A stretch of DNA of 61,741 nt, the filler included, from Sphacelaria rigidula (lineage: Eukaryota), in assembly GCA_964200075.2 (NCBI GenBank). It is 9 parts of 9 records of this genome, joined end to end, with 100 filler letters (N's around TTAATTAATTAA, not from the genome) between each part and the next. Parts side by side here need not be neighbours in the genome. Positions count along the whole stretch, not along the records: positions 54,972 to 61,741 come from CAXNAA020018164.1; 8 more parts are not named here. One strand, given 5' to 3'. The notes under the pieces were generated by a model. It did no database searches. It worked only from the letters and a program-made list of their open reading frames with translations, and had not been told where the DNA came from. The position numbers and the translations under genes were made by a program. Positions 1 through 61,741 of this stretch are shown here, one piece after another. Numbering within the stretch: position 1 is the stretch's first letter; every line of letters begins with the position of its first letter.

Positions 1-91
1 AACGACCTAAAACCACGTAAAAGACATTTCTCTGGGTTTTAATTTTTGTCTATTATAGGAAGCGGCCTCAACGACGGAACTAAATTCTACT

Positions 92-173
92 GAAAAAAAG
101 TATATCCCAGTATGCGAACTCGTGACCTGCCGCCCTCAAGGAAGTTTCCTGTCCCCATCATACCACGGGGTGC
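92..173 (-). repeat. Possible tRNA-derived SINE head
   Basis: Minus strand reads GCACCCCG-TGGTATGATGG (A-box-like)...GAGTTCGCATAC (B-box-like), followed by a T7 run. No complete cloverleaf can be built. Confidence 0.3.
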
Positions 174-2083
174 AGCGGTGTCGCATCAAAGTGGAATACC
201 CTACTCAATTTCAGGAATTTTGAGTAGAAATTTTACGAGGACCTCTTAAACGCAAGTTGAAAATTCTTCCCAAATATTCGTCGAGTTGGGACATTTTCGC
301 TTTTCTCAGGAGCTTCAATTCGCTCCGACTTTCCTGCTTTTTGTATCGGCTACTTTCGCCACTTTCCGCGCATCGATGGTGTAAATAACGTGTCAAAATT
401 TCATCTCCCGAATCCTAACATGAAGCAGCGCAAAACCGTTCAACACCCGATAAAAATTATTGGCTGGCCCAGCTCGTACTATACATGATTACTGAAGCCC
501 CAAACGTGCCATACTTTCAGCACCTGGAGCTTCGTCTGTCACACCAACCAACGACACCATACCCCTGACACCAACCAACGAACACATTACGGTACCTCTG
601 AGCGTCTAGCATCTCAAGTTGATGAATCAAGCAATCGAAATTCACAATATACTCTCTAGTCCCTAAAGCACAGCGCAGCACAGCACAGCACAGTTCGCCG
701 CGAGAAAGCGGTTGCTGTCAGTTCGTTTTGGAAAATGACGCATCCCCGCCGGCCGCCCGACCGGCCTGTGGACCAGTCGGCACCGCCAATCTCCGCACCT
801 CCGCCATTCGCCTGGACATGGTGCAGACATGGTGCAGTCCATCACCAGTGGTATTAGGGGGACACGCGGGGAAACTTAGCCGTGTTAGTCGTGTCCGGAA
901 CGTTCGCTTCGACATAATCGGCCCGGTACACTGCGGCTCGGGGGGAGGGATTATCGATAACTTTACATGTACCTTCGCTGGAAAGATAGTTCGGGAGGCG
1001 CGGCTTGCAGGGTACAATATTTGCCGAATGACTAGTGACTCTCTGAATCTACAGAACAACGAGAGAAACACCCCATATTTCTGGGCGTGTGCGTCCAGTC
1101 CTTCTTCTACAATGTTAAGTACGCGATGTAGATGGAGATAGGCGAGGCGCCCACTTTGGCCAATCAAACGCAAGCCACTCGATCGATGAGTAGCACGCAA
1201 TTCGAACGCACACGTCAGGCAAACGTAAGGCGGCTATTCGCCACGAACAGGCAATGCAAGCAACCTTTTCAAACGTCGGATAGTTCATGAGCTAGCTGAA
1301 TATTACTTCTTATTAGTGTACTGATCCGAATCATAAGCTAGCTCACTTGGCCCCCTTTTCAATATTTGCTCCCTAGAGTGCTGGACGCCGGACACGCGGA
1401 GTAGGGCAAAGGCAGCGTTTTGGGTCCTCGGACCCCGTTGTCATATATTTGTTGTTTGTTTTTTTGTGTTCTTTTTAGGTAGGCCATTAGCTGTCCGATG
1501 TGTGACCTTTTCGCCAGATTGGGTGTCTAGCATACGATTGGCAGTTTTATGATTCAATCTAACTTGACCAATCTTTCATCTTGTGTTTTTTTGCTTGTAG
1601 CAATGTCGCGTCCTTACAGCTACATATCCTACTCAGTGATACCAGATGCTTCAGTGGCAACCTACTACAGAAAGCGCATATGGTGTGGGTATAAGGCCTG
1701 GGGGGGGCATTCTGGAAATCTGGAGTTCTACATTTCTGCTGATTGTCGGGGTCGATGCGATAGAAATAAACATGGAATTCATCCCACGCTGAGAGCTTTC
1801 ACTAGAGCTGCATCTCGACTGGCTCGGCGAAGAAATCCCCTAGAAACACCGGTCGGTAAATGGATCAGGATTTCCCATCCTTTGAGTCCTCACTCTCAAC
1901 TGATTGCTAGATTTACGAAGACCATCGGCGCACACTGTCGCGCGAAGCCGCAAGCCGCAAGCAGCAAGCAGCGTGCTATTGATCATTGCAGTAAATGGAG
2001 TAAGCAATTGTGCAACACGAGCACTTGCTGTTAGAAGTGAAAGGGTTGGGTTGCACAAGCGGAACGCGGCCAGGATTATGGCA

Positions 2084-2232
2084 GTGACTATTATATTATG
2101 ATAATGACTTATGATTATGATCATGACTATCATCATGATTGTGATCATGACCGTGATAATGATCATGACTATGGTTATGATCATGATTACGATCATGACT
2201 ATGATCATGACTGTGATAATGACTATGATTAT
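2084..2232. repeat. Degenerate (GATCAT/GACTAT/GATTAT)n microsatellite
   Basis: About 150 bp of hexamer units. It produces the spurious DYDHD and MIIVMI ORFs. Confidence 0.9.
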
Positions 2233-3333
2233 GCATCAGGGAATGACAAACCCGTTGAGATATTTTTCCGGCCCGATGCTCTCATGAAGCCTGCGGTGCT
2301 ACAACAATGACGCTGAAACACTTGTGTCGCTCGGATAAATGCCATCGATCGCTTGGTTGGATTAAAATCTGGTCACGATACATTGTGGCACTGCAAGATG
2401 GTATCGAACGCGAACCCCGAGAATTAACGATTTATTCGGCTGTTTGTTGTTATCAATGTCAAACGGTCATGGAATCTCGACGGACACCTGCCAGAATTTT
2501 CCTCTTCTTTGCGGCCATATCCCCATCACCCCCCACCCCCATTCACGAGCCTCTTCTAGCATGTTTTTACAAAACGAGCTTCTTGAGCGGTGTCTTGTCG
2601 AAAAAAATGTTTTGAGGTGATATCTTGTCTTTGAGCCTGGTTGTGACCTCATCATTCATAGAAATCACCCGCCATTCCTACCGAAGGGAAACTCCTGTCT
2701 GGATACAGAATATCGATATGAGAACTTGACGTCTTGACAATATGCGGAACGCATCAATGCGTCACACGCCCAATAGATAGCTGTGCATCTTTGGTGTGTG
2801 GTCCAGGCGTCATGATGAACCAAACAGCCCACGCATAGCTCCCATCTCGCGTTACGTTTCTCACATGCTCAACGGTTTGGGTTAATGGTTAGGGTCCTCC
2901 GTGTTCGAAAGAAATATTTCCACAATGACTAATTTTTCGGAGCATTGTTTGATAGGGCGTGGAGGACGTGGCATCAGCGCCTCCAAAGAATGACAACATT
3001 TTTTTAATAGACCAATTAAAAACATCCCCACAGCTATGAACAGAACCAACCTCTTCTTTCTAATTTCTTCTCTCGTAAAGATGGGCCCTCAGGGAAGTTT
3101 TGTTCTCTTCTTCTTCACCGGCTAACGGTGAGGGTATTCGTGAACCGTTTTCCTTCACATATCCTTGGGTGCGTGCTTGGTAACCGCGCCATGAATTTCC
3201 GCAGACGCAAGCACCACTTTATTCGTGAGTTCATGAACTCCGCCCACTACGAGCGTTTACCTGTTTTCTTATCCCCCACCAACCTTCCGCTTTCGGTTAC
3301 CTCCTCCGCCACAACTCTGAGTGTTTTTTCATT

Positions 3334-3508
3334 TCATCGCGTCGGTGGGGAACGGAAGACGAACTTTATACCTTCTGCCAAGGAGGGCACTAAGGAGGGC
3401 ACTAAGGAGGGCACTAAGGAGGGCATACAGAGCCATGTCATGATATCGCCGATGTGAATGAATAGGTTATGAGACCTTGACGCGCACCTGCCGGGAATTT
3501 CCCCCATC
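3334..3508 (-). CDS. Candidate terminal exon of VPS16
   Basis: The cgtag|G acceptor is in the phase (2) needed after exon 4533-4442, giving ...KDPR-MGEIPGRCASR... to a stop at 3334. The polypyrimidine tract is weak and the tail is a 12-bp tandem repeat. Confidence 0.3.
3380..3425. repeat. 12-bp tandem repeat (AAGGAGGGCACT) x ~4
   Basis: Visible directly in the sequence. Confidence 0.9.
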
Positions 3509-4441
3509 CTACGTATTGATGGTAGTATCGACATTCAAGGGTGTTTGGAACTTGCATGAGTCGTGTGGATGTGAAAAAAAAAGCTGCCGAGAGGTAGCAG
3601 CACCGTCAGCGTACTGTGCGTGGCGACTTCTGTCGTGCAGAGTCAGTGTCGATTGTTACGAAAACCGAGGAGAGGTTAACGTAACCCCCGTCAAGCCACG
3701 CTTTTGTAGAGCACGTACGCACAGTATCGCTACTACTGCTACAGCCTTCGACCCGCTGCTGTGACACAGTCGCCGAGACATATCAACACTACTGCTGTAG
3801 CGCATTGCCCGTTTTACACAGACGCTATCGTGCAATTTATCTGACGCGATAGCTGCTGGGACAGCGATGGGTGATCGTTCAAGCACTGGAGGAATGAATG
3901 CCTCATGCGACCACCTCAGGATCAGCGGTTGCGCATGAACAACAACATGAAGAACGAATCGCAACGGGTGAAAGCAACAACGGACCAATAAACTCGAGTC
4001 AGTCACTCACTACAGCGTCTTGGCGCTTTGTGCAGGTTCGGTTTGATTTTTTCGTGCGCTTGCGATACCCGTGTCTACAGCGGAGCTGCGCAGACTGGGG
4101 AACGATTCGTTGAAACGCCACCAAGCGGACTCTGTGCATTCTAGCTTCCTGAGTGTTCCCGTCGATCGCGTTGCACCCGCCACTGCACCCCCCACATGCA
4201 ACATCCGCTGCGACAAAGACATTGGAATACCCTCAGAGAGGACGGTCTCTATCTCCCGTCATGTGAAGGGTGTAGCGTGTGGACTTTTCCAGGAATTTTC
4301 CATAATGTGAGGGCATAGTCTACTACGCCTTGGTTGACCGGGCCGATATGTGTGAGGGCTCACCATCAACGTGCGGAGGGGGGGAAAATGCTCAAGAGAT
4401 ACGGTATAGTGTTGTGCATGTCATAATCCACCTCACAGTAC

Positions 4442-6081
4442 CTGGGATCTTTAAGCCTGGCAGCTGCGTCAGCCGCTTTTTCCCACGATTTGGTCTCTAG
4501 ATACAGCTCGTATCGGTCCTCCATCTGAGGTATCTGTTGACATGGGGTGGCGCACATTGCAAGTTTCCCGCGCAGGAGCGAGGAACGAACAGTCACAGCA
4601 CCGAGGTAGGCTGTAAGCCTGGACACTATGGCTTGTTGATGAACCCAGGAGCACGGAGCACGTGCACAAGGAATAGACATGACCCACAAAACGAAGCGAA
4701 GGTAAGGCGGAAACCGCTGAGTGCTACTGTACTACTGTTCTATTGTGCTATGAGCAGCAGCTTATATTTTCCTGGTTTCTACAGGTTACATTTACATTTA
4801 CATGGGGAGCATATTATAAATTGAAACATTCTCCCCCTCACTCGTGTATAAAAAAAGGGGAGGGGCACCGTTAAAAATAGTCCGTACATGTCAAGGGATA
4901 CGCAAGACTCGCTCGAGAGATTTTCCACTTGCGACAGACAGATAGAGATAGAGATACTGAGTTGGATCATGACTCGGGCGATATCACTGTCAACTCAGAG
5001 TGAGGCAAGTGATCCAGGGGAACGGTGAACAAGCCCCGCAGGCCGTAGGTTTCACGGCACGACTGACTAACCCTAGCCCTAAAGCCAACACCCCGCAATT
5101 GCAGTGTATTCTCACTCTCGTCCTGCCGACAAACACGCTAACACGCAAACACGCCACTAACCTACGAATGAAAGCACGAGTACAAGCAATAACTAACGAG
5201 CGACAAGCAACAAGCGACGAGCAACAAGCGACGAGCGACAAGCGAAAAAAAAAAAAACTGCTCGGAGACAAGAAGTAATTACGGGCATGCACCAACAGCA
5301 AGCCACACCACCAAAAAAGTACAGCGACGCAACAACGAAAAATCGACAGATAACTCGAAAAAAAACATATTTCCCCCTTCTTGTCCGGGGCGACACTCAA
5401 CTCATCATGTCAATTCAGTTAATGAAAAGTCTGGTCAAGTTATGGAAAATCTAGTCAAGCCATGTTAAGTCATGGAAAGATCGGATACTCACTCTCTCGA
5501 TGTAGCCGTCGATGTAACGTTCTGTGTCATCCCCCGCCATTCCCGACCGCATGTGCCGCATGCACGCAAGAGCGAAGGGCTTGTAGCCGATAGGGCTCTT
5601 TTTGTCGTTGGAGAACTTTCTCAGGGCTTCCCAATCCCCCACCGAGGCAAGCGCCTGTAGTAACAAGCGAAAGAGACAAATCGGAAGCCTTTCAGCATCC
5701 ACGCTTTCCGACACCCCGCGAGGAGTGGCATATCTTTCAGTTCGACGAGGGTTAACCCCAGTTCGTAGCCCCAAATTCATGGTTGACACACATTTTGAAA
5801 AATAACGCCAACCCTGACACCCCAAGCCTAGCCAAGATAAGAATATCGCCGAAGAAAAGAAGGCAACGCGAACATGCTGGACTTTCACTTTGATCTTGAT
5901 GTGCCAGAAGCGCTTGTCCGGTACCCTGAAGCGCTTCTGCAAGGACGAAGCCTCGGCCACTAATCCGTCTCGCTTCTTGCTGCCCCCCGGCTGCGTGGCG
6001 CCGACCACGATCAGATGGTACAGCGTCTCGCTCAACGACATATCAACAAACACATCCAGCCCTGTTTTCCGCTCCAGATCT
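4442..6081 (-). CDS. VPS16: Vacuolar protein sorting 16 (HOPS/CORVET subunit), C-terminal exons; 5' part not on this contig
   Basis: Exons 6081-5889, 5654-5493 and 4533-4442 all have AG/GT boundaries and join in phase. They give [24 protein letters not shown]...[43 protein letters not shown]...[34 protein letters not shown]. FxVPDKRFW, KKSPIGYxPF and the closing helices are diagnostic of the Vps16 C-terminal domain. Confidence 0.9.
5197..5244. repeat. Heptamer tandem repeat (GCGACAA/GCAACAA/GCGACGA) in a VPS16 intron
   Basis: About 7 degenerate 7-bp units. Confidence 0.75.
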
Positions 6082-6473
6082 CTGATGAAGAAACGAATAA
6101 AAAAAAAGGAACATCGGCGGATGCGGTATTATATGTAAATATATTTACTGTGTTTTTTGTGAGCAAGTGTGGCAAGATCGGCATAGGAGCCACAGTCCAA
6201 TGACATGTGTTTGAATACTGAGAGCATTAGGTGGAGGGAAACACGGCTTCGATTTCACCATATGCGTGTAGTTTGGTTTTTTCTGCCCTCAGAAGTATCT
6301 GCAGTAGTCTGATTCCTTCCCTTGTGATATACCGGACCCGAGTAGTACAAAAAAAAAAATGGCTGAGAGTCTTGGAAGAGGACCTATGCCGTGCGGGGAA
6401 TGGAGTGCTGATGGTCATGATCAAACCCGCGATGCCAAAATATAAAGCATGTACTACAGTCTGCAAATATCGA

Positions 6474-6540
6474 GGGAGAGATGGGTTGATCCCTTGAGAC
6501 AGACCAGGGACTCACCCCGAGGAAGGAGAGAGGTTAAAAG
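6474..6540 (+). repeat. Dispersed repeat, copy 1
   Basis: AGAGATGGGTTGATCCCTTGAGAC...GACTCAcCCCGAGGAAGG recurs at about 45449-45508 on a different contig. Confidence 0.7.
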
Positions 6541-6772
6541 CGTGACCCTCCCGTCCCCCCCAAAAAATCGTCAATGGTCAAATGAATACGAGCTGGGCCA
6601 GCCGTAAAACATACAAACAAACATCGCACAATTATTATTATTTGTATTCTTAGTATATCCATCACATTAGCTCGAATTCTCGAACCCGTGGTCACAGAGT
6701 GCAAGGAACATACCACCAATATACCCATACCCCAAACAGCCCGCAGAAGAAGGCAAGATACAAACATCTACA

Positions 6773-6872
6773 NNNNNNNNNNNNNNNNNNNNNNNNNNNN
6801 NNNNNNNNNNNNNNNNTTAATTAATTAANNNNNNNNNNNNNNNNNNNNNNNNNNNNNNNNNNNNNNNNNNNN
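6773..6872. other. Artificial contig spacer
   Basis: N44-TTAATTAATTAA-N44; the 12-mer places stops in all six frames. Confidence 0.97.
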
Positions 6873-8539
6873 TTAGTCGTTTGACCATTGATCACGCATC
6901 CCTTTCGATTCGGAGCAGGGGGGGGGGGGGGGGGGGCGTCGTGCCATCATTTTCCGATATGGAGTCCCTCAGCTCAACATATAGGTGCTTCATGCTTCAC
7001 GTTGCCTTTTGTCTGCCCGAGAAACAGTTGTTTGCAACTAATGGTATATGGCATACCGGGAAGCAAGTCCTGTATATGTACTTGAAACAGACATGACAGT
7101 GACTGGGGCTAGTGCGCAACCAATTAGCGGGAATTTGGTGGGAAACCGCTCGCGTCTCAGCGCTGGCTTGCTGTGGGCCCTTGCGAAAGTGAGGCGGCGG
7201 CGATAACACGAACACGATTTATGCTTGGATACAACTTAACGCTTCCGTACAAGGGCATATCACCATATCCCGGGTGCGTGCGGCAGACTTTCATTTTAGA
7301 GCCACTTGTAAGAAGGGCCCAGCCGGGACCACTCCAGGTTCACCTCCGCAATTCAAAAGCGCAACGTCACAAACATCGAAATAAATTGAAATTGGAAGCG
7401 TCCTGAGCACAGGGCAATCCATGCAGTGAAACAAGTACAAAACCACACCAGGAAGCACCAAAAAACCACCAACCGGAAACAAAATCAGCGATCGATTGGA
7501 AAAGAAAGTGGTACATCGGTTTCCATGTTTGTCCAATTTCTCGCATCCATCCCTAGTCAGGCGCGAAGCGGGCAATTCTTTCGGTCTTTTCCATTGTGGA
7601 TATGTCGCTGCTGTTGCTCTTACTGTGCTAGCGAGGGAAGTTGTCGAATCGGCGGCCCACGACGCATCAGGCCCTCGTTTGTGGCGGTGCTTTTGCGTCG
7701 CTACGTGTCCTCGAACTCTTCCACCCCTTTTCCGACTCCAACATGCCATTCGCCTTCGCGGCAGCGACCCAATCGTGCGCATTTAGACCTCTACATCGTG
7801 GACGATCCGTTTCTGTCGCGCTCCTATGCGTGGTAGAGCTCCTAGTGCACGTAGATATATCCTGGAGGTTTTCCCCATAGTGGTTGGGGCGGCGGCCAGC
7901 CTCCTTTGGCCCTTGTGCGGCTGATAGTCCGTGGTGATGCCTTTGGACAGGCGCGTTTCGTTCTACAGGACAAGCCTCCCCCGTGAACCACAGTTGACGC
8001 TGCGCATTTTCTGTTGGTTTTCTCGGGCACAGCTCTGTACGAAAAAGTCTTGCAGGCCGTTCGACTTTCCTGCAGGATCCAACCACGCGTAGCAAATGCT
8101 GGTGATGTGCAGTGCGCAGACTGTCGATGTCCTCGGAACGTACGGTCTATGTGGCACACCGGTTCGAAAGAGCTTCAGCCACCTATGCTTTGAGCAGCCG
8201 AACTTCTAGAGATAGCTAGGCGTTGATATGATCGTGGAGTGAGGAACGATACTTTCGGAGACGTGCCCACGGTACGCTGATGCGGCAGTTGGTTTTGATG
8301 GCAACCTTCGCATCCACGCTGGCAGCACGAAGGTAGGCCGAGTTGGCTGTCTGCTCATACCGTTGACTTTCCGCGCTGATATGCAGGGCCATCGCTGTGG
8401 AACCGGATACTGACCACGGGTGCATTTTTTTTTTTTTACACTGTCGTCAGGTGAAGCAGTGGAATGAATGGCAGAGCAGGTGCCCGTGAACATCATGTAG
8501 AGCCGTCGTTGGATACTGTACGAGGCTGGAAACCTCACG

Positions 8540-8813
8540 TCTGCAGAAAGGTGGAGGTCTGCTCATAGCACACCGAGAACGTTATAGTGAATGCTCAACA
8601 AAAGGCGTGCTGCAGGGAGGGCTGCTTCAAGATAGCGTCGTTTGGGCTGGCGGGAAGCGGGGAGAGAGAGTTCCGCTCACAGCATGCCGAGGACAGAATG
8701 GTGAATGTCAGGAACAAGTCGTGGGCCGCAGAGAGGGCTGCTTCATAACCCCGTCGTTTCGGTTGGCGGGAAGCAAGAAGGCGCAGTTTTGCTCATAGCA
8801 CGCCGAGGACGGA
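8540..8813 (+). pseudogene. Degenerate EsV-1-7 repeats upstream of the intact ORF
   Basis: About 2.5 more 114-bp units (CCREGCFKIASFGLAG...). They contain TAG stops at the CSQH position (tgctcaTAGca, twice) and a frameshift near 8720. Confidence 0.8.
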
Positions 8814-10391
8814 ATGGTGAATGTCAAGAACAAGACGTGCTGCAGAGAGGGCTGTTTGAAGCTAGCATCCCGGGGCTTTGCGGGAATCAAGAAGGCGGAG
8901 TTCTGCTCACAGCACGTCGAGGACGGAATGGTTGATGTTAGGGACAAGACGTGCTGCGGAGAGGGCTGCTTCAAGCGGGCGTCGTTTGGGTTGGCGGGAA
9001 GCAGGAAGGCGGAGTTCTGCGCACAGCACGCCGAGGACGGGATGATGAATGTCGTCAACAAAATGTGCTGCAGGGAGGGCTGCTTGAAGATACCGTCTTT
9101 TGGGTTGGCGGGAAGCAGGAAGGCGAAGTTCTGCTCACAGCACGCCGAAAACGGAATGGTGAGTGTCAAGGGCAATGCGTGCTGCAGAGAGGGCTGCTTC
9201 AAGATTGCGTCGTTTGGGCTGGCGGTCAACAAGAAGGCGAAGTTCTGCTCGCAGCACGTCGACGACGAAATGGTTGATGTCAAGAACGAGACGTGCTGCA
9301 GAGAAGGTTGCTCCAAGCGGCCGTCGTTTGGTCTGGCAGGAAGCAAGAGGACGGAGTTCTGCCCACAGCACGCCGAGGACGGAATGGTGAATGTCAAGAA
9401 CAAGACGTGCTGCAGAGAGGGCTGCCTCAAGCTACCGTCGTTTGAGTTTGCGGGAAGCAAGAAGGCAGAATTCTGCTCACATCACGCCGGAGACAGGATG
9501 GTGAATGTCGTCAACAAAACGTGCTGCAGGGAGGGCTACTTGAAGAGAGCGACGTGTGGGTTGGCGGGAAGCAGGAAAGTGGAATTCTGCTCACAACATG
9601 CCGGAGAGGGCATGGTTAATGTCGAGAAGAAGACGTGCCGCACAGAGGGCTGCTCTAGCATGGCATCGTTTGGGTTGGCGGGAAGCAAGAAGACGGAGTT
9701 CTGCCCACAGCACGCCGAGGGCGGGATGGTGAATGTCGTCAACAAGACGTGCTGCAGAGAGGGCTGCTTGAAGAGAGCGACGTGGGGGTTGGCGGGAAGC
9801 AAGAAGGCGGGGTTCTGCTCACAGCACGCCGAGGACGGGATGATGAATACCGTCAACAAGACGTGCTACAGAGAGGGCTGCTTGAAGAGAGCGTCGTTTG
9901 GGTTGGCGGGAAGCAGGAAGGCGGAATTCTGCTCAGAGCATGCCGGAGAGGGCATGGTTAATGTCACGAAGAAGACGTGCTGCAGAGAGGGCTGCTTGAA
10001 GAGAGCCTCCTGGGGGTTGGCGGGAAGCAAGAAGGCGGAGTTCTGCCCACAGCACGCCCACAGCGAGATGGTGAGCGTCCGCTCCAGGAAAAATGTCCGA
10101 TCAGCAGCTTGCCGTTTTGAACAACCGGCGATACGCACGAAAAAGGTGAAGCTAGAGATAGCTGTGCAAAAGTCAAATGACAGTGGGGGATATCCGAGAC
10201 GGTCACGCATTCACGGAATGCGGCAATCCAAGCAGGGTGAGGCTCCGAAGAGTAACACCACAAAGGGAGCTGGGCTCACTTCTACGACTGGTGAACTATC
10301 TACGGAGCAAGTTGCCCGTAGCATGACCACCGCAGGCGTTCTGATGTGCGAGGGCGTGACGAACGTGAAGTCAGAGATGAGCGTTCCATAG
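8814..10391 (+). CDS. EsV-1-7 domain (cysteine-rich repeat) protein, 525 aa, intronless
   Basis: 11 tandem 38-aa repeats, consensus MVNVxxKTCCREGCxKxxSFGLAGSxKAEFCSQHAEDG (C-x4-C...C-x2-H), then a basic low-complexity tail ending VKSEM. This matches the EsV-1-7 family of phaeoviruses and brown algae. The true start may lie upstream in the disrupted repeats. Confidence 0.88.
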   Translation: MVNVKNKTCCREGCLKLASRGFAGIKKAEFCSQHVEDGMVDVRDKTCCGEGCFKRASFGLAGSRKAEFCAQHAEDGMMNVVNKMCCREGCLKIPSFGLAGSRKAKFCSQHAENGMVSVKGNACCREGCFKIASFGLAVNKKAKFCSQHVDDEMVDVKNETCCREGCSKRPSFGLAGSKRTEFCPQHAEDGMVNVKNKTCCREGCLKLPSFEFAGSKKAEFCSHHAGDRMVNVVNKTCCREGYLKRATCGLAGSRKVEFCSQHAGEGMVNVEKKTCRTEGCSSMASFGLAGSKKTEFCPQHAEGGMVNVVNKTCCREGCLKRATWGLAGSKKAGFCSQHAEDGMMNTVNKTCYREGCLKRASFGLAGSRKAEFCSEHAGEGMVNVTKKTCCREGCLKRASWGLAGSKKAEFCPQHAHSEMVSVRSRKNVRSAACRFEQPAIRTKKVKLEIAVQKSNDSGGYPRRSRIHGMRQSKQGEAPKSNTTKGAGLTSTTGELSTEQVARSMTTAGVLMCEGVTNVKSEMSVP

Positions 10392-11213
10392 CACTATTTT
10401 CCTGGCTTGACTGCGACACGAGTATCCGCTGCTACTCATGATGGTGGTGTGTAAGCGCTATGATGGTGGTCGCCAGAGGACTGTTGTTGACTAGCAGGTA
10501 ACTATTTATGACTGTGTAGGATATTGGGGTGTGCCGACTTTTGTCTGCTCATTGGTTGATTGATTTGTTGATGACGTCAACATCATGTACGGGGATGTGA
10601 CTGGCGTCCAATAAAGAATCACCAGGGTCTGTCTGTTGACTCCCGAAGGATACAAATCCAAGCGTACACCGCAGATTTGTCAGTCAAGTATGGAGGCCAC
10701 AACTAAGCGCGGTCTCACACCTCGTGTGCAGAAGTTGGTCATTTCCGAAAAGGTCTTGCTTTCATCAAGCGCGTGCAGATGATGGTTGACACAACGTGCT
10801 CTCTTCGGCACGGCCGTACAAATATCTACTATGCTTGAGGATCATGCTAGGGAGGCACCTGAGGAGTATGCTGAGGTAGGCACCTGGAGCAAGCTTGCGC
10901 GGTATTTGCGCGGGAAGCGATCTGCTTCCTTGAAAGTGTTGATGTATGCGACTCTATTTGTACATACAACAGGTCACGGATTACTGTGCCGGCTGGGTTT
11001 GTCGCAGCTTTACATGCAACGAAAGAGCGCGTGGTGTCGTTGTGCGTGTTCAGACAAGACGATCGGCGCTGTCGAGGGCAGGCTGGAAACTGCGGTACGT
11101 GGTCTAACGATTCAATGGTTCAAGTCGACAGGAATTTCATGTTGAGTCGGGATTGGACACCTCGCCGAACGGGGCACCATTGTGTGTAGGTAGAGAGGTG
11201 GTTTCTCCACTAA

Positions 11214-11645
11214 CTTACAAATTGGGGATGGATCTTTAATCGGGGATGAATAACCCGGAGAATAAAAATCTTCATGACTACACCAAATCTTCGAAATATG
11301 ATTCCATTCCTACACCTACTGCTAGCTATTGACAACTGCTACACTCCATATAGATTGGGATTTCGATCACCGAAATGTTGGGGCCCTAGGTGAAAAACCA
11401 ATTCTGGGGAATTTCAGGTGTCCGAACGGAGGCCAAAATTGGTTCCGAAATTGTTTTTCCACATGGGGCCCAACATTTCGGTGATCGAAATCCAAATTTC
11501 TATGGCGTGCAGCCGTTGTCAATAGCTATCAGTAGGTGTAGAAATGGAATCATATTTCGAAGATTTGGTGTGGATACGAAGTTTTTCATCCTCCGGGTTC
11601 CTCGCTCTCAATGAAAAATCCATCCCCAATTTGTATGATCCCGTG
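11214..11645. mobile_element. Fold-back / MITE-like palindromic element, copy A (left end truncated)
   Basis: The arm at about 11214-11404 is the imperfect reverse complement of about 11449-11637. The right terminus GATCCCGTG is shared with copy B. Confidence 0.8.
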
Positions 11646-12712
11646 TTTACTGTGGGCCGTTGGACGTGTTTATCGCGTTGAGAGCAGTGAGGAGGATTGG
11701 TTGGGTGCCGTCGATGTATGTCTGTCGTGAGCGCTCATATCTGCGTTTATTTGAAAATAAGATGCCAGAAGTAGTCAGCCGATTCGACTTCTAATCCTGC
11801 TGCGTTTGGTGGGATCAACACCGCGCGCTGGTCCAAAATTTCAGCAGGGCAATCAGGCGGGTACTTGCCAACTGGCCTGAGAATTCAGGAAATAAACAGT
11901 AACGGTGGCTATGAAACCGTAGCTCGGTCCGTGTGGACTCTTTCGAAGGAGCAGTGGTCGAGAAAAGGCATGCGCTGTTATTCCGGGTGTGGTTGAGGGT
12001 CAAGTTGTGACGGAGTTGATTGATCGGGGCGCGAAGAATCACCCGACTTCAGTTTTGTGAAATCGCGCCTCGTTGTTCCCTTTTTACGCGCATACTCTGT
12101 AGGCAAAGTGGATGGTACTTCGCACAACTGCAACCATGTGGGTAGTCCTCCAGAGCTGTCTTCCCCTCTATTACGGCCGAAATGGCGAGATGTGTTTCTG
12201 TGCTTTTGCTCATTTCGGGTGTTGGCTTACTTTGTTGGTCACGGTTCGGCGATTATTGATACTGTTGTATCATTTCATTGGCCTTATCGTACATTGTCAT
12301 GTAACGAAAAAGACGTACCTTAACTTGTGTGCGCACACCATATATGTGTAATTCACATACAATTGATGTGCACCAGTTTACTGTACAACCACACCCAGGG
12401 GGAAGATAGGAAATCGACGCCAAGGGGCGCGACCTATTTGCCGGTGGGATATGGAAATAAGAGCGTGCAAGTCGCGAACGCCTCCAGAACCAACCCACCA
12501 TGGACCCAATTTCAAATCGAAATGCTGTGCACACGGAACAACGGCCAGTCGTACTTCACAACAATCTACAGCTGGGGGGTAAAGAAAGCATCCTGTTGTA
12601 GGGCAGGAGACTACACACGCCTGCGGCGATGAGCTCTCTGCTCGATTTTGACGACCAAACAGTCGTCTTGTGTTGTTGGCTAGCCAACCAGCGCGCATGC
12701 TCGATTGTACGG

Positions 12713-13146
12713 AACACGGGATCTTACAAATTGGGGATGGATCTTTTATTGGGGATGAGAAAGCAGGAGGATCAAAATCTTCGCATCCACACCAAATGTT
12801 GGAAATATGGTTCCATTTCTTCAACTTCTGATAGCAATTGACAACTGCTACACGCAATAGAAATATGGATTTCGATTACCGAAATGTTGGGGTTCTAGGT
12901 GAAAATCCAATTTCGGAACCATTTTGGCCTTTTTCGAAATTTCCGAAATTGGATTTTCACCTAGAACCCCAACATTTCGGTGATCGGAATCCAAATTTCT
13001 ATTGCGTGTAGCAGTTGTCAATTGCTATCAGAAGTTGAAGAAATGGAACCATATTTCCAACATTTGGTGTGGATGCGAAGATTTTAATCCTCCTGCTTTC
13101 TCATCCCCAATAAAAGATCAATCCCCAATTTGTAAGATCCCGTGTT
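12713..13146. mobile_element. Fold-back / MITE-like palindromic element, copy B
   Basis: Arms 12713-12918 and 12941-13146 (AACACGGGATCTTACAAATTGGGG...CCCCAATTTGTAAGATCCCGTGTT) are near-perfect inverted repeats with a 22-bp loop. The ORF track shows the same peptide (MRVAVVNCYQKLKKW...) on both strands. No clear TSD. Confidence 0.88.
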
Positions 13147-13644
13147 ATGGATGCTTTGACGGTACGGACTATATACAGTATGCATCAGCTGCTTGCCATC
13201 GAGAATACCGCCATTTCATACTGTTGTTGCACTGCACTTGTACAAGACACCACGCTATCTGTACACTGTGTCTGTCTATTTGCAGGTTATCCAAGTGGCA
13301 GCACGAGTAGTGAGAGTATTCCTGTATCGCACCACCTGTCAACTGTTTAGATCACTAAAGGCCCTGTACAGTAGTACTCGTGAACTACTGCTGTCGTCTG
13401 TTGTCCGGTGTACTGAGTGTACAGTCCGCACAGCAGACAGTAGGATGGTACCTGCAGTAGAATGATGGTGTGATCTCACAAGTTTCCCTACTTGCGGGTA
13501 TACGGCCGCCATGTATAGTACTCAGAGCATCTGAGGACCGACACCCCGATGGGTAGGGTGACTCGTGTACAGAGTCGAGCCAGGGGACATTGTAGGAGGT
13601 TTGGTCGGTGAGGGACATTTTTGTTTTTATTCCCCAAGTTCGAC

Positions 13645-13744
13645 NNNNNNNNNNNNNNNNNNNNNNNNNNNNNNNNNNNNNNNNNNNNTTAATTAATTAA
13701 NNNNNNNNNNNNNNNNNNNNNNNNNNNNNNNNNNNNNNNNNNNN
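13645..13744. other. Artificial contig spacer
   Basis: N44-TTAATTAATTAA-N44. Confidence 0.97.
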
Positions 13745-14154
13745 GTTGGAGATTGGAGGTGAGACGTGTGCTCTTCTGAGCTACTCTGTCTGTGCTTGTC
13801 GCACAGCTGACCACGCCCCCCCCCCCCCCCCCCCCCCCACGACCATAAATAAAAAAAACAGAAATATATATGCTTGCACTTCCGCGTTATCATCACCCTC
13901 CCCTGTCAACAAGTCCGGGTACTCTTCAGTCATCTCCAACTCGATCTGAGCCGCTTACTCGTCATTCTCCAGCATTACTTTGTCCTCGACGGCGTCCTTG
14001 CCATACCCGATCGGAGTCTTCAGGGAAAGAACGCTTCCCGGAAGCACAGTGTAATTTTACATCCACTTGTCCATCTCCTTGATGGCATGCTTGACCAGGT
14101 TGCCACAATGGGCCGCTGTCCAACCGCCCTCCTGCCCTTCTATTCGGGGTCCCC

Positions 14155-15042
14155 TTACCTCCCGTTTCGAATCTGCTCCCATATCCCGTCTATTTTCCTC
14201 TTCGTATCAAACCGGAAGCTCACGTACTGCTTGCCGTGCTGCCAGAAAAACTCGATCGGCTGAAAGCTGGGCACGTACGGTGGAGTCCACATTAACTCTC
14301 GTCCTTGCCAGTACATGCACCGCTCCACTTTTTCCGGGAGCTTTTCGGCGTGATGAACCTCAAAGTACGCCCGCATAGCCAACGCAATCTCCTCCTTACT
14401 CACGCTGTTGCCGACTTTAGAGTTGGCTTGCGGGGAAACATCGCCGGGCTCTGGTACATACATGTTGCGCGTCGTGGTCACCATAACGCCGCTGCTGTTC
14501 TTGGCGCACTCCGCCTTGATCCATGAAACCCTGTAATTCTGCAACAGCTCCGTGTTGTATTTTTTGCAGTTGGACTCGGGTACCCTCACCTCCTCGTCAA
14601 ATTCATGCTGATACGATGCGTTGTCGAGGACCAGAATCATCTTGTCGCCGAACACCTCCCTGAAAACCGGCGTGAGGCGCTTCTCAAGCCAATCCATAAA
14701 CATTTTGTGCGTCATAGCGTCGTGACGATCACCTTTCCCGTTTTTTGCCTGCTATAGGCCCTCATCCGTTCTCCCCATCTCTCCGGCCCCCACTCTCCCC
14801 GTGCAATTCGTCTTCGGCGTGAAAGGGCCCTCGGGAGTTTGAAAATGATCATTCCCGCGGGTCACCAACGGGCCGTGCTTGGTGGTGGCATGGACCATAA
14901 TCATACTGTGACCCTTTCCGGATGTCCTCCTCATTCCATCCTGCACGACGCCTTCTCCGTCTGTGAAAAAGTACGAGTAAGCCGAGTCGTGCAGCTGACG
15001 GACAAAGCTTTCGTCCATGTGAAACAAGGATTGCTTGCTCAT
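14155..15042 (-). pseudogene. DDE transposase catalytic region (Sailor-like), disrupted
   Basis: ORF 14752-15042 holds the first Asp (MDESF). ORF 14155-14715 holds LDNASY...PIE. A stop or frameshift separates them. Confidence 0.85.
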
Positions 15043-15819
15043 CGTCCTGCGCGATCGCCCTCGCTACCTCCGCCGGGAAGCAACGACTACGTGCTTCCCT
15101 GGTCTCATTCATGGGAAGGACTTGATCCTTCCTCGCCGACGCCTGTACCCAAGCCTGTGCAGGAGGGCCCTCACCGCGCGGTTTCATATTTGTCCGTCAT
15201 CCGTATCCTCTATCCACTCTCCAACTGTGCGTCTGAGACTCGATTAGCGGGCGGGGAAATGGAACTGTGATGTCTTGGATGATGGCCAAAATAAGCGTGC
15301 ATTGCAAGTAGTCTTGGGCTAACAAGAACGCTTCCACGTTCACGTGGTACTGGCATTGTAAGCCCAAGACTACTTGCAATGCACGCTTATTTTGGCCATC
15401 ATCCAAAGACATCACAGTTCCATTTCCCCGCCCGCTAATCGAGTCTTCAGACGCACAGTTGGAGAGTGGATAGAGGATACGGATGACGGACAAATATGAA
15501 ACCGCGCGGTGAGGGCCCTCCTGCACAGGCTCGGGTACAGGCGTCGGCGAGGAAGGATCAAATCCCCCCCATGAATGAGACCAGGGAAGCACGTAGTCGT
15601 TGCTTCCCGGCGGAGGTAGCGAGGGCGATCGCGCAGGAAGATGAGCAAGCAATCCTTGTTTCACATGGACGAAAGCTTTGTCCGTCAGCTGCACGACTCG
15701 GCTTACTCGTACTTTTTCACAGACGGAGAAGGCGTCGTGCAGGATGGAATGAGGCGGACATCCGGAAAGGGTCACAGTACGATTATGGTCCATGCCATCA
15801 CCAAGCACGGCCCATTGGT
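14864..15819. repeat. Long inverted duplication of transposase sequence
   Basis: Arms 14864-15320 and 15361-15819 with a 40-bp loop. About 11 differences counted by eye. The ORF track shows mirrored ORFs (MSKQSLFHMDESF on both strands). Confidence 0.95.
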
Positions 15820-18453
15820 ATGCACGCTGAATATGTAACCGCACTGTTTCTCGTCGAGCACCGCCCGCTCATCCCCGACACCCCGCATGACACCTCGCCA
15901 GTGCCCTCATGTTGAGCAGCAGCTTTTTCTTCTCAAACCAATGTGTCCGAACCTGAAATCCGAGCAAAAACGGTGCAACAAAGAGATTCAGTCATGCTCT
16001 AGTCAAGGATGCGCGCGCAAACACGGCGGTCATGTGCAGGGTAGACTGCGGCATCGAAAGTGTATACCACCTTGGACATAAGACTACATTGTCGAAAAGT
16101 GTACTGCTCACCGTGTCGAATCTTACCTCTAGTGCAGCAGATAATAGATTCCGCATTGTACGCAGTACACTTTTCAACAATTTAATATTGTGTCCAGGGT
16201 GTGGTATCTATCGTTCCATAACATATAAAATCGCCTACAGACACCAGCGCAGTACAACACAGTAACCGAAGTGCAGTACACCGATCAGTGTAAGCAGGAG
16301 AGTACACACAGTACCGGCCGTACGGTGCAGCACGGTACTGTATACACGGTATAATTGAGTACAGCACAAGCAGCGCAGTGCAGCACAACAGTAAAGTACA
16401 TGGAAAAATTGAGTGTATAGAGAGCACAGTACACGATGTAATTGAGCATGCAGGACAGAAAATATTTATAGAGTAAGTACGCTGTGTGGTCAATTCAAAC
16501 GATACAGAAAAACAGTATCGTACAACATGAGCTTAACCTGCACACCTTCTGCTGGCTTACGCGTAACGTGGATACAGTCTTGCACACAGCCGCATTGTGA
16601 GGATCGCCTTCCTGCACGACGTTGGAGTACAGCACGAGAATGGCCCGAGATTGCGACTCGTGCAAAAGCACACCCTTCCTTAGCTTCAGATCTTCACGGG
16701 CTTCTGCAGCTGCAGCCTCGTCGCGATCATGATCAAGACCTCTGCGGTCCCCCGCTTCCGCAGCGGAATTCGCCGCGGCCCTCTCTGCAGCATGCCTCGC
16801 CTCTGCTCTCTCTACAGCCTTGGCTCTCGCTGTGATATCCACCTTCTCCATAGCAATGGCTGCATTTGCCTCAGCAAACGCTGCCTTTTGTGCAGCTTTC
16901 GCCTCAGCAAAGGCTGCCTCTTGCGCGGCAAGGTCTGCCTTCTCCTGACGAGGGCTGCCTCCTGTGAAACAGCGGCGGCCTGCTGTGCGGCTGCGGCTGC
17001 TTCGTCTGCAGCAACGGCTTCTTCACGTCCTTCTATTCCCTTCCCCTTTCATGCACACGCGTGGCTTGTCTCTTCTCACCACGTTAGACGCAGTGCCAGG
17101 ATGGGCGCTGCCGTTCTCCCACCTCTCCTGCGGGTCATCGCTGAGGGGTACGCTGTGATCTGTAGACCCTCACCTCAGCCGAAACATATCTCGAGCGCAT
17201 TTTCAAATTTTGAAAAACGGTTTCAGGAGCTTCCTGGGTCATATTCCAAGGTTTTCATCCACATGTCGTTTGCATGTTTCTTCAGGGGTGTGAGGATGGC
17301 ACTCCTCCCCCAAACGAAAAAAAGTGTTGTCATGATCAACCTGACCTCTTCCATACTCTACGATATGCCTGGGGACGAAACCACCAACGTTTGAAAGCCG
17401 CAGTACAGTTTCCGGCTTTTTCACGGTGTGCGCAACGCATATCACCAACCATGCCCTCCCGTTGGTTTTGTCTGAAAACTGCACAAAAAAATATTGTGTG
17501 CACGGGTAAACTTGAAATTATCATTCGCACATTTTTTTTCGAATTCTCGTCTTCGCGCGTTTGTTACTCCTACAGTAGTGGGCGGATTAACTATTCAGGG
17601 ATGCTTTGGGATTTTCCTCGCGTGCTATTCTTCGATATAACTTGAAATTGCTAGCGTCGATAGATTTGGTACAATCAACAGATCATTCTCGAAACACATG
17701 GCCCAAGTCAGCGTCAGTCGGTGTAATCGGGCGAGAAGAGTAAATACCCCGTTTATCAGGAGGGTGTTATTGATCGTGAAACACAGTTTTCCGGCTCTAG
17801 TGCAATGGGTAGGTTGAATTAGAAAAAAAAAAAGTACATTCCTTCACAAATATGATCGGGACATGCTCGATCGACCGAAAATACCGAAGAGTGAGAATCT
17901 GGGCTGACACGTGGCAGGACCCCCGATGACAGGTCAGCCTGTAAGTCACTCAATAGTGAGGGCAGATGTTTTTTTTCCTTGAAATGTGGAGGGGATAAAA
18001 ATATATTCAGATCTCCAATGTAATAAGCGGTGGCAAGCGGAAAGAGCCAAAGAAAATCGCCAATTACGAAAAAATCACAAAATGCCACAAAATGAATAGT
18101 TAGACCGCCCACTCCTGACTGTACTATCAATGTTCCCCCGTGAATATCCCGCAATGTATATTTTTCCGTGGGATACGGGATACAATTTGATACCGGCATA
18201 TCTCGCAATTTCGGGCGGAACAACTACAATATACCCCAGACATATCGAGGTGTAGATATAGATTTGGGATACGATACCCATTACTAGTGTAACAACAGTA
18301 CACACTTTCCTTCAGCGATTGTTTCAGTTTTCCTTCGTCTCCGGTACGTCAATCATGGGACCGCGGCTGAACCCCTGGGGTATCCGTTAAAGTGCGAAAA
18401 CAAATCAATCATGAAACGTCAGCCAGAAGCCTCGATGCAGGCGGCATATGTAC

Positions 18454-18567
18454 CTCAATGATGGCCTTGTACCCTTTCAGCGGGGACCCGGCCGCGCGGA
18501 TACACTCGGACAGGTCGCTCTGGTCCCACACCTGCTTCAGGTCGTCGATATTCTGCGGCGGGACAAT
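18454..18567 (-). pseudogene. Orphan exon-like segment of an unidentified gene
   Basis: 114 bp, phase 0, GC3-rich, encoding IVPPQNIDDLKQVWDQSDLSECIRAAGSPLKGYKAIIE. The donor GAG|GTAC is good. A polypyrimidine tract is present but the acceptor reads GG instead of AG. Confidence 0.4.
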
Positions 18568-18773
18568 CCGAGAAAACATTGACAGAAAAACAAAATCATT
18601 TCGAGAAGAAATGTTATGGTCCACCATGAGCTTGCGACGAGTCGGTCTGTGCGGGCAAGGTCGTCAACTTTTCCCACAACCCTCAATGAGGTACACAACA
18701 GCACCCGAGAATTACTACGCGATTCGACATGCCGACCATCCTCCTAAGGTGAAGCTTACTAGGAGACCGCGAC

Positions 18774-18981
18774 AGTAGGACATCTGTTGAATCGGCAACA
18801 ATTTCACTTGAATAAAGTATGCGTGATCCAGATCCAGATGAATTACCCTCGCGGACCAAGGGTCAACTCTTTGGCCGGAAGAATGGAGTTGACCCTTGGA
18901 CCGCGTTGCGGTTAGTCCATCTGGATCGCGCATACTTTTTCAAGTGAAATTGATGCCGATTCAGCAGGTGATCGACCTACT
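18774..18981. repeat. About 200-bp imperfect palindrome (small MITE or hairpin RNA precursor)
   Basis: CATCTGTTGAATCGGCAACAATTTCACTTGAA...CCAAGGGTCAACTC pairs with GAGTTGACCCTTGG...TTCAAGTGAAATTGATGCCGATTCAGCAGGTG; the loop is about 16 nt. Confidence 0.85.
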
Positions 18982-20452
18982 CTTGAGGTCAGAACGTTTA
19001 ATTTGATCGCTCGGAAGCTACTTCATATGATCGTTGTAGTGTTGCTCCCAACACAACGTCCCACCTAAAAGAGCGACGGAGGTACACCCATGCCTGCAGA
19101 AGGTGCATGTCATGAGTAAAACCGGAGGGAAGACGCTCGGGTGAGGTTGGAATATCTATATATATAATAGTACATCTGAACGGCTTTTTAAGATTTTGAG
19201 CCAATGGTCGAACAGAGGCAGGTGCATAACGGCTTTGCGCGAAAAAAAAACGGAATGGCCACCCTGTATTCAAGACTGCCCGCACTTGGCCCGCATCACT
19301 TTAACCATTGCACTCTTGCACGGAAACTTTGCTTGTGCATTCTTCAACCGTGGGCGAAGGCATCACCATGAAACTTGGTGCACTAGTTGGAGACAACACA
19401 GGCATTATGTGCACCAAGTTTCAGCTACTTTCAGCCAGCAAGCAAATGAAACTAAGCGAATACCGATATACCCCCGATAGGCCCTCAAAATGGCTATCCC
19501 GCAGCCCAGAATGCGTGTACCGTGAGCGAATGCGTATGTGGACGTGGTGGTGCCCTCACTTCCATATCATGATCTTCTGGGAGGGTACAGTGCTTGCAAA
19601 CGAACATAGATCAGTACTGGCACACCCTTTGGATAATGACAATATGTAGAAAGGTCATTCCGGTATCGACTGTAGAGATGCTCAGGGGAGGAGGCACGGT
19701 CATGCGCGCGCTGTCGTCACTGCTATGCGCTGAAAGTTTGGTTAACATACCATGTGGACCACAATCAACAAGCCCATGCGTCTAGATCTTGGGTTGGGCG
19801 TTGCAGCAGTACGCGAGGTGATGAAAAGAGCTCAAATTCTGTTCCGAAACAATTGTTTTTGTTCTTTTCGTGCAAGACTAAAAAGTGCCAATATGTGCCC
19901 GTCAAGTTCGAGACGCGGCTGCTGCAAGGAAAGAAATGTACAGAAGAGCGCGGGTCAAGTGAGACCAATTTCTCGTGATTGCTCGTTGCTTCGCTTCATC
20001 AGATGTACTCTCGACTGGAAGAATGTCTCCCTACACGGGGATCGCCCTCTCCACAAGCTCGTGAGTTTCGGTTACGGCAGTTCAGGTGGAGCGACATCAT
20101 GAGTACGCTGGCGGCGGACCACACAGGGCACACCACCCACCGATTGAAGTCGGCTAGCGTCAGGGGATCTGATCATGTACAGCTGACAGCACAGCTCGCA
20201 CGTTTACGTGGGAACTGCGAGCGTTCTGGTCAGCGCGCCAACGCCCCCAGCGGCAGACCTCCTTTCGGAACAATATCACGGGCTTCGCTTCGATTGACGG
20301 TGACCCCGACGCCATTGCTGACCGACCCCTGTCTGTTTGCGCGCAACATCAGTGGTAATGATAGCATGCATACCGTCAACTATGCTGCCGTCAACCTCCG
20401 GAGTGAGGTATTTTCGTTTCAGTCGCAGCCTTTGTCTTCCGTATATCTGGTC

Positions 20453-20516
20453 GCACCGGTGGCTCAGTTGGTAACCTCGAAACCCTCTGACGGTTGGGTC
20501 GTGGGTTCAATTCTCG
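20453..20516 (+). repeat. tRNA-derived SINE head (truncated by contig end)
   Basis: A box TGGCTCAGTTGG and B box GGTTCAATTCT. A near-identical copy lies on the minus strand at 28291-28352. The anticodon arm is non-canonical. Confidence 0.7.
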
Positions 20517-20616
20517 NNNNNNNNNNNNNNNNNNNNNNNNNNNNNNNNNNNNNNNNNNNNTTAATTAATTAANNNNNNNNNNNNNNNNNNNNNNNNNNNN
20601 NNNNNNNNNNNNNNNN
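20517..20616. other. Artificial contig spacer
   Basis: N44-TTAATTAATTAA-N44. Confidence 0.97.
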
Positions 20617-21326
20617 TTTGCGGTGTGCTTGTTTCTCCGTTTGCGGGGGTGGTTGTGGGGGGCGGGTTGTTGGGTGTGGTGGGGGAGGGCTACAAACCAA
20701 TGTCGTAGACGTGGTGGTGTACGCCGCACGTTCAACAACTCTAGTCCAACTATTTCTTCATCCGTTGGTCCATGTGCAAATTGATACATCCATAGTTCAT
20801 AATGTTTCGCGAACCTTATAACGTAATGGTTGCCTCACGGAGCAACTGGGTGTTGTCGCTTACCGCCGAGGACTTTGTTTACCCCCGTGTCGACATCGGG
20901 TACTCGTCACGCTCACCTCAAGGCACGGTGCCTCATGTAAAATGTTCGAGAGCTCTCTGTCGCTTAACCGGCGTTCAATGATGCAAAGTTCACAGTACTC
21001 TGTCTTTTACACTACCCGACAAGTGGTACAGTGTTTCTGTTGATGGTCGGGTGCAGCATATCTTTTACACATGGGACCTTCTGTGGTTCAACGCGTCAAG
21101 CATTTCTACAACTGTCCGCGGAACCCTAGCCCTTCTGTAGGACCAAACCAACGAGACATCAAAACTTGGTCCATCGCAGCTATTCACAAAAATATCGAGT
21201 TCAATAGGGTGAGTGAGTCATGTGTACCCCCGGCGAAGGCCAAGAAGATGTTGGACGTTTCACACACACACATACCTACATTCATTTTCAAGGCGCCTAA
21301 CCGTAGTTCTTACGCACGAGGCTGTA

Positions 21327-21426
21327 TTGCGGTGAAGGGTGGTGTATGTCATGAAGTCGTAGAATACGTACGAAGCTGATTTATGCGTTGCGGTGAAAGG
21401 TGGTGTATGTAATGAAGTCGTAGAAT
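21327..21426. repeat. Direct duplication of about 39 bp (61-bp period)
   Basis: TTGCGGTGAA(G/A)GGTGGTGTATGT(C/A)ATGAAGTCGTAGAAT occurs twice. Confidence 0.8.
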
Positions 21427-23249
21427 TCTCCTCGGAAAGCAGGGGTTCGAATACCAGCCTCCCCAAAACGAGAGGGGCGGTGTCGGGATACGTGGAATTG
21501 CAGGAGCGGACTCTGTTCCCACTGTGTATGGCGTAAACTGCCCTCGACTTGTCCCGCAGCCGAGGCTCTGGTGTTGACGCTGCCTCTGATCGAATGTACC
21601 GTACTGTACGAGTTGTTTCATCAAATTGATTATCATTTTTTGTCAGCTTGTACTTTGCATAATGTATGTTAAACATCCCCAAAGCCGGGATGGTCGAAGA
21701 GTCGACAGCACGCACGAACAGGATCAGGCTAGGTCTAGTGGTGGCTTTCGCACCGCCTTGAGATGGCGACCACGGATTCCTGAGAGAGAGCGCGTTTAGG
21801 CGATCGGTTATTACCAGTTCGCGAAGACCTTCAGCTTGGCTTCGACGGCCGGAAGGCCTGGACACTCTGTGAAGAAAGTATCATAGAGGCGTTTTCCGGT
21901 AGTCTCCACGTCCCCCTTTCAGCCGTCTCTAGGTCTTCGAGCCAAGTCTTCGAGCTAAGCAGGTCGGACGAGAAACGATGGTGAAGGTGACGAGGACCGG
22001 TCATTGCAGAGCACCCTCTCTTTCTACAGCCGTGCTGCTCTCCCATGGGAGGGCATGCAGAATGCCGCTACTTTTCACATACCGTCCGTGTCTGTGCGCC
22101 TTACTTGCTGTGTCTGGGTGACTCCTCTTGGCGAATGCATGTTGTGCATGCCCTCTTACACACTCCCTGTCTACTGACCAGCCGCTGGTGACAGGGAAAT
22201 ATACCACCTGTGCTTCAGGTGGGAGAGTTGACCTGGGCCCACAGGTTCGCACCGACGGGTGCTGTTGTAGTGGGACATGACGTTGACGACGACAACCGGG
22301 TACACCAGCGGGTACTTTATGTTTTTGGGTTTCCCCCGGTGAACCTCGCCCCCCAGCAGGCAACATACCAATATCTGGGGACTTTGTCTCCACGTTGAGC
22401 GTTTGGCGTCCAATCGAACGCATTTCAACACATTCACTCGCGATCTCTCACCCGCATCAGTAGTGGTAGAAGATGGAGTGAAGGATGCCGGCACACTTGA
22501 TGTGTGAAGCAATGACGCGCGACGCGGGTCGAGGAACGCACAACCATGCTCAAGCTGTCAGCACCACAGTATGGCAAAGCTTCGGAAAGTTTTAGGGTAC
22601 TGACAGCCATCAAACACGAAACGCAGCAGAACCCCGAATAGTATAGTGTCGACACTTGGGTGATGCCGCGATTGCTCTCCCCCAAACCAGCCCAAAAACT
22701 GTCACCAATATTATGGCTATACAGCGCAAGATAGCTGGTTCCAGACTGCATGAAGCGCCTCATATGGGCGACATTCGTGAAAGCGATCCCAAATGTGCGA
22801 GTGTCCAGCTGCCCGGTGTGGTCAGACATCATCCTTTTGGTGCGGATAAAGGTTTTGCCTCCTCAAACAAGCCATTTTTAAGGGGGTGGGGCTATCGCGG
22901 CATCACTCATTTAACCCGAGTATTACAGTGTTGACATCAAACTGAGCTTATCAGTTGGTTCGATGCTGGCACTGAACTCAAATACTTGAACGTCAATCTT
23001 GCACTCGAGTAGGTCAGCTATAGATTGAGTTTCATGTCGAGTAGGAATACCTTCGTGTTTTCTGACTTGAAACGTGGAAATTTTGTACAACAACGCGAAG
23101 TTGAATTGGTAGAATAGACAACAAAAAGTGCTTTCCCCCGTAATTCTTCAGGCACATCCATTCACGATGTCTGTTGCACCCGCGACGTGTATAAAAATGG
23201 AGATAAAAGTAATTGTCGGCTCGTGCAACCAACTTGCAAACGACTGCTT

Positions 23250-25600
23250 GTCCATCAATCCCCATAGTACACTATTTAGGCCAGATTCGCCAGGTACCCG
23301 ATGAGGTCTTTCGCTTTCATAGATGGATCTTCGGACTACCCTGATAAATAAGCGCGCGGCGCCGCCTGAGTTCCCAGCAAAAACAACCATGGCACTCGCA
23401 GAATGGATTATATGCCGAGTTATTTGACATTCGCGAACACAGCAACGACCAAATTCGCAGCGTTAGTTCGGGAAAAGATATTCCCGGATCTGTCCGCTCT
23501 TGGTGCCAACTACCTTGTCGGCATTTTCGGGGGGAATGCATGTGAGTTCGCCTTCTTGCTACGCGGCTCATGCACCAGCGAACAGGTGGGTCCAGAACAA
23601 TCCGATGGACACAGTGGGGAGAGTTTTTTGGCCTAAGTTCCGCCTCAGGAACAACTATGTCCATCTGGTAATTCTCATCCGCGGTCTAGGGGTCACAGTC
23701 GTCCACAGTCGTCGTAATTCCCCGTCGCTTGAATAGATCCGAGAGTGCGTGGACCAGCGGCTCGTGTTGGTCTACGTCACTCCCCATTCCGAGTTGAAAA
23801 AGCGTGCGTGGCGGGTGGTGAGGTTCATCGTACCGCTCGATGGACATCGGTAAGGCTCGTAGCTAGGGAGTCTCCGCTCCGCGAGTACACCGCATTGTCC
23901 CGGCGGTGCCATGCGGTTGCTCTATTTGGGTCGCCAGAGCCTATTCCCTGGAATGCTATGATGTCGAGCCTTTGCCTCCGAAACCGTCTTGCCTCCGCTC
24001 AACTGGTCGCCCAGAAAAGGCGGTCGACCAGCTGGGAGCTTTCCGTCCACAAGATTTCCCCGTGGGCACATGCAAGCAGCCCTGGCGACAATACTGCCAC
24101 TTGATATTGAGCACTGACTCTCCTATGATCGGCCTATCCGGGAGGGTCCCTTCCAGCGAATGTACCATGGGCGAATGTACCACGGGGGTTGACCCTCATG
24201 CGCTTCCACAGTCGACCTGACGAATTTGCGATGGTTAGCCGTTGCGTATCACGAAAACTGCAAGCGACGACCTGCGCTTGATCGCGGCTGAGGCGAGAAC
24301 TAACCCCCTGTAAGCGGTGGGTATCGCGGGAATAGGTCGAAGGTGGGGAATTTAGTTTTCCATGCTACGCGCCAGCGTCGAATATTTTCTGTTCGTCCGC
24401 GGTTTGTGTGCATCTTTATGGCGTTCTTGATCATTCATCGTCCTCGACGATACGCCCACGTGCTAACCAGCTTCGACAGTTCGGTGTCCATCATGCGCTC
24501 CCAGAATCAAATTTTCAGTTCTTGATCCGTGATGATCAGCATAGCCGCCGTTGTGTCAGACATTTGCTCTTGAAGGTGACTCAAGTCACCTGTTTCCGTC
24601 TCACTGACTTTCACTGCATGTTGCTAGACGAGCTCATCCGAACTGATTGGCATGCCAGTCATCACACTCCTACCCTTCTCCGCCACACTCAGGCCCATCT
24701 CCGCCAGCGCCACTTTCTGTTATGTAGGGATGTTGGTCCGCGGTGGGCACCGTCCCTGTGTGAGCGTAATGGATGTTTACGCCCATGTGAGCCAGGTGTT
24801 CCATGAGGCAGGAGATTGCCCTCAGCGCGTCGGAGGCCAGATTGTGCAGTATCATCACTAAGTCGTCGACGTAGATCAGCACCCTCGCCCCGAGAGCTCC
24901 GGAATGACTCCGAAACTTGCGTAGAATCGGTCTGACAAGGAACAAACACTGAATAGGGCGGGCCCTAGTACGTCACCTTGTTGAATTCCCCTGTTGAAGA
25001 TTTTCCACGGTTCGCCAGTGTACACCTGGAAGAGACATCCACGAACGCGTCCCCATGACACGTGACGACAAATCGTGGTTACGCCGGCACACGGGCGACT
25101 TCTCTGCCAGAACTGCCTTCCGCTTGACTGAATTGACGCTCGTACTGGGTAAATGAACCAGTGCCCTGGCTGGTGGTGTGCTTTTGCAGGCAGACTTATG
25201 ATTTATTCTCCATCGAACAACGCCTTACCGTATTGTCAACTTCACAAGTTGGTCTCCCCAGGTACCGTTCGTTCGATACTACCAGGCCGCCCGTATTGCC
25301 AACGCACGTCGCCCGGTGAATCCAACGCAGATCGGACGGCACTTTGCATCGAGCGCGATGAGACTGCTCTTCAGGAATAACAACCAGAATTCCGGCGGAG
25401 GGTATCAGCTTGCTCGATGGTGTGTCGCCACAGAGAATCAACGACTGGGACAAAGTTCTCCGCGCTCACCGTAGTGTTGAGGACACATTCCAGGTGTGAG
25501 AAGCGCCGTCCGTTGTCCCCGATCGTCGACAGCGCATCCCGCTGGTTGGTGACCGCAATAAGCGTGGAGGGGTCGTCGTCAGCGGCACTAGTAGCCCCCT
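23250..25600 (-). mobile_element. Decayed non-LTR retrotransposon with RT plus C-terminal restriction-like endonuclease (CRE-like)
   Basis: In order on the minus strand, across frameshifts: GRRFSHL, LIALDAKCRPICVG, GIQQGDVLGPALF, IYVDDL (RT motifs), then CPSSG...TRHAR and QHEPLVHALS (degenerate Zn knuckle) and YQMDIVV (REL endonuclease motif). Confidence 0.8.
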
Positions 25601-27388
25601 GCTTGCTTTCACTGTTACCGCCGCTGCCGTTGCCACTTCCGATTCCCCCTCTTGATTTTCGTGCAGGCTTTTCCGAATGTGCCCTCTTTCGCGCGCGCAA
25701 CGTGTTCCGTTAGTATTGCCCGAGCCACGCCGAAGATGCCATTTTGGCGACAGGGGGTGGCCGCCTTCCGATAGCGGTGGTCCTGCCGGTTTCGCTGACG
25801 AGGCAGTCCGCGCAGTGAAGTCCGCGCAGTGCAAGAATAGCTGCGCCAACGAGTGCTGGAGGCAGCACTCCACCTTGACAGCTTCCGCAAACCCTTGTTC
25901 CACACGGGCGATGGAGAATGTGTAAAGGGGGTCCGCCATGACGAGGCTAGTTTGGTGCCATGGGAAGAAGCGGTCGGTCTGACTCGCCGGCGCCCCCCCC
26001 CCACCCCTAACGGCCTCCACCCTCGCGCGGTTATTCCGGTCTTCTTGCATGGCATGATCGTGTGCCCGCTGGCAGTCATCATGCCTAGCTCCACAGTGTA
26101 TCGTGAGGTAACAAGGCGGCCCTTGCACTGGCGAGTGGTTCAGGATGTTGAGTGCGCACCACATGTGTATAGTATGCGTACACTCCTTCACCTACTGATG
26201 GCTTTCGACGACTACTACACGTCATACATTTTGTCGAAGAATGTGGATAGGAAGATTTTGAGTTTGCGGGTTTTCATCCTCGATGAAAAGCTCCATCCTC
26301 GATTTTGATGATCGGCTATTCTAGCCCTGCTCCAGGGCGTAAGACGACGCAGAAGGACCAAGCCCACAGTTTTACAAGATCCTTTTTTTGTTTGCCATAA
26401 GAAGCGGCACTGCATCCTACAGATGAGCAACCCTACTAATTTCCACGAAAATACGACTCCAGGCCCATAGGATGACCTTTGAGTTAAATCGCATTGAATC
26501 AAATAATATAACCACGGGTCATTTTCCGCGTCACGAATCACGAAGGCCGAAACATCTCGAAATACCCCGAACCAGATATGATTTGGTACGGAACATATTG
26601 GGGCAAGTGTCTGGATTGGCAACAACCCATAGCTCGCACAAAAGCCCCGAATACGGACAACAGGGATAGTGCATCTGTTGGCTACGGCACTTGACGTGAA
26701 TATTCCTCTGAAACGGGGATAATGCTGCGCGAAATTCCGGCGTGCTGGTAGCGGTATTCTCTTCGCTCATGTTTTCACAAGTTTGTCTTGTTGGTGGGTG
26801 TTGGTGAGACGCGCATCTTGCTCCGATAATGACTGAAGAAACACCCGTCACGAAAGAGCTAAGTATTTCGGCATGTAGGTAATGTGCGGGAAAACGGGTC
26901 AACAAATCGTGGGGCGATAACTCAGATGAAGTTGCATGAGGGAGTATGAAAAAAATCTGTCCGAAAACAGCTTGTAAAAAGTGTTTGATTCGACGCTTGT
27001 TTTCGCCGGAGGACAGTGATAGTATGATGTTTCCCAGAGGCTTCCAGCGCCCGTTTCGACCTTTTTTGTACGCCCACTTTGACGTCTGCCCGGATGAATG
27101 ATTCATCAAATAACCCGCAAAAACCTTCGAGGTCTCTCCCAGAAGATATTACTACCGGCGATCTTAGAGAACGCGGTAGTGTTATTTTGTCTCAAAGACC
27201 GATCTTAGCGTCGGTTCCCGCGTTGCTTGAGAAACCGTTTGCCCGACCAAGAGTCAAACTAGGGGCGCGAAAGATCGGGAAAGTGCTGTATAGAATCCTC
27301 CCACAGTCATGGGGGGTGAACGGGGGAGGTCTCTTTACCAACTGGTCGGAACAAATGGTTGACGCGAATAATGAGGTGCCTCCTACAT

Positions 27389-27488
27389 NNNNNNNNNNNN
27401 NNNNNNNNNNNNNNNNNNNNNNNNNNNNNNNNTTAATTAATTAANNNNNNNNNNNNNNNNNNNNNNNNNNNNNNNNNNNNNNNNNNNN
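27389..27488. other. Artificial contig spacer
   Basis: N44-TTAATTAATTAA-N44. Confidence 0.97.
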
Positions 27489-28290
27489 CTTGTCAAGAAA
27501 TTGGAAGTTGTGGTGAAGTGAAGATCATCTACTTCAGATGTTGCACTGTTTTGACACTCAATTGACGTCTGCCAGGGCTTGAGCGACGGCTGATGTCCAG
27601 TAGTACCTGCCTGTAGAGTTTCGGCTTCGTGACGTCCGTCAGCGGTGAGTAATCTTATGATTTGTGAAAGACGGATATGTTGGAGAATGATTTTCTCGCT
27701 TGTACAAAAAAGCAGTACTTTTTATAGGGATATCCATCGCTGGTTTGTGAGCTGTACCGGGTGGAATCGAGCCGAACTGGGATGAGAAGGTAGCTTCAGA
27801 TACGTACTACAGCCGCGTATCGCTTTAGTTGCACTATTATCTTCTGTACACTTCTTAAACTCCGCCGCGTCTTCATTTTGGGGGTGGTGGTGGGAAACGT
27901 GACACTAACCCCCGGCGTAACACTGTGGGGGAGTTACTAAATCTCATACATAAATGATGACACGATAATGATAAAAATGAATAAAAAATAAAAATGAAGT
28001 AAAAAGTACATGTGACAATGGTATGTGTGTGTTGTCGTTCCATCTATTCTGGACGCCGGTGTACACCTGTCGGTATGAGTGGGCGCACCAGCCCGGGTCA
28101 CACAGAAGTAAGGTCAACACAGGAGTGTTTTCTTTTTCGTTTGTTTTTAGTACTCCACCTTTCTTCTGCGGTGCTTGACTTTATTTTTTATCGCGAAAGG
28201 GGCTGAGCACTCCCTTTCCCTCGTCGACCGTTGAGTCAATTTTTGTGTACCCTCGACATTGTCGCTCTCCACTGTTGGGCATGTTATGAG

Positions 28291-28352
28291 AAAAAATCTC
28301 AGATCGCTCCGAGATTTGAACCCACGACCCAACCATCAGAAGGTTTCGAGGT
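28291..28352 (-). repeat. tRNA-derived SINE head, second copy (A box missing)
   Basis: Minus strand reads ACCTCGAAACCTTCTGATGGTTGGGTCGTGGGTTCAAATCTCGGAGCGATCTGAGATTTTTT and matches 20473-20516. Confidence 0.7.
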
Positions 28353-28700
28353 ACGTATGAAAAATAAAAAATCGTGTTCATGAAGCTTTAATTCTTCGCA
28401 TACCTTCGGTGCCAAGTAAGGCCAAGTTATATTCATGGGTTTCGGCAATACATTGCACATCACATTTCCACGACCAGAACAAGACCAGACAAATACTACA
28501 GTGCTTCCCAATGCTTGCTCAATCAAGCTAAACGTATTTATGTGCACCGCCAATTTGCGTCCAATGTGTGTCGCATCTGGTGGTGGCAGATAGGGCCAAC
28601 AGTCATGGGCGCTACCTCACCCAAGTCGCCCCAAAATGCCATTTATTGAGTGTTTCTTGATGTGAAGGAGAAACAAAATCCTACGACCGCCGGAGGGGGG

Positions 28701-28702
<2 letters not shown>

Positions 28703-28736
<34 letters not shown>
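28703..28736. repeat. (GT)n microsatellite
   Basis: Perfect dinucleotide run. Confidence 0.95.
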
Positions 28737-28738
<2 letters not shown>

Positions 28739-31700
28739 TCATGATGATGATGCATGCCATAGTCATCAGACCATTGACCTCGCATCCCTACAAAGCCGGG
28801 ACGGAGCACGACCAGGCTCGCACTCAGTCACCAAGCGCGAGGCGCCGTGGCATGTTCAGCGAGTCGCATGAAGGGTGAGCTGCAGCCTGCCAAGATTGTT
28901 CGGCCCGAAGACTATTGACTATCTTGCATTTGGATAACAGTCTACCATGAATTGCTTTATTTTCTGGTATCATCACTCCCAGAAAATACCGGACGGGGGG
29001 TTGGGGGGAGAGGGGTGGGGGGGGTAAATGGGGTCTCGGAGGTTTTGTTTTGGGCACCCTTGGTCGGAGTCATTGTTTCTCTCAACAAACGATACGCCTG
29101 TTGACGGACGCACGGGAAACGGGTTGGAGACAGGTGAGTATTCTATTGATCGATTGATTGATTATCTCACATTGGCTTATTACTACAATCCGGCCCGTGG
29201 TCAGGAGCAGCAAAAAACAAAGCAAAACAGTTACATTCTATGTGCTGCAATCACACAACTGTGTGCTGAATGCTGCTGCACTAGTGCTGCTGGCTATGCG
29301 GCACTCAGCGTAGAATTGGTGGCTATATAACATGAGCGCCCACGGGAACAAGCGGCCAGCAAATAGTAATTCTCTGCCATTTCTTTTTTCCTCAAAGGAA
29401 GGAGGAACCTCACCCGACACTTATTGCTCGTACCCCACAAGTGGGTAGACCGCCTCGCGGCAGTCATGTGCGGTAGGCGCCTCGAGGATTCGGGAGCTTT
29501 GCTCGAGGAAAGTGTGGGGGTCGAACCCACTAAAACCTCCTGTCAACTTGGCGTGGTGCATGCGCCGCCGCACTCTTACGAGCTCCGACCCTAGTCATGT
29601 TTACAGTGAGCGAATGGCTGCACGGAAATCTAAAATCGTCATCCTATATTTCGACCCCGGCCTGAGTGAAGGGGCCGATGCGATGGTGAACAAAACTGCC
29701 TGGGATTGCTTGTTTGATACGTTTACTACTCCCTATTGCCACATGCGGAAACGGTGTGGTAGCACTCGAGCCAAGCCTCCCTCGTTTCGGCACTGTCACC
29801 TTGCCACATACACTCATATGTTCTGCACCTGAACCTAGCAATCGTCACTATATTATTTTATCGTCAACATGACAAAGTGTCGCTTTCCTGTGTGGTGACC
29901 CGGTTGTAAAGACCACAATTGAAACGGACAGTACAACAGTGCAACATTTCTGTGCACACAGCACCATTGGACACTGCACGACTACTACTACTGACTGTAC
30001 AAAACTGTCTGTGACTTGGAAGCTCCTGTGACGTTCGCTGCCTGACCATGCGTACATTCAAGTCAAGTCATGGGCATGATATGCATTCGCATCAACATAT
30101 GCGACCTCGTAATACGTACGGTCGACTATACACCACTGTTGTACGCTTTTTGCCTGGGGCCCTGAGCCATCCTGAAAGTGGTGTAGAGGTATACGAGCAA
30201 AATACAGTCGCAAATGAACAAAATCCTTCCTTTTCGAGATACGCAAAGGGACAACCCGGAGGGGAAGTCCGAATCGAGCGAAGCAGGGTTCGTCATATGT
30301 ACATCAAACTTCGTACTATTGTCCGGCCTTCCCAACACGCTGCCAGTGCCACCGGGGGTTCGTGTGCGAGTGCTTTATGAGAGTGCTGCGCAAGTTGCAT
30401 GATCAGCAACAGCGGACCACCACACTGCATGGAGCGCAAACAGCCATTTGCATTCTTCACTACTGTACAGAGAGACTGCACAGTACTACTATACTGACCG
30501 CAGGTTGACATCACGAATAATTTTCTTGCTCCAGCACTGAAATTTCCTTTGCTTTGGTGAAATTTGACGACGGACCGGTGTACTGTAAGCTCTTCCGCTT
30601 ATTTCCAGCTTCACACTCAATGTATCAACGCTCAAGGCGCCGCCACAGACTGACAGTACACGTGAGCCCTTCCGATCACGTCCCATCTCGGATCACAGAC
30701 AACATGCGGTACAGAAATTGGTTGATCGTGTGTGACGAGGGCGGCGAAACGGCACTTTTCTGTACTGGACTGGATCCAAACCTGTCGCTCCCCACCAAGC
30801 TCCCGCGGGAATATTGACATACGCCGCAGGTCTCTTCTTGTACCCATTAACACCCAATGATAACAGACAATATAGCCGCAAAGTGATTCGGGCGCTCGGC
30901 GTCCAACCGAAAGCCTGCGTCGCGACGCCTAAACAGGCACGAACTCTCTCGTCTACAAGTATACTGCACATACGCACAACCTCACTTATGGTTAGTCGTG
31001 TGTGTGTGACCAGATCGAGCGCCAACGTCCGGCCATCACCTCCCAATGATCGGCTTTCCCTCATCCCTCACCATGACGCCTGCAGCGGATTTTTTTAATA
31101 CATACATTTTTCTACAGAGTGTAGTCGCTCACCCGCCCGCCAACCATGCCAACATGCGATGAGAGGACTTCACTACGAGCACCAACTGCCCGAAGTATAG
31201 ATGTTCACCTACAAGCCATCTTTTGTGCTAGCGAGCTACACCCCGCACTCACCTCCTAGGACCTGCTGCGCTGCTGTCGTGCTCCCAAGACGTTGGCACG
31301 CTGTGCTGTCCCGCCTATCCTCTTCGACTGAACGTCTTTTTAACCCTATCTCACGTACAAGTAGATCCCGCACGGCACGAACGCTGTCGTCAAAAAGCCA
31401 ACACTAGTTGTTGCTGTTGTTGTTGCCGTTGCAGCGTTGTCGTTGTCGTCCTTGTTGTTGATGTTGATAACCCTCGGTCTTGCGATATGTCGTGTCTGCT
31501 GCTTGATGCCTTTGGGGCAGTCCACACTGTCTGATGTTGACCTACACACGTCACTCAGCTCACAAAAACACAATAACTTCCCACGCGAATACAATATGGA
31601 GTGATATTCGGTACTACTGTTGTACTGACATACTGTGCAGTGTCTGCCTGCCCTCTTCTTGTCTTGTGTCCATTTTTCTGCTTCGCCTGCGGCTAGTTTT

Positions 31701-33943
31701 GGAAAATAACAACCATTAGCGTATGCTTACTAAGTTCCTCCGCCCGAAACACCACCCTCAACTGGCCTCAAACTTCAGACATCCGGTGTTTCGCTTATTT
31801 TTTTATGACTGCAAAACAGACGTCTCCGCCTGAAACTGTGGATGATGGCAAAAGTCTCAACTTTACCCCGGTGTTCCGCACACCCCTGTTCATGCAGCTG
31901 CGGACGTGGAAGCATTGCCCAAATGGAAGAAGTGGTCTCGAAGACGATCGAGGTGTGTTGATATATATACAAGCAGTTCTTCTCGCAACTTAAAGCAATA
32001 TCAGTACTGTCTACAACGAGTATTTTTAGAATTCGTGCAGCCTAGGGTGAACCCCCCCCCCCCTCCCCTCCACCCCCGTCAAACCTGACCCCCGGTGTCA
32101 TTGCAGAGCACCGCGCTCGCATGACGCCACCGGCAGAGACACGGGAGGTGTTTTCTCTAGTCAGAGAGATCGCCTTTTCATTGGAAAGGGTTGTGCTGAA
32201 ATCCATCCATGCCGCAGATGAGACGAGGTGACTGAAGTTTGAAAAGGTTTAAACTTATTCTCCGCGCCAGTGCATGGACCATCTGGACTACTGTCGAGTA
32301 CTGTACTGCACAACAGTACATACCAGCTGGGTACAGGACACCACAGCGCAGCAAACCACAGTACAGTAGTATATCACACCACAGTAACGTTCAGTGCAGT
32401 ACAGAGCATTGTGCTGTCGATGAAGTACATAGTTATGATAAAGCTTCGTGCTGAAATGCGTCCGCAGCAAGAAGAATACTGCCATATTCCGCAGTTTCAT
32501 TTGTCTGAGACCAAGAGGGGAGATCATCACGGGAAGAGGGGCGGGCACTTCCAGCATCAAGAGCTCGCTTCACCGGCGGTGTGCGGAGGTGTAGAAAGCA
32601 CCATCACGCACGAGACCCGCCACAGCACACATCGCCAGCGATTGCCACTGAAAACAGGTGGCGTCCCGGTAGTACACAGCGACGTTGTACAGGATTCTCT
32701 ACATGCCGGCCCCACCCCGCGCGCACGGATTTCAAATCACACTTGTGCACAGTGCAGTACAACAGTACGCATGTAGTGTGCTTCATGACCAGCTGCATGG
32801 ACACAACTTACGATATCACGACCAAGTACTGGTGGCAACGATTGTGTCGGATTCTTTTCAACTGAGTGCTGATCGAGCAAAGTTCTCGGCCGCCTCCGAA
32901 GAACCCCTTTCGAAACATTGGTATCTCAAGCCGTTCCGACTTGAGTCTGTTTCTTCGTTGCGTCAAAATACGCCCACTGTGCGAGGATACTCGTTCTGAG
33001 GGACCTGACGATGCTGGAACAATCAGGGCGTTCCGAGCGACATGCGCAACAAGTGGATATTTGCGCGCACGCAGCGCCCACCACTTGAGCGAGTTCTCTT
33101 GATGGCCAGAGCAGATTCCATCGCAGTCTCAACAAAAAAAAAAATCCGTGGATTTTTTTTCAAACGGAGCGGATTAGGATTGGAATCAAAGGGAGCGGAT
33201 ATCCGGAGTGGACGGAGCGGAGCACATCTCTAGTTTCGACACGACATTTTCATCATCAGTAAGCACAACCAGTGTTGCGCCAAAAAAAAAAGTTTTTTCG
33301 GAACAGAATCTGACCGCGTTTCTCTGTAGTGCACAGTACTGCAGCGCACAGCACCATGAAGAGTGACGTGGAACTGTTGACTGTGGTTCGCACAGCATAT
33401 GGGCGAAGTTTCAGCGCCTCGCAGCGGCTACAGTGCGCGTAGAGCCGTGCTCCATGAACTGTGCAGTTCTATAGACTATATGCCGATCGGTACGCTACAG
33501 ATGGTCATGATCCAGGAAGGGTCGCAGTACAGACCGGTGTCAGTTTGCTTCCACATCGGCCGCCCAGCCGCTCAACATGTCTAAGTTTGTGCATCTGCGC
33601 GTGCAAATATGCATTCGCCTGTAGTGCGCAAAGTCTGGGCTGCTGTATAGCCGATTTGAGGGCGCATGGACGGCATTCCCCGAAATCGATTGTGGCCATG
33701 TTGTCGGAAAGTCTGGGGCCCAATCGCGCGGATGCTTCGCGCATATGCTGTCGGTGTTGTGTCCGACTAGTGTGCAAAGTTTCATGGTGGAACGCGCAGT
33801 CGCAGGCGAGAAAACCACAAGCAAAGTTGCACTGGAAATTGTGAGTTTACCGTAGGAAAGTATCTACACGTCGGACGAACACGAGTGTGACTCGTGGGAC
33901 TCGCTCTCACTGAGCTGCTCGTTGGCCGTAAAAATTAACAGGT

Positions 33944-34200
33944 CGAGCACTCGAGTCACTGCTCGTTGTGGAAAAAAATGATAATGCGAGCACTCGAGTC
34001 ATTGCTCGTTGCGGAAAAATAGAACAGAGCGAGCACTCGAGTCATTTCTCGTTCTGAAAACGAACTAATAGGGCGAGCACTCAAGTCATTGCTCGTTCTG
34101 GAAACAAACCAATAGGGCGGGCACTCGAGTCATTGAGCGTTGTGGGAAAAAAATATAGTAGGGCGAGCACTCAAGTCATCGCTTGTTGTGGAAAAATCAA
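33944..34200. repeat. Minisatellite, six units of 43-46 bp
   Basis: Units start at 33944, 33987, 34030, 34074, 34118 and 34164. Each has a conserved core CGAGCACTCGAGTCATTGCTCGTT followed by a variable A-rich segment. Confidence 0.9.
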
Positions 34201-34259
34201 CCGCTTCGGGACCGGGCCTCCAGAACGACCAATGAGGCTGGTTAGGAATGACGTGTCTG

Positions 34260-34359
34260 NNNNNNNNNNNNNNNNNNNNNNNNNNNNNNNNNNNNNNNNN
34301 NNNTTAATTAATTAANNNNNNNNNNNNNNNNNNNNNNNNNNNNNNNNNNNNNNNNNNNN
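34260..34359. other. Artificial contig spacer
   Basis: N44-TTAATTAATTAA-N44. Confidence 0.97.
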
Positions 34360-34784
34360 CCATGTCGGTTGATGTTCTCTTGAGACGTGATAGCTGGCTA
34401 CGTTTTTCCACACATACATACACGACAAACTCACCTGTTTCGAACCGATCACTGACAGGCAGATTGAAATTGGGACATCACGACGCGGGTCCAGGGGCTC
34501 AGGCCTATGTCGATGACCCAACACAAACAGGTGATGCTTTTCGACTGTATTATGTTGGAGACCACGTCGTCTCTCTGTCCCGTGAACCTCAACACATGCA
34601 TGTGAATCTTGTGAGACGGAGCGGATCCCCCGCCCTCACTGGACAGTACTTGGTCGACTTAACCAATCCCAACCAAACCCCAGACGGTATTCCCCTCTTT
34701 GATCAGACCGATGTATTTGTCCATGAGGGTCGGTAATTCATACCCCTCACGTCCTCTGCATGTCTCGATGTCCTCACTGGTCAG

Positions 34785-35810
34785 TTGCTAGGTTTTGCTC
34801 AAGCGCCCCTCCTACGGGCAGCCTTGTCGAATGTATGTCTGAAGGTGCCACCGCAAACATCATCAGACAGCTCAGAGACACACGGTTCCACTTCGTTCAA
34901 CAAGACTGACCCCATGGTTGTGGACGAATCGACTAATGCGCCTGACACAGACCCTCCGACTGCCTTACTAGATACAGTCTGGCCAGAGCAACGTGTTAGT
35001 TTTCAACCATTATGGGATGAAATTCCCCCCCATTTGAGACACATTGCGTTTGATTTATCTGGTGAGGGTTGGACACCCACGGTGATTGATCGGTTGTGCT
35101 CCATCTTGATACGACAAACTGAACGGTTTTCCAAATCGTCAACGGATTTAGGCCGCTGCAACGCTATACCGTTCAAAATCAACTTTCCTGATGGTACGAC
35201 ACCTATCGCTATGCGTCCGTACCGTACAAACCCTCTTCTAGCGGGTAAAATTCAAGTAATTCTCGACGAATACTTGTCCGCCGGGTTAATACGGCACTCA
35301 ACGTCTCCATGGGCCTCGCCTTTGGTAGTCGGCCGGAAGAAGAATGGTAAGATCCGACTGACCATCAATTATCAACGATTGAACGCAGTCACCAAAATCG
35401 CACGTCTGCCTCTTCCCCGGATAGATGGAATCATCGACTCCCTCGGTGGGGGCAAAGTTTTTTCGAACTTCGACATGCAGTCCGGTTACCACCAACTGGT
35501 GATGGATCCGCACACTATCGAGCTGACGGCGTTTTGCACCCCGTCAGGTCTATATGAGTGGCTGATCACTCCACAAGGTGCCGCCGGCGCCCCAGGAGCG
35601 TTCCAACGTGGAATGTTTCGCGTCATTGATGGACTGTCCAAATACCGCATGTACCTCGACGATGCGGTGGTTCACGGCAGTACACCTCCTGAGCACGTCA
35701 AACATTTGGCGTCCTTCTCTGCTCGTTTTGAACAACACAATTTGAAGCTCGCCTCATCCAAATCCCGCATTGGAGTCACGCGCATCGGGTTCCTAGGTCA
35801 TTCTCATTGA
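34785..35810 (+). pseudogene. Gypsy reverse transcriptase
   Basis: Motifs GLIRHSTSPWASPLVV, RLTINYQRLN, LPRIDGIID, FDMQSGYHQL, TAFCTPSGLYEW, YLDD and GFLGH. It ends at a stop with no RNase H domain after it. Confidence 0.92.
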
Positions 35811-36546
35811 ACAACACATCGGCACTCCTTGAAAATAAGCTGACGCCTTGGGCTCACGCTTCTGTTTCGGGCAGTTTGGCCTCACGATCGTTATGTTCAG
35901 TTGGGAGTGAAATCCGTGCAACTGCCGGCGGGTATGATCAATTTCGTGCGTCTGGTCATCGGATGGTTTGCACTGTAGAGCCGGTCTCTACTGACTGCGT
36001 CCTCCCGCTTCAAGTCCGAGACCTCATCCCGAGCCGGACCCCAAGACGCCGGGCCACGGAAACGGCTGCCGCCCTGGCAGCAGCCGGCCCAGACCTCCCA
36101 ATCCCCAACCCCATTCCAGTCCCCGATAGCCTCCTTGCGCCCCCGCTACCTCCACGGCGCAAAACCCCCAGAAAATCGACACCTTCCAAACCACCTCTGC
36201 CCACCATAGTCGAGACCTCGACTGTGCCTCCCCCACCCCGTGTAGTACCACCTCCGGTACCACACCATCCGACACCCTCCATAACGTAGGAATAGAGGTG
36301 AACGTTCCGTTTGAGAATACACTGACCACCCCTTCTGACCTTGATCCAAATAGCGCCTCGTGTCCATCCCACAGCGATTCGATCCCCTGCGTTTTGGACA
36401 ACCCCTCCGTCAGTGTATTGAAGGATTTGACCCTCTTTTCTCACGCCGATTGGGCCCGGGAACAGCAACCTGAACCTGCTTGTAGAGCAGCTATACATTA
36501 ATTATCCAAAGGATGCCCCTCCTCCTTTCCAGAAACTGAGTTCTTT

Positions 36547-37815
36547 TTGCCAGTAGGGCCCCACCGAGCCCCCACACAGGATGAAGTTACTGAATTATCG
36601 CGTAAAGGCATGCTTTACACGGATGATGATGGCGTTGTTCTTTTAGTTCACCGGCCCCCCACGAACCCTCCTGGAGGGAAATCTACAAGTAGTCACGCCC
36701 GTTTGTTGGGTGATGTCCCCGTACGTATTTATGTTCCGATGCTTCTGCGTCCATGGGTTCTCCATGAATGCCACTCTCAAGCATCCACGCATCTAGGCGT
36801 CGCTAGGACATCTCAGATGCTTCAACGTTTTTTTTTGGTGGATTTGTATGGACCAATGTGTGCGTTGGTGGGTTCGGCGGTGTCTTCTTTGCCAAGCACG
36901 CAAAACTTCACGTCAAACAGTTAGATGGCCGGTAATCTCTATGCCCCTTCCCAATGGGCCTGGTGAAATAGTTTCATGGGACTACTTTGGCCCCCTGCCC
37001 CTCACTGATAGTGGTAACAAGTATATTTTGTTGTGTATGGATCGGTTCAGTCGACATGCTGTGATGAATGCTGTTTCAGAGGCCAATTATAGTGCAGAAG
37101 GGACTGCCAACGTCCTTGTGTACACATACATCCCTCAGTGGAGGGTCCCCAAAGGTTTGTTATCCGATAACGGCCCACATTTTGCCGGCAAACTTTCTGC
37201 CGCGATCAATAATCTCCTGGGTGCCCATCGTATTTTTACTTGTTCATACCATCCGTCCACAAACGGTGGGACCGAACGAGTTAATCACACGATGGCGCAA
37301 ATGCTTGCCACAGTGACCAATGAGCGACAAACGGACTGGGACCTGCACTTCCCCCTCGTCCAAATGAACTACAACAACCCCGTCAATGCCGCCACAGGCT
37401 TGGCTCCCAATGAAGTTATATTGGTCGTATGCCCAGGCTGCCATTGACAGTGTTCGACAGGAAACCCCCTGGTGGTCATCAGAGTTTGGATCAGGATATC
37501 GTGGAGTATCATATGTCTGTTAGTAATCGTCTTCGTCTTGCATATGAGGTGGTACGGGAGCAGAATTTGATTAACGCAGCAAAGGTAGCTAAGGCAAACC
37601 GCGTGTTGGATGATGCAGTGAACAAACGTCCGGTCTACAAAGTAGGTGACTGGGCATGGGTGTATAACGATGTGAGAACTGTAACCCAAGGTGCGAGCTC
37701 TGCTAAGTCGTCGTCGGGTAAGGTGTTGAAGTCGAAGCTTTGCTTGAATTGGACTGGTCCTTGGAAGATCTTGGCAGTTGGGCCCTGTGATACCGCCCTG
37801 ACGATAAACCAATAG
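36547..37815 (+). pseudogene. Gypsy integrase (HHCC + DDE + GPY/F), frameshifted
   Basis: Motifs HECH...HLGVART, CLLCQARK, WDYFGPLP, SDNGPHF, YHPSTNGGTERVNHT and WTGPWKI, spread over three frames. Confidence 0.92.
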
Positions 37816-38053
37816 GTGAGAAACTTTTGGATTTGGATTTTCCCACGGATGAACCTGGCGTCAAACCCAAAAACCGGGTCTCGATGCTTCGGTGCAAGCC
37901 GTGTCTGCCCCATCACGACACTAGTGACCTGCCCAAGCAATTGCCTATGGGGCTCAGTCAGTATGTGCTAACCAGGTATGCGGCGAAATCCCCCCCGTAC
38001 CACATGAGGGTCGAAGACGCTGACGGTCCTCTTGAACGTGTAGTGGTCGCATC

Positions 38054-38623
38054 TTGGGCCACCAATTAGTTCGAGGTCGAGGCGGTAAAATTGCGGTTGT
38101 GTATCAGACTCACTGGAAAGGCCTCATGCGTGTTACGTGGGAACGGGAGGAGGATTTGCGTCATTTTCGAAGAGAGATACTTTCATACTGGGTCGGAGAT
38201 GTCGTCCAACACCGCCCGTTGAACAAACGATATAGGTCTATGCGAAAAGGCGCAGCAGCTCGTGAACTGGCCCGAAAACACTCGGCACGATTTTTCATTT
38301 CGGGCTATGGTCTGATTTCTCGTTCGCGATACCTGCGCTCTTTTTCGAAGAAACGTTTGCCGGAAGGTGCATATTTTTGGTACAGGGCTATGGATTCGCG
38401 GTGGTGGCTGGGGAAGACTCATTTGATAGATCCTGAGGCGGACGATCCCTACTACATCCGCTTCCTCGATGACCCGGGTCCTCTCAAGATCCGTCTCAAC
38501 GACGATTACTACACCGAGATGCCGACCGCTCGCCGAGGACCTTGGTGCCTACAACGACACGACAAAGGGGTCATCGACACAGCTGTCTTGCGCAACCCCG
38601 ACACGGCGTGGGACACGGAATAA
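38054..38623 (+). pseudogene. Integrase C-terminus: chromodomain plus a Tudor/SH3-like module
   Basis: GHQLVRGRGGKIAVVYQTHWKGLMRVTWEREEDL fits the chromodomain YxxxWxG...TWE pattern. It is followed by GAYFWYRAMDSRWWLGK...YYIRFLDDPGP. Confidence 0.65.
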
Positions 38624-40624
38624 TCTTGATGGCGAATTTGCGTTCCTTCTGATTTTATTCGTGTTCTTTGATATCCCCCCTGATTTTTATTTTATTTTTC
38701 CTTGTCTTGTCGTTGGTGCCGTTTCCTCAAGTACCGTTGCGAGTCGGTTGTCTGCGTTTGTCCCTACCGCCCATCGTAGTCCCCCTGGTCTCGTCGTGTT
38801 TTTTTTGTTGTTTTTTTCTGCTTCCCCTTGCCCTCTCGTGGTCTCGTTTCCCTGAACAACATGTAGCCCGGTTGCCCACGTTTCCCTCGGCAGTACCCAG
38901 TAGCCGCGTATATCGGCGTTCTGTTGTGAACCGTTGCCGCGTATGCCTGTTCCTGCATGCAGCTTTTCTGTTTCTTTTCCTTTTTGTTAGCTCTTGTTTT
39001 TTTTCTTGTTTTTCTTTGTTTTCTATTCTTTTTGTTCTGCCCTGTTTCCCCTTCTTCCTACCTTGCATGGTCCCCTGTTTTCCTTGTTTTTGTCTATGGT
39101 TTTTCCTTTTGTATTCGGAGACGGCCGACGCACCCCGTTGGTATTCTCCAACACGCCCCGAACCAACCCCTTCCCGGGGCACATACCTGGTGTGTGCGAT
39201 TGTCCAACCACGTCCGCCATCAACCTCTCCAACGGACTGGTTCTTTCGGTGTACCCTGTTATTCGTTTCCCCCCTACTCTTTTCTTTGTTTTGTGTGTGT
39301 GTGTTTGTTTTTTGTTTTTTTGGCAGCTTAATACCGTTGGACCCACGTCGGCTTTCGATGACTGTGTGTCCAACAAGCCCTCTCCTTAAGTACCGTCGAA
39401 TATTCTGTGTAATTGCTCGCTGTATCAGGTGTCCCAGGTTCGGGGATATTTCTTTTCTCTTGGATTATGTTCAGTTCCGTTGCTTCAACAGTCCGCCGAA
39501 ACAACAAGAAAAATTCGTTTTGTTTTTCGCAGTGTCGAGGTCGTACATCCGGTTGGCCGCTTCGGAAATCAGTACGGTGGTTCATTTTTGTTGTAGGGTT
39601 ATTGCTGGCGAATTATCGCGTTGATGTGCTCGGCGGGAGTTTATCCTCCCGTTTGTATGCCCACCCTCTCGATTTTCTCGTCTGAACGGGCATGTATCTA
39701 AGAGCGGACCGCATCGGCCCCTCGTTCTGTATACTTGCCGTGGTTCACCACGAACGCATCGGATTACCCGCCGAGTGATGCTACGGTAGGGGTAAAGAAA
39801 TAATTTCTGAGATTGAAATTGTTAGGAGCCCCTGATCTCATCCAAAACACGACTTATAAAAATATGCGAGAATACGCCAAGATTCCTATTCCTATGTGCT
39901 GGGGATATCCCGAATAAATCTGCAAATGGGGATGCCCTGACCTGTATTCTTGTGCGTCTAAAATCGTTAGGAGCCCCTGAACCAGACAAAAGTTCGCGAA
40001 AAAAGTGCACCCCTACCGTAGCATTGCTCCGCCTTGGATTTATCTCCTACGGTTGTGTGTTATTCGTTGACGCTTTGTGGGACGATGTGGGCACCTTTTC
40101 AATTCGATGGGCCGCCCTTCATCGTCACGTTGGTGCATCATGTTTCCTCACGGCTGCATGTTGATTTTGGTTTCCGGTGTCTTTCGCTTAGCGATTTTCT
40201 CTTCCCGCTTGAGCATTCAACACCGTCGCGTTCTACTGATGAACGAAGTGTACGATCGTTTGTGCTTCCCCGGTACTGTGAAACGCCTTGACGGGCTGCT
40301 TAACAAACACTGACAGCGGAACTGGATTTTGTAGCATATGGACTACCGGGCTGTTTGTTTGTTTGTTTCATTGTTTTTTTCGCTGCTTCAGTTTTCCCTT
40401 TTTTATGGCGGATTCGTCCTGGATTCCCGGATATTTCGTAGCTTCTGGCGCTATTTTTTCGACGGGTGCCGATTCTTGCGTTTTTCACCCCCTTCGGATT
40501 TTCTTCACCATATATCGTGTCGCCCTCTTAGTCCCCGTCACAGTACTCCCCCCTCAACGTCTCACATTTTCTTCTTATCATGGTATCTTGTTTTGTTTTT
40601 TGTGTTTTATTTTTTCTGTGGTGT

Positions 40625-41130
40625 GGGGGAATGGAATGTGTGGGTAAAGCAACCTCGTTTCACTGCGTTCTCCTGCGATTGCTTTACCCGTTGGAGGCTA
40701 GTGTGATATGATGTGACTGCAGAACGTAGCCATGATCTTGGGCAAAAGTGACATTGAATGATGGGACGTTTTCATGCTCAATTAGCGGAGAATTCGCTGC
40801 CCCTTGAGGTCGACGTTCTACGGAGAGCATGTATTTGAATTCGAAAAAAGGTAGTGACCCAACCATGGCATGAAGTGACGAGCACGCATTTGGGATTGTA
40901 TGGTATGACTTTAGCGATGTTGATTGAGGGGGCGGCGAAGCGCGTTCAAAATAGTAGCGCCTATGCTCACTCTCTCTTCTCATCCCAGTTTTTGGCTGCG
41001 ATTCACCAGTTTTCCCATTGGAGTATCTACAGACCGCGAGAAAGTGAGTCCCAGAGATAAGAGCTGTGGCGAAATCACGCCGTCACGGTTGAGTATATAG
41101 TGGATCCTGGATGATGACCAGGGGACAAGG
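40625..41130 (+). repeat. Polypurine tract and probable 3' LTR (truncated by contig end)
   Basis: GGGGGAATGGAA (40625-40636) is followed immediately by TGTG at 40637, where the T-rich composition ends. No second LTR is available for confirmation. Confidence 0.6.
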
Positions 41131-41230
41131 NNNNNNNNNNNNNNNNNNNNNNNNNNNNNNNNNNNNNNNNNNNNTTAATTAATTAANNNNNNNNNNNNNN
41201 NNNNNNNNNNNNNNNNNNNNNNNNNNNNNN
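41131..41230. other. Artificial contig spacer
   Basis: N44-TTAATTAATTAA-N44. Confidence 0.97.
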
Positions 41231-42397
41231 GGTGTGGGGAGGCTGGGGGGGTTAGGGTTTCGGGATTTGATTGCACGAAAAAAGAACTCATAAGTGTGTC
41301 AGATGATCTACCACACTTGCGGTGCGCTTGTCTTTGGTTCAAAACGGTGTCAATCGGTATGGATGATGAGCGTTACTCATCTATAACAAGCTCGTTCGAG
41401 TAATCGCTGCTGCTTCCAACGACGATTTCACTTGGAATTTCGTGCAAGAGGGGACCAAAATCCCACACCCTCCCCCCACATCAAGAAATAACATCATAAA
41501 AAGACTGCACCCAGCACTAACATTAGTGATCAATTTAAAANNNNNNNNNNCTTCGCTCTCAAACCCCCATTCTACTTTAAAATTCGTGCTAGGGGGGACA
41601 AAAATCCCCCCCCCCCCCCCCTATCGTAGATGATGACTCACAAATCTAGTCCCCACTATCTCATATATCGGAAGTCATCATCACTGTGCGGAGTCCAGTC
41701 ACTAACCTTAATCACGGCCCCATTATAATGCAGCTACAGCGCTTGTAGTTGTGGTACAAGTGTCATGGATTGATCATCCTACTGTATACGACGACTATGA
41801 TCTCCTGCCATGACCGTGGTATTGTCCTCTACGATGAAGTCCGCTAGGACGGTCATCCTGAGACAGTATCTTCAAGGATCGTCACGTCCTCCAGGATATC
41901 ATTTCGATTAATCGGTACACAGTATTCGGAGGTGATCCTATTAATTAAAACCAAATCATCACTCCCCAGTCCCCTGTCAACAAGCCCCTTTTACCGCTGT
42001 ACTGTCTGTGTTGCATCCCTGGAAAACACACAATTCGAAGTACAACGAACCGTAACTTTTCACCCAGCGTTTTACCTCCCTTGAAAAACAGCGCGAGCAC
42101 ATCACATGAACACGCGTGATGGCACATTGATAAGGCCACTATGATACACAGCCCAGTCAAATAAACACCGATATACCCGAGCTTTGTTGTTGAATATGCC
42201 CTCTATTGATGGCCGATAAGGACACAACACGCGCTCGCTATTTCATATACTCTGGGTTTGGGTCTCTACTTGGAAATGTGTCTCGGCTGCAGGTCTGAAC
42301 ACAGCACAAAACTAGTGTAGTTATGAAAAACAATACCCGTCCTTCCATTCACCATCACCGCTCACCTCCGGCGCTCCAACATCCACAGAGAACAACG

Positions 42398-42766
42398 ATG
42401 GCTGGACGTTCATCGAGAAGGAAAGGCGGAGGTAATGAACGTATCCAAGCTCTAGTCCAAGAAAAACTAGACGAAGGCCTACAGTACGAAGCCCTGCAGC
42501 TGTATCGAGGCGTCGTGTCTCGCAAGTCAGCACGAGGTGATCACGATGGTGCGATTGCGGTCGCGGAAAAGGGCATAAGCTGCCTGTTGACGGCCAAGGG
42601 CAAGGGTGCGGGCGGCGGGGAGGAGGGGTGTTTTGCGGATTCGGCTACGGAGTTGGGAAACGTACTGGTTGGGATACTGAATGATAATGAGCTTGCGGTG
42701 ACCGAGGAGCGGGTGGAAGTTATCAAGAGGGTGAACTCCTGCTTTCAGGTCGCGAAAACGAAGCAG
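42398..42766 (+). CDS. GET4: GET4/TRC35-like protein (tail-anchored protein targeting), exon 1
   Basis: ATG at 42398. EKLDEGLQYEALQLYRGVVSR...GAIAVAEKGISCLL...SATELGNVLV matches the GET4 N-terminal pattern (GxxYEAxQxYR, GaxxLL, SaxdLxxxLv). Donor CAG|GTAC at 42767. Confidence 0.75.
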
Positions 42767-45349
42767 GTACAGTAGATACAAACAGTATAATCAATATACA
42801 TGAGTGTGATGAGGTCGGGACGGCGCCGGGGAGAGGGGGAGGGGGGGGTGATATCATTGGCCTCCGTGTGTGTTCATGTGCTGTTCAATTGCGCGAGAAG
42901 TATGCTGTACTTCCTGTGTCATAATGGATCCGTTTCTCGACAACGAGGCAATACTGTGGAGTAAAGTACGGTGCAAAGAGTAGTCTACACGTACAACAGT
43001 CGCAGGTGGAAATAGACTTGTAAAGGATTTTGACATCGATGATGAAGGATAACACCCCCTCTGCACGCTACCCGGGTGTTACATGCACGATTTCATAGTC
43101 GATTTACTCGAGAACGCAAGCCTCGACCAATGCTTCGACTGGTGGATCGTATTATTTTTCAACGTCCCCAGGAAAAAGTACACGCTATGGATGTGATGAA
43201 GTCTATGAAGGGCGTAATCAGCACGTGATGGCTCACATCTTCACAGTTCCGCAGACGCTACATGTGCTTCCTCCAAGGACTGCCACCCGCTACGCTTGAA
43301 CGCACATGCACAGCGCACAAACTGGGGATCCATATTTTTCCGTAGCTGGCGTAGCAGATGCACTCATTTTACAAACCTGAGAATTGTTTCCCATGATGGC
43401 TCCCAGAAACGCACTAACGCTGCACAAATGCCCCCCTTCTAACGCTGGTGCACTCACTACCACGGAGCACACGGACATAGCTTGCCGGCAGCCGTAGTTT
43501 TAACCCAGCGTGATCCCCGTAGCCTCACAAACATGCAATATTCGCTAGCCACGGTTGCCTTTACACCAGCCAGTTAGTCCGCGGGGAGAGCTGTCTGGAT
43601 TTGGGGGGGCTGGTCGCTTTCTGTCTCGCCATACACCCCAGGTAAAATAGTCTTGAGTCGGTCCTGTGCGAGTAGAGATATGGACGACGGTGTGAGCAGG
43701 TGTGCCGTGCATGGGAGATACGTCCAGGATGCACACAATAATGGCAACACACAAATAGAATTTTGCCGCACAAAGATTTCACTCGCGAATCAGGTTCTCT
43801 AGGCCTCGTGCTAACCCTTGCTTCGCGTATTCTTGGTCTCTTGTGTACGTGAGTCAGCTATCACGGCGTTTTGGTACCTGTGTGATGCATGCACTGCAAT
43901 CATAATTCTCACGGTCCGATACGCTTGCTTGGTGCTGTGGAATAGTACCCCCGTAAAAGTTGGGGTCAGGCCTGCAGCTTCCAGCCCCCAAGCCCGAGAT
44001 TCAGTGGTCGACATTCAAGTACTGAATTATGTTGAATATTGTCGTGGACTACAGTACATTGCACACGTCGGACAGCTCATGAACTACCTAAAACAACAAA
44101 TCGAAGAGGACTCTCGGATCCGTTGTCCAAAAAGCACAAAACACGTGACAGCGGGGTCCGAGAAGCCCAAGCCCTACCCCTGCGCTACTCCGCGTGCTCG
44201 ACGTCGGGTGCTGTTAGGAGCAAACATGGAAAAAGGGGACCAAATGAGCTAGGTCGTGATCCGGATCAGTATACCAAATAGAAGTAATACTAAGGTAACA
44301 GATGAGCTGTCCAACGTGTGCTATATTTCACTAACACTGGAGAGTTCTAGATTCCGTAGACGCTGGTGGAAGAAGCTGTCCCTCCGCACGAGAGAAATCC
44401 CAACCTTGTGTTGTCGGGGTAGCACAGGGTCAAGAAACGTGTCGTGAAGAGGGCGGGGTTTTACATACTACCCGCAGTTGGTCCAAAATACGATTTTTCG
44501 GCTGTAGCGCAATGAACAGCTAGAAATCACAAGAAGCGAGCCATAGGATTGTTCACCATACAGGTCGGCATCGGTATAATTGAGCTAAAATATCAAAGAT
44601 CCAGAACCTGGGGCTGTGTTCTCGTAGGACATAGATGGCGTCTTCAGTATTTCATGCCATCTTCCTTCACATATCCACGATATTTGGGAAAATCTACTCT
44701 CATTCACTAACTTAAGTCCTCATCGATGACTGTGCAGCTCCGCGGCCCATTGCCCTTGCTGAGACTTGGTCACTCTTAGAGGTAGGATCGTCCCGTCGAT
44801 TTGATTCAGGCGTTCAGGATATTCGTGTTGAGGTGTGCAAGATCACAGCATTGCAGCACCACTGGGGGATGACAAATAAATGGGATACAATATTGAACAT
44901 AACCATCTTCTGCTGACTTTCGATCTTTATTCAATAGATATGACCTTTGTATGGATCCTCATCTCTTGAGAAGCCATCTATGCGTAGGACCCCCGACGAC
45001 GTGTTAGCCGGTGACTTGTTTTGATCCTGAAAACGATTCCCTTCTGGAATAGGTCGGTTTTGATATCTCACGATCGCCCATTCTCGGGATTAAGCGTCCG
45101 TCGACCTGGATAATTCTTGTCGACCGGAAAATCCTGGGAAACTTGTTCTCAATCCGATATATTATTTTATATGCGTGTTGACCACTGGATTTCATCATCA
45201 TTTATCAGAATGCGCAAATGTTCATCAGCACTACCTCGTTCATAAATGATCTCACTGCGATATCTTGGGCACAGCGGAACAGTTCGGGGCGGCCCGTGGT
45301 TACGAGACTATCTAAGGTGCGAAGACTCAAAGACTCGTCGTCTGAGATG

Positions 45350-45443
45350 TTTTTTCCAAGGTTGTGTCTTATCGGATATACCGACTAAAAATCGGATACT
45401 TGGATAAGTATTAACGATATGTTTTATCGGTAAATACCCTTCC
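45350..45443. repeat. Dispersed repeat with an inverted relative at about 55396-55498
   Basis: TATACCGaCTAAAAATCGGATA...TTATCGGTAAAT..CCTTCC matches the reverse complement of 55396-55498 on another contig. Confidence 0.65.
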
Positions 45444-46768
45444 AAATCAGAGATGGGTTGATCCCTTGAGACCGCGGACTCATCCCGAGGAAGGGGAGCG
45501 ATTCAAAGTGCAATAAATAGAAAATAAAAATATGTAAGAATAATAAAATCATGACGGATTGTCTGGAACAGGGCTTGATACCCTGCCGGATCATACCGGG
45601 ATGTTCGGTACATAATCCGGTATTGCTTGGTATGCCAACCGAGAACTCCCCACTTCCGGGCATTCTCTACCAAACAAAACCTTGGTTGTTTCATGCTCCT
45701 GTCACTCTACCCAGAATTGCAACCTTGAGCATATACGCTGTACGGTCATGTTGACCGCCTCATGTGCATATTTACTACAATTGTGCCCACTCCTGAAGAG
45801 GCTGCCGCGCCACGCAAGCGCAGCTTCAAGTACACGATAAAGACACTACCGAACCGCGTACCGAGGGTTGGGAAACGCGAACTCGAAAGTTGCACGCAAA
45901 CGGATGCAGCAGCGGGGTAACGGGAACTGTTTCCACGACAAGAGGGCCGTAACGCCGGCCCCGCGAAACAGTTGCTGTATTGTTGTGTTCGTGAACACCT
46001 GGATGATGACAGGAGATTCCGTTGACAAAAGGTGTACTGCGGACACCATCGACTATTACGTCCACTGCAAAAAAACGAATAGATCCCATACTGTACGCAG
46101 TACAGATGCGGGCGTGACCCGACTGTGTATGTTTAGCTCATTGCCGACCATCGGTTGTGGAAGTAGGTTTCGATCATGAAGCAATGGGTGTGTTCTTTTC
46201 CTTCACTTCGCGCTCTAATATTGCGCACGCGGACAAGAAAACCTCGGCTGATTTAGTGGCGAAGCGTCACGAGGCATGATACAAGATCGTGCAATATCAA
46301 GCATGCTCACCAGTTACAGGCTTAATGGTTCGTGCATGCAGTAGAGGGGCCCCGCGTGAAGGCTGACCATTTCAAACCGCGAGCACTTCCACAGCTGGTA
46401 GTTTTGGGGGCCCGACTCGAGTATCCAGCACTGTATAATGTCCCCTATATGGACCGGGTTGCGATAGGTTGATCCCTTGCGGGTATGGACAGTCGATATA
46501 CTCAGTGTAAGAGGACGATCAGCCCGTCAGGCCAGTGTGCTTGGCGGGCATATACAGCCTTGAAAGTCGCTCCCCGCCCCCACTGCACTTTCACAAAAGG
46601 TTATATAAAAAGTCAAATCCGCTCGTAATTACTGTACCGTGCCGGAAATAAATGTGCTTGCTTTTCCATCACCTGAGGGAAAGTATATATAACCACCGTA
46701 TATGCAGGACTTTTCCCTTTCGGTACGTTCCACAGTTCAAAACAAATGATGATGAAATGTGCGAATAG

Positions 46769-46882
46769 GTGCTTGCCGAAGAGGATCGGCGAGCTGCTGC
46801 CCAAGAGAGCGAGTCGTCACCAAATGGGGACTTGGAGAATGACAAACCGGCGAGAGGCACGCATTCTATCGGGACGCTGCAG
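46769..46882 (+). CDS. Probable exon 2 of the GET4-like gene
   Basis: tag|GTG...CAG|gtac, 114 bp, phase 0 at both ends, matching exon 1. It encodes VLAEEDRRAAAQESESSPNGDLENDKPARGTHSIGTLQ, which has no diagnostic motif. Confidence 0.45.
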
Positions 46883-48001
46883 GTACCGTGTGCCATGTAA
46901 AGAGATCAGACTTGTTTAAGAAGATGCTTCATTGTGCTACTGCATGTAGAACATGACATAAAAAGGCCATGCCAACAAACTCCCAGGTACTTTTGTTGCG
47001 TCCTTTAGGCCGCGAACGGGTTAGAGGTTAGAGGATGGGGTGATGCCGCTCACCTGCCGTTTCGACGGTGCGCATTCGTCCGCACTGGTTCCTTTTTGCG
47101 AATGTACAGCATGTGTGGACTATTTGGTGTTATCGCATCCTTGTGCCGCTTTATCACCTTGATAGTAGTATTGTTAATGGTAGTGGGTAGCATTTGTTGC
47201 TGTTGATGATTCACGAACAACGTTGGTTTTTATTTGTCAAGTCTTCGATTCTGACCGAAAACATTATGCAGACATGTCTGTGAGCAAAATTGCCATTCTT
47301 GTGCTGTATACATATATACATTAAAGATGTGCATCAAACGATTAAAAGGAGAACCTTGACTACTTCCTTTTGAATTAGGACATCATCTGTTGTTGTCGTA
47401 GACCTCAAGGAAACGAAGCTTGTCCGGTGCCTGAAGTTATTTCCTTCCCCATCCCCCCTCCCCTCACCAAATATGAAGCAAAATATGAAGCAAAACTCAC
47501 TGAAGGCTGTCATCCATGTGCAGGATAGTCAGTACCCTTCGGGCCGAACAATCGCAGTAGGATGCAGCCCACCCTTCATGCGACTCGCCGAACACATCAC
47601 GGCGCTTCGCGCTGTGATTTGCGAGCCAGGTCCGGCGAACACCCTGCGTGCGCCGGCCCCAGCTTTGTAGGGATGCGAGGTCATTTGACTACGGCATGCA
47701 AGATCACGAGAACACCCGTCCCCCGTCCCCTCACCTCGCCTATTGCCCTCAAAACATTATTAGGCACGTTTCCTGAAGCCAGCCATAGAGTGGACAGCTG
47801 CACGCGGGACTCGCATTAACGGGGACCCCGGCCTCTGCGCTCTCATGGGACGATGCCTGTGGAATGAAGGAGACACGGAGCGCGGAACCAAGTACCTCGT
47901 GTTCGGCGAGCGTCCGCAGGAACTTTGCGATCTTATTGTGCAAGATATGCCGGCGGGTCGGGCTAGGTGAGAGTGAGGGAGGCGGGGGGGGGGGGGGGGG
48001 G

Positions 48002-48101
48002 NNNNNNNNNNNNNNNNNNNNNNNNNNNNNNNNNNNNNNNNNNNNTTAATTAATTAANNNNNNNNNNNNNNNNNNNNNNNNNNNNNNNNNNNNNNNNNNN
48101 N
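48002..48101. other. Artificial contig spacer
   Basis: N44-TTAATTAATTAA-N44. Confidence 0.97.
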
Positions 48102-51100
48102 ATGGAGCTTAGGACCCCCATGCAGGATGGGACCACATCTGTAGTTGCCACCATGCCATGTGGAGGAATGGAGGAAGAGGAGAGCATTTGTGTTGTTAAG
48201 GTACGTACTCTTGTGAGGTATGCGTATCGCTCGCAGTAGCCACGTCGATCGGCAACGGTTTATACCGGGGACGGCGGGTGGGATGGGGTGGGGGCTCTGT
48301 GCTTTACTTTATATATTGACGTGACATTACAGCAGACTGTGCTGTCACTCTGTCTCAAGATAAGCAGCATGCGAACAACACGCACGGGAATATGTATACA
48401 CGTGTTCATGCAGAACGCGCAGCAACTTGATATGCAACAAACAGATCAATCGAAGTCACTATTGGGGGAAGACAACGCGGTGACGGTATGTCACGAGTGA
48501 ATACGTCGTGTGCACGGCAGTCAGAGTATCCGCATCCCCTTCTCCGCCGTCACCACACAGATCATCCGCGGGAGCATGGACGAAACGGACATTCCTCTCC
48601 CCGAACGAGACGATCAACATCAAACGACCGGCGATGATTCTGAAATTGATCTTGGAGCACGGCAACTCCGAAACATGCCCGAGTCTGAAGAGCACCCAGC
48701 CGATGGTGTTGCAGGTGCTGCGACACGTGGGACCACTCCTGCCGCGAGTAAGCTCTTGCCAGCTCACACGAGACAACTTAGCGAGCAAGAATCACGCAGG
48801 AAGCTGGCAGTGGTGGTGAAAGAGGGGAGGGAGGCGGCGAGGCGGGAAGATCCGGACGTGGACGCGAAAGACCAGGATATCCACCTACTAACAGTGAGTT
48901 GCATAGAGCAGAACATGGCTTGTGCCTACAGTACTCTGCTGTAGGGTTTACTCACTGCCGAGAATGCGAAACGTAGTCTTGAATATCAAGCGAAATGGAT
49001 ACAGACTAGCAGAGAAAAAAATGCAAGGTGCGTTATTGTTCTGTGAATCTCAGGCATATATATGTTGGATATATGGGTGTGATGACAATGTTGCGATTGT
49101 GATTTAGATTGGAGTCGATATGAATACCTACTGAGGGATATTCTGTTTTTGTGAATATCTACTTCTGCAGAGCCACACGGTCCTCTGTCCATTCGCGCTG
49201 CGACCTGCCGTGCTCATCCCTCGTAAAATATGGCCAACATTTGTCGCAAGTTTGCGCCCACTGATCAATTCGAAAGTCGAACTTGCACCAAAACAAGCAT
49301 CCTCAAAGTTGAAGGTTCAAGTTTCAATTTGAAGGTACGACGTGACGTGAAACGTTGGGTATGACTAACAAACCCTCCGCTAAAAGCTGGAACTTTGGCC
49401 TTGAAAGTCCGCTTGAGGCTGAAACAGAAGCTTTCGTGTGAAGATTCGGGTCGCCGAGCCCGGATGGTCGAAATTGATACAGTGCAGCGAACGCCAGTAG
49501 GGCGGAAGATTGAGCGCCCGAATCCCGACATACATGGCCGTTTGGAGCAAAATATACTTTTCATCAATGAAATGTGCGACGACGTGAGTGGCCACAAAAT
49601 TTGGAGGGGGACGGAGACGAAGCCAAGCAGTGTGGAAATGGAGTGCAGAGTGCTGATCCAGTTCGCGACTCCAAAATTTTAGATGTTGCACGTCAGATGT
49701 TACATGCTAGATGTTAGGGAGATCTCGGGAGTGAGATGGTTCGTTCGCTTGGGACTAGGGACTAGAAATTCATCCCGGGAAATGTTAGGGGTCGAAAACA
49801 TGACAGATACACCCGAAAGGATGAATGCAGAGTAGTCTTTTTCAACCTTTTCACGATGAGGATTCTGCTTCATTACCACCTTGGCAAGTTTGATCTGACT
49901 CCGCAATGGAGGCGGACAGTGCCTTCAATCGGTTGGCTAGGATGCTAGCCATTCCACGCACACTGCTCGAAGGCGTGATGACCCCTTACGGGTCCTGGTT
50001 TCTTGCCCCTCTCCTCCACCGGTGAAGGGGCTCGGACCCAGGAATGAACGACCTCTGTGTCCGATGCATAACTGATGTGATCATCCGTTTCGCGCACGTG
50101 TGCATTGGTGTTGCGTGTGTCTGGGTTTTGCTCGGTGTAATGGGGCATTCATGTTCCGTGTGTCCAGGACTACCTCCTCGCAGGGCCAGCAGAACAAGAG
50201 CGCTTCCACCAACAAGGCCTCCGTCGCCTCAGCCCTACAAAGGTCTCCATGCCCAGCGGCCGCAAGCTACAAACAGACACTACAGTAAGTTGAATTCGAG
50301 GCAGAGGGGAAGAGAAAGGAATAACACACGGTTTTCTGGCTGTACAAAACCAGACGACTTTTTTGATTGGCCGAAAAAATCTCGGTTGTCGAATGGTGGA
50401 AACCGTTCGTTGGGGGAGGAGTAACCTTCCACCTCGAATGGTGGAAATCGTACGGAGGTGACGTAGGGGGAGTGTCCCGATAATCAAAATAGGTCATAGA
50501 CTGGACGTCAAAATACGAAACATTGGTACGACTCCAAATATTTCCGATTTCCAAACGTAAAATTTTCTCTGGGTCGAAGAAACGCACATTTTATTGACAA
50601 CATCTTAGGCATGACGCCTCGTCATTCATGCGTCTCGTGTTGCGTTTAACCGAAGGACCTGCCATCATGTAGTTGTGCGCGCCTGTAGATCGAGGATGAA
50701 AACAGCGTGTTTACGGTTATACGCATTTCCATCGGGGGCATTTTTTTCTTCTTATCTTTTCTAATCCTGCTTTCCTTGCCTTCCCATTCGGTTCTTGTTC
50801 TTGGATTTGTTGTTTCATATCCACTTTACTCCGTTTGTTTTATTATCTTACTGCTTTTCTCGCTTCCCTTTTTCGTGAGCGAGCGCGTGGCTTCGTTTAT
50901 TTGGGTACTCCTGTTTGGAAACGCGATCATTTTTCTTTCGAGCTGCACCGAGTGAAAACATCGAAGGGGACATACTCAGCGCTCAAGAGGATACATAAAA
51001 CGGAACAAGCCTCATGGACCCACGCATCTTTAATCACACCTTTACTACAAGTCCCGAACAGCAAATATTCTACTGGCTACCTTACGCGCGCGTGCTTCAC

Positions 51101-54100
51101 CTCTCATATTCCCATCGGATATTTGCAGATCGATGTCCTGGTCCTATATACCCATAGGGCGATGAATCCTAGCGACGCTTTCGAGGGAAGATCGCCCCGA
51201 ACAATAGAACAGATGGAGTCCATAATCGCGACAGCATACGCCGGAGCTAACGACGCCTTGAAATACTCAGGCCTACCCATCAGCCTCAACGTCGTGCACG
51301 CACAGCTGGTGAGCGCAGCCATCGAATAGATGCTCTCGGCAGCGTTGTTAGGTCCCGTGATGTCCTCCTTCCTCCACCTTTGGCTCCAGCATTTTCCAAG
51401 CTTGATGACATTGACCATGCATGGGTCGCTCGCACAATGAATTAACAGAGCAATATCTAGTTTTTGATCGTTTGTACCTGCAGTTTATCCCCACCATCAA
51501 AATTGTCGTGTGTTTAGGTGCAGGTCATACCACCGAATCCGCTTCGAATTCACGTTTGGCGTGGCGGGTACACGAACCTCCGTGAAACGTTAAACTATTA
51601 AACCCTTCAGACATGCACCCAAAATAGCGCGTATGCCGTCAATGTCGGTACTGCATGGTCATGTATAGTATCACTTTCCATACTGAAGTCAAGCTCCATA
51701 TAGTATACGAAAGACGCAGTGTACCTACTTGTAGTCATTTAACAGGAATCCCACATCGTTGCCATCTATGTATCATATGTTATTTACCGTTCGTGACCGT
51801 GGTGAATGACAACATGTTATTGACCTAATGTGAGGGGGGAGTGAAAAAGACGAGGGGCGGAATTCGTCGTTCTGTGCTCTCTTTTTTCGTTCCCTGGTAG
51901 GTTGATTACGTCGAAGGGCCGGACATTTCCGAAACAATCTTCGCCATGTCTGATGGCACGGGTGATGCACGCAACATTCCCAATCTGCGCAACCAGTGGG
52001 GAGCGGATCTAGTTCAGCTTGTGGGATTCTATCAGGATGTCTGCGGTATCGGGTAAGCAAGGAAGGTCGAACTTTGTGGGCCTTACCTCGTTCGTGTCAC
52101 CCACATGTACAGTACTTTCCCGTGTTGGATCAGTCGCGTTGTTTCAATATTCAGCAGTCTTCTAGCGCAGTGAAGTTCATCCAAGGAGTGCAATCTTACT
52201 CTGGCAGAAGAGTTTTGATCTTACTCGATGCTTACAACCGTACTGCATATTTGATTGGCCTCGTTCTCCAATTGTACTACCGATGGTATAAATAAAACTA
52301 GACGGTAGACGTGAGCGCTTTTGACTCAATTAACAGGGAGACGTGCGACACTTGTGTCCCCCGGATTGCAAATAACCTCTTGTCGAGTGTACTCTGTGGT
52401 GAATTCACAGAGACGAAAAAGATTAAATAAATGATGTTTTCGACGTTACCTCGTGCGGCCGAGGCAGACCTTCACAAGGACAAACGAACAGCGGTACATC
52501 AGCCCTCAGCCCCTCCCCGTCATGAATATAGCGACTAACTGAGTTTGCCGGTTACGGTTATGGTAGGGTCGTTCTTAACGACGGAAGGCAAGATTTATCT
52601 CTTCCATGTTAGCAAACTTGCAATTTAAAGCTCTCATTTTTTTGTCTGAAAAGGTGCCCGAGTTGCTTCCCATCACGATCCAAGCATCCGTGTCCACTTT
52701 GAAAAAGGATGCCCCTGGAAAGAAGCACCACTGCCTATTTCATGCACTTTGGCGCACGCGCAGCCCCAGTCCCGATTCTGTTCACCCCACGATTACTGTA
52801 CACTGTACTCTATATTTTAGCTATGGTTTTGCTGCATTGGGATAGTCGTGATGATACTGGGCGTCTGTGGCGCTGCCATACTGTGATAAAGCATGTGGAA
52901 TGTAGCACGTGGATCAGAACCATATAACACGATTTGATTGGTTGCTTGATTGATTGATTGTTTGATTGTCGTACTTCAACTGATCTCCCAGGGATTCCGC
53001 CGTGGTCATATCATAATACTGTCCCATTTCAATATTTCTGATTGAAAATAGCAATGTGAAAAGGCGCTTTCAAAAACCAACCCCAGCGTTTAAAAGGGCG
53101 AGGGTTCTTTGCCTACACGCCGTCATTTGTGCTCGTCTTGGCCAGCAGATTCACGATGGATCCTCCTGGCTCATCGTTTGCCAAATACGCCTATTCCGTC
53201 GTACACATCAACTGCATCAACAATTTCTCGCATACACACGAGGTCGGCCACAACATGGGTGCCAACCACGACGAAGGGAACTCCAACGCATACCACGAAT
53301 ACGCCTACGCCTACCGACGCTGCATCGGAAACTCCCCGTAAGTTCAAGCAGCGGTTTCTTGCTTTCCTTAGTGAATCAAGTGCTCCGAACGTAGGAGAAT
53401 AGACGCACATATCCGCCGCCCTTGTGTCCCGCGCGAATTCCTCGTTGTTTTGACGCTCGAATGCCTGTTTATGAGCTTCGGGTGCTTTCGGCAATGCTGA
53501 TGTTATGCTTCTTGAGGTCAGCTCGAGTACGGGTGGTGCTATGGCTGTCTGAGCGCGTGCGCGTGAGTTGAAAAGAGGTTGTCGCCCACGATAGGCACAA
53601 CGTGGATTTCTGTGCGGATCATTGCGGGTGATAATGGCTGCTGTTGTTGGCTATGTGAAGGGAAACGCACTCAGAGCTAAGCAGGAAGGCGATGCGGTTT
53701 GTCGTTCCCAAGAGTGTTTGAGGTTTGTTGAAATGTGATGCGAAGCAAGTATTTCAGGCGATGCCCTAACCCTGGGTGCTTGAACGGGTAAGTGTCCAAC
53801 TCGGAGCTTCGCATCACATTACTGTATTGGCGACATGTGCACCGAACAAGTGAGTGCACCCGAATGATTCATGCCAACACGTCAAACTTCAGCGAATCTC
53901 TGTTGTCTGCGTCGTGTGTATAGGCTCATTTTTGTCCCCGTTGTCCCAACGCTCTGTTCTTCGCGTACCCTCAACTAATACTCATTATAGTACTTCGCCG
54001 AGACCGGTTTTCGAAACAAACGTGCCCCCAGGAAGAATCATAGCAACCGCTTGTTGTACCACGAAGGAGATTCAATCTCGCCGTTTTCCAGCATGGATGA

Positions 54101-54310
54101 TCGACGATTGTGTCCTGAGGAATCGTGCTTCTGTTCCCGACTCGACCAACATGCAATATTCTCACCAGGTTCCGCACTGTCATGGCCTACCAGTCTGATT
54201 GCATGATGGCTCCTCGCGTCAACGTCTTCTCAAACCCCGACACGAAGATTGATGGTTTTGCTCAGGGAACCTCTACCGCAAATAACGCCCGTGCTCTGCG
54301 AGCGGGTATG
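48102..54310 (+). CDS. Zinc metalloprotease, metzincin (reprolysin-like / peptidyl-Asp metalloendopeptidase-like); partial gene
   Basis: In-phase GT-AG exons 48102-48200, 48561-48893, 51129-51308, 51901-52052, 53149-53337 and 54169-54310. Motifs IDVLVLYT, LRNQWGADLVQLV, CGIG, the Zn site HEVGHNMGANHD (HExxHxxGxxH), the Met-turn FRTVMAY, FSNP and NNARAL. Confidence 0.9.
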
Positions 54311-54871
54311 GTAAGAACGCGGGTGCGGGGAAAGGGGCAGTGAAGGCTGGACCAAAGTGGTAGACGCAATACGGCCGGGAGTAGATTGGAAACAAGAGAC
54401 AGGCATTAACAGTACACGGAGGAGATCGGGATTTGTGTAACTTCTACAGTGCACGTGTACACGAACCACGTGTAGACCCCCTCGTGTATCCATCGCAGGC
54501 ATGTGCGACACAACTAGTGATCTCTGCCGCTCCCCACAGTATGTACGTTCGGCGTCGGCACAGGTACGGTATGACGTCACCCTCTACTCTATGATGAAAA
54601 TACCCCTTGCGGGAAAATCTTCACTGCCCACAGCCATGAACTGATCACACCACCTGTGTTCCTGTTTCACCCCTCATATGCGTCTAGCGCCCATCCCTTT
54701 CATCCGTCACACTACATTTGCCAACACCCATGTACCCCTCACCCCCCTCCCCATGTCTTTAGACAACCGAATGCAAAATCGAAAGTACCTTCCCCCCCCC
54801 ATATCGAAGTGGTCAATGGTCAAAAAACCAAGGCAAGAACAAAAGAAGAAAAAAACCATCCCACACCCAGA

Positions 54872-54971
54872 NNNNNNNNNNNNNNNNNNNNNNNNNNNNN
54901 NNNNNNNNNNNNNNNTTAATTAATTAANNNNNNNNNNNNNNNNNNNNNNNNNNNNNNNNNNNNNNNNNNNN
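54872..54971. other. Artificial contig spacer
   Basis: N44-TTAATTAATTAA-N44. Confidence 0.97.
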
Positions 54972-57290
54972 TACCCTGCCACAAGGATGTCTAACCACCG
55001 GGGCCTGCGGGGGGGGTGGGCATCCTCATTTGTTGCTTGCCTTAGTCATTTGACCGTTGACCACGCATCCCTTTCGAGACGGAGCACCGATCCTACTTCT
55101 AATAGAGACACCTTCAACATTTCGGTGCTCATCACGATTCTTCCATACATTGCACAAAAACGTTGACACATCTTATGCCCGTCTTGTTGGAGGCTCCTGG
55201 GGGGTGGTCGTTTCTGGAACATGGTGAAGATCACGTGATTGTCCACACGATGAAGCGGTGGCGCTGTGACGCTCAAACACGGCCATGAAAACCGCAGGAT
55301 CGGATGGAGTTCGAAATTCCCAGGATTGTGTTCTGTGGGGTATACCCGGCAGTGGAGGATTTGTGGTCGGTGTACCGAGTACTCCAGTATGGTTCGGAAG
55401 GTCATTTACCGATAAGGTACCTTTTTTAAGCTCATGTAAATATTGAATATCCGATTTTTAGCCGGTATACCCTGCAGAACATAATCTTGGAAATTTCGGT
55501 GTTGTACACGAGACAGTATAAACGTTAAAGGCAGTAAATAAGTAAAGCAGTAGTTAAAGGCAGCAAAGAATTACATCGGATTGAGGAGGATCGCCGCGGT
55601 CTCCAGCAAGAGGATGTGGTGGCCGCCGGGCCGTCCGTCATTGCCGGCGTTGACGCTTGTCACATCGTCGCTGCTGCCGCCGCTGCAGCCGCAGCGGGCA
55701 GGGGTCAAGCGGACATAATCTGGTGCGGCCGTGCAGGCGATGAGCGGACGGTCGGTATGAGGTGCATGTCCTGCAGACAGATCGAAAGGATGACTATCTA
55801 CCGTGGTCGACGCGTCGAGCGATCTTACCAAGATGTGTTGAGACCTGAAGGCTCGTCCACTGCCTTCGTGAGGTATAGTCAACACCCGAGGAAACGGTGA
55901 CTACTATAGAGACCCTTTCATCCGAGGAACGAGTGATTGTCACCCGTCAGATGAAGAGGAAATGCAGGTGGAAACAGCCGTCAGCACAGAAGTGTTGCGA
56001 TGGGTCATCGGCGGCAAGACCGCAGAACCTGACAACAGTAGCAACTCCGAAAAACAAGGATGCTGCAGTCTCAGACATTCAAAGAAACAAGCTGAGAGGC
56101 GCGGGAGTGGGAGTGCAGTTCTCACGAAAGATGGATTCGATCCTGGGCGATCTGGACAAGCTGCTGGACAGGCCATTCGCTACAGCGCCGTTGGATGCCC
56201 GTACAAATGCCGGCATTTGCGGTGTTAGCGTTGCGGCGAAATATCACCAGGTGGCACCCCGTGGGAGATGGAGCTGAAAGGGAACCTTATACGGACAGGG
56301 TTATTCTCGGTCTGTACATGGTCGACCGCGCAAACGCTGTTGTCCATAATCTTTTTAGCGACGGGAAGTATCCTACTGGCGGTAAGTACAACGTATAACG
56401 TGCGCCGGACGGGCACAGGAGTGACGGAAATGACACCACGCAACGTGGCCGGCTGTAATCATTTCGAAGTGGTGAGGGTGCCGCCCAATATGTACGATGA
56501 GATCCGCCTCGAACTTGGCCTGCCGTCGCTCCGGCGGGTAACCGTCGTCACGGGAGCGACAAATATCTCACCTCTCCACAACCCTGGTACTGGCGTCCCG
56601 AAAGGGGTAATATGAGCAGTATGTAGTCTGTAATCATCTCTGGTGTTGGACAACTGAACGCCAAGGCAGGCAGTAACCTCGCTGGCCGGAGGCCAGACAC
56701 TGTACAGTCGCAGGCGAACGGGGGCCAGCACCCGCCTCTCCTTAGTGGAGGCACAGCACCCGGGGCGGCGGACGACAACGTGGGATGTCGGCACGTGTTG
56801 AGAGGGCCCAGGAAGGAGCAAGCCTGTGGGAAAGGGAAAGCGGGGAAGTTGTATAGTGAGCCTAGAGAAATTGATGTGGAGGGCGGGACAAGAAGATTGG
56901 GCAAAATAGGAAAGGCCAAGTACGGTGAAGTTCCTGATTTCCATGATGAAGACCCCGAGTCTGATGGAGAGCTGGATATGGGCAGGATGATTAAGGCTCG
57001 GGGTGGGGGTGCCTCCTCGATTGAACATCACAAGAAGCTGTGCATATATATATATAAAAGAACGTGAATTGTGTCTGAGGACGGGTCAGGGTTTTTCTAG
57101 CACTCATTCCTATGCACATGCCCAACATCCATATTTTATGCAAAAGTCGTGTTGTCTTTCGAGAAAATAGCTCTTCTGAATCCCAAAAAGTGCCTGCTAT
57201 ACAAGTAGGTCATCTGAGGTCATCTGCGGGGGGTCGCAGCCTGAGGGTTAGTCGACCACTACATACCGCAACCACGATAGACTCTCTCGT

Positions 57291-57291
<1 letters not shown>

Positions 57292-57348
<57 letters not shown>
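57292..57348. repeat. (CA)n microsatellite
   Basis: Perfect dinucleotide run directly next to the hAT insertion site. Confidence 0.95.
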
Positions 57349-57349
<1 letters not shown>

Positions 57350-57353
57350 ACGA

Positions 57354-58898
57354 TAGGGTTGCTCATCAATCTATTCATCAGGGTTGGTTTTGATGAAAAA
57401 TATTTGAGTTTGTATCAACATCACATCAGCGCGTCGCTGATTACTTGATTATTATCAACCAATCAACTTGAATCAACCAGGTCAAAATAACTTGATTAAT
57501 CGTGATAGTTGATTTTTTCCAAGAAGAAAAGAGGCGTTTGCGTCGTGTAACGTCGTTTGTTGCCTCCAGCGCAACCATTCATCGACGGACATGTCTACTA
57601 ATCGACTCTACTCCTGAAAAGACGCGAGCAACGACGAACACACAGCAGCAAACAGCAGCAATACTCGGGCGGTTTTGGCTCTTCGTTACCACAAGTCCGC
57701 CTACACAGAACACGCGTTCGGATGCCGCAGATGAAGCTTGAACCGCAAGGTACCTGTGGGCTAGGATGGCGACGTGGGGATACACCCGCTGTGCCTTCGC
57801 CCACCACCCCAGAGCACCGCCCTCCTGGGCCACGTCTCGTGTGTGTAACGGTGTGACAGTAATGGTGCCTCTACAAAGATAAGATTGTTTCCGAGGGAGA
57901 CGTGGCCCAGGAGGGCGGTGCTCTGGGGTGGTGGGCGAAGGCACAGCGGGTGTATCCCCACGTCGCCATCCTAGCCCGCAAGTACCTTGCGGTTCAAGCT
58001 TCATCTGCGGCATCCGAACGCGTGTTCTGTGTAGGCGGACTTGTGGTGACGAAGAGCCAAAACCGCCTGAGTATTGCTGCTGTTTGCTGCTGTGTGTTCC
58101 TACACGAAAGCATGAAACATGACATCTGATTGACATCAGCGCTATCCTACCTGGTAAAGATTGCTGCTGGGCTTGTCTGGAATATGGACTACTGCTATTC
58201 ACATTTATACCTGTGGTGTGCTGTAGTTGGGGAGGGTGTCTCCAAGTACGGCTTTCAGGAAGTGGGGAAGAAAAGGAAACTTCGCGTGCATGCCGTATGT
58301 TCAAAGGCTGTTGTATCACAACATCGCACACCTTGCACAGCATGACGTGTTTTGCAGCGATACTCGCATCGCATCAATCACTTTTCTCGTCAGTCACACC
58401 CACGACGCGACAATATACACAGAGCAATATATAATATGAGCTAGTGAAATGCAACAAGGAGCTTCGTCGATAAGCGAGTGCAATTTGGGTACAGTACTAT
58501 CATCTCTTTTTTCAGACAGGTTTGAGGCGAACATGTTTCATATTTGAGAGTGCTTCGAAGTTTAACACAGCAATAGTGCAAGAAGATGGGGTGTTTGAGT
58601 ATCGATGCAGCAGGTTCAGCTAAGATATTGAACACAGCGGACTGCTGTGCTGCTGCTGTGGTCTTGCGTATGCGTACTCGTGTGCTCTACATTGTTCCAC
58701 CGACAAAATTCAGCCGATTTTTGGCTTGTGTGCTGCTTGAATGCTACCAAAATAATCAACTGTCATGATCAGTTGATTAAGAGACGTGGTGTTGATTAGT
58801 TGATTTGTATTAACTAATCATGATGATATCAAGCCGATTTGGAAGAAAATATCAAATATCAAATGAATCCCCCCCCCCAAAGTTGATGAGCAACCCTA
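57354..58898 (+). mobile_element. Non-autonomous hAT (Ac-like) transposon
   Basis: Perfect 16-bp TIRs TAGGGTTGCTCATCAA (57354-57369) and TTGATGAGCAACCCTA (58883-58898). The 8-bp flanks CACCACGA and CCCCACGT match at 6/8, consistent with a TSD. Subterminal ATCAA/TTGAT repeats are present. The internal hAT dimerisation-domain fragment reads WWAKAQRVYPHVAILARKYLAVQASSAASERVF...NRLS. Confidence 0.92.
57636..58099. repeat. Inverted duplication of the hAT dimerisation-domain sequence
   Basis: Arms 57636-57838 and 57897-58099 (203 bp each) with a 58-bp loop; 4 mismatches by eye. Confidence 0.95.
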
Positions 58899-59094
58899 CC
58901 CCACGTGATGAACGGGTCGCCGAAGAATCATTAGGCCGCCGCTACGACACGGCGATGGCGATAGCGATAGCACTCGCCATACCGCCATTCTAGGTCCGCT
59001 CACCGAGCGTTATGATGCTCGTTATGAGTACCCGACAAAACTATTTGAAGAAAAATGAAGATATTAGCGAGACGACACCGAGGAGCTCGACCTC

Positions 59095-60180
59095 TTGAAC
59101 AAACGTCGGAGTGGGCGGCCGTCGCCTTTTACTCCGAGAAAGGCCGCGGCGCTGCGGAAGGTCTCATTTACGCTCGGGCAAGTGTCCGATCAGCTGAAAG
59201 AGATCGGTGCGGAATGCGGGTTAGAGACCGTGCGGCGGTGGTTTAAGAAGGAGGGGGCGGGAAAAATTGGCTCGCCGCATCAAGCCGTCCCTTCGCGAGG
59301 CCGCGAAGATGTGCCGGGTCGATTTTATCTGCGATCAAGTATACGAGACAATCGGTGACTTCCTTGGCCAAGGAACTTCATCCGTCTGGACGAGATTTGC
59401 TTTCTTCTCGTGAGGAACAAGGGGAAGGCTCAAATCTTCCCGGGCGAAACTATTCCGAGGTCTCCCCGCGTACAGCACAGGGGCCATCTTCCGAGGAAGA
59501 TGGCGATTGTGGCAAACGCGCGGTCGGGCCCGGGACACAACTTCGACGGAAAGATCCGTGTCTGGCGCATTTGCGCCCTAGAAACGGCGCACTTGCGTCC
59601 TGGAAATGGCCGAGCGATCGTCCAAGAGAGGGAAGAGGGGGAAAGAGGGGTGAGTTCGACTGCACCACAGACACCGACTGGTGCAAGACCTGTGACCTCG
59701 ACGAACTCCTTTCTGCAATCAAGCTCAGGATACCGTGGCTACGGCCGAAGCGAGGAGTAGTGCAGCTGGACGGCGCACGCCCCCACAGGGGGGAGAACAG
59801 TCCCAAATTATTAGCTCTGCGGAGATGGGGCGAGGTTGGATGGTAGAGCTTGTTACGCAGCGTTCTCAGTTGCTTGACTTGAATATGTACGACTTGAGCT
59901 TCTGCGCATCTCCCATGCCAAGGATGTGGGGAATGAATGCCAGTTCGATCGACGAGTTAATTCAAGACTATCTTCAAGTAGTACGAAGAGTACGACGGAA
60001 AGACGTGAATGAAAGAGTGCGGCGAAGCCTCTTCAAGACTTACAACCAGACAATCCGTGAGTTGGGCGACAGCGACTTCAGTGTGGAGCATACCAGGGTC
60101 GCGGCGCGGCAAAGGGCGGGAAGGTTGGAAAGGATGGTAAAATACGACGACGAGGCCTTCACTAAGACTTTGTACTACCT
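59095..60180 (+). pseudogene. Mariner-like transposase remnant (plant-mariner DD39D type)
   Basis: Across frameshifts: KRRSGRP, ETVRRW (HTH), RLDE at 59389, PRVQH, NFDGKI, VQLDGARPH at 59769 and VTQRSQLLDLNMYDL at 59891 (compare QPxxSPDxNxxDL). The 122 nt between the second and third Asp fit D39-40D with one indel. Confidence 0.8.
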
Positions 60181-60342
60181 AGCATCAAGTTCCAGTGATG
60201 GCAAGGACGACCAACACATTTTGTTTTCACGTTTTTTCCCGCCGAGCAGGGGCGCACGGGCGAGGAACGGCGACTTTGGGGCCGACTGTTTATTTTTCGG
60301 CCGTTTGATCAAGTGGGGTAGTGTGCACAAAAGAATAAGGTC

Positions 60343-60620
60343 TCAACCACCCAAAATGCCAAGGGTTTTAAAACCATCGTCGCCTAACGCATCGGACATG
60401 GCTAAGGGCCCATGTAAACACAGCCAACTTTTCGTATGGGAGGAGGAAGTGAATATTTTACCATCATTCGTGCGCCAGATTTTTATATGCAGACAACGCT
60501 CATCTCCCTTCTTTTGCCTTTCGAGAGCTGCTGCTTCCATGGATAATAACCGCACACCGGTTATCCGTGACGATTGTGTTCCGTTTTGTTTCTGCTGGAA
60601 GGCGGCGATTGCGCGCTCAA
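60343..60620 (-). pseudogene. Possible PP2C phosphatase-like fragment
   Basis: KIWRTNDG...GPLAMSDALGDDGFKTLG resembles the PP2C LAMSRALGDxxxK motif. VTDNRCAVII in another frame weakly resembles GDSRAV. Confidence 0.25.
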
Positions 60621-61741
60621 CTCGGTGCTGCGGCGGCAGACGCTGCTCTTTTGTCTCACACAGTGGAAGAGGCGCTGTCCTTCGACCGGCAATTGGATCG
60701 GGAGGCGGGCTACGCGGAGTGCCCTGCGCGATTCCCCGGGCAAACGTGGCCCAGGTAATGTTCGTTTTGTGCTGTGGTTGCCGCAGGGCAAGGGTGGGCA
60801 TGTATTATTGCGCCATGTGACTATGTACAACACTGCAAGGTTAGAAGATTGAGTCAAACCCTTGTTTCTACAGAGAAATGAGGGAACAAGATTTCCTGAA
60901 CGTGGCACGCGTGTCGCATCTCAGCTTCTTTTTGCACAAGCTCCTCCACCATGACCATGACTTCAATTAACCCTCTCCCCACGAGACTGTGATTTGGACC
61001 CTGCTTCGTGTCACCACTCGGAGACCTTACCAGTTTATCGTGTGTGAAGATGTTGGTGGTGTGATGGTGGGTAGCTGTGCAAATGGTATACAATGGTCGT
61101 AGAAGGGCGCCTTTTGGGGGATAGATTGACAGCGTCTCACGTGCTGCGCCAGGATTTGCTGTTCCAGAGACAGCAACGTCGCCACAGGAGGGGGCACAGT
61201 ATTGCGCGTAAAAAAATCACGGAATTCGTCCGTGCACCCGCTACACACACACATACGCACAAGGAAACAGCCAACACTGCTGCCCCCTACAGAATATGGG
61301 GTTGGGTGCGAGAGTAATGGAACGAATCAGGATCCAAATCACAGTTTGCCTCGCGCGGGAGAGGGTTGATGAAGTCACGGCATGGCAATGCTGCTGCCTC
61401 TCCTTTCCCTGCCCTTTTCAAGGATAAGGGTAGCAGGTGCGAGATTAATGAAACGAACCAGACTTTCAAATCACGATCTCGCTTGAGAGGGGTTCGTGAA
61501 AGTCACAATAGAGTTTGTGTGTTGTGCGAGAAGATAACGTGCCTTCGTGTACAAATGTCAAGACGTTGTGCACTCAAGTATATTTTTGTGTTTTCGGGTC
61601 GAATGAAAAGTGTTGTACATCACGAGTGGCAGCTTCTATCTTGAAATCTCCGATCATCCGATCATGATGTATTAGTCACGTGGCACAACCCCCCCCCCCC
61701 CCCCCCCCCCCACCCCTGCCGCCCACTGCCGGCGCCCCCGG

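Follow-up and report, generated by a model that had tools for sequence, protein, structure and literature searches.

A fold-back that lies in a dead copy of an IS630-Tc1-mariner (ITm) transposon of the brown alga Sphacelaria rigidula is present in the genome and enters RNA. We consider it probable that this structure is a scar of DNA repair which acts as an incidental source of double-stranded RNA. The window, i.e. the whole stretch of 61,741 nt that was analysed, consists of nine contigs of ~6.77 kb each with N runs every 6855–6872 bases; since the contigs are joined by N linkers, sequences flanking a linker are not genomic neighbours. The fold-back is on one of them (G000:C18158, window 13745–20516, hereafter C18158), which belongs to a short-read and fragmentary assembly of 244 Mb in 27,214 contigs.

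Global alignment of 14864–15320 with the reverse complement of 15361–15819 gave 459 columns with 11 differences, two of which are 1-bp indels, as the initial annotation had reported. The stem continues inwards for 5 bp with one extra mismatch, to 15325/15356 (464 columns, 97.4% identity, 12 arm differences), and therefore the loop is 30 nt long (15326–15355) and not 40 as first proposed. In this region 688 12-mers have a reverse-complement partner versus at most 9 in 200 shuffles, and a single-stem fold is predicted for the minus-strand RNA. The left arm has the sense orientation for the minus-strand transposase. Both arms had been described as transposase coding sequence around the first catalytic Asp; this is correct for 14864–15243 and its mirror, but 15244–15325 and its mirror are of apparent Gypsy origin, and such DNA accounts for 82 bp at the inner end of each arm as well as for the greater part of the loop. 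The RLGYRRRRG-MDESF frame contains three identical stops in both arms, and the odd segment before MDESF is also common to both. Because the two arms carry this filler together with the three stops, the transposase gene was already disrupted before the long stem formed. A tree of 10 rows groups the arms as sisters, with branches of 0.02 and 0.01, and a stem of 0.11 separates them from the 8 other rows. Coordinates are given in Table 1.

Table 1. Features of the fold-back locus, the element that contains it and the putative host gene (window coordinates)
Feature	Position	Strand	Remarks
Transposase gene, 3′ part, broken	13877..15243	-	Homologue residues 195-653; stops, frameshift; DD123E spacing
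Left arm	14864..15325	.	Transposase codons around first catalytic Asp (14864-15243) and putative Gypsy filler (15244-15325)
Captured LTR-retroelement fragment, high-copy	15244..15346	+	From region after integrase core; replaces ~12 bp of transposase gene
Loop, 30 nt	15326..15355	.	Putative Gypsy up to 15346, then short reoriented Gypsy piece
Right arm, inverted left-arm copy	15356..15819	.	Putative Gypsy part 15356-15438, transposase part 15439-15819
9-mer, second copy, probably Gypsy-derived	15379..15387	+	Found in 18/28 Gypsy loci
9-mer, native transposase sequence	15820..15828	+	One-letter variant at same place in relatives
Transposase gene, start of exon 2	15820..15952	-	From RNA-run splice and homologue
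Intron, 593 nt, GT-AG	15953..16545	-	Removed in both probable RNA runs, retained in both DNA runs
Transposase gene, 5′ exon and leader	16546..17570	-	Ala-rich region, homologue residues 28-142
High-copy MITE	17573..18121	.	Ends CAGT...ACTG, flanked by TA on either side; lies within element, right next to its 5′ end
5′ terminal inverted repeat remnant	18124..18140	-	Flanking TA of relatives lost in focal copy
Host SnoaL_3-domain gene, coding exon	18454..18552	-	Element downstream, same orientation, probably in following intron

Four of the nine sequencing runs containing the stretch were compared over 15275–18700, two of DNA (X3 and X4) and two presumed to be of RNA (X6 and X7); support for the junctions consists of short-read contigs. 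X4 comes from another study and has its own alleles, with 7 differing letters in 503 (17196–17698). Its loop is covered by a single contig (15296–15754) comprising the inner 25 left-arm letters, which is below our bridging standard of 31 letters, the loop and the right arm. At 15725, X4 forks: one branch follows the 5′ part as far as 16804, and the other, which has left-arm letters, continues elsewhere. In X3 the right-arm branch is unaltered over 15725–16178, left-arm letters are found at 15755 and 15780 and the loop is covered. Therefore the contig graph is that of an inverted duplication, and the loop and both outer junctions are seen in each of the two DNA runs. The inverted repeat is genomic and common to different haplotypes; that it is no assembly mirror, argued previously from the arm differences, is borne out by its recovery from X4. 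An assembly or library artefact, either a fold-back chimera or two alleles joined, is very improbable: the assembly is fragmentary, C18158 opens with adapter-like sequence and the X4 loop contig is short on its left-arm side, but the arms differ at 12 places, X3 and X4 agree on the loop and outer junctions, arm-specific letters are found in RNA runs from a third study and neither the multi-switch junction nor the junction common to two other copies (both described below) resembles the product of a chimera.

A DDE_3 transposase, now broken, is encoded on the minus strand (PF13358, 31.7 bits for a cut-off of 28.6); the D, D and E catalytic motifs, of the DE(S/T), (L/M)DNA, P(I)E type, were found in it. 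The predicted protein is 54–66% identical to five longer proteins, one of them from Ectocarpus, and 58% identical to the cluster of the annotated Ectocarpus siliculosus transposase CBN74917.1. The D–E spacer is 122–124 residues long in six out of six proteins (P0001–P0006), so that the spacing of this brown-algal group as a whole exceeds the published Sailor range. An identical terminus follows TA in four relatives (the 5′ terminus in three of them, the 3′ terminus in the fourth); all four termini start with CG, and the target-site letters read AATA, CATA, GTTA and ATTA. Sailor (DD82E), the label given in the initial annotation, is defined by DD78–111E, mostly TATA target sites and TIRs starting with GT or CC (PMC8533490). 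Because spacer, target site (TA) and TIR start all fall outside this definition, we do not adopt that label and file the element as ITm, DD122–124E, on the basis of spacing, motifs and termini; the DDE_3-type catalytic domain, short TIR and TA target site are ITm features. It does share with Sailor a long D–E spacer, the three motif types, the DDE_3 match and a stramenopile host, the comparison being with the published definition. The Mariner-Tc1 families of Ectocarpus (Sagan-1, TcMar-1 and TcMar-2; PMC12477816) and CBN74917.1 are similar in having a spliced transposase gene, a TA site and a length of ~4 kb, but the family termini are CAGTG or CCGTA there and CGGGG here. Our termini differ from those in all 11 Mariner-Tc1 rows of the table that describes the Ectocarpus library (PMC12477816, supplement 1). 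Frames of 600 and 710 codons on contigs C5399 and C26008 may represent intact distant ITm members.

In the focal copy the MITE parts the 5′ TIR remnant from the transposase gene. The 3′ end lies off C18158; it is lost at 13745–13838, the start of the contig, where sequence that resembles degraded Illumina adapter read-through adjoins a run of 23 C. No piece of this end was found in C13230:1–2500, a contig that carries later exons of the host gene (see below), and the 3′ TIR was not recovered. The transposase intron contains a 134-bp imperfect palindrome (16068–16201) which is present in three relatives too.

The filler 15244–15346 has 41 genome matches at 84–100%. In retroelement copies its homologue is adjoined by rve and Integrase_H2C2; these integrase domains and the gene order point to the Gypsy type. 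A hairpin MITE was considered as the cause of the structure and rejected, the filler being an internal piece of a retroelement >1.5 kb long. In seven relatives the equivalent of ~15243 is joined to 15820 across a dozen bases, which are replaced in the focal copy. The 9-mer ATGCACGCT is present at 15379 and at 15820, as initially annotated, and was then taken as a hint of template switching. This suggestion is strengthened by the different origins of the two copies, native and Gypsy, and by the finding that the filler contains just 0.18% of 9-mers drawn at random from the contig; a repeat by chance is thus judged very unlikely. The copy at 15820 would be the microhomology that primed capture of the Gypsy piece. 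The loop also contains an 11-nt match, in opposite orientation, to the same Gypsy sequence ~55 bp upstream.

We propose that the locus was formed by two repair steps, the first of which is suggested by the junctions. A break in the transposase gene would have been patched by copying ~130 nt from a Gypsy element: the 5′ half would have primed on Gypsy at the 9-nt microhomology, undergone two template switches and been rejoined, leaving a stem of ~30 bp. This short stem would then have primed fold-back synthesis that copied ~430 bp of adjacent DNA, and rejoining at the 9-mer would have left it present twice. Abortive gap repair of DNA transposons is a related route to fold-back inverted duplications. 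The short microhomology, templated filler, small deletion and short spacer are as described for MMBIR and fold-back inverted duplication (PMC2621351, PMC3907307), except that the mechanism here is read from the junctions alone.

Internal inverted duplications were found in 5 of the 28 family loci (28 kb of transposase-like DNA) and represent four independent events; among loci in which the first-Asp region was detected the proportion is 4/12. All five (the focal copy, C5658, C7746, C2297 and C1236) overlap the first catalytic Asp region. C5658 (3364–4187) and C7746 (2893–3460) have one common fold-back junction and unrelated flanks, which suggests that a hairpin derivative transposed; since one derivative is found at two unrelated sites, structures of this kind were present at a time when the family still moved. 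As the arms of these two copies are 95.5% and 87% alike in spite of the same junction, arm identity had to be rejected as a clock, and arms may become homogenised. For this reason, of the earlier statement that both arms share the lesion and that the duplication therefore postdates it, the sharing stands (same stops, same odd segment) and the dating is weaker than first claimed. C2297 (5789–6425) and C1236 (2612–3371) are inverted duplications in transposase coding DNA with arms 79% and 82% alike, and C19636 contains, also in transposase coding DNA, an inverted junction (~5953) running to the contig end.

As controls, no fold-back was found in 28 Gypsy loci (63.8 kb), whereas one of 20 Harbinger loci, C2694, has an internal fold-back of ~147 bp (785–1064), single in two related loci. 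Twenty contigs chosen by round number, and hence biased to long ones, yielded 12 hairpins in 191 kb, 9 of which recur in other examined loci. With the focal copy left out, three family events in 26 kb stand against none in the 63.8 kb of Gypsy DNA (p ~0.024, a crude value open to search bias). Fold-backs in the family and in Harbinger with none in Gypsy fit breaks made by cut-and-paste elements, and recurrence is consistent with general break repair in such elements. However, the frequency of fold-backs and their location, all over the first-Asp region, are not obviously expected of a purely neutral process, and their existence while the family was still mobile also counts against a mere repair scar; the data leave room for selection for hairpins as the cause of recurrence.

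X6 and X7 join 15950 to 16544 and the DNA runs do not; the GT-AG joint supports the RNA nature of the two runs, and the splice, on the minus strand, preserves the frame of the homologue. The spliced X6 contig is an unchanged match from 17574 to 15794 and thus covers the outer 26 letters of the right arm, where it has the right-arm alleles; this crossing of the outer junction is shorter than the standard of 31, a point that weighs against the transcribed-scar reading. An X7 contig contains 86 letters with left-arm alleles followed by 1084 more, probably the 3′ part of the element. One X6 contig lies within an arm and shows five left-arm letters at a depth of 2.7, compared to 2.3–2.9 in nearby intronic contigs. 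No listed record of the RNA runs spans both arms, and contigs cannot reveal transcript ends. In both runs no contig falls in the two bins that span the loop and inner arm (15275–15504), and there is little in mid-arm; this gap was not counted for or against processing because sequence is lost from contigs and long stems are hard to sequence. Hence, the expectation that the element's own transcript runs through the hairpin is upheld as regards a minus-strand, spliced transcript whose contigs enter both arms, but not as regards a single RNA record covering the two.

The element itself appears to lie in a gene. A 101-letter exon (18454–18554) is inside longer contigs in X6 and X7 and has 72% identity to a Scytosiphon SnoaL_3 protein. 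Protein search placed later host exons on contig C13230, but the next exon was found neither there nor between the 18454 exon and the element, and exact searches of the assembly with the two neighbouring exon ends gave no match. Since the next exon is absent between the 18454 exon and the element, the element would sit in a co-oriented intron of this expressed host gene, a placement made across a contig gap. Ectocarpus miRNA loci are likewise mostly intronic and co-oriented (PMC4513859). The element transcript, and also the host pre-mRNA, would form a 460-bp stem from which Dicer could produce 21-nt RNAs. A transcribed hairpin of 460 bases could therefore feed into small-RNA silencing, and the locus is plausible as a source of siRNAs.

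It is unlikely, though with an appreciable chance, that the locus is a real DNA scar giving no meaningful double-stranded RNA, either because transcripts end at the stem or omit it, or because the stem goes unprocessed. The lack of a listed RNA record covering both arms and the intron-like depth of the sole RNA contig inside an arm would fit such a situation, but the spliced contig enters the right arm and carries its letters, the second RNA contig continues far beyond its left-arm letters and crossing of the intron is obligatory for the host pre-mRNA.

The initial annotation went further and proposed a hairpin-RNA silencer of this transposon family. The locus is Mu-killer-like in shape, and a silencing role is putative. 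A killer-type locus would be one in which hairpin RNA, made from the element promoter or by host read-through, gives siRNAs that silence the family in trans, now or formerly, and which is retained for that reason. Eight relatives with an arm match of at least 160 bp are 76–81% identical over the arm. Perfect 21-mers across 14 family loci amount to 0 out of 360 for the left arm and 0–3 out of 368 for the right arm; at most 92 of 360 match a relative with up to two mismatches and at most 183 with three. The Gypsy part is better matched per base than the family, with 6–22 of its 62 21-mers within one mismatch of each of 11 copies. A simple motif match found no open frame that combines the three catalytic motifs in any of the 14 family loci. 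When the DNA runs were searched at 92% likeness, few other letters were seen in the arm and nearly all were arm alleles, although contigs drop rare variants. The locus of origin would be the best match for the predicted 21-nt RNAs, followed by the Gypsy family; with the family copies, which are already broken, they would pair only imperfectly.

The short-read assembly, which possibly misses young copies, thus yielded no target element that is nearly identical or clearly intact, and it does not support the proposal of a silencer for the family. We regard a working trans-silencer as possible but unsupported, and unlikely. Transcription and splicing in a co-oriented intron of an expressed gene, a stem spanning the conserved catalytic exon, the 21-mers that fit a relative with up to two mismatches, the enrichment of fold-backs over Gypsy and the sharing of the structure by different haplotypes are all in its favour. 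Against it, the filler had disrupted the gene before the long stem arose, relatives are diverged and apparently broken, the stem is without TIR or promoter sequence, spliced RNA of the element is still detectable, a fold-back derivative has itself moved and, in Ectocarpus, small-RNA abundance has no clear link to TE expression (PMC12477816). Because the predicted 21-nt RNAs fit family copies only with mismatches, the transcribed repair scar is probably under little or no selection for silencing at present, even if 175–183 of ~360 21-mers match the closest relative when up to 3 mismatches are allowed and young copies could be lacking from a short-read assembly.

Of the features of known killer loci, partial inverted duplication of a transposase gene and genomic presence (in short-read contigs) were found here; a near-identical active target was not. 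Maize Mu killer (Muk) is also a partial inverted transposase-gene duplication in a derivative element, is transcribed and possibly involves read-through from a flanking gene, but its arms are ~1300 bp, include two TIRA copies and are identical to the active target, and 21–22-nt RNAs and heritable silencing have been demonstrated for it (PMC3440606; bioRxiv 10.1101/2020.01.09.900282). In contrast, the present stem is 460 bp, internal only, partly Gypsy, ~20% different from all relatives found and part of an ITm, not a Mutator, element in a brown alga. Ac killer (Ack1) of maize is another natural inverted-repeat derivative of a cut-and-paste element, described as the result of alternative transposition of element ends and tied to silencing of active Ac (bioRxiv 10.1101/2020.01.07.897926; PMC13635294), whereas here filler and microhomology mark junctions that lie inside the element, and no active element that could serve as target was found. 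The literature searched, mostly titles and abstracts with few subscription papers, contained no description of killer-type fold-backs from brown algae.

Small RNAs of 21 nt from TEs, together with a single AGO, have been described in brown algae (PMC12477816). In Ectocarpus, transposons are enriched for 21-nt RNAs, with a 12-fold difference between two Mariner families (PMC12477816), ~15% of RISC RNAs are TE-derived and few transcripts are altered in ago mutants (PMC12867755). Little cytosine methylation in S. rigidula is an assumption borrowed from Ectocarpus. The control of brown-algal transposons has been called largely unknown, with small-RNA load varying sharply among families of one superfamily (PMC12477816). 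A speculative and quite unlikely reading is that recurrent fold-back of catalytic exons in DNA transposons starts family-specific 21-nt silencing in brown algae, with their single AGO and scant, if any, DNA methylation. The family has four independent fold-backs over one region, of which the focal one would be fed by its own promoter and a host intron; the focal stem would hit a Gypsy family as well, and the reading, if true, could account for the 12-fold gap between sister Mariner families in Ectocarpus. With its 12 arm-specific letters, a hairpin transcribed from a single locus offers a clean test, in which small-RNA reads from either arm, from the loop and from the Gypsy part can be told apart. 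Should the presence of fold-backs predict the families that bear small RNAs, the question of transposon control becomes testable genome-wide; if not, the structure is an ordinary repair scar.

Other repeats were noted in the window. Two copies (11216–11635 and 12713–13146) of a dispersed 430-bp hairpin element of the fold-back MITE type are also present in several other loci. A hairpin at 57636–58099, with 203-bp arms 98% alike and a 58-nt loop, has no match among the loci examined, and 8543–10164 is a tandem array of ~13 copies with a 114-bp period.

Follow-up and report, generated by a model that had tools for sequence, protein, structure and literature searches.

An inverted duplication of transposase DNA inside a non-autonomous hAT element of Sphacelaria rigidula: a probable repair scar

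The window, the 61,741-nucleotide stretch of Sphacelaria rigidula DNA analysed here, is a chain of unrelated contigs of ~6.8 kb separated by N spacers, and the assembly searched with it comprises 244 Mb in 27,214 contigs. Near the end of the window an older dispersed repeat is interrupted by a 1545-nt element with TIRs that match at 16 of 16 positions. Inside the element lies a hairpin of two 203-nt arms and a 58-nt loop, the arms differing at four sites, all of them transitions. These boundaries and counts agree with an earlier note on this DNA; the coordinates of all features are collected in Table 1.

Table 1. Features of the hairpin-bearing hAT element and its host repeat, in positions of the window
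Feature	Position	Strand	Remarks
Older dispersed repeat hosting the hAT element	57252-60450	+	insertion ~20 nt past apparent start codon
Left TSD copy, 8 nt	57346-57353	.	eroded (6/8 against right copy); adjoins (CA)n tract
hAT element, 1545 nt	57354-58898		G000:C18164:2383-3927
Left TIR, 16 nt	57354-57369	+	
5' subterminal region and family leader	57370-57662	+	presumed promoter side, from orientation
Left ATCAA/TTGAT repeat zone	57370-57520		
Outer inverted microhomology, 6 nt	57636-57641	+	partner 58094-58099; predates duplication
Left arm	57636-57838	-	27 nt native leader plus 176-nt inverted copy
176-nt inverted copy of transposase C-terminal DNA	57663-57838		took the place of ~230 nt of ancestral sequence
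Filler, 17 nt, at fold-back junction	57839-57855	.	
Remaining loop, 41 nt of native transposase coding DNA	57856-57896	+	
Right arm	57897-58099	+	native dimerisation-domain DNA 57897-58072, then overwritten 21-nt tract
21-nt tract, reverse complement of left leader	58073-58093		in frame
Transposase frame end, 3' region and right subterminal repeats	58100-58882	+	
Transposase stop codon	58127-58129		
Right subterminal repeats	58750-58882		
Right TIR, 16 nt	58883-58898	-	
Right TSD copy	58899-58906	.	ancestral state

By every feature tested the element is a non-autonomous hAT. Its TIRs are identical at 16/16 positions to those of 4.3-kb elements that have a weak zf-BED match and PF05699, and it retains a transposase remnant (PF05699, E 2e-14) as well as subterminal repeats. 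The exact TIR occurs at 15 places in the genome, and at 25 when one mismatch is allowed (control, 2). The previously noted subterminal repeats stood up to analysis: ATCAA/TTGAT occurs eight times in 151 nt at the left end and seven times in 133 nt at the right, against shuffle means of 0.6 and 0.55, a more than 10-fold enrichment at each end that none of 2000 shuffles reached, while the interior has one in 1229 nt. The 5' subterminal region and leader are 75-84% identical to the left ends of family copies. Most of the transposase is missing, which is a trait of the family and not peculiar to the hairpin copy.

The TSD, which had been described as near-intact, matches at 6 of 8 positions (chance 0.004) and is better called eroded. 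It is nevertheless genuine, because relatives of the host repeat that lack the insertion carry a single copy of the site. That copy resembles the right-hand TSD, so it is the left TSD that has eroded, beside a (CA)n expansion. All six same-TIR relatives for which both ends could be located show a TSD of 8/8. The (CA)n tract grew at the hAT target site, within a host repeat now split into 57252-57353 and 58899-60450, and overwrote part of the left TSD. The host repeat has 42 matches, 41 of these at 66-82%; its two long frames gave no Pfam match, and by eye only it is Tc1/IS630-like. Read-through from a promoter of the host repeat was considered and rejected: the part upstream of 57252 is unlike the relatives and another repeat lies there.

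The hairpin has a calculated fold energy of -469 kcal/mol (z -47), and its plus-strand RNA would contain a single true mismatch. PF05699 is found in both arms (E 2e-14 and 4e-11), and a profile search places it on the minus strand at 57663-57818 in the left arm. The reading of the arms as dimerisation domain holds for both, but not over their whole length: the right arm ends, on its outer side, in 21 nt derived from the 5' leader. The transposase is reduced as had been stated, by a family-wide loss, but not to the arms alone, for it also supplies 41 nt of loop sequence and continues beyond the right arm. These 41 nt match at 26-34 positions in 9 of 10 relatives and at 15 in the remaining one, a deletion-bearing copy. 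Three of the four changes between the arms lie in the left arm, and at three of the four sites the right-arm base is the state of all 10 relatives. Deamination or a RIP-like process was ruled out as the origin of the four transitions, since only one is a CpG C-to-T change and four transitions out of four is not significant (P 0.086, at a family transition share of 0.54). No Rfam match reached the gathering score within 57000-59300.

Because the assembly is fragmentary, the palindrome could in principle be a fold-back chimera created in assembly or amplification. Contigs from 4 of 10 sequencing runs were compared; X1 is possibly the source sample, and X2 belongs to a different study. Both contain an identical 118-nt contig over the loop, filler included, with 0 differences. 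This contig spans the joint between filler and loop and extends 30 nt into either arm, one nucleotide less than was required for the arm junctions to count as bridged. Both junctions of the right arm are crossed, with over 90 nt to either side, by a contig from X2 (57975-58193, 0 differences), and the four left-arm alleles lie together on a separate X1 contig at flank depth. The X2 and X4 alleles are ~1-2% different elsewhere, and contigs from both cross the right end of the element into the same flank, although they begin 192 nt inside the element in X2 and only 30 nt inside it in X4. From these X1, X2 and X4 contigs it follows that the palindrome is genomic and the insertion common to three haplotypes. 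The loop contig (57809-57926) does stand at only 0.3-0.4 of flank depth in X1 and X2, with the arm junctions at full depth, as a chimera might; our guess is a library bias caused by the hairpin. Given the identical contigs from two studies and the four sites at which the arms differ, the probability of an artefact is practically negligible.

Further copies with the same palindrome were searched for genome-wide, and the hairpin copy proved to be single. The whole element has at least 102 matches (40 of 119 candidates scored); its long non-self matches are 75-83% identical, and the nearest relative is 89% identical in the domain. Forty-five other family contigs were examined, and the palindromic form was present in none of the 30 with at least 60 nt of domain. 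No other hit spans the hairpin junctions (40 of 43 candidates scored), and a 30-nt junction pattern, searched at up to 3 mismatches, has one genomic match, its own locus. In depth the junction contigs equal the unique flank (X1: 56.6 and 65.4, flank 62.5; X2: 36.4, flank 35.1), so hidden collapsed copies are unlikely. An amplified fold-back or MITE family would have many dispersed palindromic copies; here there is one, compared with 2572 candidates for the palindromic family represented at 12713-13146. Other inverted repeats in family copies were set aside as unrelated inserts, subterminal repeats below 100 nt or a nearby second copy. That of C20715 includes ~90 nt of non-coding element DNA, and no inverted repeat in the family duplicates the domain.

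A tree built from 19 copies of the domain unites the two arms on a branch of 0.041, with arm tips of 0.004 and 0.020 and a median tip of 0.042. By these branch lengths the hairpin copy dates back as far as its family does, and the duplication is more recent, or at least the last homogenisation of the arms is. Dating by arm identity was rejected as unreliable in this genome; since arm identity is no clock here, the palindrome could date from the active period of the family. Two other same-TIR hAT derivatives, G000:C73 (L083 3939-5805) and G000:C18362 (L164 124-2268), are 93-95% alike and share an internal segment unmatched in the full-length elements, possibly captured DNA, which in C73 runs in frame into the dimerisation domain. 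The hAT family of the hairpin copy may be listed in the published TE library of PMC12477816.

Possible partners and targets of the element were sought at the levels of protein and DNA. A search with the N-terminal exon (23 of 23 candidates scored) returned four copies above 80% identity, each with a stop or frameshift, and thus all four full-length-type copies are broken in exon 1. No intact partner was seen in this fragmentary assembly, which can lose young repeats. Among longer proteins there was no intact homologue for a gene model, and a near-length search gave 13 unnamed PF05699 fragments. Three complete same-TIR elements of 4.3-4.7 kb are 84-91% alike mutually and 83-85% identical to the arm. 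Each arm contains 183 21-mers, of which family copies share at most 37 perfectly. The three complete elements share 6, 0 and 0 perfect 21-mers; when as many as 2 mismatches are tolerated the counts rise to 45, 36 and 51. PF05699 loci gave at least 139 matches (150 of 248 candidates scored); among the best 30, compared by 21-mers, one is the locus itself, seven belong to the family and 22 are without any 21-mer within 3 mismatches. The dimerisation domain is, on this comparison, conserved as protein and not as DNA.

These results bear on the proposal in the earlier note that the element could be a mobile repressor, amplified by active transposase and silencing many hAT relatives. Its perfect TIRs, identical to those of full-length-type elements, and its subterminal motifs would suit such a role, and a DDE_3 hairpin element that exists as two dispersed copies (see below) indicates that amplification is possible in principle. 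Amplification fails here, however: the copy is single by assembly and by depth, other haplotypes carry it at the same site, its TSD is eroded and the four candidate partners are all broken. The singleness of the copy is one half of what the earlier note named as grounds for refutation. Broad silencing fares no better, with 22 of the 29 other top hAT-domain loci lacking even a 21-mer within 3 mismatches. For the current assembly the idea of a mobile broad repressor is largely refuted, and we consider it very improbable.

The origin of the hairpin can be followed from its relatives, whose alignment gives the ancestral order as leader, ~230 nt, loop, domain, 21-nt coding tract and frame end. In the hairpin copy the ~230 nt have been replaced by a 176-nt reversed copy of the domain and 17 nt of filler, a sequence that did not recur in the window or in the loci examined even with 1 mismatch allowed. 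The exchanged tract (span 58072-58092) matches 10 relatives at 4-7 of 21 positions and the left arm at 21 of 21. The 6-nt inverted match was scored in 12 family copies, being 6/6 in three, 5/6 in seven and 4/6 in two, and the ancestral spacing to it is 21 nt in 9 of the 12. Copying has therefore run in both directions, the domain having been copied leftward and a tract of the leader into the right arm.

Our preferred reading, to which we assign a probability of roughly 0.7, is that an old Ds-like non-autonomous hAT copy gained an inverted duplication in place, and that the hairpin is a repair scar with no likely regulatory role at present. Fold-back repair followed by quasi-palindrome correction would be the simplest account, and the products of both can be seen at the locus. 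In a first step, a break inside the element would have been repaired by folding back, with 176 nt of domain DNA copied in reverse, 17 nt of filler added, the left leader rejoined at ~3 nt of microhomology and ~230 nt lost. In a second step, the new stem would have aligned its flanks, and a template switch would have swapped 21 nt for 21 nt, by which the palindrome came to reach the pre-existing 6-nt inverted match; donor and acceptor are evident in the sequence, and from them we infer the mechanism. The element has been immobile since the duplication. Were it transcribed from its own 5' end, the product would be an almost perfect dsRNA of 203 bp, probably accompanied by some 21-nt RNAs; since such RNAs could match only its own decayed family, the element is unlikely to regulate anything at present.

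Ds-like hAT deletion derivatives with filler DNA are products of abortive gap repair. The hairpin copy resembles them in its intact ends, internal deletion, junction filler and 8-nt TSD, and differs from them in its additional internal inverted duplication and in the reciprocal 21-nt exchange. Quasi-palindrome template-switch mutations, reportedly described by Ripley and by Loytynoja and Goldman, likewise complete a stem by exchanging one tract for another of the same length. In yeast, templated inversions that form by fold-back at breaks share the inverted adjacent copy and the microhomology joint; they are mostly 5-34 bp (PMC11724301), compared with 176 nt here. With donor and acceptor both readable, the locus would be a clean case of a palindrome that was made and then perfected by template switching.

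Repair as the explanation is favoured by the other domain-bearing contigs, 30 of 30 of which keep the domain in one orientation, and by the frequency of long hairpins in this genome. A background sample of 200 kb from 20 systematically picked contigs, all >10 kb, contained three short-loop palindromes (arms of 146-227 nt, 84-90%), and the window itself has two further ones, both at 98%. Against repair, none in the 200-kb sample reached 95% with arms of at least 200 nt, and the hairpin sits over coding DNA, where the transposase transcript would run. Transposase hairpins also recur in another family, which selection could explain, and young active copies may be missing from an assembly split into 27,214 contigs.

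Tam3 of Antirrhinum is a hAT element. Its Stabilisers OSt and NSt are, like the hairpin copy, rearranged derivatives of a cut-and-paste element, and they produce small RNAs and repress the family to which they belong (10.1101/2024.06.24.600476). The same study traces these small RNAs to 5'-terminal regions, with transposase production unaffected, and describes NSt as two whole copies head to head, unlike the structure here. The maize Ac killers p1-ww-id1 and id4 are closer, being natural inverted repeats of a partial hAT element (10.1101/2020.01.07.897926; PMC13635294), and the element promoter proposed there as the driver of id4 could apply here as well (10.1101/2020.01.07.897926). However, the Ac killer arms are 1.8-3.9 kb of 5'-terminal Ac, arose through alternative transposition and form composite insertions, and the Ac killers have been shown to yield dsRNA and siRNA and to silence an active Ac in trans (10.1101/2020.01.07.897926). 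The present arms are 203 nt long, consist of 3' coding DNA and lie within a single element that has both its ends, and the search for an active target found none. Mu killer, too, is a derivative, deleted and in part duplicated, whose transposase segment is inverted; it is bounded by TIRs and present at a single locus, but it belongs to the Mutator superfamily, has arms of ~1.3 kb that include TIRA, and has been shown by genetics to silence a near-identical MuDR (PMC3440606). A literature search, mostly outside subscription papers, found no report of a brown-algal killer locus.

It is also possible that the hairpin is a killer at a single locus, transcribed and diced, which silences or silenced its own hAT family in trans and was kept on that account without ever moving. 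Its architecture fits, as does its location where the transcription unit would otherwise lie; it is an inverted duplication of part of its cognate element and is present in three haplotypes, and 36-51 of the 183 21-mers recur in full-length-type copies when 2 mismatches are tolerated. The genome encodes Argonaute and RdRP, the Piwi locus being single and intron-rich; exon-by-exon searches of the incomplete assembly gave no RNase III or Dicer_dimer match, which is not evidence of absence. In Ectocarpus, 21-nt small RNAs are found on TEs, and TEs are the origin of ~15% of the small RNAs bound by RISC (PMC12477816, PMC12867755). Levels of 5mC there are negligible, neither H3K9me nor H3K27me3 is present (PMC12477816), and few TEs change expression in ago mutants (PMC12867755). 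Further points argue against a killer: the arms are far shorter than those of Mu killer or the Ac killers, only 6, 0 and 0 perfect 21-mers are shared with the three full-length copies, and conservation of the arms across haplotypes is not significant. For the last point, a test for purifying selection gave no significant result, with 0/337 changes against 13/1187 in X2 (P 0.08) and P 0.76 in X4, both post hoc.

An active, near-identical autonomous target is the feature that fails, with four of four copies broken in an assembly that may miss young ones, and for this reason we do not class the locus as a killer; dsRNA and silencing roles are putative. We regard a killer as unlikely, though the strongest competitor to the repair scar. 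If small RNAs are made, the locus would be of the Mu killer or Ac killer type outside land plants. Run X8, RNA by guess only, yielded 14 pieces, none at 99% or above, one of them with the ancestral single-arm sequence as a loose end; they are accordingly relatives and not the hairpin locus, and they carry no weight either way on whether that locus is expressed.

The two further palindromes of the window lie in other repeats. The 435-nt fold-back element at 12713-13146 has 206-nt arms at 98% and belongs to an abundant family (2572 candidates); across nine of its copies, a sample biased to top hits, arms are 92.7% alike within a copy and 88.2% between copies. At 14158-15819, the minus strand carries the remnant of a DDE_3 (IS630/Tc1-like) transposase whose coding DNA is duplicated in inverted form as a palindrome at 14864-15819, with 373-nt outer arms at 98% that surround an inserted, common ~200-nt repeat at 15236-15446; this form was seen in the window only, and other copies are at 76-85%. 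A different inverted duplication of the same DDE_3 segment was found in two of the six contigs that match a junction query, G000:C5658 (L207 987-1810) and G000:C7746 (L208 1658-2225), which are 86-87% alike over ~3.6 kb, where the similarity stops. Because the two share one junction, this hairpin-bearing element has been duplicated at least once, putatively by transposition if its ends check out, and the pair is closer to the mobile-hairpin idea than the hAT copy is. Identity between the arms is 96.4% within one copy but 87.6% within its counterpart, compared with 87-88% between copies, so arms can homogenise with each other, as those of the first copy have done. The apparent frequency of DDE_3 hairpins is inflated, because a palindromic query favours two-armed copies.

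A wider reading takes three independent origins in two superfamilies (one hAT and two DDE_3, the latter in the same catalytic segment) to mean that in this alga, whose lineage is reported to lack DNA methylation and H3K9/H3K27 methylation, coding DNA of transposases has time and again been made into hairpin loci, which supply the single Argonaute and form the source of brown-algal TE small RNAs. We consider this improbable. If true, a dispersed killer repertoire would fill the role of piRNA clusters or RdDM elsewhere, and transposase hairpins do recur here in a lineage whose TE silencing is unexplained. Since the arms carry diagnostic bases, a small-RNA library would put the hAT hairpin and those of DDE_3 to a direct test.

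Elsewhere in the window, a 530-aa frame at 8799-10391 contains 11 EsV-1-7 cysteine-rich repeats (PF19114), which, like the single intron-rich Piwi locus, point to a brown alga. Frames at 34737-38623 resemble, by eye, what we take to be the reverse transcriptase and integrase of an LTR retrotransposon, and a minus-strand frame at 5451-6128 has stretches that are presumably like the C-terminal part of VPS16.
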